A stretch of 49,904 nucleotides of DNA from Bacteroidales bacterium. GTDB taxonomy: Bacteria > Bacteroidota > Bacteroidia > Bacteroidales > VadinHA17. The DNA lies in the NCBI GenBank assembly GCA_038245405.1, contig JBBRSO010000006.1, positions 1 to 49,904 of the forward strand, in the 5' to 3' direction. Position 1 is the first letter of the stretch, and every line of letters begins with the position of its first letter. The notes under the pieces are model-generated. The model saw only the letters and a list, made by a program, of their open reading frames with translations, had not been told where the DNA came from and made no database searches. Made by a program: the position numbers and the translations under genes. Below are positions 1 to 49,904 of the stretch, piece after piece.

Positions 1-455
1 AGTGATTTGTATCTTGGTTTAAGCTGATTCACAACATCCTTAAGAGCCGCAACCTTCTGATGATTGATAAGAGATTCTTCGGGATCAGGGAGATCGGACT
101 GAATATTCACAGTTACTGTTTCGAGATTATCCTGAAGGTGATCGAATGGTATTGGCGAGAGCTGCTTTTTTCTTATAAAATCCACACAGTTGTTAGTGGC
201 TATTTTAAAAAGCCAGGTGCTAAAGGCAAACTTCGGAGTATATGATTCAAGATTTCTGAAAGCTTTGCCAAATGCTTCAATAGTGAGATCTTCGGCATCA
301 GAAGCGTTGTTAACCATCTTAAGAAGCATATAGTATATTGAATCTCTGTATCGATCCATAAGACTGGCAAATGCTTTTTCAATTCCCTGTTTTGCCTGCT
401 CAACAAGCACAAGATCGCCTTTGGCTTTTTCTGATAATTCGTGAACTATTTCCAT
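1..455 (-). CDS. ECF-type RNA polymerase sigma-70 factor (runs off the left window edge)
   Basis: Not in the ORF track. Manual translation from ATG at 455 gives MEIVHELSEKAKGDLVLVEQAKQGIEKAFASLMDRYRDSIYYMLLKMVNNASDAEDLTIEAFGKAFRNLESYTPKFAFSTWLFKIATNNCVDFIRKK..., with ECF region 2 motifs DAEDL and FSTWLFKIATN. Overlaps the upstream GT2 gene by 10 bp (446-455). Confidence 0.92.
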   Translation of the reverse strand, partial: MEIVHELSEKAKGDLVLVEQAKQGIEKAFASLMDRYRDSIYYMLLKMVNNASDAEDLTIEAFGKAFRNLESYTPKFAFSTWLFKIATNNCVDFIRKKQLSPIPFDHLQDNLETVTVNIQSDLPDPEESLINHQKVAALKDVVNQLKPRYKS

Positions 456-1576
456 TTATTTTTACCGGATAACTTCCGGTTATTGCTTATGTAAACTATG
501 CCATTGAACAAAGGTGAAAAGATATCAAAAATAAGTAAATATGGTAGTAATCCCGATTCATTCAACTTTTTCTGTGTCAAAGTAAAAACTATTATCTGAC
601 TTAAGAGTCGTAATACAAAAATCGCAAGAACCCATTGCCAATTAAAGAGGAATGACAACAGAACAATCATTGTTGAATAGAAAAGTACCCTGGTAAATGG
701 CTCAGTGAAAAGCAGGAATTTATCCCGGGACTTATAAAAAGGAGCTGTTGTAAGATGTCTTCTTTTTTGAGTTAACCAGTCATTAATTGAATGATAAGGT
801 ACTGATCTGGTGTGAGCCTCCTGCCGGAATTCCGCCACTGTATTGTCACCTTTAGCTATTGCATTCACAAGTAAATCATCATCACCCGAAACTACGTGAT
901 TATGTGATCCGAATCCTTTATTGTTGAAAAAAACAGAACGGCGATATGCAAGATTGCGTCCAACACCCATATAGGGAACACCCCTTATTGCCATTCCAAG
1001 ATACTGCATTGCAATGGTTGTGCAATCATACCTTATATATTTGTTTAGTAATCCGGGCTCCCTAAAATATCCACCATATCCAAGTACAAAGTATATATGC
1101 TCATCAAAATGTGAAACCATTTTTTCAAGCCATTTGTCCGACTCGGGTTTACAATCAGCATCGGTAAAAAGTAGAATTTCGTTTTTAGCGGCTTTTATAC
1201 CGATGAACTGTGCGAATTTCTTGTTGTGAGAAAACTTCGGGTCTTTGTTTACTGTTGAGATCCTAAGATTAGGATATTTTTCCAAAAAACCAGCAAGGAT
1301 ATCATAGGAATTGTCTTCTGAGCAATCATTAACTACTATTACTTCAAAGTCGGGATAGTCCTGACCTAATACAGAAGGCAGGAATTCCGCCAGGTTTTCA
1401 GCTTCATTTCTGGCGCATATGATTACCGATACAGGCGGCTTTTTACCGTTCCCTTCTTCCGTTTTCTTCAGGTAAACCGCCAGATAGAAGAACAGATAAT
1501 AGAAAAGTTGCACGGCTGCGCTGGCAGAAAAAATACAGAAGACAACTAATAATAAAATAGATTTATTTTCGATCAT
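446..1576 (-). CDS. Family 2 glycosyltransferase (PgaC/IcaA-like, membrane-bound)
   Basis: VSVIICARNE, VVNDCSED, FTDADC (DxD), GDDDL and QKRRH motifs; N- and C-terminal hydrophobic helices. Confidence 0.88.
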   Translation of the reverse strand: MIENKSILLLVVFCIFSASAAVQLFYYLFFYLAVYLKKTEEGNGKKPPVSVIICARNEAENLAEFLPSVLGQDYPDFEVIVVNDCSEDNSYDILAGFLEKYPNLRISTVNKDPKFSHNKKFAQFIGIKAAKNEILLFTDADCKPESDKWLEKMVSHFDEHIYFVLGYGGYFREPGLLNKYIRYDCTTIAMQYLGMAIRGVPYMGVGRNLAYRRSVFFNNKGFGSHNHVVSGDDDLLVNAIAKGDNTVAEFRQEAHTRSVPYHSINDWLTQKRRHLTTAPFYKSRDKFLLFTEPFTRVLFYSTMIVLLSFLFNWQWVLAIFVLRLLSQIIVFTLTQKKLNESGLLPYLLIFDIFSPLFNGIVYISNNRKLSGKNKWK

Positions 1577-1742
1577 CTATACCTCAAATAAGTCAGCAAT
1601 ATTAGTAAGATTAACGGAAAGGCAAAAAATTTATTACAACAATAATAGTTATTTATAACTTAGAAACGATCATTCATGACTTATCTGAATATTCTGTTTT
1701 CAAAATTCATACCTTATAATTTCATAACCCGAGTGGAAAATT

Positions 1743-1750
1743 TACCTTTG
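1743..1750 (+). promoter_or_regulatory. Bacteroidota primary-sigma -7 element upstream of tgt
   Basis: TACCTTTG matches TAnnTTTG and ends 26 nt before the ATG at 1777. Confidence 0.6.
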
Positions 1751-1776
1751 TGCTTCGAAAAACGAGTAAGGTTAAT

Positions 1777-2904
1777 ATGTTTACAATTGAGAGCAGGGAT
1801 CCTGAATCCAAAGCGCGGGCAGGCATTCTGAAAACACCACATGGAGATATCCCTACTCCTATATTTATGCCGGTTGGAACGGCAGGTACCGTGAAAGGTA
1901 TTCTGCAGCGTGATCTGACAGATGATATGAATGCAAAAATAATTCTTGGGAATACTTATCATCTTTATCTGAGGCCAGGCATTGATATTCTGAAAAAGGC
2001 CGGAGGCTTGCATAAATTTATGTCGTGGAGGCGACCATTGCTCACCGACAGCGGAGGATACCAGGTATTTTCATTAACAGGTAACAGAAAGCTTACCGAT
2101 GAGGGTGCAATTTTTAAGTCACATATTGACGGATCACGTCATATCTTTACCCCTGAAAATACAATCGACATACAACGAATTATCGGTGCTGATATAATGA
2201 TGGCGTTTGATGAGTGTGCTCCCTGGCCATGTGATTACGCATATGTAAAAAAATCTGTTGCCCTTACTCATCACTGGCTCGACAGAGCGATTATCAGATA
2301 TAAAGAAACTGACCCATTATGGGGTGCTGAACAGTTGCTCTTTCCGATCGTTCAGGGTGGTACTTTCGACGATCTGAGAAAAGAGTCGGCAGAAAAAACT
2401 GCTCTTGCCGGTCTGGAAGGAAACGCGATAGGAGGGTTGTCGGTAGGAGAACCTGCAGAGGAGATGTACCGTATCATAGAGATTGTAAATGAGATACTTC
2501 CTGATGACAAACCCCGTTATCTAATGGGAGTTGGAACACCGGTAAACCTTCTTGAGGCAATTGACAGGGGAATTGACATGTTCGATTGTGTTATGCCTAC
2601 GCGTAATGGAAGAAACGGCATGTTGTTTACCTCTGAAGGAACCCTTAATATGAGGAATAAAAAATGGGCAGACGACTTCAGCCCGATAGATTCCGAAGGT
2701 CCTTCGGCAGTAAGTACTATGTATTCAAAAGCATATCTCCGGCACCTTATTATTTCAGGAGAAAATCTTGGCGCCCAGATAGCAAGCATACATAATCTGG
2801 GTTTTTATCTTAAACTTGTGGAAGAAGCCAGAGAAAGAATTAAAGAAGGCAATTTTAAAAAATGGAAAAACTCAATGATAAAAAAACTTTCAGAGCGATT
2901 ATAG
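1777..2904 (+). CDS. tgt: tRNA-guanine(34) transglycosylase
   Basis: TPIFMPVGT, LGNTYHL, TDSGGYQVFSL and DMFDCVMPTRNGRNG motifs. ATG at 1777 preferred over the track start at 1750. Confidence 0.97.
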   Translation: MFTIESRDPESKARAGILKTPHGDIPTPIFMPVGTAGTVKGILQRDLTDDMNAKIILGNTYHLYLRPGIDILKKAGGLHKFMSWRRPLLTDSGGYQVFSLTGNRKLTDEGAIFKSHIDGSRHIFTPENTIDIQRIIGADIMMAFDECAPWPCDYAYVKKSVALTHHWLDRAIIRYKETDPLWGAEQLLFPIVQGGTFDDLRKESAEKTALAGLEGNAIGGLSVGEPAEEMYRIIEIVNEILPDDKPRYLMGVGTPVNLLEAIDRGIDMFDCVMPTRNGRNGMLFTSEGTLNMRNKKWADDFSPIDSEGPSAVSTMYSKAYLRHLIISGENLGAQIASIHNLGFYLKLVEEARERIKEGNFKKWKNSMIKKLSERL

Positions 2905-3998
2905 ATTCTCTGAAGTTTAAGCTTATCGATGCTTACATTATTAAGAAGTTCCTTGGCACCTTCTTCTTTTGTCTTGTGTTGATACTTACCATTGCGGTAG
3001 TATTTGATTTTGCTGAAAAAATCGACAATTTCATGGAGCACAAGGCCCCTTTCAAATTAATTATCATTGAGTATTACCTGAATTTCATTCCATATTTTGC
3101 GATGCTTTTTGCGCCTCTTTTTGTGTTTATTGCCGTTATATTCTTTACATCAAAAATGGCAATAAGCACTGAGATAATAGCTATTCTTAACAGCGGAATG
3201 AGTTTCAGGAGGATGTTATGGCCATACTTTCTTTCAGCTTTCATAATTGCATCAATGACATTCATGCTTACAAATTTTGTAATACCAAAATCGAACCGCA
3301 TCAGGATGGAGTTCGAGGAAAAATATTATAAACCATCCACAAGGAGAGTAACGCTGGAAAACATACACAGGATGGAGTTTAAGAATGAATATGTTTATAT
3401 GGGAACATTCAATCCTCTTAGCATGAGAGGTCAGAATTTTACGATTGAAAAGTTCAGCGACAGCGGTACCCTGGAATCTAAGTTTTCAGCAACATCTGTG
3501 GTGTATGACACGACAATCCATAAATGGACTGCCCTGAATTATTATATCAGGACCATAACTGATGACCATGAAGTTATAACCCGCGGAAAACAGATCGATA
3601 CCGCGCTGAATATAAAACCGATGGATTTCTCGCGCGATCCGAGCTTTGTCGGAACAATGACATCGTTAGAGCTTGAAAATTATATTAAGTTATTACGTTT
3701 GCAGGGTTCAGATGAACTTAAGCTCTTTCTCATTGAAAAATACAGAAGGTTTGCAAATCCATTTGCTGTTTTTATACTTACTCTTATCGGGGTAACCCTC
3801 TCCTCGAGGAAGGTCAGAGGAGGGTTGGGAATGAATATAGGGATAGGTCTCATGCTAAGCTTCTCCTATATCCTGTTTCTTCAGTTTGCTTCACAATTCT
3901 CCCTCAAAGGCAGTCTTGGGCCGATGCTCGCCATGTGGATCCCGAATATTATTTACTCGGTAATAGGTTTAGTGTTATATAAAATGGCTCCTAAATAG
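2862..3998 (+). CDS. LptF/LptG (YjgP/YjgQ) family LPS export permease
   Basis: IDAYIIKKFL start, EIIAILNSGMSFRR, AMWIPNII end; 3+3 TM layout with a periplasmic domain. Start uncertain. Confidence 0.9.
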   Translation: MEKLNDKKTFRAIIDSLKFKLIDAYIIKKFLGTFFFCLVLILTIAVVFDFAEKIDNFMEHKAPFKLIIIEYYLNFIPYFAMLFAPLFVFIAVIFFTSKMAISTEIIAILNSGMSFRRMLWPYFLSAFIIASMTFMLTNFVIPKSNRIRMEFEEKYYKPSTRRVTLENIHRMEFKNEYVYMGTFNPLSMRGQNFTIEKFSDSGTLESKFSATSVVYDTTIHKWTALNYYIRTITDDHEVITRGKQIDTALNIKPMDFSRDPSFVGTMTSLELENYIKLLRLQGSDELKLFLIEKYRRFANPFAVFILTLIGVTLSSRKVRGGLGMNIGIGLMLSFSYILFLQFASQFSLKGSLGPMLAMWIPNIIYSVIGLVLYKMAPK

Positions 3999-4078
3999 AA
4001 TAGAAATCGTACAATTTCCTTAAAATTGTACCCGCAATATAAAATAAGGTTAGTAGTGAATAATTAATAACGATTCAT

Positions 4079-5623
4079 ATGCCAGTTAGTAAAAAAATAA
4101 AGGAATTACAGGAAAAGCGTGAAAAAATCCTGCTTGGAGGAGGAGAACAAGCTATAGAAAAGCAGAAAGCCATGGGGAAACGCACTGCTCGTGAGCGTAT
4201 TATGGCACTTCTTGACGAAAATTCCTTTAATGAGTATGACTTATTCGTTGAACATGATGCACGCGATTTCGACATGGATAAGAAGTCACTGCCAAGCGAT
4301 GGAGTGATTATTGGTTCAGGAACAATTTACGGCGCTCCTGTTGCAATTTTTGCTCAGGATTTTACCGTTGCCGGCGGATCACTGGGGTTAATGCATTCCA
4401 GAAAAATCACAAAAATCATGGACCATGCCCTGAAAATGAGAATGCCTCTCATTGGTATCAACGATTCAGGTGGCGCCAGGATTCAGGAAGGCGTGAATTC
4501 CCTGGCCGGGTATGGTGAGATTTTCTTCCGGAATACAATCTCCAGTGGTGTGATTCCACAGATCTCAGTTATCCTTGGTCCATGTGCCGGTGGTGCAGTC
4601 TATTCTCCAGCTCTTACCGACTTCGTTTTTGTAGTCGATAATATTTCGAAGATGTTTATTACCGGACCAGAGGTTATTAAAACAGTTCTCGGCGAGGAAA
4701 TCTCAATGGAAGATCTGGGCGGGGCAAGGGTTCACAGTGAAGTAACAGGTAATGCACATTTCTTTGCCCTAAGCGAGGACGAGTGTTTTGATCAGATCAA
4801 AAAGCTTATCACTTTCATACCCTGGAACAATACACAAAAAGCCAGGATGTTCGAATCAGGCGAACCAAAACCGGAATATAATATTAATAAGATAGTACCC
4901 GAAGATCCTACACTTCCTTATGATGTTAAAGATGTCATCAGGGCTGTAGTTGACAACTCCGATTTTTTTGAGATAATGGAGCTTTATGCCAAAAACATAG
5001 TGATCGGCTTCGGAAGAATGGGTGGACGAACAGTCGGATTTGTAGCAAATCAACCACTTGAGATGGCCGGTGTTCTTGATGTTGATTCCTCCGATAAAGC
5101 TGCAAGGTTCATTCGCTACTGCGATGCTTTTGATATTCCTATCATTACACTAGTTGACCTTCCGGGGTATCTGCCTGGAGTTGATCAGGAACATGCTGGT
5201 GTTATCAGACATGGTGCAAAAGTGCTGTATGCATACAGCGAAGCTACCGTACCCAAACTAACTGTAATACTGAGGAAAGCTTATGGCGGCGGATATATAG
5301 CCATGAGCTCAAGGCATCTGCGCGCTGATTTTGTTTTTGCATGGCCTTCAGCTGAGATAGCCGTAATGGGTCCCGAAGGCGCTGCAAATATAATCTTCAG
5401 AAAAGAAATTATGACCGCCCCCGATCCCGACGCAATGAGAAAACAAAAAGTTGAGGAATATAAAGCCAAGTTTGCCAATCCGTATGTCGCAGCTTCACGT
5501 GGATATGTTGATGCTGTTATTGAACCATCGGAAACAAGAAAATTTTTGATGCACTCAATTGAAGTGTCACAAAACAAAGATGTTCCCAGGCCATACAAAA
5601 AACACGGATTGCCACCATTTTAG
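4079..5623 (+). CDS. Acyl-CoA carboxyltransferase (PccB / methylmalonyl-CoA decarboxylase alpha-like)
   Basis: QDFTVAGGSLG, DSGGARIQEG, GPCAGGAVYSPALTDF, RKAYGGGY and KKHGLPPF motifs. Confidence 0.93.
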   Translation: MPVSKKIKELQEKREKILLGGGEQAIEKQKAMGKRTARERIMALLDENSFNEYDLFVEHDARDFDMDKKSLPSDGVIIGSGTIYGAPVAIFAQDFTVAGGSLGLMHSRKITKIMDHALKMRMPLIGINDSGGARIQEGVNSLAGYGEIFFRNTISSGVIPQISVILGPCAGGAVYSPALTDFVFVVDNISKMFITGPEVIKTVLGEEISMEDLGGARVHSEVTGNAHFFALSEDECFDQIKKLITFIPWNNTQKARMFESGEPKPEYNINKIVPEDPTLPYDVKDVIRAVVDNSDFFEIMELYAKNIVIGFGRMGGRTVGFVANQPLEMAGVLDVDSSDKAARFIRYCDAFDIPIITLVDLPGYLPGVDQEHAGVIRHGAKVLYAYSEATVPKLTVILRKAYGGGYIAMSSRHLRADFVFAWPSAEIAVMGPEGAANIIFRKEIMTAPDPDAMRKQKVEEYKAKFANPYVAASRGYVDAVIEPSETRKFLMHSIEVSQNKDVPRPYKKHGLPPF

Positions 5624-5647
5624 TCTAAATTCTCAAAAAGAAATTAT

Positions 5648-5965
5648 ATGGAGAAAAATGATAAGCTTGGATTCCTAAATATTGATACCAGTATGTATCA
5701 GACAAGGATCAGCAAAAAATTTAAGAACAGGAAGCCTTATAAAATACCCGATCCCAGGATAATTCTGAGCTTTATCCCCGGAACTGTACTGGATATTTTT
5801 ACAGAACCCGGACAGACAGTAACAAAAGGTCAGGATCTCATGATCCTTGATGCAATGAAGATGAAGAATAAGCTGAAATGCATTATGGATGGGAAAGTGA
5901 AATCAATTGCTGTAAAAAAAGGTGATAAGGTTTCAAAGGGAACTGTGTTGATGGAACTGGAATAA
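5648..5965 (+). CDS. Biotin carboxyl carrier protein (biotinyl domain)
   Basis: IPGTVLDI...GQDLMILDAMKMKN...GDKVSKGTVL; MKM biotinylation motif. Confidence 0.88.
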   Translation: MEKNDKLGFLNIDTSMYQTRISKKFKNRKPYKIPDPRIILSFIPGTVLDIFTEPGQTVTKGQDLMILDAMKMKNKLKCIMDGKVKSIAVKKGDKVSKGTVLMELE

Positions 5966-5968
5966 CTG

Positions 5969-6784
5969 TTACATCCAGCCTTCCCAGATCACATATTTTC
6001 TCAGACTCTCCGGTAATTGGGGTTTCTTCGAAAATATCCCGTAAACACTTGATCCACTGCCCGACATGAGACTGAATATGGCACCTGAATTATATAATTC
6101 TGTCTTTATCTCACCTATTACAGGATGTATTTTAAAGGCATAATCTTCAAAATCATTTACTATACAATTCTTCCATTCATAAACAGGATGTAAGTATAGT
6201 GAGTCAAGATTCTGATCAGGCATGGAAGGCCGGCAGTTTCTGTATGCTTCGGCTGTATTTATTCCAACACCCGGATTAAGAAGAACCAGATATAAACCCT
6301 CCTGCACCGGCGCAAGATGTGTTATTAATTCGCCTCTTCCCGTGGCAAATGAAGGTTTGCCATCGATAAAGAACGGACAATCACTCCCCAGCTCCAGTGC
6401 CAAAGTATTCAGTTCGCTTCTGTCAATATTCAGGCTGTAATGTTTGTTAACAGCTTTCAGCATACATGCGGCATCAGATGAGCCACCTCCTAAGCCGGCG
6501 CCGATCGGTATCGCCTTGTGTAGATGAACCTTGAGAAATGGAAAATCATAGCTTTTCCTCAACTTCGTGATAGCTTTCATTATCAGATTATTGCCGGGAT
6601 CGCCAGCGACGCTTATTCCTGAAACTGTTAGTGTATCTTTATTCGATCCTGTGTTTACAATAAACTCAAGAGCATCTCTTAATCTGATTGGATAAAAGAC
6701 TGTTTCAATATTATGAAAACAGTCATCCCTTTTTCCCGTAATCCGTAGACCAATATTTATTTTTGAAATGGGGAAAACAATCAT
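5969..6784 (-). CDS. ispE: 4-diphosphocytidyl-2-C-methyl-D-erythritol kinase
   Basis: KINIGL, PIGAGLGGGSSDAA (GHMP), LGSDCPFF and MSGSGSSVY motifs. Confidence 0.96.
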   Translation of the reverse strand: MIVFPISKINIGLRITGKRDDCFHNIETVFYPIRLRDALEFIVNTGSNKDTLTVSGISVAGDPGNNLIMKAITKLRKSYDFPFLKVHLHKAIPIGAGLGGGSSDAACMLKAVNKHYSLNIDRSELNTLALELGSDCPFFIDGKPSFATGRGELITHLAPVQEGLYLVLLNPGVGINTAEAYRNCRPSMPDQNLDSLYLHPVYEWKNCIVNDFEDYAFKIHPVIGEIKTELYNSGAIFSLMSGSGSSVYGIFSKKPQLPESLRKYVIWEGWM

Positions 6785-6849
6785 AGCTAAGTGAATAAAT
6801 TGAGCTAAAGTTTTGAGTGACTAAAGTTATAACTTCAACACTGACAAAG

Positions 6850-6857
6850 CAAAAGTA
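6850..6857 (-). promoter_or_regulatory. -7 promoter element for ispE
   Basis: CAAAAGTA on + reads TACTTTTG on - (TAnnTTTG). Confidence 0.5.
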
Positions 6858-6973
6858 CCAATCAGTTTTGATTTATTGCAAATCATGCTTCTAATAGCTT
6901 TTCAACAAGTTTTTAACAATTCGTGTTTGTAACAATAGTCGGCTTTTATCAGGTTACAAGGCTGGTATATTCA

Positions 6974-6981
6974 TACATTTG
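6974..6981 (+). promoter_or_regulatory. -7 promoter element for dnaB
   Basis: TACATTTG matches TAnnTTTG. Confidence 0.55.
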
Positions 6982-7044
6982 CCACATGCGACGAATTGAA
7001 TCAGTTGCATTCTAATTAATTATAAATCAATAAAATAGTCATTA

Positions 7045-8565
7045 ATGGCAAAACAAAGAAGCAGCCCCAGACCTACGATTACAACGTTGCCTGATTTTGG
7101 GAAAGTACCACCTCAGGCTAATGATATGGAGGAGGCTGTTCTTGGTGCAGTTATGCTCGAAAAGGAAGCAGTTATTACTATACTCGATATTCTTAAGCCT
7201 GAGAGTTTTTACAGGGAAGCTCATCAGAAAATATTTAAAGCTATATCAGATCTTTCGTCTCGTGAGTTCCCTGTCGATCTCTATACTGTTACTGAGGAGT
7301 TACGTTCTCATAATGAGCTTGATAGTGTCGGTGGACCGGTTTATCTTACTCAGCTCACGGCAAAGATAGTGTCGGCAGCAAACGTTGATTATCATGCAAG
7401 GATCGTGGCTCAGAAATATATCCAGCGTGAGCTTATCAGAGTTTCCACTGAGATACAGACCAGGTCATTTGATGACAGCTATGATGTAACTGAACTTCTC
7501 GATTATTCTGAGAACGCTCTTTTTCAGATTGCAGAAGGAAACATAAAAAGAGAAGTAGCTCCGATAAATGTTGTAATAAAAGAAGCAATCAGGGAAATAG
7601 AAGAAGCTGGTAAGAGAGAAGATGCCCTGGTAGGAACGCCTTCGGGCTTCACAAAGCTTGACAGACTTACTTCTGGCTGGCAGAAAGCTGAACTTGTGAT
7701 TATTGCAGCCCGTCCGTCAATGGGAAAGACAGCCTTTGCTTTGTCGATGGCACGAAATATGGCAATTGACCATGGTAAACATGTGGCTATATTCTCGTGT
7801 GAAATGTCATCGATCCAGCTGGTAAACAGGTTAATTATATCAGAGACTGATCTGCCGGGTGATAAGATAAAAAACGGCCGTTTGTCAGAGGAAGAGTGGA
7901 AACAGCTCGACACCAGGATAAAAAAACTGGTACAGGCTCCGATTTTTATCGATGATACTCCGGCTATATCTATTTTCGAGCTCCGTGCTAAATGCAGACG
8001 ACTTATGGCACAACATAAGCTCGATATTGTTATTGTGGATTATCTACAGCTTATGTCGGGCCCCGAGAATTCAGGAAGCAGGGAGCAGGAAGTCAGTACA
8101 ATTTCACGTTCTCTTAAAAGCATAGCTAAAGAGCTTAATGTTCCTGTACTGGCCCTCTCGCAGCTTAACCGTTCAGTTGAGATGAGAGGCGGTACAAAAA
8201 GACCGCTTCTTTCTGACCTTCGTGAATCGGGAGCGATCGAACAGGACGCCGATATGGTTGTATTCATACACAGACAGGATAAATTTGGAATTCCAACCTT
8301 TGAAGATGGTTCCTCAACAAAAGGGATCGCTGAAATCATTCTTGCGAAAAACAGAAACGGCCCTGTTGATGATGTGAGATTAAGATTCCGCGAGGAGAAA
8401 GCGCAGTTCGTTGATCTCGACGACTTTGATATGGATGACAGCACCGATATGAGTGCCTCACCCATCATTACATTAGGATCAAAGATGAACCACGATAACT
8501 TCAGAAAACTTGGTGGTGGATTCGATAAAGAAGCTGATATACATGATGAGCCTCCGTTTGCATAA
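7045..8565 (+). CDS. dnaB: Replicative DNA helicase
   Basis: AARPSMGKT Walker A, IVDYLQLM, LSQLNR, SDLRESGAIEQDAD and AKNRNGP motifs; no intein apparent. Confidence 0.98.
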   Translation: MAKQRSSPRPTITTLPDFGKVPPQANDMEEAVLGAVMLEKEAVITILDILKPESFYREAHQKIFKAISDLSSREFPVDLYTVTEELRSHNELDSVGGPVYLTQLTAKIVSAANVDYHARIVAQKYIQRELIRVSTEIQTRSFDDSYDVTELLDYSENALFQIAEGNIKREVAPINVVIKEAIREIEEAGKREDALVGTPSGFTKLDRLTSGWQKAELVIIAARPSMGKTAFALSMARNMAIDHGKHVAIFSCEMSSIQLVNRLIISETDLPGDKIKNGRLSEEEWKQLDTRIKKLVQAPIFIDDTPAISIFELRAKCRRLMAQHKLDIVIVDYLQLMSGPENSGSREQEVSTISRSLKSIAKELNVPVLALSQLNRSVEMRGGTKRPLLSDLRESGAIEQDADMVVFIHRQDKFGIPTFEDGSSTKGIAEIILAKNRNGPVDDVRLRFREEKAQFVDLDDFDMDDSTDMSASPIITLGSKMNHDNFRKLGGGFDKEADIHDEPPFA

Positions 8566-8578
8566 AAAACTTCACATA

Positions 8579-8707
8579 ACCCCCTGCCCCCTAAAGGGGG
8601 TTATGATTCTGTAATAATCTTAAGCTGTCTTGTAAATAACGGCCATAAGGCTTATCAAATTTACGAGATACAAATCTTCTTAAAGCCCCCTTTAGGGGGT
8701 TGGGGGC
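8579..8707. repeat. Inverted doublet of REP-like C-tract/hairpin repeats (copy A)
   Basis: ACCCCCTGCCCCCTAAAGGGGGT (8579-8601) and GCCCCCTTTAGGGGGTTGGGGGC (8685-8707; revcomp GCCCCCAACCCCCTAAAGGGGGC), 83-nt spacer, between convergent dnaB and DUF5686 genes. Confidence 0.9.
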
Positions 8708-8716
8708 AAAAAAGGT

Positions 8717-11422
8717 TTAATTGATCTTAAATATCAGCTTCAACCCAACGCTTTTGTACCGTAGGTCTTCAAAACCGGCATACACGCCAAATTCACCAAT
8801 GAACAGAATTTCGCTGATGCTGTATCCTATTTCAGAATAATTTGTACTATTCCTTATTCCCAGATATGAAAAGCTGAGATTTTCGCGCATCAGAGTATTG
8901 CTCATAACAGGAAGGAGCTTGAGCAAGAGATAGGGTGTTGTATATTTAACATGTGCTTCTACATAAAACTCGGGGGTACTCAATGTATAAAATGAAGGAA
9001 TCATAAAAGCATCCTCATAGTTATTTATCAGAATAAGTAAGGGTTGTGAGTTAAAGTGGAAGAAATCATAAAAAGTCAGATTCCGGTTATCCAGATAGCC
9101 TGCTGTTCTTAATCTCCATTTGAATTCACTAAAAGCTCCCACTGTTCTTGTTCTGGCAACTTCAAATCGTAGCAGATCGCTTCTTCTCCAGCCTGACGGG
9201 ATTTCATTGAACTCATTTATACCATGTATCCAGGTGAGGTTGAAAGTTGGCCAGTCAGAGCCCCTTGGAAACTTAACGCCCTTTATCATTCTGTATTTCT
9301 GATATGGAGTATATGTGATTTCGGCAGCAAAATCAAAATGACGCTGGTTGCGCAAAGCGTTTATCTCATTTGACCCGGGACCGAGATATGGATTCACCGG
9401 TATGTTGGGAGAATAAAGCGTTGAGGTTTTAAATATTGAAAAATTTGTATTATTCCCGAGCACCTTTCTTTTTTCAAAATTGATGCTGACATTGACATTT
9501 AATCCATTAACTATCTCTGATGAGTAGCCTGTTTTAAAATACGTAGACTCATATAATTTCAGATAGTTTTTCTTAAAGAGTAATGAATAATCAAGATTCA
9601 GGAATGGGCTTATTCCTCCACCATTGTTTATATCCCTGCTGCTGGAACCCACCCGGGCAAATATAGCCTGGTGTCTGATTTTATCATAGCTGAAAATGGT
9701 ATTTACATTCCAAATCAATTTCTCCCTGCTGAAAGTCCAGCGGGCATCAGGAAACGCTTCAAGTGTTCCGGATTTTTTCCATGATTTTTTTACTTCGAAA
9801 TTCCAGCCATAGCTGAAGCCGTCAACTGAATTGAAATTAACACTTTTGAAATTAATCAGTCCGTCATAACGGAACATGAAGCCTGTTGTATCATACCAGC
9901 TATGGCCTAACGCTATATCCTTTAACCTGACGCCAGCCTTTTTAAAATTTCTTTCGGCCGAACCGGTAATGGTGTCTGTTTTTATTTCCTGACGGATTAT
10001 TGTTGATTTTATACTGTCGCTTATTTTAACAGCTTTACGCTCAATGTCAGATAATGGGATAGGTCTGATTTTTGCCCAATAACTACTGTCATATTTACCT
10101 GCATCCTTTTCTACTTTTTGAGTAACATTTTCTTTAATCTCAAGTGATTTTTTCCCGCTATCGATACTCGCCTGAGATTCTTTTTCCATTAACCTCGCTA
10201 GTTTTGCCATATCGCGGTTCGTCAACTGATCCTTTTCGAGAATCTTGCTGATCTGTTTCTTTTGTTTTGAGACTATCGTATCAGTGGTTTTTTTGGTTAC
10301 TGCTTTTGAGTAATCAGAAATTAAAGCAGCTGGTTTCTGCAGTGACAGATTTGGTTTAACTACTTCATACTTAACTGAACTCGAGTAACCGACGTCAGCT
10401 TTAAAACCCATTATACTTATGTTTATCTCAAATTGATGACTCACTGGCATCCATATATCATCCTGGACAGGTGTGAATAATTGTTCGATTCTGATTTTAC
10501 CGAACAGGTTATCATTCGTCAGGTCGACACTCTGGAGGCACCAGAGATCTTCAATAATATAGATGATTCCTTCAAAAACCTGCTGACTCTTTCTTTTTGG
10601 AATAACCTGTATTTTATTTATTGTGAAATCACCTTGTCGTGAGGCTCCAAGATATTTAAAATTGTAGTGTGAAAATGCATTAGGAGCAAGAGGGGAGATG
10701 GCCATGTCGGCAAGTACAGGCTGATAAAAGCTTGCCTGGATAAAGCTCATTGGTGAGATGTTATTCCCTTGCTCGGGAAAGGTACTATTGTAGGAGATCA
10801 TTTTCTGAAAATACTTATCAGGAGAGGTGAATTCAATTTCATTTACTGATTCCATGAAAAATGAGTCTCCTGCTTTCAGAACTTTCTCCTCCTTTTTGGG
10901 TTTGGATCCGGCAGAAACTGTTGCACTGTTCGAAGTGTTTTGCATTTTCATTGATTTCTGCAGGAGCCGTGGAATCTTATTTATGATGAGATTTCCCTTT
11001 AAGTACACTTCAGCCTTATAGTAATATATGTTATTAAGGTAATACGGAGCAAGTCCAATTGCCTTTCTCATAATCATATAAGCAGGATCTTCTCCCGTTC
11101 CCATTATTCGTACCTCAGGAATCTCATAATACTGGAGTGGAAGAATAATATTTCTGATTGTTTCATTGCTCACATTAAGATTTTCTGTTACTGGCTGATA
11201 ACCAAGACTTTGATAAACAACGGTATATGTACCGGCTGGAAGATTGATTTCGTAATCGCCCTTAGTGTTTGTAGTTGTACCCTGACGCAGCTCTTTTATA
11301 AAGACTGTGGAGTATTGGATAGGTTCCCCTGTCTGGGTCGTTATTCTGCCTTTTAGAGACTGTCCAGTTGATAGAGTTGCAAATATGCTGAAGATAATTA
11401 TAGATAGGAATAAATGTTTCAT
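8717..11422 (-). CDS. Outer-membrane protein with carboxypeptidase-regulatory-like N-terminal domain and DUF5686
   Basis: Signal peptide from MKHLFLS (ATG 11422); GEPIQYSTV..GTTTNTKGDY..SLGY CarboxypepD_reg-like domain; DPAYMIMRKAI and DSSYWAKIRPIPL are typical of the family; C-terminal beta strands. Confidence 0.78.
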   Translation of the reverse strand: MKHLFLSIIIFSIFATLSTGQSLKGRITTQTGEPIQYSTVFIKELRQGTTTNTKGDYEINLPAGTYTVVYQSLGYQPVTENLNVSNETIRNIILPLQYYEIPEVRIMGTGEDPAYMIMRKAIGLAPYYLNNIYYYKAEVYLKGNLIINKIPRLLQKSMKMQNTSNSATVSAGSKPKKEEKVLKAGDSFFMESVNEIEFTSPDKYFQKMISYNSTFPEQGNNISPMSFIQASFYQPVLADMAISPLAPNAFSHYNFKYLGASRQGDFTINKIQVIPKRKSQQVFEGIIYIIEDLWCLQSVDLTNDNLFGKIRIEQLFTPVQDDIWMPVSHQFEINISIMGFKADVGYSSSVKYEVVKPNLSLQKPAALISDYSKAVTKKTTDTIVSKQKKQISKILEKDQLTNRDMAKLARLMEKESQASIDSGKKSLEIKENVTQKVEKDAGKYDSSYWAKIRPIPLSDIERKAVKISDSIKSTIIRQEIKTDTITGSAERNFKKAGVRLKDIALGHSWYDTTGFMFRYDGLINFKSVNFNSVDGFSYGWNFEVKKSWKKSGTLEAFPDARWTFSREKLIWNVNTIFSYDKIRHQAIFARVGSSSRDINNGGGISPFLNLDYSLLFKKNYLKLYESTYFKTGYSSEIVNGLNVNVSINFEKRKVLGNNTNFSIFKTSTLYSPNIPVNPYLGPGSNEINALRNQRHFDFAAEITYTPYQKYRMIKGVKFPRGSDWPTFNLTWIHGINEFNEIPSGWRRSDLLRFEVARTRTVGAFSEFKWRLRTAGYLDNRNLTFYDFFHFNSQPLLILINNYEDAFMIPSFYTLSTPEFYVEAHVKYTTPYLLLKLLPVMSNTLMRENLSFSYLGIRNSTNYSEIGYSISEILFIGEFGVYAGFEDLRYKSVGLKLIFKIN

Positions 11423-11441
11423 ATCGATCAGACGAATATCT

Positions 11442-12116
11442 CTACAATATTTTCCCGGCCACAACTATTACAATTTCTCCTTTGGGAGGTTTTTCTGTAT
11501 AATGTTCTGAGAGGAATGAAAGTGTACCACGTATATTTTCTTCAAATATTTTACTTAGTTCCCTTGAGACACAGGCATTCCTGTCTGCCCCAAGATGCTC
11601 GGCCAGATCATCGAGAGTTTTTACCAGACGGTAAGGCGATTCATAAAATACCATTGTTCTGGTCTCTTCCTCGAGTGCTGTCAGCCTTTTATTTTTACCT
11701 TTTTTGGGCGGGAGGAATCCTTCGAAACAGAATCTGTCGCAGGGCAGTCCTGAATTTACCAATGCCGGAATAAGCGCCGTTGGTCCAGGAAGTGTTTCCA
11801 CCGCAATATCTTTCTCAACGCATGTTCTTACCAAAAGGAAACCTGGATCTGAGATTCCAGGTGTTCCTGCATCAGATACCAGTGCGATTGTCTGGCCTCC
11901 CAGGATCTTTGAACATATCGATTCAGCACTCTTATGTTCATTATACATATGGTGCGATTGGAGAGGAGTGCTGATATTATAATGACTCAATAATTTTCTT
12001 GTCTGTCGCGTATCTTCCGCAAGGATAAGATCAACGCTTCCAAGTATTTCTACTGCCCTGTATGTAATGTCTTTAAGATTCCCGATTGGTGTCGGGACGA
12101 GATAGAGTTTACTCAT
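11442..12116 (-). CDS. rsmI: 16S rRNA (cytidine1402-2'-O)-methyltransferase
   Basis: LYLVPTPIGNLKDIT, AEDTR, VSDAGTPGISDPG and YESPYR motifs. ATG at 12116 overlaps the upstream stop. Confidence 0.96.
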   Translation of the reverse strand: MSKLYLVPTPIGNLKDITYRAVEILGSVDLILAEDTRQTRKLLSHYNISTPLQSHHMYNEHKSAESICSKILGGQTIALVSDAGTPGISDPGFLLVRTCVEKDIAVETLPGPTALIPALVNSGLPCDRFCFEGFLPPKKGKNKRLTALEEETRTMVFYESPYRLVKTLDDLAEHLGADRNACVSRELSKIFEENIRGTLSFLSEHYTEKPPKGEIVIVVAGKIL

Positions 12117-12879
12117 TAGAGGGGAATTTGAGTCTGACCAGTCCGAGAAGCTGGACCACAGCTTCATTTTCATGTTTTTCACCGGTGTAGCTCATAATTA
12201 TTGCCATGGCATCCTGAAGACTTTCAGCTTTATCAAGCCTGGAAATTGCCTGATAATATGAGTCTTTGTTACCTTCAAATATTTCACTTATAAAGAGAAA
12301 CCTGTCATTCAGTCCTATCGCATCTGACAGGTTATTAATTGGTTTGGATTTTAAACTCTGAGAAAGGTCATTATCATGATATTTACTGCTTATCTGTTCC
12401 TCGTAGAAGTCGGCGGGAGGTGTGAATTTGTCAGCAATGCTTGCTGTTACGGGTATCTTTTTTTCAGATATTTTTGTAACTGTTTTCTTTTCAGGTGGGG
12501 CAACAGCGGTAATCTCAAATTCTGCTTCCTCGTGCTTTTCGGAAAGTATCTTTGCCTTTGCTGCCGGTTTATCAACGACAGGCTTTTCCGCAATTAGTTT
12601 ATCCTCTGTTGGCTTATCCTCTTTTGGTTTATCCTCTGTTAGTTTATTCTGTATCTGTTTATCCTGTACAGGTTTTTCTTTAACAGGTTCTTCTTTTGCA
12701 GGATCTAATATATTCTGGTTCTTCAGTAAACCGATAACTTCACCAGCGCTTCTGCATTTCGATTTTGCAAGTTCTACCTGTATGGCAGGAACTCCGGGGT
12801 ATCTTTTCAGATCATCAATTATCTCTGATGCTGCGTTAAGATCTTTAATAATTAAATCTATCGTTGCGTTGAAATCCAT
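12109..12879 (-). CDS. Conserved hypothetical Bacteroidota protein with a low-complexity linker
   Basis: C-terminal AIGLNDRFLFISEIFEG..Y domain typical of the gene found beside rsmI in Bacteroidota; central nine 5-aa repeats. Confidence 0.75.
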   Translation of the reverse strand: MDFNATIDLIIKDLNAASEIIDDLKRYPGVPAIQVELAKSKCRSAGEVIGLLKNQNILDPAKEEPVKEKPVQDKQIQNKLTEDKPKEDKPTEDKLIAEKPVVDKPAAKAKILSEKHEEAEFEITAVAPPEKKTVTKISEKKIPVTASIADKFTPPADFYEEQISSKYHDNDLSQSLKSKPINNLSDAIGLNDRFLFISEIFEGNKDSYYQAISRLDKAESLQDAMAIIMSYTGEKHENEAVVQLLGLVRLKFPSNE

Positions 12880-12994
12880 ACCATTTGATGTTAATATAAC
12901 AAACCATTTTCTTTATTTTGTAAAAGTAACGATATTCAGCAAGTCATTAACGGATAAAATTACATTTTAAGTATCTAATTCAGACATTTGTTTT

Positions 12995-13582
12995 ATGGAT
13001 TTCCTTGAAAATTCAGTGAGAGTGACAGGAAAACGGGGATCAATTGAAGTGATCACCGGATCGATGTTTTCAGGTAAGACAGAAGAACTGATAAGACGCT
13101 TGCGAAGAGCCAAGTACGCCGGTTTGAAAGTTGAAATATTTAAACCTTCCCTCGATATAAGATACTCGGAAACCAGAGTGGTCTCACACGATTCCACTTC
13201 CATAGTCTCAACACCTGTCGATAATGCATCTTCTATTTTACTTTTAGCCGGTGATGTTCATGTAGTAGGGATAGACGAAGCCCAATTCTTTGATGAGTCA
13301 ATAGTGGATGTATGTAATACGCTTGCGGATAATGGGATACGTATTGTTGTGGCCGGACTGGATATGGATTTCATGGGAAAACCATTTGGACCTATGCCTG
13401 GTTTATTATCGATAGCAGAGTTTGTAACAAAAGTGCATGCAATTTGCATGCGGTGTGGAAACCTTGCTCAATATTCCTTCAGGAAGAGTGAAGATGACCA
13501 CGTTGTTCTGATTGGCGAAAAAAACCTGTATGAACCACTCTGCCGTAACTGTTATAATGCAGCTTTAAAAAAAGAATTTTGA
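12995..13582 (+). CDS. tdk: Thymidine kinase
   Basis: [22 protein letters not shown]...CRNC zinc motif. Confidence 0.97.
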
Positions 13583-16041
13583 AAGTAACTTCTTCTGAAA
13601 TCGCCTCTATTGTAAATGGAAGACTATCAGGCCCTGGTGATCTGATAAATTCTGATGTTGCAACAGATACCCGTCAGCTGAGCTTTACGGAGGGTATTGT
13701 ATTCTTTGCATTAAAAGGCAAGAACCACGATGGTCATGGGTTTATTAAGAACCTCTACCAGAAAGGTATTAAAACATTCGTTGTCGAAAACCTCCCTGAG
13801 GGATCAGAATCATACTCAGGTGCAGCTTTCATTATTACCAGCGACACTATAAAGGCACTTCAGTTGTTGGCAGCACATCAGAGGCAGCTGTTTAAATCTC
13901 CGGTAATTGCGATTACGGGCAGTGCAGGTAAAACAATCGTTAAGGAATGGCTGGCTGATATCCTTGGACTGACTACTTCTGTGATCAGGAGTCCAAAGAG
14001 CTATAATTCACAGATTGGGGTTCCGCTATCGATACTTAAGCTTGACGACAAATATAAGCTTGGGATATTTGAAGCGGGAATTTCATATCCCGGCGAAATG
14101 GCCAGGCTGCAGAAAGTAATAAAACCCGATATAGGGATAATAACAAATATCGGCGATGCACACAGCGAAAATTTTAATGACAGTAAATCCAAGACTGTTG
14201 AAAAACTAAAGCTGTTCATCGATTCATCCATGATAATATTTTGCAGTGATCATGCGATAATTCGTCAATCAATTTTTGAGAATGAGGATCTAAGGTCAAA
14301 AAATCTGGTTGACTGGTCAACAGTTAATGAACTGGCCAGGGTTTTCGTCACAAAAAGTTCACTGCCCGGAGGCAAGACAGCTATCAGTCTGAAATATAGC
14401 GGACAGCTATATAACTATTTTATTCCATTTGCCGATGGTGCATCAATCGAAAATGCCATTACTGTGGCAACAGCATGCCTTGCTATTGGAACACCGTCTC
14501 AAATAATTTCAAAGGGCATTGAAAGTTTGTCGGCAGTGGCAATGAGAATGGAGGTGAAGAGTGGTGTAAATAATTGTCAGCTGATCGAAGACTATTATAA
14601 TTCCGACCCTGGTTCACTTGGTATGGCGCTTGAATATCTCAAATCGCAACATTACAAAGATACAACACTGATCTTGTCTGATTTTGTACAGAGCGGGAGG
14701 GACGAACCTGAGTTATATGGCGGGATATCTGACCTCATAAGGAAAACCGGCATTAAAAAATTTATTGGCGTTGGGGCTGCACTTTTACGCAGCAAAGAAT
14801 TATTTGATGCGAATTCCAGGTTCTTCAGCACAACAGATGAATTTGTAAATAATTATAATGCGGCTTTATTCCGGAATGAAGTGATACTTCTAAAGGGCGC
14901 AAGGATCTTCGAGTTTGAGAAGATTGGGAAACTGCTTGAGCTACAGACTCATCAGACAGTACTTGAGGTGAATCTTGATGCCATTTCGCATAATCTCAAT
15001 GAGTTTCGCCGTTATCTTAATCCAGGTACCCGTATTATGGCGATGGTGAAAGCGTTTGCCTATGGTGCAGGTCCGGCTGAAATATCAGCATTACTGGAAT
15101 ATCATCGCGTAAGCTACCTGGCAGTAGCTAATGCCGACGAAGGTGTCGAACTCAGGAACTCGGGCGTAACGCTGCCTGTGATGGTAATGAATCCTGACCC
15201 GTCAGCCTATGAAATACTTATAAAATATTCTTTGGAACCAGAGATCTACAGCCTTCCATCGCTTGACCAGTTTCTGTCAATTGCTTCAAAGAACGGGCTC
15301 ATAAATTATCCGGTTCATATTAAAATTGACTCCGGAATGCATAGACTGGGATTTATGCCGGAGGACATTGATTCATTGGTAACTAAGTTAGGAAACCAGG
15401 AGTTTGTAAAAGTTGTTTCAGTTTTCTCACATCTTGCTGCCAGCGAAAATCCTTCATTTGATAAATTCACACATCACCAGGTGGATGTTTTTCTTAAAAC
15501 CGCAGACAGGATTAATGAAGCCACAGGTTATCCGTTTCTTCGTCATATTCTTAATTCTTCCGGGATCGTTCGATTCCCGCAATACCAGTTTGATATGGTG
15601 CGCCCGGGAATAGGTATGTATGGTGTCGGCCACTTTGAAGGTCTGAATCTGAAGCCGACCGGTCGTTTTCTTACCAGAATTTCGCAGGTAAAGAGATTAA
15701 AGGCAGGTGAGCCGGTAGGTTATGGTTGTGCGGATGTTTCAGATAATGACAGAACTATTGCGATCTTACCCGTAGGCTATGCCGATGGATTGAATCGTAA
15801 GCTTGGAAACAAAAATGGAAATCTGTATATAAAAGGCTCAAGAGTTCCTATTATCGGTAATGTTTGCATGGATATGTGCATGGCTGATATCACTGGTCTT
15901 GATATCGATACGGGTGACGAGGCGGAGGTATTCGGAGAAAAGATATCAATTGAAGAGATTGCTGGTATCTGTCAGACAATTCCCTATGAAATATTAACTT
16001 CTATTCCGCGACGTGTAAAACGGGTTTTCTTCAGAGAATAA
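13579..16041 (+). CDS. alr: Bifunctional MurF-like ligase / alanine racemase
   Basis: N-half [28 protein letters not shown]; C-half [10 protein letters not shown] (PLP Lys), [28 protein letters not shown] start overlaps the tdk stop. Typical Bacteroidota fusion. Confidence 0.93.
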
Positions 16042-16114
16042 GGTTAAGGTTGAGGTTAAGGTTAAGGTTGAGGTTAAGGTTAAGTATTCTCAACCTCAAC
16101 CTTAACCTCAGCCT
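16041..16114. repeat. Head-to-head hexamer tandem arrays (AGGTTR)x7 / (YARCCT)x4
   Basis: AGGTTA AGGTTG AGGTTA AGGTTA AGGTTG AGGTTA AGGTTA (16041-16082), then AGTATTCT, then CAACCT CAACCT TAACCT CAGCCT (16091-16114). Confidence 0.9.
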
Positions 16115-16119
16115 CTAAT

Positions 16120-16824
16120 TTAAGACCCCAATTCACTTATATGTTCCAGATGAGCACTGTCAATAATACTTACATTCCGGCCATTAAGTTTAATTATGCC
16201 CTCAGACGCCATATCAGATAATGTGCGGATCGCATTGGAGGTGGTCATGTTTGACATGCTTGCAAAATCTTCTCTCGGGAGTATTACCTGTATGGTTTTT
16301 CCATCTGATTCAACACCATAGATATCACGGAGAATAAGCAGTGATTCTGCTAAACGGGCTCTGACATGTTTTTGTGTAAGTGAGATGATCCTGGAATTTG
16401 TAAATCCCAGTTCATCAACTATAACCTTCATTAATTTCAGTGAAAGGTCGGGTGTTTTCTTAAGAATTTTTTTAAATGAATTCCTTTCAAAGATGCAGGT
16501 TGCTGAATCTTCAATTGCCATAGCCGAAAACGGCCATGGACCATCTGAGAACAATGCATTATAGCCAATGAATCCGTTTGGCTTAACCATTTTAATAATC
16601 TGGCCTCTGCCGCCTACTCCGTCTTTATATACTTTCGCTTTCCCTGCGGCAAGGCATATCAGACCTTTTGTTTTTTCACCCTGTCTGAAAATAAACTGAC
16701 CTTTCTTCAATTCTACAATTGTAAGAGAAGTACTTATTGTTTCTTTATCTTTTTGTGTTAATCCTTTAAATATGGAAAAAGCTCCCTCGATAACCTCTTC
16801 AATATACGGATTTGAATATTGCAT
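16120..16824 (-). CDS. Crp/Fnr family transcriptional regulator
   Basis: cNMP-binding domain (KKGQFIFRQGE, GFIGY), LTQKHVRARLAESL, HTH REDFASMSNMTTSNAIRTLS. -7 element TACCTTTG at 16848-16855 (-). Confidence 0.93.
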   Translation of the reverse strand: MQYSNPYIEEVIEGAFSIFKGLTQKDKETISTSLTIVELKKGQFIFRQGEKTKGLICLAAGKAKVYKDGVGGRGQIIKMVKPNGFIGYNALFSDGPWPFSAMAIEDSATCIFERNSFKKILKKTPDLSLKLMKVIVDELGFTNSRIISLTQKHVRARLAESLLILRDIYGVESDGKTIQVILPREDFASMSNMTTSNAIRTLSDMASEGIIKLNGRNVSIIDSAHLEHISELGS

Positions 16825-16937
16825 GATATATATGTTTTATAGCATACCAAAGGTAATAAAAGAAATTTAAGAATTCCAAATTAACATTTTTTAACATAAT
16901 CATTTACAAGTAGTTGTACAGATCGCGAAGAAAGAGG

Positions 16938-18590
16938 TCAATATCTGGCTACAAGTGGCATTCTTCTACCGGCACCGAATGCTTTTGAGGAGATTCGCAA
17001 AACGGGCGGTGCCTGGTATCTTTTATACTCGTTAAAGTCAATCATTCTTATTACTTTCATGACGACATCTTTTTCGGCTCCTTCCCTGATAATCCTTGAG
17101 GCAGGTTTCTGTAGTTCTATATACTGGTATAAAATTGAATCCAGGATGCTATAATCAGGAAGGGAATCGGTGTCAAATTGATCAGGCTTTAATTCGGCAG
17201 ATGGTGGTTTTTTGATAATGTTTTCAGGAATTATTTCTTTTTCCCTGTTTATAAAACCGGCAAGCTTGTAAACATCTGTCTTATATACGTCACCTATCAA
17301 TGATAATCCTCCTGCCATATCTCCGTAGAGGGTTCCGTAACCTACTGCCGCTTCGCTTTTATTGGAAGTATTTAAAACAATGCATCCATACTTATTTGAA
17401 ATTGCCATTAAGAGAATTGCTCTTATACGGGCTTGAATATTCTCTTCTGCAACATTTTTTTCAAGGCCTTTGAAGACAGGACTGAGAATATCTTCAAAAG
17501 CAACAAATGGTTTTTCAATACTAACAATATCGTAATGTACCTTCAGGTTATTAGCCATTTTTATGGCATCGGTCACAGAATGATCTGAAGAATAACGCGA
17601 CGGCATTAACAGCGCTCTTACATTTTCATTGCCGAGGGCATCAACCGCAAGACACAGGCATAATGCTGAATCGAGACCACCTGAGAGTCCTATTATGCTG
17701 GTTTTCAATCCGGTTTTAACAAAATAATCACGCAAGCCCATCACAAGGGCTTTATATATAAGAGGTATTGCATCGGGCGCCCTTGATGGTTGTTTAATAT
17801 GAGTGGATTTCAGATCTTCAAAAGCAAAAGACGCGACAGATTCTTCAAAGTATGGAAGCTGATGAAATATCCCGCCTCTTTCATTTATCAGTATTGAACC
17901 GCCATCAAATATAAGTTCAGTATTGGCTCCGGTCTGATTAACTGATATAACCGGAATGCCGTACTTTAATGCCTTGGATATAAATATATTTTCCTTCGCT
18001 TTAATTTTTGTGTAGGAGAATGGTGATGCAGCAATATTTATAATAATATCAGGGCTTTGTTTTGAGAGTTCTTCCATCGGAGAAAGAGTGTAGAGGCGCG
18101 ACTTTTCGAATTCATTATCGAACGGCTGTTCATCCCAAAGATCCTCACAAATTGTAATGGCAAGCCTTATTCCTTTAAATTGAAAAACTGAGAAATCCTT
18201 TGCAGGTTCAAAATGTCTGTATTCATCAAAAATATCGTAGGTAGGCAGTAATGATTTATTAGCTGAAAAAATGATTTTTCCTTCCGAGAGCAGAAGCGCT
18301 GAATTATGCAGCTTTTTACCTTCAGGGTTCTTATTGAAAGTTGGTGAGCCTACTATTGCTGCAATCCCCGTGCATTCAGAGGCTATCTCCATTACTGTCT
18401 GATTACACTTTTCAATAAAATCGACACGATCGAGTAAGTCGAGAGGTGGATAACCTGGTATACATAACTCAGAAAATATAATCAGCTCCGATCCCTCGTT
18501 CTTCGCTTTTTTTATTGCTTTCAGGATCTGTTCCTTGTTTCCCGAAAAATTACCAATATGATAATTTAGTTGTGCTATTGTGAATTTCAT
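16938..18590 (-). CDS. nadE: Glutamine-dependent NAD+ synthetase
   Basis: Nitrilase domain (FSELCIPGYPPLD, KSLLPTYDIFDE, ICEDLW) plus GLSGGLDS, ENIQARIR, SNKSE, YGTLYGD, PPSAEL. Confidence 0.96.
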   Translation of the reverse strand: MKFTIAQLNYHIGNFSGNKEQILKAIKKAKNEGSELIIFSELCIPGYPPLDLLDRVDFIEKCNQTVMEIASECTGIAAIVGSPTFNKNPEGKKLHNSALLLSEGKIIFSANKSLLPTYDIFDEYRHFEPAKDFSVFQFKGIRLAITICEDLWDEQPFDNEFEKSRLYTLSPMEELSKQSPDIIINIAASPFSYTKIKAKENIFISKALKYGIPVISVNQTGANTELIFDGGSILINERGGIFHQLPYFEESVASFAFEDLKSTHIKQPSRAPDAIPLIYKALVMGLRDYFVKTGLKTSIIGLSGGLDSALCLCLAVDALGNENVRALLMPSRYSSDHSVTDAIKMANNLKVHYDIVSIEKPFVAFEDILSPVFKGLEKNVAEENIQARIRAILLMAISNKYGCIVLNTSNKSEAAVGYGTLYGDMAGGLSLIGDVYKTDVYKLAGFINREKEIIPENIIKKPPSAELKPDQFDTDSLPDYSILDSILYQYIELQKPASRIIREGAEKDVVMKVIRMIDFNEYKRYQAPPVLRISSKAFGAGRRMPLVARY

Positions 18591-18596
18591 CAACAC

Positions 18597-19298
18597 TTAA
18601 AAGTTTACACCAAATCTGAAACTGAATATCTTATGGGAAACTTTGTCTTTTGGCTGATTTCCATTGTCCTTTGTTATATCAAGAAAATTATTGTCGAAAT
18701 CGAGACCAAAGACCAGTGCCGTTGTTCCTCCCAAAGAATATTCCACACCACCTGTAATGTGATAAGACAAGTTAACCATACGCAGTTCTTTTGAAGCATT
18801 CTCACGGGAAAGGCTTAGTGACGGGACATCTATTTTTCTGTTAATAGCGAGTTTGGGGACAAACCCGAGATCAGCAAAGAATGTGAGATAACCGATCTGA
18901 TTTGTCTGAAGTTTCAGTCCAACAGGAATCGCAATATATTGAAGTTTATATAGAATCGTATTATTGGGCATTACTGTTGACCTGGTAGCAGAAATATTTA
19001 AAATCGTGGTGTCGCTGCTGATAAGCTTTCCACCTGCGCTGAGAAGGGATATACCGGTTGAAAAGGAATAGTTTGGAGCAAAATATTTGTTATATGTTAA
19101 TCCAAAATTAAAACCCGGGCGAGCCCCGTTGTTCGTTACCTGGCTGATATCAGTGGAAAACCAGCTTATTACAGGGTCTGCATGGACACCGAAACCGATT
19201 CTTTGCTGGGCAACAGCACCAGCTACCGGAAATGAAAGTAATAAAATTAAAACAATAAATTTGTTTATGTTATTCTTAACAGATTCTAAATTTTTCAT
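18597..19298 (-). CDS. Small outer-membrane beta-barrel protein (porin / PorT-like family)
   Basis: Signal peptide, LQYIAIPVGLKL strand, alternating beta pattern, C-terminal FGVNF. Confidence 0.78.
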   Translation of the reverse strand: MKNLESVKNNINKFIVLILLLSFPVAGAVAQQRIGFGVHADPVISWFSTDISQVTNNGARPGFNFGLTYNKYFAPNYSFSTGISLLSAGGKLISSDTTILNISATRSTVMPNNTILYKLQYIAIPVGLKLQTNQIGYLTFFADLGFVPKLAINRKIDVPSLSLSRENASKELRMVNLSYHITGGVEYSLGGTTALVFGLDFDNNFLDITKDNGNQPKDKVSHKIFSFRFGVNF

Positions 19299-19471
19299 AA
19301 CAGGATATATTAGTTTCGATTATTAAACACGTAATAAATTCAAAATTCTTAGCATGTAAAAATAACATTTTTTAGTCAAATTCTGTTGTATATAACTGTA
19401 ACCATATTCCGGAAAAGTCGCTAATTTTGTCTGCCTTAATACTATATTCATTAAAAATTAATTTTGTTCGG

Positions 19472-20494
19472 ATGAAAAGCGGGTACAGATTGTTTATAAT
19501 ATTGCTGGTAACTTTAACCATTGCGTGTTCCTGTAAGAATAATCACTATAGGGTAAACACTTCTTCAATAAGGACAGACATAAAAATAAAGAGGCTTGAA
19601 AAAGATCTTTTCACTCTGAACCCTGAACAGGTTATTCCTGCAATACCCGATCTTAAAAAGAAATATGGCAAATTTCTTCAGCTTTTCAGTTACGTTATCA
19701 ATACCGGTGACATAAATGAATCATCATTTGGTGATTTTCTTTTGAGGTTCTGTTCCGATAAACAGAATAATGAAGTTTACATTCTTACGATGAAGAAATT
19801 TCCTGATGTGGCATTTATAGAAAAGGGATTAAACGATGCCTTTAAACATTATCTCTATTATTTCCCCGGGGCGATAGTTCCTGAAGTCAGCACTTGTATT
19901 ACAGGATTTAATAATAGCATAATTACAGGTGATTCTTTACTCGGGATTGGACTTGACAGATATCTGGGCTCTGATTGCGAATTTTATCCAAGATTGAATA
20001 TTGCCAAATATATTACCTTAAGGATGACTCCTGAAAATATTATTCCTGATTGCATTTATGGATGGGGAGTTTCTGAGTGGGATTTTTCTGCTCTTAAATA
20101 TCCTGCAGATAATCTGTTATCTGAAATGATTCATGAGGGAAAGCTTAGATATTTTGAAAAGTGTATGCTTCCTGAAACATCCGATGATATAATTTTCGGA
20201 TTTACTCCTAAGCAGATGAAGTTTTGTGAAGAAGCAGAATCTATGATGTGGCAGTATCTTATTGAAAATAACCTACTCTTCACCACCGACCAGTTCACTA
20301 TGCGCAAATTGACCGGTGAAGCGCCATTTACGTCTTATTTTACGAAAGCTTCACCGGGTAGAGCAGCTGTATGGCTCGGTTTTAGGATTGTTGAGTCGTA
20401 TATGATGAAAAACCCATCTGTAAAAATAGAGGATATGATTAAGAATACGGATGTTCAGGAAATATTAGGTAGCGCAAAATATAGTCCGCAATAA
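19472..20494 (+). CDS. GldB-like lipoprotein
   Basis: Lipoprotein signal (IACSC), IKRLEKDLF, IGLDRYLG, MIHEGK, EAPFT, SPGRAAVWLGFRIVESYM. Near nadE, as gldB often is in Bacteroidota. Confidence 0.8.
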   Translation: MKSGYRLFIILLVTLTIACSCKNNHYRVNTSSIRTDIKIKRLEKDLFTLNPEQVIPAIPDLKKKYGKFLQLFSYVINTGDINESSFGDFLLRFCSDKQNNEVYILTMKKFPDVAFIEKGLNDAFKHYLYYFPGAIVPEVSTCITGFNNSIITGDSLLGIGLDRYLGSDCEFYPRLNIAKYITLRMTPENIIPDCIYGWGVSEWDFSALKYPADNLLSEMIHEGKLRYFEKCMLPETSDDIIFGFTPKQMKFCEEAESMMWQYLIENNLLFTTDQFTMRKLTGEAPFTSYFTKASPGRAAVWLGFRIVESYMMKNPSVKIEDMIKNTDVQEILGSAKYSPQ

Positions 20495-20524
20495 AAAAAG
20501 GACACACCATGGCATGTCCTTTTT
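20495..20524. terminator. Bidirectional intrinsic terminator
   Basis: AAAAAGGACA-CACCATGGCA-TGTCCTTTTT between convergent gldB-like and ferredoxin genes. Confidence 0.75.
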
Positions 20525-20546
20525 CCCAATTCTTTAAATTGTAGTA

Positions 20547-20714
20547 CTAGGCAGGATGAATTGCCTCTACAGGGCAAACATCTGCACAAGCACCGCAGTC
20601 AGTGCAAACATCAGGATCAATTTTATATATGTCGCCTTCTGAAATTGCTTCAACAGGACATTCATCAATACATGTTCCGCAAGCAGTACAATCATCATTA
20701 ATTTTGTAAGCCAT
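20547..20714 (-). CDS. 2[4Fe-4S] clostridial-type ferredoxin (55 aa)
   Basis: Not in the ORF track. MAYKINDDCTACGTCIDECPVEAISEGDIYKIDPDVCTDCGACADVCPVEAIHPA has two CxxCxxCxxxCP motifs. -7 element TAATTTTG at 20755-20762 (-). Confidence 0.96.
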   Translation of the reverse strand: MAYKINDDCTACGTCIDECPVEAISEGDIYKIDPDVCTDCGACADVCPVEAIHPA

Positions 20715-20805
20715 TTCGATTTATTTTTTTTGATTAACTAATTACAATTTTGCACAAAATTACCTTTATTTTTCAATTTGAAAAATAAACATGATAAATT
20801 ATTTC

Positions 20806-20884
20806 ATTTCGTCCCGATAGCTATCGGGATCGGATTGTCGATTTCGGATTGATGGAAATCCGCAATACCAAATCCAAAATCCGC
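20806..20884. repeat. Head-to-head heptamer arrays interrupted by an 18-bp perfect palindrome
   Basis: ATTTCG[TCCCGATAGCTATCGGGA]TCGG ATTGTCG ATTTCGG ATT, then GATGGA, then AATCCGC AATACCA AATCCAA AATCCGC. Confidence 0.82.
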
Positions 20885-20895
20885 AGTCTTAGCGA

Positions 20896-22089
20896 TCACA
20901 ATGCAAGAAAATTGTAAATCAGCCAACTAAGGTTTGTAACACCTGTTTGCATTCCATCCTCATCGATATCAAAATCGGGGGTATGTAATTTCAGCATTTC
21001 AGTATTTTTTTTTCGTATTCCAACCCTGTAATAGAGAGAAGGCGCCAATGATGAATAGAATGAGAAATCATCTGAACTCATGCGCGTATCAAAGGTCTCT
21101 ATTTTTTCCTTTCCAAGAAGCGCCTCGCTAAAACCGATTGCCATGGCTGTAATTGTTTCATCGTTATGTAATACGGGGTATCCTTCTGCTATGTTCACAT
21201 CAATCTTGACACCAAACTCCCTGGCTGTTTCTTCTGAAACGGATCTGACAAGATTAAGCCCTTCGCTTCTCCATTGCTCATCAAAGGTTCTGAATGTTCC
21301 TGAGATGAAAACCTTCTCAGGTATTATATTTGTTGCTCCTTCACCGGAAATGCGGCCAATTCCGAGAACGGTAGGAATATTCTTAAGTTTTTGTTGTGCG
21401 AGCATTCTCTCCTTGAGACTGATAACAAGTTTTGAGGCGATATAAATCTGATCGGTTGTAAGCCCGGGAAGCGCTGCATGGCCTCCATTTCCAATCACAG
21501 TCAGATAAATCTCATCACATGATGCCATATATCTACCTGATTTATAGCCCACTTTGCCGGTTTCAAGTTCCGGAAGAACATGCTGAGAAATAACCAGATC
21601 GGGTTTAGGGTCATTTAATATTCCGGATTCAATGATTAGCCGGGCTCCCCCAGGTGATTTCTCCTCTCCGGGTTGAAATATCAGAAGAATGGTACCTGCA
21701 AACCGGTTGGTGATGCTATTTAGTAACTTAGCAGTTCCAAGAAGCATTGCTAAATGTGCATCATGACCGCATGCATGCATCTTCCCCGGGTTGTGGCTTG
21801 AATAGTCAGTTTTATTTCTCTCAGTGATTGGCAAAGCATCCAACTCAGCGCGTAATGCAATCACTTTTCCTTCTGATAACTTACCTTTAATGGTTCCGAT
21901 TATGCCGGTGCCTGCTATTCCTTTTTTGTACGAGATATTGTTTTTGTCGAGCCAGCCTGTGATGAACTGGGCTGTTTCGGTCTCTTCGTATGAGAGCTCA
22001 GGGTGTCTGTGAAAATGCCGGCGTAGCTGTATTACTTCTTCTTTAAGTTCACCAGATTTTTCAAGAATAAGTTCTTTGATTCCGGGCAT
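20896..22089 (-). CDS. M20D family amidohydrolase
   Basis: RRHFHRHPELSYEE, RAELDALPI, MHACGHDAH, FQPGEE, GGHAA and LHTPDF motifs. Confidence 0.93.
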   Translation of the reverse strand: MPGIKELILEKSGELKEEVIQLRRHFHRHPELSYEETETAQFITGWLDKNNISYKKGIAGTGIIGTIKGKLSEGKVIALRAELDALPITERNKTDYSSHNPGKMHACGHDAHLAMLLGTAKLLNSITNRFAGTILLIFQPGEEKSPGGARLIIESGILNDPKPDLVISQHVLPELETGKVGYKSGRYMASCDEIYLTVIGNGGHAALPGLTTDQIYIASKLVISLKERMLAQQKLKNIPTVLGIGRISGEGATNIIPEKVFISGTFRTFDEQWRSEGLNLVRSVSEETAREFGVKIDVNIAEGYPVLHNDETITAMAIGFSEALLGKEKIETFDTRMSSDDFSFYSSLAPSLYYRVGIRKKNTEMLKLHTPDFDIDEDGMQTGVTNLSWLIYNFLAL

Positions 22090-22110
22090 ATTAAAATGAT
22101 TTGTTTAAGA

Positions 22111-25100
22111 TTAGAAATCGAGACTAAACGATAAGTAGAATATCCTTGGAAGGACATAGCTGTTTTCAATTCCCCAGGCCCAGTCAGCTCTGATGAAATA
22201 GCCAAAGAGCTGCGCCCGAGCACCAAATCCAAAACCTGATACAATAGGGTCCTTGTTTGTTTCGAGGGAGACAGACACCGGGCCATTGGTTATGTCCTGA
22301 GTATCGTATCCGTTTACGCTCGCCCATGGTGATTTTCCCGACCAGGCTGAACCTATGTCACCAAATCCAATAACCTGAAGGCTGTTAAGGAAATTGGAAC
22401 GTAATGGATGACCTGCAAAATATCGTACGAATGGCCAGCGTATCTCGCTGTTTATCAGCGCAAAACTGTTTCCGTTCCGAACATTCTGTGTGAATCCTCT
22501 CAGGTTTGTTGCCAGGGCTTGAAATCCATAGTTTACATTCGGAGTAACTGAAATTGTATTATCGAACATCGGGTATTTATTAAACAAATATCCCATCCAG
22601 TTGTCTACACCACCCAGATAATACAACAGTTTTGTAGGACCAAAGGATGTACTGGCAGCAAATCTGTTTGCCCAAATAAGCTCACGATGTATCTTCGTAT
22701 ATTTCCTGAAATCAATACCAAGGACAACCATGTCAGATTTTTTCCGTATGATCTCCCTGTAATACTCGCCCCAGATTTTGAATCTGGTTCCATAATAAAT
22801 ATTGATTGATCTCTTACGTGTGTTGTCATATATTACCTCGCCCTTTAAACTTCCCCAGTTCCGCACAATACTTGCATAATTAAGTGATGGGATATCAACC
22901 GCGAGATAAACACGTCTGTCGTATCTGTACGAAACAGTCCCTTTAAGAGCCAGTACAGGTGAAATCGGCTTGGCAAGGGAAAAGTATAAATTTTGACTAT
23001 ATGTCTTAAAAGCCACAGAGTCGACACTTAAATACGTTTGGCGGTGATAGATCAATTGTTTATCAAAATGTCCTTTCAGATTCTCAATACTCAGCAAATA
23101 CTCATTACTGTCAAAGTTTCCTGCAAATCTGAACCCGCCGGTAATTCTGAAATCTTCGAACAGGTCCACTGTTCCGATCTTTGTAAGCAGGTTGATGCCC
23201 GGGTTAAAATATGGTGCGCCACCACTGTATACCTGATATGAGTTATTCAAAAATGTAAAGTCAATTTGTGTTGCAATGTAATTATTGTAAAAAGATGTCT
23301 CGTAAATTCTTATTAGCGGAAGACTTAACTGTCCTGTATCGAGGTCGATATCCATATATTTTTTGCGCCACAGCTGACTGTAATAATTTTGTTTTTCCTT
23401 TTCAAAAATGTAATGGTTTATGTCGATAGGCTCGTTTTTTATATAATATTCATAAAGAGGTTTTTTCAATGTATCCTGTATCTTTTTCTCCTCAGCGACC
23501 AGCCATTGCCTGAGCTGTTCAACACTATCAGCTTTATGAAAGTAAAGGTTTTTTTCTTTCCTTAGTTCTGTATTTACAAGATCAGACATTTTGATCGGAT
23601 CTGATTTTCTCAATTGCCCTTTCCTTAGAGAATATTTCCGGTCTTTGAATAAAATTTCACTATAAGTATCATTAGTTACAGAGTGGTTAATAATATTCCT
23701 GTCGTAATTAGTAACAGGTTGAGAATTAATATAATACCTGTAATGAGCTATTGTATCTATAAAACTTATTGAGCTATCAAATTTTGCTGTATACCTGTTA
23801 TAGATTCCGTTCTGATTGCCAAGGTATGTAAAGTTATCTTTTGAGATCTCTGCAGGTTGAAATCTATCGGTATATTTTCCCTCCGAAAGACGTACTAAGA
23901 CATTGCCTTTTTTTGCTATATCGTAAGTGAAAAGGTCAAAGTTTTCAGATACTTTTTCGAAAGGACTGGCAGTGTTGGTCAATGTATCAGACAAACGGTT
24001 GGATGTAAATATTATATGATCTGGTGATTGCTTCAGATATGAAGGGTTTAGATCATCCGCAATGTCGCGTGTTATTTGTTCATTTGTGCCTGATGCTATA
24101 GTATGTAAGTAGATATCAGTGATTCCATCTTTAACAGCAGAAAATACCAGTCTTGTTCCATCAGGAGAATAGGCAAAATCCAGAACCTTATCGAAGTACA
24201 GCAGCAGTCGTTTTTCTGCTTTTTTCTCACTGAGCCTGTAAGCATACATTTGAAGCTCTGACTTTTCATCGTTAATATATGTCAGGATCTTCCCGCTTGG
24301 ATGCCATGCAATAACAGGATATGTTTTATCTATTACCTGTTCAAATTTAGGCTCCCGTCTGAAAATTATTTTCCTTTTTCCTGTCGCCTGATTATAGAGC
24401 CAGATTCTTTTTCTTCCCCAATCGTTTGTTACATATGCAATGTAGTCCTTCCCCGGACTGACTTTCACCTGCTGATAGATCTGTTCTTTTTTTGATTTCA
24501 GGAATGTGTCTTTGTCATCCGGGCGGTCCTGGTCACCTGAGAATTCCCCGAGGTAATAGGTTTTCCAGTCTTTGAGAAGCGATTTCATTTTTTCTCCAAT
24601 TACATAGAGCATCCCATCATCTACGTTTTTATAGATTTTGGTCAGATAGATGATATTTGGAATGAGAGAGTTGCCATATTTCTTTCCGATGAATCTCCAG
24701 AATGACATACCAGCATCAATAGCGTCATCATATTCGAGATGGTTGATTTTTTTATATTTGCCCGATTTTAAACCATCCTTTACCCGGTTTTCTGCATCGT
24801 AATCCCAGTCTCCTGCAACATAATGGATAAGTCCTTTTATATACCAATCGGGCATAGGAATTATGGAGGAGCTTGATATTCTGTCTTTTATATCTGCATT
24901 GTATAACATTTCGTTGATTATCACTTCATTTATTGAAGCGGCAATCTGTCGTTTAAATGCCTCATGATCTCCTTCATAATAAAGCATCACTTTATTTTTG
25001 ATAATCCTGTTGAAGCCTCCTGTGTTATAGCTTTCTTCGTCGAATGTAACGAGACCAATATTTGACTGTCTGAATTCGGAGTTTTTGTTGAAAATGACAA

Positions 25101-25389
25101 AGATTATACGTTTTTCGAGGGTATAATCAAAAAAGTCTTCGGCTTCTGCAATTTTTTTTGTTGCATAGTCTGCTGTAAACTGTGCGAGATCCCTTCCGTA
25201 TTCATTGAAGTAACAATCGAAATCATCAAATCTGTAGAATTGCCAGTAGAAATTGTAGTACTGAACTTTGTTTTTCCCAAAAGGCATTTGAAGGCCATTA
25301 TAGAACTGACCATTTGCATTTAAACAATAAATGCTCACTATAAGAATGATAATCAGTCTTTTGATATCTTTTGCTTTCAAATTATTCAT
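22111..25389 (-). CDS. Large outer-membrane protein: N-terminal domain, PD40/TolB-like propeller and Omp85-like C-terminal barrel
   Basis: Signal peptide, FGKNKVQY, SPDGTRLVFS and IIFTSNR PD40 repeats, NLRGF..RNGNSFALINSEIRWP, FGDIGSAW, RADWAWG, C-terminal LSFSLDF beta-signal. Confidence 0.7.
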   Translation of the reverse strand: MNNLKAKDIKRLIIILIVSIYCLNANGQFYNGLQMPFGKNKVQYYNFYWQFYRFDDFDCYFNEYGRDLAQFTADYATKKIAEAEDFFDYTLEKRIIFVIFNKNSEFRQSNIGLVTFDEESYNTGGFNRIIKNKVMLYYEGDHEAFKRQIAASINEVIINEMLYNADIKDRISSSSIIPMPDWYIKGLIHYVAGDWDYDAENRVKDGLKSGKYKKINHLEYDDAIDAGMSFWRFIGKKYGNSLIPNIIYLTKIYKNVDDGMLYVIGEKMKSLLKDWKTYYLGEFSGDQDRPDDKDTFLKSKKEQIYQQVKVSPGKDYIAYVTNDWGRKRIWLYNQATGKRKIIFRREPKFEQVIDKTYPVIAWHPSGKILTYINDEKSELQMYAYRLSEKKAEKRLLLYFDKVLDFAYSPDGTRLVFSAVKDGITDIYLHTIASGTNEQITRDIADDLNPSYLKQSPDHIIFTSNRLSDTLTNTASPFEKVSENFDLFTYDIAKKGNVLVRLSEGKYTDRFQPAEISKDNFTYLGNQNGIYNRYTAKFDSSISFIDTIAHYRYYINSQPVTNYDRNIINHSVTNDTYSEILFKDRKYSLRKGQLRKSDPIKMSDLVNTELRKEKNLYFHKADSVEQLRQWLVAEEKKIQDTLKKPLYEYYIKNEPIDINHYIFEKEKQNYYSQLWRKKYMDIDLDTGQLSLPLIRIYETSFYNNYIATQIDFTFLNNSYQVYSGGAPYFNPGINLLTKIGTVDLFEDFRITGGFRFAGNFDSNEYLLSIENLKGHFDKQLIYHRQTYLSVDSVAFKTYSQNLYFSLAKPISPVLALKGTVSYRYDRRVYLAVDIPSLNYASIVRNWGSLKGEVIYDNTRKRSINIYYGTRFKIWGEYYREIIRKKSDMVVLGIDFRKYTKIHRELIWANRFAASTSFGPTKLLYYLGGVDNWMGYLFNKYPMFDNTISVTPNVNYGFQALATNLRGFTQNVRNGNSFALINSEIRWPFVRYFAGHPLRSNFLNSLQVIGFGDIGSAWSGKSPWASVNGYDTQDITNGPVSVSLETNKDPIVSGFGFGARAQLFGYFIRADWAWGIENSYVLPRIFYLSFSLDF

Positions 25390-25648
25390 AGGTTAGCCGG
25401 ATCTAACATAACAAAAATTATTCCACGGGATCCAGTCTAAACAACAAAACTAATGATATTCTGTTTTAAACTATCTAAAAATCTTAAACTTTATTATTTT
25501 TACAATGCTAAAAATTTAAATTTCCGGTTCGGTTTTTGCAACATTGATGCAACTAATACGTAAAGGGAACTGTCATATGAAAGAATTTATTCACCATTAG
25601 TTATTTTCCATGATTTTAAACGCTTCAAATTTTAAAATACCATTTGAT

Positions 25649-26755
25649 ATGAAAAAATTATTTATTGCTATTTTATTTCTGTTCATCGGAATTTCGGCGA
25701 AATCACAGGTAGCCACAACAAAAATGCAGGTTTCGGGTACTGAACATAATTTTGGAACATTTAAGGAGGAAGCTGGCAGACAAACTTTTGATTTTGTTAT
25801 AACCAATACTGGTTCAGAGCCACTTGTAATCCAGAATGTTGTCGCCTCTTGTGGCTGCACAACGCCTGACTGGACAAGACAACCCATACCCTCCGGGGCA
25901 AAGGGGAAGGTTACTGCAATCTATGATCCTAAAGACAGACCAGGTCAATTCAATAAAACGCTCTCCGTTTATACAAATACAAAACCTGAAGTAACAGTTC
26001 TTGTAATTAAAGGTGAAGTTATAGCTCATGAAAAAACGGTTGAAGAGCTTTTTACCTTTCCAGTAGGAGCAATCAGGTTTGAGAGCAATCACCTAGCATT
26101 CACCAATGTCAAGAAAACAGAAAAAAAAATGCGCGTTATGCAAGTGGTTAATACATCAACCAAACCTGTTAAGGTTGAATTTGATGCTGTTCCTGCTCAT
26201 CTTACGCTGAAAGCAAATCCTGAAACACTTAAACCCGGACAGAAAGGAATAATTGAAGGAACCTTTGACGCTACCAAAAACAGTGGATGGGGAAATGTCA
26301 GTGATATGATAAAAGTAAAACTGGACGGCGTGGTACAGGAAAACATTTATTTCTATGTGTCAGCAAACCTTGTTGAAGACTTTTCAGGACTATCGGCCTC
26401 AGAATTGGAGAAATCTCCGGTATTCAAAGTTGAAACAACTACCGTTGATCTTGGTAAAATAAAAGGATCAACCCAGAATGAAGTGGAATTCAAATTTAAA
26501 AATGAAGGAAAAAGCGATCTGATGATCAGATTCATAAGATCTACCTGCGGATGCACAGCAATTCAGCAGGGTAATCAGGGGATTGGAATTAAACCGGGAG
26601 AGGCAAGCTCAATAAAGGCTGTGTTCAACTCAGGAAGCTATAAAGGAAAGGTTACCAAAGCTATCTATGTATACACAAATGATCCCAAAAACTCCGAAGT
26701 TGTTCTGATGCTTACTGCAGATGTAGATCAGCCAGCTGCAGAGCCGGCAAAATGA
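25649..26755 (+). CDS. DUF1573 domain-containing secreted protein (Ig-like repeats)
   Basis: Signal peptide from MKKLFIA; NTGSEPLVIQNVVASCGCT and NEGKSDLMIRFIRSTCGCT DUF1573 signatures. Confidence 0.85.
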   Translation: MKKLFIAILFLFIGISAKSQVATTKMQVSGTEHNFGTFKEEAGRQTFDFVITNTGSEPLVIQNVVASCGCTTPDWTRQPIPSGAKGKVTAIYDPKDRPGQFNKTLSVYTNTKPEVTVLVIKGEVIAHEKTVEELFTFPVGAIRFESNHLAFTNVKKTEKKMRVMQVVNTSTKPVKVEFDAVPAHLTLKANPETLKPGQKGIIEGTFDATKNSGWGNVSDMIKVKLDGVVQENIYFYVSANLVEDFSGLSASELEKSPVFKVETTTVDLGKIKGSTQNEVEFKFKNEGKSDLMIRFIRSTCGCTAIQQGNQGIGIKPGEASSIKAVFNSGSYKGKVTKAIYVYTNDPKNSEVVLMLTADVDQPAAEPAK

Positions 26756-26781
26756 CCCGAGCTTAATTAAAAGTCTATAGC

Positions 26782-26820
26782 AAGGGTGTTGGATAGAATC
26801 TGACACCCTTTTGTTATTTT
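26782..26820 (+). terminator. Probable intrinsic terminator
   Basis: AAGGGTGTTGGAT-AGA-ATCTGACACCCTT stem (two G-U pairs) followed by TTGTTATTTT. Confidence 0.65.
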
Positions 26821-26838
26821 CGCAGTAACAAATGAAAA

Positions 26839-27933
26839 ATGGACAAAAGAAAAGAATTTAAAAGTGCTTTAACTGTAAATGCAGGGATCGGGCAACCGCC
26901 AATGGTTAACCCTGTAGTTCTTTCAAGATCGGGGAGGAAAAGAAGAAAAAAATATTCCATAGATGAATTTATTGAGGGTATTATCTCCGGAAACAGAACA
27001 ATTTTAAGTCAGGCCATTACTCTGGTTGAGAGTTCATTACCCGATCACTATGAAGCTTCACAAACCATAATTGAGAAGTGTCTGCCTTATAGTTCAAAAT
27101 CTGTAAGGATAGGTATTACCGGCGTTCCCGGGGCGGGGAAAAGCACCTTTATTGAAACATTAGGTTTGCATATTACCGGAGAAGGGCGAAAACTGGCCGT
27201 TCTTACAATTGATCCAAGCAGTGAACAAACAAAGGGAAGCATCCTTGGCGATAAAACAAGAATGGAAATGCTAAGCATTCATCCCAATGCATATATAAGA
27301 CCATCTCCCACAACAGGGACACTGGGAGGTGTGGCAAGGAAAACCAGAGAAACAATAGTTCTTTGTGAGGCAGCCGGGTTTGATACAATACTTGTTGAAA
27401 CAGTAGGTGTTGGTCAATCTGAGACGTCAGTTCATTCTATGGTAGATTTCTTCCTTCTTCTCATGCTGGCAGGAGCAGGTGATGAACTACAGGGGATTAA
27501 GAGAGGAATCATGGAGATGGCCGATCTTATAGCTATCACAAAAACTGACGGATCGAATAAGTTAATAGCTGAAAATGCCAGGGTGCTGTATCAGAATGCA
27601 CTACATTTCTTTCCCAAAAAGCCATCGGATTGGACCCCACAGGTTCACACCTGTTCTGCCCTTATGAATACAGGTATTAAAGAAGTATGGGAAATAATAA
27701 TGGAATATATCGATTTTACCAAAAAATCGGGTTACTTCGATTCATTCAGAAAGGAACAGGCAGTTGTCAGAATGCACAGTACTATTTTAGAATATCTGAA
27801 TAACTCGTTTTATAATCAGGAAGGTGTAAAGGAAATGGTATCTGAAGTTGAAAGCCAACTTCATGAAGGGACGATCACTTCATATAAGGCAGCATTGAAA
27901 CTGCTGAATAAATATTTCGACAGAATGCCATAA
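26839..27933 (+). CDS. meaB: Methylmalonyl-CoA mutase-associated GTPase
   Basis: GITGVPGAGKST, IDPSS, GSILGDKTRM, ETVGVGQSE and GDELQGIKRG motifs. Confidence 0.94.
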   Translation: MDKRKEFKSALTVNAGIGQPPMVNPVVLSRSGRKRRKKYSIDEFIEGIISGNRTILSQAITLVESSLPDHYEASQTIIEKCLPYSSKSVRIGITGVPGAGKSTFIETLGLHITGEGRKLAVLTIDPSSEQTKGSILGDKTRMEMLSIHPNAYIRPSPTTGTLGGVARKTRETIVLCEAAGFDTILVETVGVGQSETSVHSMVDFFLLLMLAGAGDELQGIKRGIMEMADLIAITKTDGSNKLIAENARVLYQNALHFFPKKPSDWTPQVHTCSALMNTGIKEVWEIIMEYIDFTKKSGYFDSFRKEQAVVRMHSTILEYLNNSFYNQEGVKEMVSEVESQLHEGTITSYKAALKLLNKYFDRMP

Positions 27934-28007
27934 TTATTTTATCTTTGTTACTACAATAGTTTGTAAGTTTCTATAAAAAAGCGTAATAAAAGCAAATTAA
28001 ACTCAAC

Positions 28008-29117
28008 ATGAAAAAATTTATATATTTAATTGCAGCAAGTGTAATCATTGCATCTTGCACCCCAAAAACACCGCATTATGTCGTAAAGGGTATGATCAAT
28101 GGCTCCGACAGTATCACTTTTTATCTTCAGAAAAGGGAAGCCGGAAAAGTCGTTTCATTTGATTCAGCAGTTTCTAAGAAAGGTAATTTCGTATTCAAGG
28201 GCGGAATGGTGAAACATCCTGAAATGGTTCAGCTTGTAGCCGGCAATACAAAGAAAAGAATACCATTCTTTCTGGAGAATTCTGAGATTACAATAAAAGG
28301 TAATCTTGATTCACTTTTTAATGCAAAAATTACAGGATCAAAAACACAATCAGAAAGCGATTCTTTAATCAGATCAATTAAGCCATTAACCGATAGTTAT
28401 TCAAAATTGATTGTTAAAAATCAAGAAGCAGGCAGAGCAGGTGATGCAGCAACCATTGCTACTTTTGACAAACAGATGGATTCGATTCAAAACGCCATAA
28501 CAGGACTTCGTTTAAACTTTATCAGGAACAAACCTTCCTCATTTGTAACGCCTCCTCTTCTTGTGAGTTTGAGTTATGAGATGGAAGCAGGTGAGATTAA
28601 ATCGATACTTGATGGTCTTGACACTGCACTTCTTGCACTTCCTGAGATCAAGTCGCTCAACGAAAGAGTAAAAGTGATGTTTAAGGTGGCTGTAGGCCAG
28701 AAAGCTCCCGATTTTACACTGAATGATGTAAATGGCAAACCGGTAGCTCTGTCTTCGAAGTTTGGACCGAAATTATTGCTTATCGATTTCTGGGCATCAT
28801 GGTGCGGCCCTTGCCGGAGAGAAAATCCGAATATAGTGAAAGTATACAACGAGTTTCATAAAAAAGGATTTGATATTTTTGCTGTTTCTCTCGACCGTGA
28901 GAAAGAAGACTGGATCAAAGCAATTAAAGATGATAAACTCAGCTGGACTCAGGTATCTGACCTTCAGTACTGGAATAGTGCGGCAGCAAAATTATATGCA
29001 GTGAATTCAATACCTGCTAACTTCCTGTTGGATGAAACGGGTACTATTATCGGAAAAAATCTGACTGGCGAAGATTTGTATAATAAACTAAATGAAACAC
29101 TTGGGGTGAAAAAATAA
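28008..29117 (+). CDS. TlpA/AhpC-TSA family thiol-disulfide oxidoreductase lipoprotein (DUF4369 N-terminus)
   Basis: Lipobox IASC; APDFTL, DFWASWCGPCRRENP. -7 element TATCTTTG at 27940-27947. Confidence 0.9.
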   Translation: MKKFIYLIAASVIIASCTPKTPHYVVKGMINGSDSITFYLQKREAGKVVSFDSAVSKKGNFVFKGGMVKHPEMVQLVAGNTKKRIPFFLENSEITIKGNLDSLFNAKITGSKTQSESDSLIRSIKPLTDSYSKLIVKNQEAGRAGDAATIATFDKQMDSIQNAITGLRLNFIRNKPSSFVTPPLLVSLSYEMEAGEIKSILDGLDTALLALPEIKSLNERVKVMFKVAVGQKAPDFTLNDVNGKPVALSSKFGPKLLLIDFWASWCGPCRRENPNIVKVYNEFHKKGFDIFAVSLDREKEDWIKAIKDDKLSWTQVSDLQYWNSAAAKLYAVNSIPANFLLDETGTIIGKNLTGEDLYNKLNETLGVKK

Positions 29118-29134
29118 CCGTCAAGACTATGGAT

Positions 29135-29809
29135 TTAGGGGTTTATCTCCTCAAGTATAAAACCTGTACCTCTAACGGTGCGTATGTCAAGATTTTTATC
29201 TTCTGAAACATATTTTCTTAGCCGGCTGATGAATACATCCATGCTTCTGCCAAGAAAATAGTCATCCTCACCCCATATTTCAGTCAATATATCCTCGCGG
29301 GCAAGTATTTTATTCTTATTCATTATGAAGTACTTCAATAACTGAGCTTCTTTCAGGGTGAGCTTTTCTTTTGTGTTCCCGCAAATAAGCTCCAGTGTGT
29401 TGAATTTCAAAACAGTATGAGACAGCTTATATTCATCATTTGCTGATGAATATGCCCTCTTAAGTATGTTGTTGATTCTCAGAATGAGTACCTCCGGATC
29501 GAATGGTTTTGTAATATAGTCGTCGGCTCCGATTTTCAGACCGCGTACAATATCTTCCTTAAGGCTTTTAGCAGTAAGAAAGATTACCGGAATTTCGGGG
29601 TGCATTTCCTTCACCTTCTCAGCAAGTGTGAAGCCGTCCATCTCAGGCATCATTACATCGAAGACGCAAATATCAGGTTTCTCCTGGTTAAACAGTTCCC
29701 AGGCCTCTTTACCATCACGGCCAAGCTTGACATCAAAACCGCTTATCGAGATATATTGAGTTAATATATTTCCAAAATCCCTGTCATCTTCTGCGACTAA
29801 TACTTTCAT
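29135..29809 (-). CDS. OmpR-family response regulator (RprY-like)
   Basis: VAEDD, FDVMMPEMDG, FLTAK, GADDYITKPF, IWGEDDYFLGRSMDVFISRLRK. Confidence 0.94.
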   Translation of the reverse strand: MKVLVAEDDRDFGNILTQYISISGFDVKLGRDGKEAWELFNQEKPDICVFDVMMPEMDGFTLAEKVKEMHPEIPVIFLTAKSLKEDIVRGLKIGADDYITKPFDPEVLILRINNILKRAYSSANDEYKLSHTVLKFNTLELICGNTKEKLTLKEAQLLKYFIMNKNKILAREDILTEIWGEDDYFLGRSMDVFISRLRKYVSEDKNLDIRTVRGTGFILEEINP

Positions 29810-29893
29810 ATTCCGACATGTTAATAATAGTAAAGATACAAACTTTTCCCTGTATACTGAAAACAGTAACTAAAGATAATCAACCAAGCTATT

Positions 29894-31636
29894 TTACTGT
29901 GCTTTAATTAAATCTGACAATTTTGATATCCCGTTTTCATTTATCGACTCTATACAAAAATAATACGGGATTTCTTTGTCCATTGCCTTGAACCAATATT
30001 CATTGGCCCCATACACCATAATACAATTATATAGTTTGTCAGGTGCAGTGCCGATATAGATATTATATGCATAAGCATTATCCACCGGTGTCCATTTTAT
30101 CCAGGCACTTCTCTTGTCTTTTTCTGTTCTCAGCACGATAAAATTCCTCACCGGATCGGGCTTTGATATATGTGAGTTACCAAAGATCCGCAAACCGCTT
30201 ATAGCAAATTTGCCCGAAGGCATGTGTATGTTTTCCATTTTTATAAATCTTGCTTCAACAGGTTTTGCAAGTTCGATATAATCGTGTGGCACATCAGTTG
30301 TGTTTTTACTCTTATCCGTAAATACTGTCCATTTTTTACCATCCCTGGAATAATATAGCTTATACTGATGATAAATGTCGGTTTGTTTGCCAAGGAACGT
30401 GGCATCCTGATCAGCGTAGTTAATCTGAATGGCCTTTACAGTTGATATTTCACCAAGATCTGTCGAAATCCATTCTCCTGCATTTCCTGTAGATGCTGAC
30501 CAGTAAGTCTTAATACTCTCGTCGACAGCATTATTAGGAGGATAACCCTTCAGGGATGATGAAACCTGTACAGGTTTGTTGTAATTAAGAAGCATCCAGC
30601 CTGTGAATCTGCTTTCAAGATGGTTTTCTTTCCCATCGGGAAGGTAGGTAGGATAGTCTCCGAAAGCAGTATTGCAGTACATAACATCATCTTTGTCGAA
30701 ACCTGCAGGCCATAATCCTAATCTTCTTTCGAAACTGTTTTTCACTGAGATAGATATGGTACTGATGTGCCAGAAATTTTCCCACTTATCCAAAAAAGTT
30801 GCTCCATGTCCTGCTCCTCTGGCAAAACCACCCGGCTTATATGAAAGTGGCATTGATTGATGTACAAAATTGCCCAGGGGATTATCCGACACTGCAACAC
30901 CATCGGCATACCCACTGATCTCTGTTCCCGGAGCGCCATACTGAAGGTAGTATTTGCCGTTGTGTTTTGTCATCCAGGCTCCCTCGATAAACGGATTCAG
31001 AAAGGTATTGTCGGAATACTCTCCGAAACGCTGCCACCCATAGCGATCGTCATTTAACAGTAATAATTCTTTTCTAGCAGTTAAGGGCATGAAGGATTTT
31101 CGGTTAACTTCCACTCCATACAGCGGATAGGCATTACTGCTTCCATTATACATGTATAGTTTTCCGTCATCATCAAGGAAGAAATCCGGATCCCAGCCCC
31201 CGATTGTAAAGTTATTTACAGCCTCTTTCCATTCATTGGCTTTGGGATTTGTACTCATCCATATTGGAAAGTTATTTGAATAAGTTGATCCGAAAACGAG
31301 CATGGTATCACCCTGAACCCAAACTGCCGGAGCGCAGAGATCGTCATAAACCTTGTGATATGATTTAAGAAATGATTTTGACACGAAGTTCCATTTATTT
31401 AAATCTGGGCTCCACCAGTATCCCCATTGATTTGTAGAGAATAGATAATAATCTCCTTTATACATTACAATAACCGGATCGGCAGTTGCCCTGTGTTTTC
31501 CCGACTCTGTAAAGTTAGGAATAGAGGTGTAACCATAGTCAAGATTCAGCGGGTTGCAATAAGTTTTCTGGGCTTGCAACACGTTGGTGGAAAGCTCAAA
31601 GACTATAATCAGTAATGTTAAACGTGTTCTGCTCAT
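29894..31636 (-). CDS. GH43 glycoside hydrolase with F5/8 (CBM32-like) and FN3-like domains
   Basis: Signal peptide; ATADP, WDPDFFLDDDG and FIEGAWM catalytic acidic motifs; NAVDESIKTYW..WISTDLG discoidin domain. Confidence 0.87.
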   Translation of the reverse strand: MSRTRLTLLIIVFELSTNVLQAQKTYCNPLNLDYGYTSIPNFTESGKHRATADPVIVMYKGDYYLFSTNQWGYWWSPDLNKWNFVSKSFLKSYHKVYDDLCAPAVWVQGDTMLVFGSTYSNNFPIWMSTNPKANEWKEAVNNFTIGGWDPDFFLDDDGKLYMYNGSSNAYPLYGVEVNRKSFMPLTARKELLLLNDDRYGWQRFGEYSDNTFLNPFIEGAWMTKHNGKYYLQYGAPGTEISGYADGVAVSDNPLGNFVHQSMPLSYKPGGFARGAGHGATFLDKWENFWHISTISISVKNSFERRLGLWPAGFDKDDVMYCNTAFGDYPTYLPDGKENHLESRFTGWMLLNYNKPVQVSSSLKGYPPNNAVDESIKTYWSASTGNAGEWISTDLGEISTVKAIQINYADQDATFLGKQTDIYHQYKLYYSRDGKKWTVFTDKSKNTTDVPHDYIELAKPVEARFIKMENIHMPSGKFAISGLRIFGNSHISKPDPVRNFIVLRTEKDKRSAWIKWTPVDNAYAYNIYIGTAPDKLYNCIMVYGANEYWFKAMDKEIPYYFCIESINENGISKLSDLIKAQ

Positions 31637-31658
31637 ATCTGTACTAAGTTCTTAAGTG

Positions 31659-33047
31659 TTATGTGTTTATTGGTATGATTAATGTAAACGTACTTCCTTT
31701 TCCGGGTCTACTGGTCACGGTAACATCCCCTCCATGCGCTTCTGCAATTTTCTTAACGTAGTACAATCCTAATCCGAGGCCTTTGAATTTGTGAATATTG
31801 CCAGTTGAAGCCCTGTAAAATTTATCAAAAATATGCTTCTGGTCAATCTTGTTAATTCCTATCCCATTATCCGACACTTTAATATACACATTGTTTTCCT
31901 GTGTGAATCCTTCCACATCTATCTCAGGTTTCTTGTCGGAGTATTTTACAGCATTTGAAAGAAGATTATTCATCAGAGTGGTAAAATAAACAACATCGAG
32001 ATCGATTTCGGCTCCGTCGAAATTGTATTTTTTTCTTATTGCAGCATTGTTTCCTCCACCTGCTTTGAAGCTGTCAACAACATCATTCATGATATCTTCA
32101 ATCTTTACATTTTTCTTGTCAAGCTCGAATTGTGTTCTTTCCCACATGCTGATCTCGAGAATCATATTTATAAGCTGATTCAGGTGAACACTTTGTTTCC
32201 CAATGAGCTTGGCAGTTTCAAGAATCTTGGCATCATCATTCCTTATCTGTGGCATTTCAAGCGTTTTTCCTGCAACAGTAATCGTTGATAATGGAGTTTT
32301 CAACTCATGGGTCATGTTATTAATAAAATCGGTTTTAAGATTGGAAAGACGTCTTTCCTCCATCAGGTTCTTATAAGTAATCAAAAAGATTATGACTACT
32401 ATGAGTATGCTCAGGATTGCCATTGCAAGAGAGAGTGCGGTTTCTTCCCACACCCGTAACTGCTTGTCTGAAAAATCGATATAATATTCAAATCCAAATC
32501 TGAAATTATTACCTTCCATACGAGGTTCGCGGATTAATATTTCCGAACCTTCACCGGTATAGTTGAAAGGCTTCCTTCTGTAATCTGTGGCAAATCCATC
32601 CTTTTTATAAATAGGGATAGTATCATTGTCAAGGATATCGATATAATCAACAACAATCTTAAACTTAAAATTTTTATCGTAATGCCGCGATTCGAAATAT
32701 TTTGAAAGAAGCCCGGAGAGATCCTCTTCCTGGTTTGCTGCTTTTGTAAAATAGTCGAGAATATCTTTTTTTGCAACAGCCAGTTCTTTTTCACCTTTTG
32801 CTGCATTTAATTCATCAATTGCCTGTTTTGATGAATAATGTCCCAGCACATAATCCAGTGTATCGAAGCCGCTGGTTCTCATTTCTCTGTAAATGTAACT
32901 AATACCCTCCTGTGAACGAACTGCATATCTGATTGCAAACAACTCATTTTTCTGGAGCCACACACCTCTGATAATAAAAATCTGGACTGATATCAGAATT
33001 ATAATCGATGAAACGCCAAAAATAAGAACCGTGTTTCTCTTTTTCAT
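31659..33047 (-). CDS. Two-component sensor histidine kinase (RprX-like)
   Basis: Two TM segments; DFINNMTHELKTPLSTI H-box, NLLSNAVKY, DNGIGI, IFDKFYR, GLGLGL. -7 element at 33067-33074 (-). Confidence 0.94.
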   Translation of the reverse strand: MKKRNTVLIFGVSSIIILISVQIFIIRGVWLQKNELFAIRYAVRSQEGISYIYREMRTSGFDTLDYVLGHYSSKQAIDELNAAKGEKELAVAKKDILDYFTKAANQEEDLSGLLSKYFESRHYDKNFKFKIVVDYIDILDNDTIPIYKKDGFATDYRRKPFNYTGEGSEILIREPRMEGNNFRFGFEYYIDFSDKQLRVWEETALSLAMAILSILIVVIIFLITYKNLMEERRLSNLKTDFINNMTHELKTPLSTITVAGKTLEMPQIRNDDAKILETAKLIGKQSVHLNQLINMILEISMWERTQFELDKKNVKIEDIMNDVVDSFKAGGGNNAAIRKKYNFDGAEIDLDVVYFTTLMNNLLSNAVKYSDKKPEIDVEGFTQENNVYIKVSDNGIGINKIDQKHIFDKFYRASTGNIHKFKGLGLGLYYVKKIAEAHGGDVTVTSRPGKGSTFTLIIPINT

Positions 33048-33108
33048 TATTTTGTGTATTACACCCCAAAATTATTCAATTTCTGCATATCTGAATTTGC
33101 TTTTCATA

Positions 33109-33140
33109 ACATTAACCCGACATTAACCCTGTGTTAACAA
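33109..33140 (+). promoter_or_regulatory. Three TTAAC direct repeats at 11-bp period (candidate OmpR-family operator)
   Basis: ACATTAACCCG ACATTAACCCT GTGTTAACAA; TTAAC starts at 33112, 33123 and 33134 in the divergent promoter region. Confidence 0.6.
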
Positions 33141-33195
33141 AGGGTATGCGGCAGTCATCATATCTTTACAATGGCAAACTAAAAACGAGGCAGTC

Positions 33196-33891
33196 ATGAA
33201 AAGGTACAGTTTATTTTTAATAGTTATTTTATTTATCTCAGCAGTTTCTTACCAGCGGGTCAGCGCTCAGGATAAGGTAATGACAGATAAAGATAAGGAA
33301 ATTAAGATGCAGCAATCCATTGAGCAGCAGAAAAAAGCAATGACCGAACAGAAAAAAGTCCAGATTGATGCTGAGCAAAACATGAATCAGGATGCTGAAT
33401 TAGACATAGAATTAAAGAAGTCACAGGAAGCTTACGAAAATGCAAACAGGGACCGGACAAAAGGTTTCATGAATTCTCCGAGAGGTAACAGACCCTTTAA
33501 TTCTAATGAATCATTTATGTTGCCTGGCTCAGACTGGGACGGATTCTCAGGACACATGGGTGATGGGGAAAGAACAAACTGGGATTTTTCGAAAATAATT
33601 AAAGACAACACAATCTCAGAGGGTTACAGCTTTAATGTACAAAAAACAGCAAAAACAGTGGTTATGTCGGTAATGGGCGACTGTAAATCGGGTGATATCC
33701 GCATAAAGATCATCATGCCAAACGGTAAAAACTATTCTGAAATACTTATTGATGAATCGGGAAATCTGAACTGGCGCAAGTCGTTTTCAATTACTGAAAC
33801 AGAGAACCAGGATAAGACGGGTGACTGGAAATTCATGATATCTTCTAACAAGGCAACAGGTTACTTTAAGATTTCATTGCAGGCTTTCTAG
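33196..33891 (+). CDS. Hypothetical secreted protein (coiled-coil N-half, beta-rich C-terminal domain)
   Basis: Signal peptide ending VSA-Q, Q/E/K-rich helix, C-terminal alternating beta pattern. Confidence 0.72.
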   Translation: MKRYSLFLIVILFISAVSYQRVSAQDKVMTDKDKEIKMQQSIEQQKKAMTEQKKVQIDAEQNMNQDAELDIELKKSQEAYENANRDRTKGFMNSPRGNRPFNSNESFMLPGSDWDGFSGHMGDGERTNWDFSKIIKDNTISEGYSFNVQKTAKTVVMSVMGDCKSGDIRIKIIMPNGKNYSEILIDESGNLNWRKSFSITETENQDKTGDWKFMISSNKATGYFKISLQAF

Positions 33892-33959
33892 TTGGGCACA
33901 GTGCGCAGAGCAGCTACTTTGTATAACTCTGGTAAGTTCTTTCATTTTTTACTGAATGG

Positions 33960-34433
33960 TCATGGGTTTTTATCAGAAGAGATGTTCTTGTAGCTATTGT
34001 AAAATGGATCCCAGTTTACATTCTGGTAAAACTGTGAAGTTTTTATATTGAAGTATCCAAGGACATGCTTTGGTGATATCGTAAATACCAGTTCATCATT
34101 TTCACCGTAACCGGGTTCAGTGATTGTAAAAATTTCTTCAATTTCAATCCCTTTTTTGTTCGACATGGCGGTATAAAAATCAAAAGTAATCTTTGGTATT
34201 GAAATGATTATTGTGTAAGATCCGTAGTCCTTCCTCTGCAGCAGGAAGTATGAGACTTCAATTGATTCGGCAGGATTGACCCTGTCAGTAGAATATGATA
34301 ACTGATTTTCGAAACTAAACCCCTTATTCAGAATACTTTCAACAACATCAAAATCTTTCGTATTATGAAGAAAGAAACAACAATCACTAAAATTTTTTAG
34401 TATTGTGGCAAGTAGCTCTCCTTTGTTCTTCAT
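33960..34433 (-). CDS. Hypothetical protein
   Basis: The ORF fills the gap between neighbouring genes. ATG at 34433 (track uses TTG 34454). No recognised motif. Confidence 0.6.
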   Translation of the reverse strand: MKNKGELLATILKNFSDCCFFLHNTKDFDVVESILNKGFSFENQLSYSTDRVNPAESIEVSYFLLQRKDYGSYTIIISIPKITFDFYTAMSNKKGIEIEEIFTITEPGYGENDELVFTISPKHVLGYFNIKTSQFYQNVNWDPFYNSYKNISSDKNP

Positions 34434-34541
34434 CCTGAAGGTTAAGAATTTCAAAAATAACTTATATTATTTTATTTGCAACACTTAAACCATTTGTTCT
34501 GTTATATGTTAAATTTGTGCCATTGATCACTTTTCGTTATA

Positions 34542-35414
34542 ATGAGAAAAATATTCTTTTTTCTGTTTATCGTTTTATTAATTTCCTGTGGAAGAAATGG
34601 TGTTGAGCCGGGTAAGAAAATAATTACTGTAAGTATCGCTCCATTCAAATATTTTGTCGATAAAATATCAGGTGATGAATTTTTGGTAAACATAATGGTT
34701 CCTGCCGGCGCCGATCCTCATACCTATGAGCCATTTCCTGAGCAGATTAATAAGCTCGTAAAATCGGTGGGATATATCAGTAACGGTTACCTGGGGTTTG
34801 AGATGAACTGGCTCGATCGTTTCTATGAAGCAAACCGAACTATGAAAAGGTTATCGCTTGGAGATAAAATTGATCCTCTTTTCTCAACAGATCACCATGA
34901 AGGCGATCATGTTGAAGGTGCTGATCCCCATTATTGGGTTTCTCCGAAATGTGCAATGACAATTGCAGTATCAGTTAAAGATTTCCTTTCAGAACTTAAT
35001 CCCTCCGGAAAGGAGAAATACCAGGCAAATTATTTATTGCTCAACTCAGATATTCAAAAACTTGATATTGAAGGGGATGAGCTATTTAAAAATCTGACAC
35101 TGAAATGTTTTATGATTTACCATCCGAACCTTGGATATCTCGCCAGAGATTACGGGTTAGAAGAGATCTCAGTGGAATATAATGGCAAAGAGCCATCACC
35201 TTCACGTCTTCGAGATTTAATCGATCGTGCCAGAAAAGACCATCTGAGTACAATTTTTGTTCAAAGAGAATATGACACAAAAAATGCCAAAGCAATTGCA
35301 GATGAGATTGGGGCTGTGATCGTAATAATTGATCCATTGTCGGAGGATTGGCAGAAGTCAACCAGCAATATACTGGAAGAATTGCATAAAAGTTTAACAT
35401 CCCGTTCTAAATAG
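34542..35414 (+). CDS. znuA: Zn/Mn ABC transporter substrate-binding lipoprotein
   Basis: Lipobox ISC; GADPHTYEP, His-rich DHHEGDH loop, DPHYWVSP, HPNLGYLARDYGL. -7 element TAAATTTG at 34510-34517. Confidence 0.88.
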   Translation: MRKIFFFLFIVLLISCGRNGVEPGKKIITVSIAPFKYFVDKISGDEFLVNIMVPAGADPHTYEPFPEQINKLVKSVGYISNGYLGFEMNWLDRFYEANRTMKRLSLGDKIDPLFSTDHHEGDHVEGADPHYWVSPKCAMTIAVSVKDFLSELNPSGKEKYQANYLLLNSDIQKLDIEGDELFKNLTLKCFMIYHPNLGYLARDYGLEEISVEYNGKEPSPSRLRDLIDRARKDHLSTIFVQREYDTKNAKAIADEIGAVIVIIDPLSEDWQKSTSNILEELHKSLTSRSK

Positions 35415-35419
35415 GTTAT

Positions 35420-36166
35420 ATGGCATATCTTTTCGAAATACATTCTCTGTCAGCTTCATATGGGACTAATGTGGTGCTGCAGGATATTAATTTTAAAGTT
35501 AATGAACAGGATTTTATCGGCGTAATAGGCCCGAATGGCGGAGGGAAAACTACTTTGCTGAGGGTTATTCTCGGAATGGTTAAGCCTATAAAGGGCAGTA
35601 TAAAATTCAATGAAGGTCTTTTGAATGAAAAGAGTATAGGATATCTGCCACAAATTTCAACCGGAGATGTTAATTATCCTGTTTCGGTTACCGACATCAT
35701 TCTTTCAGGACTGATGATCAGAAAAGGGATAGTCTCCAGAATGACCTCATCGGACAGGAAGAAAGCTGATATAGTAATTGAAGAGCTCGGACTGGGAGGA
35801 ATGTCAAAATCAATGCTTAATGAATTATCCGGTGGCCAGATTCAGCGAGTGTTTCTTGCAAGGGCTATAATAGGTGATCCGAGATTATTGCTTCTCGATG
35901 AGCCCGGGAATTTTGTCGATTCTACTTTCGAAAACGATTTTTACGAAAAGTTAAGAAACCTGAACAAAAGAATGGCGATCCTGATGGTTTCTCACGATGT
36001 AGGCACAATTTCTGCTCATATCAAATCATTTGCGTGCGTAAACAGAGGATTGCATTATCATGCCTCATCTGAAATAACAAACGAGGATTTGCTTTCATAT
36101 GGATGTCCGATACAGCTCATAACTCATGGTGTACTTCCCCATACAGTACTTAAATATCATAAATAG
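35420..36166 (+). CDS. znuC: Zn/Mn ABC transporter ATP-binding protein
   Basis: GPNGGGKTT, LSGGQIQR, LLLLDEP, VSHD. Confidence 0.88.
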   Translation: MAYLFEIHSLSASYGTNVVLQDINFKVNEQDFIGVIGPNGGGKTTLLRVILGMVKPIKGSIKFNEGLLNEKSIGYLPQISTGDVNYPVSVTDIILSGLMIRKGIVSRMTSSDRKKADIVIEELGLGGMSKSMLNELSGGQIQRVFLARAIIGDPRLLLLDEPGNFVDSTFENDFYEKLRNLNKRMAILMVSHDVGTISAHIKSFACVNRGLHYHASSEITNEDLLSYGCPIQLITHGVLPHTVLKYHK

Positions 36167-37014
36167 TGGAAACCAGTATTTTTCAATACGATTTTATTTT
36201 AAAGGGTCTCCTCGGAGCAATATTTGCAAGCATAACAGCAGGTCTGGCAGGAACGTACGTTGTGTCTAAGCGCATGGTATTTTTAAGCGGAGGAATTACG
36301 CATGCATCATTTGGCGGGATTGGAATAGGTTATTTCCTGGGTATAAATCCTGTTATCGGCGCCGCGGTTTTCGGTATCCTTTCGGCTCTCGGAGTGGAAT
36401 ATCTCTCTGTAAAACAAAGAATACGGGAAGATTCAGCGATTGGGATCCTATGGGCCTTTGGAATGGCAATAGGAATAATCTTTATTTATCTTACTCCCGG
36501 ATATACACCGAATCTGATGAGCTACCTTTTCGGAAGTATCCTCACTGTTTCAGAGGCCGATATTATTGCTCTGGGGGCAATGTCGGTAATCCTGATATTA
36601 TATTTCGGCATATTCTACCGTACAATCTTATATATCTCATTTGATGAGGTGTTTGCAAGGACATATTCATCATATGTTGATGTATTTAAATATATTACAA
36701 CATCGCTGATAGCTCTTACAATAGTATTGAATATAAGAATGGCAGGTGTGATACTGGTTATCTCTCTGCTGACCATTCCACCTAATATTGCGATGTTATT
36801 TACACGTGTCTATTTTAAAATTGTACTTTGGTCGGTAATTGCCGGATTTGCAGGTACAGCAACAGGCTATATTATTTCATATTATGCTGGTATCCCGGTT
36901 GGTGCAACGATAATTTTTACACTTGTGATTATCTGGGTGGCAGTTAAGCTGGGGACCTTATTATTTTCTAAATTATTAAAGAAATATACCCCCAACCCCC
37001 TAAAGGGGGCTTAA
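36166..37014 (+). CDS. znuB: Zn/Mn ABC transporter permease
   Basis: GITHASFGG, REDSAIGILW, SYLFGSIL; GTG start overlaps the znuC stop. The last residues (TPNPLKGA) are encoded by a repeat. Confidence 0.88.
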   Translation: METSIFQYDFILKGLLGAIFASITAGLAGTYVVSKRMVFLSGGITHASFGGIGIGYFLGINPVIGAAVFGILSALGVEYLSVKQRIREDSAIGILWAFGMAIGIIFIYLTPGYTPNLMSYLFGSILTVSEADIIALGAMSVILILYFGIFYRTILYISFDEVFARTYSSYVDVFKYITTSLIALTIVLNIRMAGVILVISLLTIPPNIAMLFTRVYFKIVLWSVIAGFAGTATGYIISYYAGIPVGATIIFTLVIIWVAVKLGTLLFSKLLKKYTPNPLKGA

Positions 37015-37073
37015 TCCCTGTTGAAGATTTGTTCAGGCCTGGGTGTCTGAACCCCCTTTAGGGGGCAGGGGGT
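36988..37073. repeat. Inverted doublet of REP-like C-tract/hairpin repeats (copy B)
   Basis: ACCCCCAACCCCCTAAAGGGGGC (36988-37010) and ACCCCCTTTAGGGGGCAGGGGGT (37051-37073), 40-nt spacer. Same two arms as copy A, in opposite orientation. Confidence 0.9.
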
Positions 37074-37160
37074 AAATCAGAAGGGATGAGATGAAGGCGG
37101 AAAGAATTTGGAAGAAAGTGAGTTTTGAGTTCAGAATGTTTTAATTTAAAATACAAGAAT

Positions 37161-38552
37161 ATGGATTACGATCTTATAGTAATTGGCAGCGGACCGGGTG
37201 GTTATGTTGCAGCAATAAGGGCTTCCCAACTGAAAATGAAAGTAGCAGTTGTTGAGAGAGCTGAGTTAGGAGGAATTTGTCTTAACTGGGGTTGTATACC
37301 CACAAAATCCCTTCTTAAGAGTGCCCAGGTCTTTGAGTATCTTACACATGCTTCTGACTATGGTATTACAATAGACGGGGAAGCAAAACCCGATTTTAAG
37401 TCAATCGTCGCCAGAAGCAGAACAGTAGCTAATGGCATGAGCAAGGGTGTGCAATTCCTGTTCAAAAAGAATAACATTGAACATATTAAAGGATATGGAA
37501 GGCTGTCAGAAAAGAATAGTGTTGAAGTAACTGATGCCGACGGTAATAAGAAAAAGATCACGGCTCATAATATACTGCTGGCTACCGGCGCCAGATCTAA
37601 AGAGCTTCCTAACCTTAAACAGGACGGGAAGAAGATTATTGGTTACCGTGAAGCAATGACTCTTGACAAACTTCCTGGATCAATGGTTGTTGTGGGCTCT
37701 GGAGCAATTGGCAGCGAATTTGCAAACTTTTACCAGACACTTGGAACAAAAGTAACACTGGTTGAGTTTTTGCCCAGAATCGTTCCCGTGGAAGATGAAG
37801 AAGTTTCAAAACAGCTTGAAAGATCGTTCAGGAAAATCAACATGAAAGTAATGACAAGCTCTACAGTTGAGTCGGTAGATATTACAGGCAAGGTGTGTAA
37901 GGTTACCATAAAGACACCTAAAGGACAGGAAGTTGTGGAGGCAGATATCGTTCTCTCAGCTGTCGGTATTTCCACAAATCTTGAAGATATTGGTCTTGAG
38001 AACGCAGGTGTAAAAACAGAAAAGGGGAAAGTGATAGTTGACGATTATTACAGTACATCTGTCCCGGGAATTTTTGCAATCGGAGATATCGTTCACGGAC
38101 CTTCACTGGCGCATGTTGCATCGGCTGAAGGAATAATATGTGTTGAAAAAATCGCAGGAATGGAAGTTGAACCGCTTGATTATAATAATATTCCAGGGTG
38201 CACATACACTTCCCCGGAAATCGCTTCATGCGGCTATACTGAAGCAGCAGCCAAGGAAGCCGGTTACGAAATAAAGGTTGGAAAATTTCCGTTTACAGCG
38301 TCGGGCAAAGCAAGTGCGGCAGGTGCAAAAGACGGGTTTGTAAAGCTCATTTTTGACGCTGCCTATGGAGAATTGCTTGGTGCACATATGATTGGCGCAA
38401 ATGTTACCGAGATGATTGCTGAAATTATCGTTGCCAGGAAGCTAGAAACAACAGCTCATGAAATAATTAAATCCCCTCATCCTCACCCAACTATGTCGGA
38501 GGCAATAATGGAAGCTGCTGCCGCTGCTTATGGTGAAGTTATACATTTATAA
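37161..38552 (+). CDS. lpdA: Dihydrolipoyl dehydrogenase
   Basis: GSGPGGYVAAIRA, GGICLNWGCIPTK, GSGAIGSE and HPHPTMSE motifs. ATG at 37161. Confidence 0.96.
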   Translation: MDYDLIVIGSGPGGYVAAIRASQLKMKVAVVERAELGGICLNWGCIPTKSLLKSAQVFEYLTHASDYGITIDGEAKPDFKSIVARSRTVANGMSKGVQFLFKKNNIEHIKGYGRLSEKNSVEVTDADGNKKKITAHNILLATGARSKELPNLKQDGKKIIGYREAMTLDKLPGSMVVVGSGAIGSEFANFYQTLGTKVTLVEFLPRIVPVEDEEVSKQLERSFRKINMKVMTSSTVESVDITGKVCKVTIKTPKGQEVVEADIVLSAVGISTNLEDIGLENAGVKTEKGKVIVDDYYSTSVPGIFAIGDIVHGPSLAHVASAEGIICVEKIAGMEVEPLDYNNIPGCTYTSPEIASCGYTEAAAKEAGYEIKVGKFPFTASGKASAAGAKDGFVKLIFDAAYGELLGAHMIGANVTEMIAEIIVARKLETTAHEIIKSPHPHPTMSEAIMEAAAAAYGEVIHL

Positions 38553-38608
38553 AACGGAGGTAAAAATCTCCGAAGTATGACTTTTAATATGCCTCTGTTG
38601 ATTCAGAC

Positions 38609-38634
38609 GCAACCTTTTGAATTTTATTTACATC
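38609..38634 (+). promoter_or_regulatory. Candidate ECF-sigma autoregulatory promoter
   Basis: GCAACC-N16-CATC upstream of the ECF gene resembles the ECF AAC...CGT/CAT layout (inference). Confidence 0.35.
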
Positions 38635-38710
38635 ATTCTTTTGCAGAATTATTGGCATTTGAGATAATTATTTTTTATTTTTATGTTCTCAAAAAGACAA
38701 ATACACATTC

Positions 38711-39271
38711 TTGTCAGAGATAATAAAAATAATAAAAGGTTGTCTCGAAGGCGACAGAAGGGACCAGGAACTTCTGTACAGACGGCACGCTGCAAAATTA
38801 TATGCAGTATGTCTGCAGTATTCTGGCAACGATGAAGAGGCAAGGGACATTTTACAGGAAGGATTTATTAAGATATTTGAGAATCTCGATCGTTATAAGA
38901 ATGAAGGCTCTTTTGAAGGTTGGATGAGAAAGATAACCGTCAACACGGCGCTTGAGAGATTCCGGAGCAGACATAACTTGTACCGTGTTGATGATATTGA
39001 TACAATTCACGAACCGAATGCAGAGCCTGATAATGAGGATTATGCAGGTCTTGAGGCTAATGATCTGCTTGATATTATCAGGGAGCTGCCTACAAAATAC
39101 AGAATGGTGTTTAACCTATACGCAATAGAAGGATATTCCCATAAGGAAATAAGCAAAATGGTGAATATTTCAGAAGGGACTTCAAAGTCAAATCTGTCGC
39201 GTGCAAGGGTAATACTTCAGAGAAGAGTCGGATCTTATACTGGGTTAAAGAAGAAGACAGCTAATGAGTGA
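38711..39271 (+). CDS. ECF sigma-70 factor
   Basis: EARDILQEGFIKIF, GSFEGWMRKITVN, VFNLYAIEGYSHKEI, GTSKSNLSRAR. TTG start. Confidence 0.93.
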   Translation: MSEIIKIIKGCLEGDRRDQELLYRRHAAKLYAVCLQYSGNDEEARDILQEGFIKIFENLDRYKNEGSFEGWMRKITVNTALERFRSRHNLYRVDDIDTIHEPNAEPDNEDYAGLEANDLLDIIRELPTKYRMVFNLYAIEGYSHKEISKMVNISEGTSKSNLSRARVILQRRVGSYTGLKKKTANE

Positions 39272-40568
39272 AAAGGGGGCAAATATTGATCTGTTGTTCA
39301 GAAACGGTCTGAAAGATTTCGAGGTTCTTCCTCCTTCCAATGTATGGGAAGGAATAAGCTCATCGGGAAGGGTAAAAACACGGTCACTGATTTTCATAAG
39401 AATAGCTGCTGTAATCACCGTACTTGTTACCATTGGGCTGTTAACATACACATATACCAGAGAAATTACTGAAGACTCAGCCAGGTCCGCTACTGCTTTC
39501 AATATGATTGCGCCTGTGCCTATAATTGATCAGGAAGATCATAATTACGTTGCAGATCCCACTCGTCCAGCCGACATGCGGCCCGTAATTAATATTACAG
39601 AATATCTGGAACCGGTTAGCGAGACGGTTGAATCCGATTCTTCTCCGGGGCAAACTTTTCATTTCATGAATAATAAGAATCTGTCAATTTCGAATAAGGA
39701 AATTAAGAGAGATTTATTATTATCGTCTAAATCTGAAAACAGGCCAGTCGACTTTTATTACCCTGATTTGCAATATCTGCCTCAGGAGAGCCAGGATAAA
39801 TCAGACCCCCGATGGTCAATAGCGGCAATGGCATCACCAACATATTATTCAAGATTCAGTTCAGCCAACGACGAACTCTCCGGACAACTGATGTCAGCAG
39901 AACAACCTCTTGTTTCGTATTCCGGAGGGGTAGCCTTCGCGTATAAACTCAGCAGGAGATTCAGTGTGCAGTCGGGTCTATATTATTCTGCACTTGGACA
40001 AAAAGTGGAAGGAATAAATTCATTTGACGGTTTCAGTCAATTTGACAATACAAAGGGCAATAATAACTTTGAAGTTTTGACTTCCTCGGGCGTTGTATCG
40101 TCAGATAATCCCAATGTATTTCTAAATGCAGATGCTTCAAACAGAGTTATTACAATTTTCACTAAAGATGTTTTTGACCCAAAGAAAGCCAGTCTTCAGC
40201 CGATCAATAACTCTCTTACACAGAGTTTTAGTTACCTTGAGTTGCCTGTGATCCTGAGATATAAAGTTATTGATAAAACTATTGGCATAAATCTTATCGG
40301 CGGAATGGCGTATAATCTACTGGTTCATAATTCAGTCTATACTACAGTTAATGGAAGCAAATATCCTATTGGTGATACAAAAGGCTTAAATGCACTTTCT
40401 CTCAGCAGCTCACTAGGTATGGGCATGGAGTATAATTTCTCAAGTAAATTATCGCTTAACCTCGAACCAATGTTCAGGTATTATCTTAATCCTTTCAGCG
40501 TATCATCAAGTTCAATTATACACCCCTATTCATTCGGAATATTCTCAGGGGTTTCTTATAAGTTCTGA
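39264..40568 (+). CDS. Putative anti-sigma factor with inner-membrane helix and C-terminal outer-membrane beta-barrel
   Basis: Overlaps the ECF stop; IDLLFRNGLKDFEVLPPSNVWEGI N-domain, one TM helix, polar linker, barrel strands (YLELPVILRY) ending GVSYKF. Confidence 0.72.
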   Translation: MSEKGANIDLLFRNGLKDFEVLPPSNVWEGISSSGRVKTRSLIFIRIAAVITVLVTIGLLTYTYTREITEDSARSATAFNMIAPVPIIDQEDHNYVADPTRPADMRPVINITEYLEPVSETVESDSSPGQTFHFMNNKNLSISNKEIKRDLLLSSKSENRPVDFYYPDLQYLPQESQDKSDPRWSIAAMASPTYYSRFSSANDELSGQLMSAEQPLVSYSGGVAFAYKLSRRFSVQSGLYYSALGQKVEGINSFDGFSQFDNTKGNNNFEVLTSSGVVSSDNPNVFLNADASNRVITIFTKDVFDPKKASLQPINNSLTQSFSYLELPVILRYKVIDKTIGINLIGGMAYNLLVHNSVYTTVNGSKYPIGDTKGLNALSLSSSLGMGMEYNFSSKLSLNLEPMFRYYLNPFSVSSSSIIHPYSFGIFSGVSYKF

Positions 40569-40683
40569 TTTCATTTTTAAATCCTGACCGGGATTTTCAA
40601 TTATTAATTTCCTCTGGCATGAATTATTTTTCAGGTGCAAAAAATGTTACCTTTGCACATTATTTCTAACTGCTTCATTAAAT

Positions 40684-41637
40684 ATGACTAATATAAACAG
40701 GAAAACTATACTTACTGCTTTTGTACTTGCCGGAACTATAATCATCATATTATCAATTGCTGAGAGCTTTAAAGGAACGGATGTCCCACACAATGAGCAA
40801 CGCCAGGTACCTGATACTATCTATAATATAAAATCATTTAATCTGCCGGCTGAGGTGATTTTTGCAGGAGAGAAAATGCCACTTGATAATTTTGATACAA
40901 GAGAGAGTCTTGAGAGAGAAATTCTCACAAGCGCATACAGACATTCATCCACGATTCTCATAATTATGAGAGCTCACCGGTATCTTCCTCTTATCGAAAA
41001 TATCCTCAAAAAAAATAATATACCAGATGATTTTAAATACCTGGTAGCTGCAGAAAGTGAATACAGCAATATGGTTTCTCCTGCAGGTGCTACAGGTTTC
41101 TGGCAGATTATGCCTGAAACTGGAAGGGAACAGGGTATGGAAATAAATACTGTTGTTGATGAGCGATATGATGTCGAGAAATCGACACAATTTGCTTGCG
41201 ACTATTTCCTCAGATCATTTGAAAAATATGGTAACTGGACACTGGCGGCAGCATCTTATAACGGGGGCAGAGGAGGATTAAGCGAACAGATCGGAATTCA
41301 GCATCAGACTAACTATTACGATCTTCTTCTTACTGAGGAGACAGCTCGATATATTTTCAGAGCCGTAGCTTATAAGCTCGTTATTACAAATCCTCAGAAG
41401 TACGGTTTTAATCTTACTGAAAAAGATTTGTTCCCCGAACTAAAATACTATGAAGTAAAGGTTGATACGGCTATAACAGATTTTTCATCCTTTGCCCTTA
41501 AGTTTGGTACTAATTACAAGATGCTGAAATTTCTTAATCCCTGGCTCAGAAAACCGTTCCTGACGCCAAAACCAAATAAAAATTATCTGATAAAGATACC
41601 TACCGAGGGGATGCGCAATATTATTAAACCTGAATAG
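40684..41637 (+). CDS. Lytic transglycosylase (SLT/MltD-like)
   Basis: IPDDFKYLVAAES, SPAGATGFWQIM, VDERYD, AAASYNGG, ETARY. -7 element TACCTTTG at 40648-40655. Confidence 0.9.
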   Translation: MTNINRKTILTAFVLAGTIIIILSIAESFKGTDVPHNEQRQVPDTIYNIKSFNLPAEVIFAGEKMPLDNFDTRESLEREILTSAYRHSSTILIIMRAHRYLPLIENILKKNNIPDDFKYLVAAESEYSNMVSPAGATGFWQIMPETGREQGMEINTVVDERYDVEKSTQFACDYFLRSFEKYGNWTLAAASYNGGRGGLSEQIGIQHQTNYYDLLLTEETARYIFRAVAYKLVITNPQKYGFNLTEKDLFPELKYYEVKVDTAITDFSSFALKFGTNYKMLKFLNPWLRKPFLTPKPNKNYLIKIPTEGMRNIIKPE

Positions 41638-41668
41638 ATGAACTGAAGTCTGATGAGGAGAAATAATA

Positions 41669-44488
41669 ATGAATGAGGAGATAAATGTCCTTGGTGCAAG
41701 GGTTCATAATTTAAAAAATATTGATGTTACTATCCCGCGAAATAAGCTTGTTGTTATAACCGGTTTAAGCGGAAGCGGGAAGTCTTCTCTCGCTTTCGAC
41801 ACAATCTATGCTGAAGGGCAACGACGTTATATGGAGACACTCTCGGCTTATGCCCGTCAGTTCCTTGGAGGCATGGAGCGACCCGATGTTGATAAGATTA
41901 CGGGATTAAGTCCTGTCATTTCTATAGAACAAAAGACCACAAACAAGAATCCCCGCTCCACGGTAGGAACCATTACGGAGATCTATGATTTCCTGAGGCT
42001 ATTGTATGCCAGAGCCTCCGACGCATATTCTTACGCCTCAGGCGAGAAAATGGTAAAATACTCTGATACGCAGATCCTGGATCTTGTAAAAACCCGTTTT
42101 TCAGGCAAAAAAGTGTATTTTTTAGCTCCAATAGTAAAAGGCAGAAAGGGTCATTATAAAGAATTGTTTGAACAGCTGAGGCGGAAGGGTTTTCTTAATG
42201 TTCGTATTAATAACGAAATTAAGGAACTGGCTCCGGGCATGAAACTCGACAGGTATAAAACACACTTTATTGAGCTGGTTGTAGATAAATTCAAAGTTGG
42301 TGATACATCAGATAAGAGGCTGAATGATTCTATTCTTATGTCGCTGGATCAGGGCGACGGTGTTATGATGGTTCTCGATAGTGAGGCCAATGAACCACGG
42401 TACTTCAGTCGTCATCTCATGTGCCCTGTAACTGGCTTATCATATAATGAACCAGCTCCTCATACCTTTTCGTTTAACTCTCCGCAGGGAGCTTGTCCAA
42501 ATTGCAATGGGCTGGGCGAAGTTTCCAGCATTGATGAAGCAAAGCTTATACCCGATCCTGAGCTCAGCATCAGAAAAGGAGGGATAGAGCCACTGGGGAA
42601 ATACAGAAACACCTGGATATTCTGGCAGATTGAAGCGATAGCCGAAAAGAACGGGTTTACCCTTGATACACCTGTTAAGGAAATTCCAGTAGATGCTCTT
42701 AAAAAGGTACTATACGGATCAGAGGAAGTGCTCAAACTGTCAAACACACCTTTGGGGATGACTTCTAATTATTTCCTGACATTCGAAGGAGTGGTGAATT
42801 TTGTAGGGAATATTGAAACCATTAACGGTAAAAAAAGCAGCACCAAGATAAAAGAGCAGTACGTTCAGTATAATGTGTGCCCTGAATGCCAGGGAACACG
42901 CCTCAAGAAAGAATCACTTTATTTCAGGATAGCTGATAAGAATATAGGTGAGCTCTCGGCGATGGATATAAAGGAGCTTTCGCAATTTCTGTCGACAATA
43001 GAGGAAAAGCTCAGCGGTAAACAGAAACAGATAGCAACCGAAATATTAAAAGAGATCAGAACAAGGTTAGGATTCCTTCTTGAAGTAGGACTTGAATATC
43101 TTTCGATGAACAGGGGAGCAAGGACATTATCAGGTGGTGAAAGTCAGAGGATCAGATTAGCCACTCAGATTGGTTCCAGACTGGTAAATGTCCTGTATAT
43201 CCTTGATGAACCCAGTATAGGGCTTCATCAGCGGGATAACAGACGATTAATAGCAGCACTAAAACAGTTGAGGGATGCAGGGAATTCGGTTATTGTGGTT
43301 GAACACGACAGAGAGATGATAATGTCGGCAGATCACGTAATAGATATGGGCCCCGGTGCCGGCCGTCACGGCGGTATGATAGTTGCTCACGGCAATCCTG
43401 AAGAACTAATGAAAATGGATACCCTCACCTCATCTTATCTCAATAATAAAAAGAAATTTCATATACCTGAGAAACGCAGGAAAGGAAACGGTAAGTTTCT
43501 AACTCTGTCTGGCGCCTCAGGACATAACCTGAATAATGTGGAGGTAGTGCTGCCACTTGGAACACTTATTTGCGTTACAGGAGTATCAGGCAGCGGTAAG
43601 TCATCACTCATTAATCAGACACTTCATCCGGCTCTGGCAAAGAAATTTCATAATGCCGGTAAACCTCCTCTGCCTTATAAAGAAATAAAAGGACTGGAGA
43701 ATCTCGATAAAGTAATTGAAGTAAACCAAAGCCCTATTGGTAAGACCCCGCGATCAAACCCCGCAACTTATACTGGGGTATTTACGGATATTAGAAAGCT
43801 ATTTGAACAGACCACAGAAGCAAAGATCAGAGGGTTCGGAGCAGGCAGATTCTCATTTAACGTAAAAGGAGGCCGTTGTGAAGGATGCGAAGGTGCCGGG
43901 GTGAAGACCATCGAAATGAATTTTCTGCCCGATGTTTATGTCCATTGTACCGAATGCAATGGCAAGCGTTATAACAGGGAGACTCTTGAGGTTAAGTATA
44001 AAGGACAGTCAATCAGTGATGTTTTGGAGATGACGATAAACATGGCTGTTGAATTCTTTGCAAATGTTCCATCAATTTACCATAAAATTAAAACGTTACA
44101 GGATGTTGGTCTTGGATATATAAAGCTTGGTCAGCAATCTACAACATTATCAGGAGGTGAGGCTCAAAGGGTTAAGCTTGCAACAGAACTTGCCAGACGC
44201 GACACAGGGAAGACTCTTTACATACTTGACGAACCAACCACCGGGTTGCATTTTGAAGACGTAAGGGTATTGCTGGATGTACTAAACAAACTTATTGACA
44301 GGGGCAACACCATTATTGTTATTGAGCATAACCTTGATGTTGTGAAGATGGCTGATTACATAGTTGACCTTGGCAGGGAAGGGGGAAAATCAGGAGGTAA
44401 TATCCTCTTTGAGGGATCCCCCGAAAAACTGGTGAAGTGTGCCGAAAGTTACACAGGGAAATACCTCAAAGAAGAACTTAACGGATGA
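41669..44488 (+). CDS. uvrA: Excinuclease ABC subunit A
   Basis: [23 protein letters not shown], two ABC cassettes ([16 protein letters not shown]), zinc fingers. Confidence 0.98.
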
Positions 44489-44528
44489 GAAATTAATTAT
44501 ATTTGAATTGAATTATACATATTCCAAA

Positions 44529-45239
44529 ATGGAGAAACCGGCTGACCTGATAAAAGACGCTTTTGAACAGAAGACATGGCATGAAATTCACACCACAGAT
44601 TCGTGGCGTGTTTTTAAAATTATTTCAGAATTGGTAGAAGGATTTGAAAAACTTGCAAGGATCGGACCATGCGTATCAGTTTTTGGTTCCGCCCGTACTT
44701 CACAGAGTAATAAGTATTATATACTTGCCGAAGATATTGCTTTCAAACTGACTCAGAATGGATATGGCGTTATAACAGGTGGCGGTCCGGGCATCATGGA
44801 AGCTGCTAATAAAGGCGCTGCCAGAGGAAAAGGTAAATCTGCAGGGATAAATATCGATCTGCCGTTCGAACAACACGCAAACCAATATATAGACTCAGAT
44901 AAACTCATAACATTTGATCATTTTTTCGTAAGAAAAGTAATGTTTATGAAGTATGCTCAGGGATTCATTGTTCTCCCAGGTGGTTTTGGCACTTTTGATG
45001 AACTGTTTGAAGCTATCACTCTTATACAGACACGGAAAATCGGAAAGTTTCCAATAATATTGGTAGGAACAAGATTCTGGAGCGGATTGCTTGATTGGAT
45101 AAAAGATGAAATGCTTGCTGAAGAGAATACTATCAGAGCCGATGATCTTAGCCTTATAACACTGGTTGATACTGCAGATGAGGCAGTCGATGCTATTGTA
45201 AAGTTCTATTCAAGATATCTTCTCAGCCCGAACTTCTGA
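44529..45239 (+). CDS. LOG family protein (TIGR00730 nucleotide phosphoribohydrolase)
   Basis: VFGSAR, ITGGGPGIMEAANKGA, FFVRKVMF, PGGFGTFDE (PGGxGTxxE). ATG at 44529. Confidence 0.92.
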   Translation: MEKPADLIKDAFEQKTWHEIHTTDSWRVFKIISELVEGFEKLARIGPCVSVFGSARTSQSNKYYILAEDIAFKLTQNGYGVITGGGPGIMEAANKGAARGKGKSAGINIDLPFEQHANQYIDSDKLITFDHFFVRKVMFMKYAQGFIVLPGGFGTFDELFEAITLIQTRKIGKFPIILVGTRFWSGLLDWIKDEMLAEENTIRADDLSLITLVDTADEAVDAIVKFYSRYLLSPNF

Positions 45240-45242
45240 TTC

Positions 45243-45701
45243 TTATACTTTTCTCATTCTGTCCATCTCTCTTGAGGCATCCTTACGCTTAAGTGTCTCG
45301 CGTTTGTCATATTCTTTCTTACCTTTTGAGATAGCGATCTCCGCTTTTGCAAGGCCTCTCTCGTTGATAAAGACTTTGATAACGATTATTGTGAGACCGC
45401 TTTCTTTAATTTTTCTTTCAATCTTTCGTAGTTCATGTGATGTGAGCAGCAGTTTTCTTTCCCTGAGCGGATCATGGTTATTCAGGTTACCCCACCAGTA
45501 CTCTGCAATATGCATACCCTTGATAAACAGCTCCCCATTACTAAAAAAACAATAAGAATCGGAAAGAGTCGCTTTCCCAAGTCTTAAAGATTTTATTTCA
45601 GTTCCTGAAAGTTTTATTCCGGCAATGAATTTATCCAAAAACTCATAATCATGAAATGACTTTTTATTCTTTATTACAATATTTGCCGTTCCGCCTTTCA
45701 T
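45243..45701 (-). CDS. smpB: SsrA-binding protein
   Basis: NKKSFHDY, AGIKLSGTEIKSLR, NHDPLRERKLLL, GKKEYDKRE. -7 element at 45766-45773 (-). Confidence 0.97.
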   Translation of the reverse strand: MKGGTANIVIKNKKSFHDYEFLDKFIAGIKLSGTEIKSLRLGKATLSDSYCFFSNGELFIKGMHIAEYWWGNLNNHDPLRERKLLLTSHELRKIERKIKESGLTIIVIKVFINERGLAKAEIAISKGKKEYDKRETLKRKDASREMDRMRKV

Positions 45702-45807
45702 ATTAGGATAGGAATTTGAAATAGATTCTGTAAATGATCATTGTAAAATCAATTTTGAGTACGCGCAAAATTACAGAAATTTATGTTATATTGCTTTACC
45801 GATCGAA

Positions 45808-46782
45808 ATGAATGACAAAGCTAGAGTGAAAGAAGATTCAATCTACGATTTATTAGTAGTAACCGGCCCGACAGCATCCGGGAAGACAGCTCTTGCTGCT
45901 GCTATTGCTTATAAATTATGCGGAGAGATCATCAGCGCTGACTCACGGCAGGTTTATAAAGGCATGAATCTTGGTACAGGTAAGGATTACGACGATTATA
46001 CAGTGAATGGCGTTAATATCCCATACCATTTGATCGATATCTCAGAACCCGGATATAAATACAACGTCTTTGAATATCAGCGCGACTTTAACAATGTATA
46101 TACTGATCTGAAGAAAAGGATGGTGTTCCCGATAGTATGTGGCGGGTCGGGAATGTATGCCGACAGTATTATAACAGGTTATAAGATGTTCGAAGTGCCA
46201 CCCGATAGCGGGCTGAGGATTGAACTGGAGAAAAAATCAATGGAGGAACTGCAGGGCATTTTGTCAACTTTTAAAAACCTTCATAACAGCACCGATATTG
46301 ATTCAAGAAAAAGAGTAATAAGAGCAATAGAAATAGAACACTCACGCACTAAAAAGACGAAACAGGGAAATGGCTTTCCGAAAATCAGAGCTCTTCTTAT
46401 TGGTGTAATGTTTGACAGGGATTCCAGAAGAAAAAGAATATCGGAGCGACTCAGACAACGTCTCGATGCCGGGATGGTTGATGAGGTGAAACGGTTGCTC
46501 GACGAGGGAGTCAGTTCTGAAACATTGATGTATTATGGACTGGAATATAAATATATAACATTATTTCTGGCTGGGTTAATATCTTATGTTGAAATGGTGA
46601 AAGATCTGGAGATTGCCATTCATCAGTTTGCCAAACGGCAAATGACCTGGTTCAGGGGAATGGAACGAAAAGGTATTAAGATCAATTGGATTGACGGTGA
46701 TCTGCCTATTGAAGAAAAGGTTGAGAAAGTGATGGGTTTATTGCTGCCTGCCAACCCCCCAGCCCCCCATCTGGTGGGCTAA
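45808..46782 (+). CDS. miaA: tRNA dimethylallyltransferase
   Basis: GPTASGKT, ISADSRQVY, GTGK, CGGSGMY, RVIRAIEI, FAKRQMTWFR. The C-terminal ANPPAPHLVG appears repeat-derived. Confidence 0.92.
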   Translation: MNDKARVKEDSIYDLLVVTGPTASGKTALAAAIAYKLCGEIISADSRQVYKGMNLGTGKDYDDYTVNGVNIPYHLIDISEPGYKYNVFEYQRDFNNVYTDLKKRMVFPIVCGGSGMYADSIITGYKMFEVPPDSGLRIELEKKSMEELQGILSTFKNLHNSTDIDSRKRVIRAIEIEHSRTKKTKQGNGFPKIRALLIGVMFDRDSRRKRISERLRQRLDAGMVDEVKRLLDEGVSSETLMYYGLEYKYITLFLAGLISYVEMVKDLEIAIHQFAKRQMTWFRGMERKGIKINWIDGDLPIEEKVEKVMGLLLPANPPAPHLVG

Positions 46783-46830
46783 AAAGTCCAGGCAACTCAT
46801 AAAGTCCCCCTATATTTGAGGATTTAGGGC
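46754..46830. repeat. Degenerate inverted doublet of C-tract/hairpin repeats (copy C)
   Basis: ACCCCCCAGCCCCCCATCTGGTGGGCTAA (46754-46782) facing AAGTCCCCCTATATTTGAGGATTTAGGGC (46802-46830). Confidence 0.55.
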
Positions 46831-46949
46831 ATAGCCGTCAAGCTAATACCAGTTATATGTCTGATAATAAGAATGCTAAGTAAATAAAATTTCTCCTCCT
46901 TTCGAAGGACTTCGCTTTATCCTTATTTTTTCCTCTTAGCTTTTTTTAT

Positions 46950-47571
46950 ACTCACCCCCAACCCCCTCTCTACTTCGTAAAGAGGGGGCAAGTTACAGAT
47001 ATGCTGATTATTAAGCAATGTTCAAGAGGGAAATAATTCAGGCGGATATCTTCAGTAATTCTGTTTACTTAATTGACTTTAAGTATGTTTCTATTTTTGT
47101 CAAAACAGCAGGAATATCTAAAAGCTCTTCATTATTAATTCTTAATACATGAAGTCCCAGATTCAACATTTCCGATTCTCTGTATTGATCGTACTGTACA
47201 TTGGCTTGATGAATTGGTCCATCGAGCTCAAGAACTGTTTTTTTAAGATCACAATAAAAATCAGCTACAAAATATTTAGAGCCAGAACCATTAGGGTTAT
47301 AAACGATAGGGTGCTGACGAAGAAATTTATAACCTTCAAGTCTTCTGTTTCTTAGTTCTTCCCATAAAACAGTCTCAGAAGGAGTCATATTCTTTCTCAA
47401 TAGTCTGGCTCTTTTTTTGACAACTTTAAAATCAAGATGTTTTGATCTTAACATAAGAGGATGTTTAGATAAAGATACAAATTTCTTTAAAAAATATTAT
47501 TCTAGTTATATCTGAATTTGTATTACATGGTCACCCCTCTTTGCGCTAGCAGAGAGGGGATGGGGGTGAGT
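46950..47571. mobile_element. Putative 622-bp element: DUF559 endonuclease gene between ~40-bp inverted hairpin repeats
   Basis: Left arm ACTCACCCCCAACCCCCTCTCTACTTCGTAAAGAGGGGGC (46950-46989). Right arm (47532-47571) revcomp ACTCACCCCCATCCCCTCTCTGCTAGCGCAAAGAGGGGTG. The repeats are seen directly; mobility is inferred. Confidence 0.55.
47065..47454 (-). CDS. DUF559 / Vsr-like endonuclease domain protein
   Basis: ARLLRKNMTPSETVLWEELR, GYKFLRQHPI, ADFYC, LELDGPIH, D..R...L..GLHVLRINN; the putative catalytic D/E/H residues are intact. Confidence 0.9.
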   Translation of the reverse strand: MLRSKHLDFKVVKKRARLLRKNMTPSETVLWEELRNRRLEGYKFLRQHPIVYNPNGSGSKYFVADFYCDLKKTVLELDGPIHQANVQYDQYRESEMLNLGLHVLRINNEELLDIPAVLTKIETYLKSIK

Positions 47572-47642
47572 TTGTAAGGCTAAAGAAAATTCCCGCTCAA
47601 TAAGATGTGTATAAAGGGTAGTTCAAAAAAAGGAGGGGAAAG

Positions 47643-47680
47643 TTATCCTTAGAGATTCTGGTAAAAATCTCTAAGGATAA
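47643..47680 (-). terminator. 15-bp perfect hairpin downstream of the S9 peptidase gene
   Basis: TTATCCTTAGAGATT-CTGGTAAA-AATCTCTAAGGATAA; a pyrimidine/T-rich tail follows on the - strand. Confidence 0.6.
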
Positions 47681-47733
47681 TGTTATTAGGGAGTTCCCAG
47701 GCAAACAAACCCAGGTCAGATCCCTTACTATAT

Positions 47734-49791
47734 CTATTTAAGATAAGTATCCAGCCATTCAAAGAATTCACGCTGCCAGATAACTGAATTCTGCGGTTTT
47801 GTCACCCAGTGATATTCATCCTCAAAAAACAGTAATCTGCTGGGAATACCTTGCAGCTGTGCTGCATTAAATGCTTCCAGACTTTGTGTGTAAGGTATTC
47901 TGAAGTCATTCTGACCGGTAATTATGAGTATAGGCGTTTTCCATTTATCTACCATAAGATGAGGCGAGAATTTATAACTCGGCAGATTCTTCCAGTATGG
48001 ACCACCGTAGTCTTTGTTTGGAAACCATACTTCCTCGGTACTACCATATTCACTTACAAAATTGAAAACACCGCAATGTGAAATAAATACCTTGAACCTG
48101 CCATTATGAATACCTTCAAGATAGAAAATTGAAAATCCTCCATAGCTGGCTCCCACTGCACCCATTTTTTGTGCATCAACAAATGATTCTTTTGCCATTG
48201 AATCTGTAGCGTCAAGATAATCCTGCATATTTTTTCCACCGTAGTCACCCGAGATCTCTTCTTTCCATTCCTGACCGAATCCGGATACACCCCGGCGGTT
48301 AGGGGCAAAAACAATATAACCTTTTGCAGCTATCATCTGCATATTCCAACGGTACGACCAGAACTGATCAAGAGCTGATTGCGGGCCTCCTTCACAGAAC
48401 AGGAGGGCTGGATATTTTTTAGATTGATCAAAGCCGGGAGGATAAATCACCCACATATGGAGATCTTTCTTATCTTTTGTCTTGATATATTTTTCCTCAA
48501 CCTTCCCCATTCTAATATTATCGTAGATTGGTTTATTAATTGATGTAATCTGATTGAGTGACCCGGTTTTTATATCTACGATTGTAAGTTCAGGTGCCAT
48601 CGACATTGAGAGGATCTCTGAGAGGAGAACCCCTGACTTGATTGTGAACGGTCCTAAATTATGAACCCCGGTAGTTAATGGGGTTACTGCTTTTCCGCTG
48701 ATGTCTGTTTTGAAGATCTGGGAAGTGCCCAGGTGTGAGCAGGCAAAATAGATTGTTGAATCTCCGTTCCAGGTTATATTTGAAACATCAAAACTCCAGT
48801 CTTTTGTGATCCACGATCTCTTACCTTCATTTATATTGTAAACAAACAGCCTGTCGAGGTCTGCCTCATAGCCATCTTTTTCCATACTCTGATAGGCGAT
48901 CATTGAACCATCGGGGGAGAAGACCGGATACCTGTCATAGCCTTTATTACCCTCAGAAATATTAACTTCTTTGCCGGTTTCAATATTATAAAGATATACA
49001 TCTGAGTTTGTGCTCACTGCATCCTCTTTACCAAATAGCCTTTTTGATGTATAGGCGATATTTTTCCCATCAGGGCTCCAGGTTATTTCTGTTTCATCAA
49101 AGTAAGGTGCTGATGGCGTTTCAAATCGTTGTCCTTCCATAATGTCTTTTGCCTCCGAAACGGTGTTCCCGTTCAGCCGGGCTACAAACAGATGGCTGTA
49201 TGAATAATCGCTCCAGTAATTCCAATGACGGTACATCAGGTCGTTAATGATTCTGACGTGTGCCTTTGGCAGGTTATGTTTCTCATTTGCAGTCTGATCA
49301 AGTTTAACCCTTTTTGTAAAGTATATGTTTTTTGTGTCAGGGGAAATACTGAAGTATTCAAATTCGCCGATGCCGGTTATTTCTTTCAGGGTAGAGCCAT
49401 CGGCGTTCATTGTAAAAAGCTTCCCCCCGTTGACAAATGCGAATGATTTACCATCGTTGAGCCATTGTGGAGAGCTACCTCCATCGGTAGTTAGTTGAGC
49501 AGGATTTCCTGACGAAGTGGTAGTTTTAAAAATGTTTGTTCTTCTGGCCTCAGTCTGAAGATCAATGTCGGTGACAGTGTAAAGGGCAGTGGATCCGTCT
49601 GGAGAGAGAGAAAATGATCCCAGTCTTCCGAATTTCCACATTATTTCTGGAGTCATAACGCCACCTGTTTTTTCTTCGGAGGTAAGCTGGTTGTCAAATT
49701 GTTTCACGGCTTCTTTGGGCGCGACGGTCTTCTGCTGGCATGATCCGAAGATCAGTGCGGACAGAATGATTGGCAAAAGATATTTTTTCAT
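47734..49791 (-). CDS. S9 family peptidase (dipeptidyl-peptidase 5-like lipoprotein)
   Basis: Lipobox FGSC; beta-propeller (SPDG repeats), GASYGG nucleophile, NDFRIP Asp, DEYHWV His. Confidence 0.92.
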   Translation of the reverse strand: MKKYLLPIILSALIFGSCQQKTVAPKEAVKQFDNQLTSEEKTGGVMTPEIMWKFGRLGSFSLSPDGSTALYTVTDIDLQTEARRTNIFKTTTSSGNPAQLTTDGGSSPQWLNDGKSFAFVNGGKLFTMNADGSTLKEITGIGEFEYFSISPDTKNIYFTKRVKLDQTANEKHNLPKAHVRIINDLMYRHWNYWSDYSYSHLFVARLNGNTVSEAKDIMEGQRFETPSAPYFDETEITWSPDGKNIAYTSKRLFGKEDAVSTNSDVYLYNIETGKEVNISEGNKGYDRYPVFSPDGSMIAYQSMEKDGYEADLDRLFVYNINEGKRSWITKDWSFDVSNITWNGDSTIYFACSHLGTSQIFKTDISGKAVTPLTTGVHNLGPFTIKSGVLLSEILSMSMAPELTIVDIKTGSLNQITSINKPIYDNIRMGKVEEKYIKTKDKKDLHMWVIYPPGFDQSKKYPALLFCEGGPQSALDQFWSYRWNMQMIAAKGYIVFAPNRRGVSGFGQEWKEEISGDYGGKNMQDYLDATDSMAKESFVDAQKMGAVGASYGGFSIFYLEGIHNGRFKVFISHCGVFNFVSEYGSTEEVWFPNKDYGGPYWKNLPSYKFSPHLMVDKWKTPILIITGQNDFRIPYTQSLEAFNAAQLQGIPSRLLFFEDEYHWVTKPQNSVIWQREFFEWLDTYLK

Positions 49792-49800
49792 AGAAGTTCC

Positions 49801-49904
49801 CTATTTTTTAAGCGCTTCATATACTTTATTCTTTAGCTCATCATAGAGTTCAGGGTTGTCTTTAAGGATCTGTTTTACAGCATCACGTCCCTGCCCGAGT
49901 TTTG
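49801..49904 (-). CDS. recA: RecA C-terminal fragment (gene enters from the right window edge)
   Basis: Manual translation [33 protein letters not shown] matches the RecA C-terminal (K/R)(I/L)GQGR...L.DNPE motif. Confidence 0.88.

Follow-up and report, generated by a model that had tools for sequence, protein, structure and literature searches.

A nuclease gene of the DUF559 family and the two inverted, structure-forming arms that enclose it make up a unit that recurs across related bacteria, and this cassette has the look of selfish DNA of a type not yet described. The copy described here lies between miaA and an S9 peptidase gene in a stretch of 49,904 nucleotides from a Bacteroidales bacterium, which we call the window. 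Arm type and nuclease co-vary, the arm hairpin is conserved, the corresponding site is empty in relatives, and deletion derivatives of the cassette exist. We see about an even chance that the gene and its arms form one selfish unit with a homing-endonuclease-like drive on a dispersed palindromic repeat.

An intact DUF559 gene between two hairpin arms

The initial annotation had described an intact DUF559 gene between two inverted arms of about 40 bp, which was confirmed by the Pfam match and by alignment of the arms (Table 1). The product matches the DUF559 profile PF04480 with an E value of 6.3e-26 and 90.8 bits, where the cut-off is 20.6, covers positions 3-108 of the 109 of the profile, and retains 11 of the 11 invariant columns of a 43-protein DUF559 alignment, including D65, E76, H82 and D89. 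With an E limit of 0.01, DUF559 was the sole family that Pfam returned: the protein has no match to the Vsr profile PF03852 and no second Pfam domain. PDB 3hrl is similar to it (E 1.7e-11) in an alignment that spans the D..E.DG..H stretch, and 3r3p, the catalytic domain of I-Bth0305I, gives a weak match (E 0.034, 17.6 bits). The gene is intergenic, with miaA and the S9 peptidase gene as neighbours and no methyltransferase or defence gene beside it. It had been called single, which holds within the window but not in the genome, where we count 15 DUF559-derived loci. In the upstream spacer, the letters TATCTTTA at 47470-47477 on the minus strand are the putative -7 promoter element of the initial annotation.

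The protein of the window's DUF559 lineage is under purifying selection. Against the nine lineage relatives with computable dS, dN/dS of the window gene ranged from 0.08 to 0.25, and the unsaturated pair L109/L110 gave 0.24. The window copy and a second copy of the gene in the same genome, on contig C147, gave 0.45 over 70 codons.

Table 1. Features of the window, in order of position.
Feature	Coordinates	Strand	Basis
5-C doublet without a gene, TG arm plus AA arm	8579..8707		Folds, z -5.8
5-C doublet without a gene, AA arm plus TG arm	36988..37073		Folds, z -4.3
miaA (IPP transferase)	45808..46782	+	Pfam IPPT, E 6.8e-54
Decayed gene-less 6-C doublet, arms 46752-46780 and 46801-46829	46752..46829		Sequence; z 0.2, folding no better than shuffles
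Left end of IS4/IS186-like non-autonomous element E1 (subtype iii), then one half, decayed, of the inner hairpin (46893-46908)	46830..46908	+	End CATAGCCGTCAA
Left arm of carrier E2 (second inverted-repeat element), decayed	46909..46949	+	Better kept at C147, C34, C40, C64
Cassette arm, gene-downstream side: ACTCA, C-run, AA, then C5TCTCT / AGAGG5 hairpin	46950..46989	+	Hairpin z -2.7
DUF559 (Vsr-like, PD-(D/E)XK fold) nuclease gene, intact, 129 aa	47065..47454	-	ORF and Pfam PF04480
Upstream spacer of the DUF559 gene	47455..47530	-	Sequence; part from 47481 onward kept in gene-less derivative
Cassette arm, gene-upstream side; inverted copy of 46950-46989	47531..47571	-	Hairpin z -3.0
Right arm of carrier E2	47572..47622	-	13-18 genome copies; partner of 46909-46949
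Other half of E1 inner hairpin and short E1 remnant	47623..47651		Comparison with C42, C56, C142
Perfect 15-bp inverted repeat, terminator-like, downstream of the peptidase gene	47643..47680		Inverted-repeat listing (I4)
S9 family peptidase, convergent with miaA	47734..49791	-	Pfam Peptidase_S9, E 1e-50

The left and right cassette arms align over 38 nt with a score of 44; shifted controls of the same geometry at other loci had a median of 19. ACTCACCCCCA occurs exactly at two sites of the window, 46950 (+) and 47571 (-), with 0.40 expected, and at least two occurrences were seen in 6 of 100 shuffled windows. When up to one mismatch was allowed, CCCCCANCCCC matched the window 10 times, where 1.17 matches are expected; 0 of 100 shuffles reached 10. 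The outer sequence of the left arm is that of the doublet arm at 36988-37011, and the earlier observation that these two arms share it was thus borne out. Both strands fold, with hairpin z values for the left and right arms of -2.7 and -3.0 on the C-rich strand and -3.3 and -3.0 on the G-rich strand. Within the window lineage, the hairpin is 96.4% paired, compared with 46-68% when the partners are slid; both-sided changes occur at five pairs, and one arm-hairpin pair is AU in 18 sequences and GC in 17. Read on the G-rich strand, the cassette arms run C5TCTT.-loop-AGAGAG5-TT-G5 and the 5-C and 6-C arms C5-N4-G5-N2-G5, so that they have the three consecutive blocks from which a pyrimidine-purine-purine fold-back could form. 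Compared with Rfam at an E limit of 1, the stretch 46600-47800 gave four matches, all far under their gathering scores, and so no known RNA family.

No direct repeat borders the cassette at 46950 or 47571 as a target duplication of its own, and the empty site cannot be read at the window cassette because of its nested context. The statement of the initial annotation that no transposase, integrase or target duplication is visible therefore stands for the cassette, which has none inside and no bordering direct repeat, but an IS4-family transposase is present elsewhere in the genome.

Arm type follows the nuclease clade

Two of the checks proposed with the initial annotation, for enrichment of flanking inverted repeats at DUF559 genes and for co-variation of nuclease and repeat, came out positive. 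Around the 30 best DUF559 loci of the genus, the best flanking inverted repeat had a median score of 36.5 versus 19 in shifted controls. A strict three-block pattern formed an inward pair at 12 of these 30 loci and had at least one match at 19, versus a match in 5 of 30 distant control stretches. At the level of the phylum, the flanking inverted repeats of 14 small DUF559 ORFs had a median score of 37. DUF559 is present in 51 of the 61 genus genomes, with 0 to 13 copies per genome, and in 105 of 201 phylum genomes.

Arm types track the DUF559 clades in the genus. The T4 and T2 clades (both SH-aLRT 99) each have their own arm type at 4 of 4 loci, and on the DUF559 tree arm type changes state 7 times over 35 labelled rows with 5 states. 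The lineage of the window gene was found at 21 places, at 51% identity or more, in 18 other genomes of the genus. Its ACTCACCCCC arm was present at 19 of the 19 lineage loci examined, and on both sides at 13. Co-variation of arms and nuclease would also be expected where the two are simply co-inherited.

Nested repeats and empty sites at the miaA locus

The repeats extend beyond the 46950-47571 interval: between 46744 and about 47680 the gap is made up entirely of repeats with 4-18 genome copies each. The final 12 codons and the stop codon of miaA are themselves repeat-derived (the repeat starts at about 46747), and alignments with the MiaA proteins of relatives mostly end at residue 312. The doublet at 46752-46829 has the arm pair of the genome's other 6-C doublets and of the arms of the T3 DUF559 clade. 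The cassette is nested within two further inverted-repeat elements, E2 lying inside the IS4/IS186-like E1. The CATAGCCGTCAA end is found on many contigs, each time followed by the same inner sequence, and resembles both the ends of IS186 and the end of C317, a contig with an IS4-family transposase; a right E1 end was looked for in the window and is absent. The outer layers E1 and E2 are common to the window copy and the C147 copy. Chance and an assembly artefact were both rejected, since overlapping contigs of run X1 lead from miaA to the left arm, through the cassette, and from the right repeats to the peptidase gene.

Empty sites, which the initial annotation had suggested looking for between miaA and the peptidase gene in relatives, were found. 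Synteny of the two genes is retained at 17 of 19 relatives' loci, and in all 17 the gap measures 3-234 bp and holds no DUF559. These gaps gather assorted small repeats, such as a gene-less doublet of the window type in genome G001 and three 6-C repeats in G014.

Cassette locations differ between species. Among the 19 lineage loci, flanking genes are common only within L108/L113/L115 and within L116/L117. DUF559 also occurs inside other genes: in 8 of the 8 long open frames scanned, the match lies in frame within a host gene (metH twice, leuS, hsdR, hsdM and others), and in 5 of the 8 host domains flank it on both sides.

Gene-less doublets and deletion derivatives

The three-block motif has 61 matches in the genome versus 1 for the reversed control. 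Inward-facing arm pairs number 34, of which 27 are 69-146 bp long, mostly 69-86 bp, and gene-less doublets outnumber the gene-bearing copies with the same arms. Three gene-less inward doublets had been proposed for the window; those at 8579-8707 and 36988-37073 do fold as long hairpins, but the one at 46752-46829 is decayed. The spacers of the doublets have diverged, and there is therefore no sign of recent doublet mobilisation in trans.

Intermediate forms were also found. A 5-C doublet on contig C142 retains a C-terminal fragment of DUF559. Contigs from three other studies hold an internally deleted form of the window cassette in which 47014 is joined to 47481, a form that is not assignable to the window locus because these contigs are short. 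Copies of the B lineage show at least 5 distinct internal deletions with the ends retained, and the copies at C1 and C78 have an identical internal deletion at both loci.

Carriers, RAYT transposases and host function as alternatives

It is possible, though we think it unlikely, that DUF559 has no role in movement: the gene and its hairpins would ride transposase-less cassettes (MICs) that a DDE transposase moves in trans, C-run/G-run hairpins being preferred targets of IS4/IS186-like elements and MITEs. The outer layers at the window locus speak for such passive carriage. E1 ends (CATAGCCGTCAAC.TAAG) resemble the IS186 ends from E. coli K-12, and the IS4-family transposase of C317 (NF033592, 235 bits; cut-off 115) goes with an end, CATAGCCGTCAGGTTAAGG, that matches them; the published target of IS186 is GGGG(N6/N7)CCCC (PMC5009759). 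E1 copies lie inside C-run/G-run hairpins, direct repeats of about 10 bp accompany them at C44, C18 and C3 (not at C12, C140 and C120), mini-E1 copies of 133 bp exist in the genome, and both cassette lineages of the window genome sit inside carriers bounded by inverted repeats. Carriers take varied cargo, since E2 at C42 bears a RAYT with its REPs. The identical deletion at C1 and C78 also fits. With IS-like carriers and the same layers at C147, copy number within the genome needs no nuclease; with the window cassette inside E2 and E1 and an IS4 transposase in the genome, the window copy may have been brought to the gap between miaA and the peptidase gene as a passenger of these carriers. What passive carriage leaves unexplained are the constant, lineage-specific arms of DUF559, present inside or outside carriers, the compensatory changes in the hairpin, the purifying selection and the many doublets without IS ends. 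The ACTCACCCCC arms have no likeness to the ends of IS186 or C317. Moreover, E1-type ends are rare: in all scanned genus and phylum DUF559 loci they occur at four, namely L024, L046, L105 (the window's own) and L106, and among the B-clade (T4) loci of other genomes (L032, L036, L042 and L046) only at L046.

REP/REPIN families are mobilised by HUH tyrosine transposases (RAYT), whose genes are flanked by their own REPs. The arms and doublets might then be REPs and REPINs moved in trans by such Y1 transposases, with DUF559 merely lying between two of them, but we give this very little credence. Y1 genes do occur in 57 of the 61 genus genomes and in all 42 repeat-rich ones, and the outer layers E1 and E2 also enclose a RAYT pseudogene, at C42. 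However, the three-block motif was found in the flanks of 0 of the 12 best RAYT loci of the genus, which carry other REPs, and other sequences (their own REPs) directly adjoin the gene at the window genome's three RAYT loci; at C33 and C42 these are a GGCTCTGAAAGAGCC palindrome and an AACCCC.GG hairpin, a small family with 13 and 6 hits. Over these loci, RAYT is thus excluded as the gene that the repeats flank. The related suggestion that a nuclease occupies the RAYT position holds in so far as DUF559 is flanked by the repeats and RAYT is not, but IS-like carriers could explain the copy number. A comparison of repeat counts with both enzymes had been proposed as well. Over the 61 genus genomes, repeat count tracks Y1 (rho 0.34) less than DUF559 (rho 0.50), but this correlation is moderate and non-discriminating because DUF559 and RAYT track the repeats and also each other (rho 0.44), and the genomes, being related, are not independent data points. 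Four genomes with at least 10 repeats lack a DUF559 match (98 in G006, 42 in G032, 20 in G044 and 14 in G013). We also find it improbable that DUF559 is a host gene, a domesticated repair or defence nuclease, whose hairpins serve expression (as terminators or in mRNA stability) or whose surroundings simply collect repeats that pile up in gaps. The strong purifying selection on the protein, its wide occurrence in the genus and phylum and the small repeats in the relatives' miaA/peptidase gaps would agree with a host function; the variable copy number, the locations that change with the species, the in-frame copies within unrelated host genes, the decayed and internally deleted copies, the two-sided, inverted and clade-specific arms, and a window gene with no methyltransferase or defence neighbour argue against it.

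A proposed nuclease-driven selfish unit

If the cassette is a selfish unit with a homing-like drive, the DUF559 protein would recognise its own lineage's arms in folded or paired form and cut there, and gene-less doublets with such arms would be among its targets. Through recombination or gap repair, the host would copy the gene-bearing element into the broken copy, and incomplete repair would give rise to internally deleted and gene-less derivatives. Such a drive would be aimed at a dispersed palindromic repeat, not at one gene. We infer the cutting of the arms by the nuclease, the copying that this cutting would drive and the mobilisation of doublets in trans. A nuclease alone is unable to join DNA, so spread to repeat-less sites is left unexplained. 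All together, the interpretation in the initial annotation is borne out in part: the recurring unit, the arm types, the empty site, the gene-less and deleted forms and the exclusion of RAYT speak for it, whereas the moderate correlation, the repeat-rich genomes without a DUF559 match and the IS-like carriers weaken it. If the nuclease does drive copying, the cassette would be a selfish element that needs no transposase, intron or intein, and its easily varied recognition site would make it a potential tool.

A wider proposal, to which we lean less than to its opposite, is that BoxC/PIT-type repeats, as a class of C-run/G-run hairpins spread across all bacteria, have their missing enzymes in the DUF559 proteins and form with them a nuclease-only mobile element whose lineages and arms co-evolve. 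The nuclease would cut folded arms in a structure-specific way, and host repair of these cuts would bring the cassette into doublets and also, in frame, into essential genes. To our knowledge, no function has been assigned to the very large DUF559 family, and BoxC/PIT-type repeats have been without an explanation since the 1990s. If the proposal is true, a large family would gain a role, and it would become clear how these repeats arose and why genome instability has been reported in their vicinity. The lineage-specific pairing of DUF559 with its repeats, and the evident signs of movement, bring both puzzles within reach of tests that need a single enzyme and a handful of oligonucleotides.

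Comparison with known systems

BoxC/PIT/TM repeats have the same three-block layout on the G-rich strand (C-block, loop, G-block, short loop, G-block) and, like the arms here, are intergenic, multi-copy and often paired (PMC4666352). No partner enzyme of triplex-motif repeats is known. The authors of that study report that transposase or integrase remnants never turned up close to them; the words endonuclease and ycjD are absent from the paper (Holder et al. 2015, PMC4666352). The block sequences differ, being C5/G5 or C5TCTCT here and CCCTCNCCC in BoxC/TMECO, and the strict TMECO consensus has 0 matches in the window genome, even for its first two blocks alone. About 165 bp downstream of ycjD, the DUF559 gene of E. 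coli K-12, lies a single match to TMECO blocks one and two. The cassette arms resemble BoxC/PIT repeats in architecture only. In the literature on DUF559, on ycjD/Vsr-like nucleases, on selfish inverted repeats with Vsr or homing endonucleases and on triplex repeats, as judged by titles, abstracts and passages, we found no description of a DUF559-repeat association or of mobility.

REP/REPIN elements, like the arms, are short hairpins set as inverted doublets of fixed size and dispersed in intergenic gaps; in both systems an inverted pair flanks a small gene, and gene-less copies are far commoner. The enzyme differs, however, a HUH tyrosine transposase in REP/REPIN-RAYT and a PD-(D/E)XK/Vsr-fold nuclease here, and the cassettes differ further from REPs in the extra outer C-run of their arms and in their in-frame occurrence inside genes. 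Rickettsia palindromic elements are palindromic selfish repeats that lie in frame in protein-coding genes and are translated along with them; we know of no gene of their own. IS186 and MITEs/MICs resemble the outer layer E1 (ends, hairpin site, repeats of about 10 bp, mini copies) and not the cassette arms, and the nesting suggests that hairpins of this kind serve IS186-like elements as landing sites. The sequence of the hairpins here is CCCC..GGGG, that of the published IS186 target GGGG(N6/7)CCCC (PMC5009759).

VSR, DUF559 and 3r3p have been grouped together as a catalytic fold family (PMC3424549). I-Bth0305I is a proven homing endonuclease of the Vsr fold, which as a dimer cuts a pseudo-palindromic target (PMC3239194), and endonucleases of this type are selfish genes, as the cassette would be, of the same catalytic fold family, with sequence similarity that is marginal (E 0.034). 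I-Bth0305I has a DNA-binding region at its N-terminus and lies in a group I intron of a single gene (PMC3239194), whereas the 129-aa window protein consists of the catalytic domain only and comes with no intron or intein, and its target would be a dispersed repeat.

The DUF559 cassette and its repeat family

The initial annotation described an intact DUF559 gene enclosed by two inverted hairpin arms (together, the cassette). This was confirmed: the window protein matched Pfam DUF559 (E 6.3e-26) and the solved DUF559 structure 3hrl (E 1.7e-11), both arms begin with ACTCACCCCCA, found just twice in the window (0.40 expected), and the hairpin that follows in each arm folds better than shuffled sequence (z about -3). 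3r3p, the catalytic domain of the homing endonuclease I-Bth0305I, matched the protein weakly (E 0.034). The genome (G000), of which the window is contig C6, comprises 3.7 Mb in 323 contigs, with 39% G+C.

Features of the cassette locus and related loci (C, contigs of G000; L, loci; 5-C and 6-C, arm families by C-run length)
Feature	Position	Strand	Remarks
miaA	45808-46782	+	Pfam IPPT
S9 peptidase gene	47734-49791	minus	convergent with miaA
DUF559 gene, 129 aa, intact	47065-47454	minus	sole gene between miaA and the S9 peptidase gene
Cassette arms, inverted	46950-46989 and 47531-47571		flank the DUF559 gene on either side
E2 arms	46909-46949 and 47572-47622		enclose the window's cassette
E1 left end	46830		inner hairpin of E1 split by E2
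Good 5-C doublet	8579-8707		window
Good 5-C doublet	36988-37073		window
Decayed 6-C doublet	46752-46829		window; also source of miaA's last codons
Window's DUF559 lineage, second location	C147
DUF559 gene, intact	C119		between 6-C arms
C-terminal DUF559 fragment	C142		still enclosed by a 5-C doublet
B-lineage DUF559, multi-copy	G000		long flanks rich in hairpins
In-frame DUF559 insertions	L076, L077, L079, L084, L085, L086, L100, L101		other phylum genomes

The arm design, an outer C-run, at least two bases and then a C-run/G-run hairpin, is strongly over-represented: the core motif occurs 10 times in the window against 1.17 expected, and the three-block motif 61 times in the genome against once for a reversed control. 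The genome holds 34 inward-facing arm pairs, 27 of them doublets of 69-146 bp. Doublets split into a 5-C and a 6-C family; in both, the two arms of a doublet differ consistently and the spacers have diverged. In every 5-C doublet (for example the two in the window and those on C1, C3, C60, C66, C81 and C142), one arm has AA between the C-runs and ends G5-C, and its partner has TG and ends G5-T. This gives the doublet a direction and, on folding, would leave a fixed two-base mismatch. A 6-C repeat also provides the final 12 codons and stop codon of miaA (46747-46782); relatives' MiaA alignments mostly stop at residue 312, immediately ahead of it.

Gene and arms go together across the genus and phylum

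Of 61 genomes of the genus, 51 contained DUF559; the number of matches per genome ranged over 0-13. For the 30 best loci, inverted repeats were scored between the two 300-bp flanks, and the top repeat per locus had a median score of 36.5, compared with a median of 19 and a maximum of 45 for shifted controls, in line with the proposed enrichment of such repeats around DUF559 genes. Under the strict three-block pattern, 12 of these 30 loci showed an inward-facing pair and 19 some match. The suggested co-variation of nuclease and repeat was also found: arm types track protein clades in a maximum-likelihood tree of 43 proteins.

The window's own lineage was found at 21 places at no less than 51% identity (18 other genomes), with dN/dS of 0.08-0.25 and shared flanking genes limited to two small groups of loci. 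All 19 lineage loci fetched carried ACTCACCCCC arms, 13 of them on both sides. An alignment of 38 arms bore out the hairpin: 96.4% of its cells were paired, against 46-68% with partners slid; five pairs showed changes on both sides, and one pair read AU 18 times and GC 17 times.

In the phylum, DUF559 was present in 105 of 201 genomes, and 16 of the 30 best matches lay in long open frames, with inverted arms still flanking (median score 33). Eight of these 16 were scanned for a host gene, and in all eight DUF559 sat in frame within one: metH (two genomes), leuS, hsdR, hsdM, two other restriction-modification enzymes and a DNA methylase. In five of the eight, the insert had host domains on either side. 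The two metH insertions have different arm types, and the two other restriction-modification hosts are MmeI/Type ISP enzymes.

Empty sites and derivatives

Empty miaA-S9 peptidase sites, which the initial annotation had proposed to seek, do exist in relatives. Both genes were found at 17 of 19 relatives' loci, all 17 with a gap of 3-234 bp compared with about 990 bp in the window; none of the 19 loci contained DUF559. The gap of one relative (G001) holds a doublet with the same type of arms but no gene, and that of another (G014) three 6-C repeats, thus the gap is a landing spot.

Within G000, 13 Pfam matches and 15 DUF559-derived loci (tblastn) represent four or more lineages, which differ in their flanks. 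Only the window and C119 genes are intact within a contig, the others being interrupted by contig ends or internally deleted; B-lineage copies have lost many different internal stretches while retaining both ends. In contigs from three other studies, 47014 is joined to 47481 via 18 other letters, a join absent from the run holding the locus as assembled; it is a gene-less derivative of the window's own cassette.

Carriers, RAYTs and the spread of the cassette

Repeated DNA makes up the entire gap between 46744 and about 47680, a point that the initial annotation had missed. Around the cassette lies an inverted-repeat carrier, E2, nested in an outer carrier, E1, whose ends, present on many other contigs too, are similar to IS186 ends read in E. 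coli K-12. Contig C317 (L127:1-1580) encodes an IS4-family transposase and has an IS186-like end matching E1; transposase-less derivatives with this end range from 133-bp minis to about 580 bp. Copies of E1 lie within C-run/G-run hairpins; those at C44, C18 and C3 are accompanied by direct repeats of about 10 bp, and those at C12, C140 and C120 are not. The hairpin repeats thus probably act as landing pads of an IS186-like element. IS186 itself targets GGGG(N6/7)CCCC (PMC5009759). The B-lineage DUF559 gene is found inside E1, and inside E2 either the cassette of the window or a RAYT pseudogene (C42:20790-22020, L072). This pseudogene is frameshifted or truncated, is accompanied by REP hairpins of its own and lies within the same E2 and E1 layers, so the carriers take different cargo. 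Runs of short tandem units, CACCC/CAGCACCC-type or other, border several E1 ends (C12:20760-20810, C99, C288, C78), and the same kinds fill relatives' miaA/peptidase gaps (L002, L012); they look like a further small-repeat class.

Could the carriers be the whole story? The C147 and window copies share their outer layers. Much of the copy number and of the deletion series in this genome may therefore stem from DDE transposition, with the window copy possibly a passenger. However, E1-type ends were found at only one (L046) of four B-clade loci from other genomes and at only four of all DUF559 loci scanned, the window's own included. Y1 transposases occur in 57 of 61 genus genomes, and the initial annotation had named a RAYT with these repeats in its flanks as grounds for refutation. 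The flanks of the 12 best genus RAYT loci contained other REPs and no three-block motif, and at the three RAYT loci of G000 other sequences, not cassette-type arms, adjoin the gene. In the correlation that the initial annotation had proposed, repeat counts followed DUF559 (rho 0.50) but also Y1 (rho 0.34); four repeat-rich genomes had no DUF559 match and all 42 repeat-rich genomes had a Y1 gene, so this comparison does not discriminate.

The best-supported account, to which we give about an even chance, is a selfish nuclease cassette whose gene and arms co-evolve, most likely driven in a homing-like manner. Cuts by the nuclease in arms or doublets that match its type would be repaired by the host, which would thereby copy the cassette in or leave deletion derivatives. 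Internal deletions with kept ends would fit interrupted gap repair; arm cutting and trans-mobilisation of doublets are steps that we infer. There is a precedent within the Vsr fold: a homing endonuclease of this kind works on its pseudo-palindromic target as a dimer (PMC3239194).

Comparison with known repeats

Like BoxC/PIT/TM repeats, the cassette arms have a three-block architecture, but they do not fit the TMECO consensus, which had no match in the G000 genome. Holder et al. (PMC4666352) found no mobility genes near TM repeats. No description of a DUF559/hairpin-arm pairing was found in the literature searched. The DUF559 gene of E. coli K-12, ycjD, adjoins fabI, and downstream of ycjD the first two TMECO blocks are matched once; BoxC was reportedly first described beside fabI, then called envM. 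Between the two genes (L125:2760-2965), a 23-base stretch of the ycjD 3' end recurs about 105 bp downstream, which suggests that part of another DUF559 copy survives next to the BoxC-like motif.
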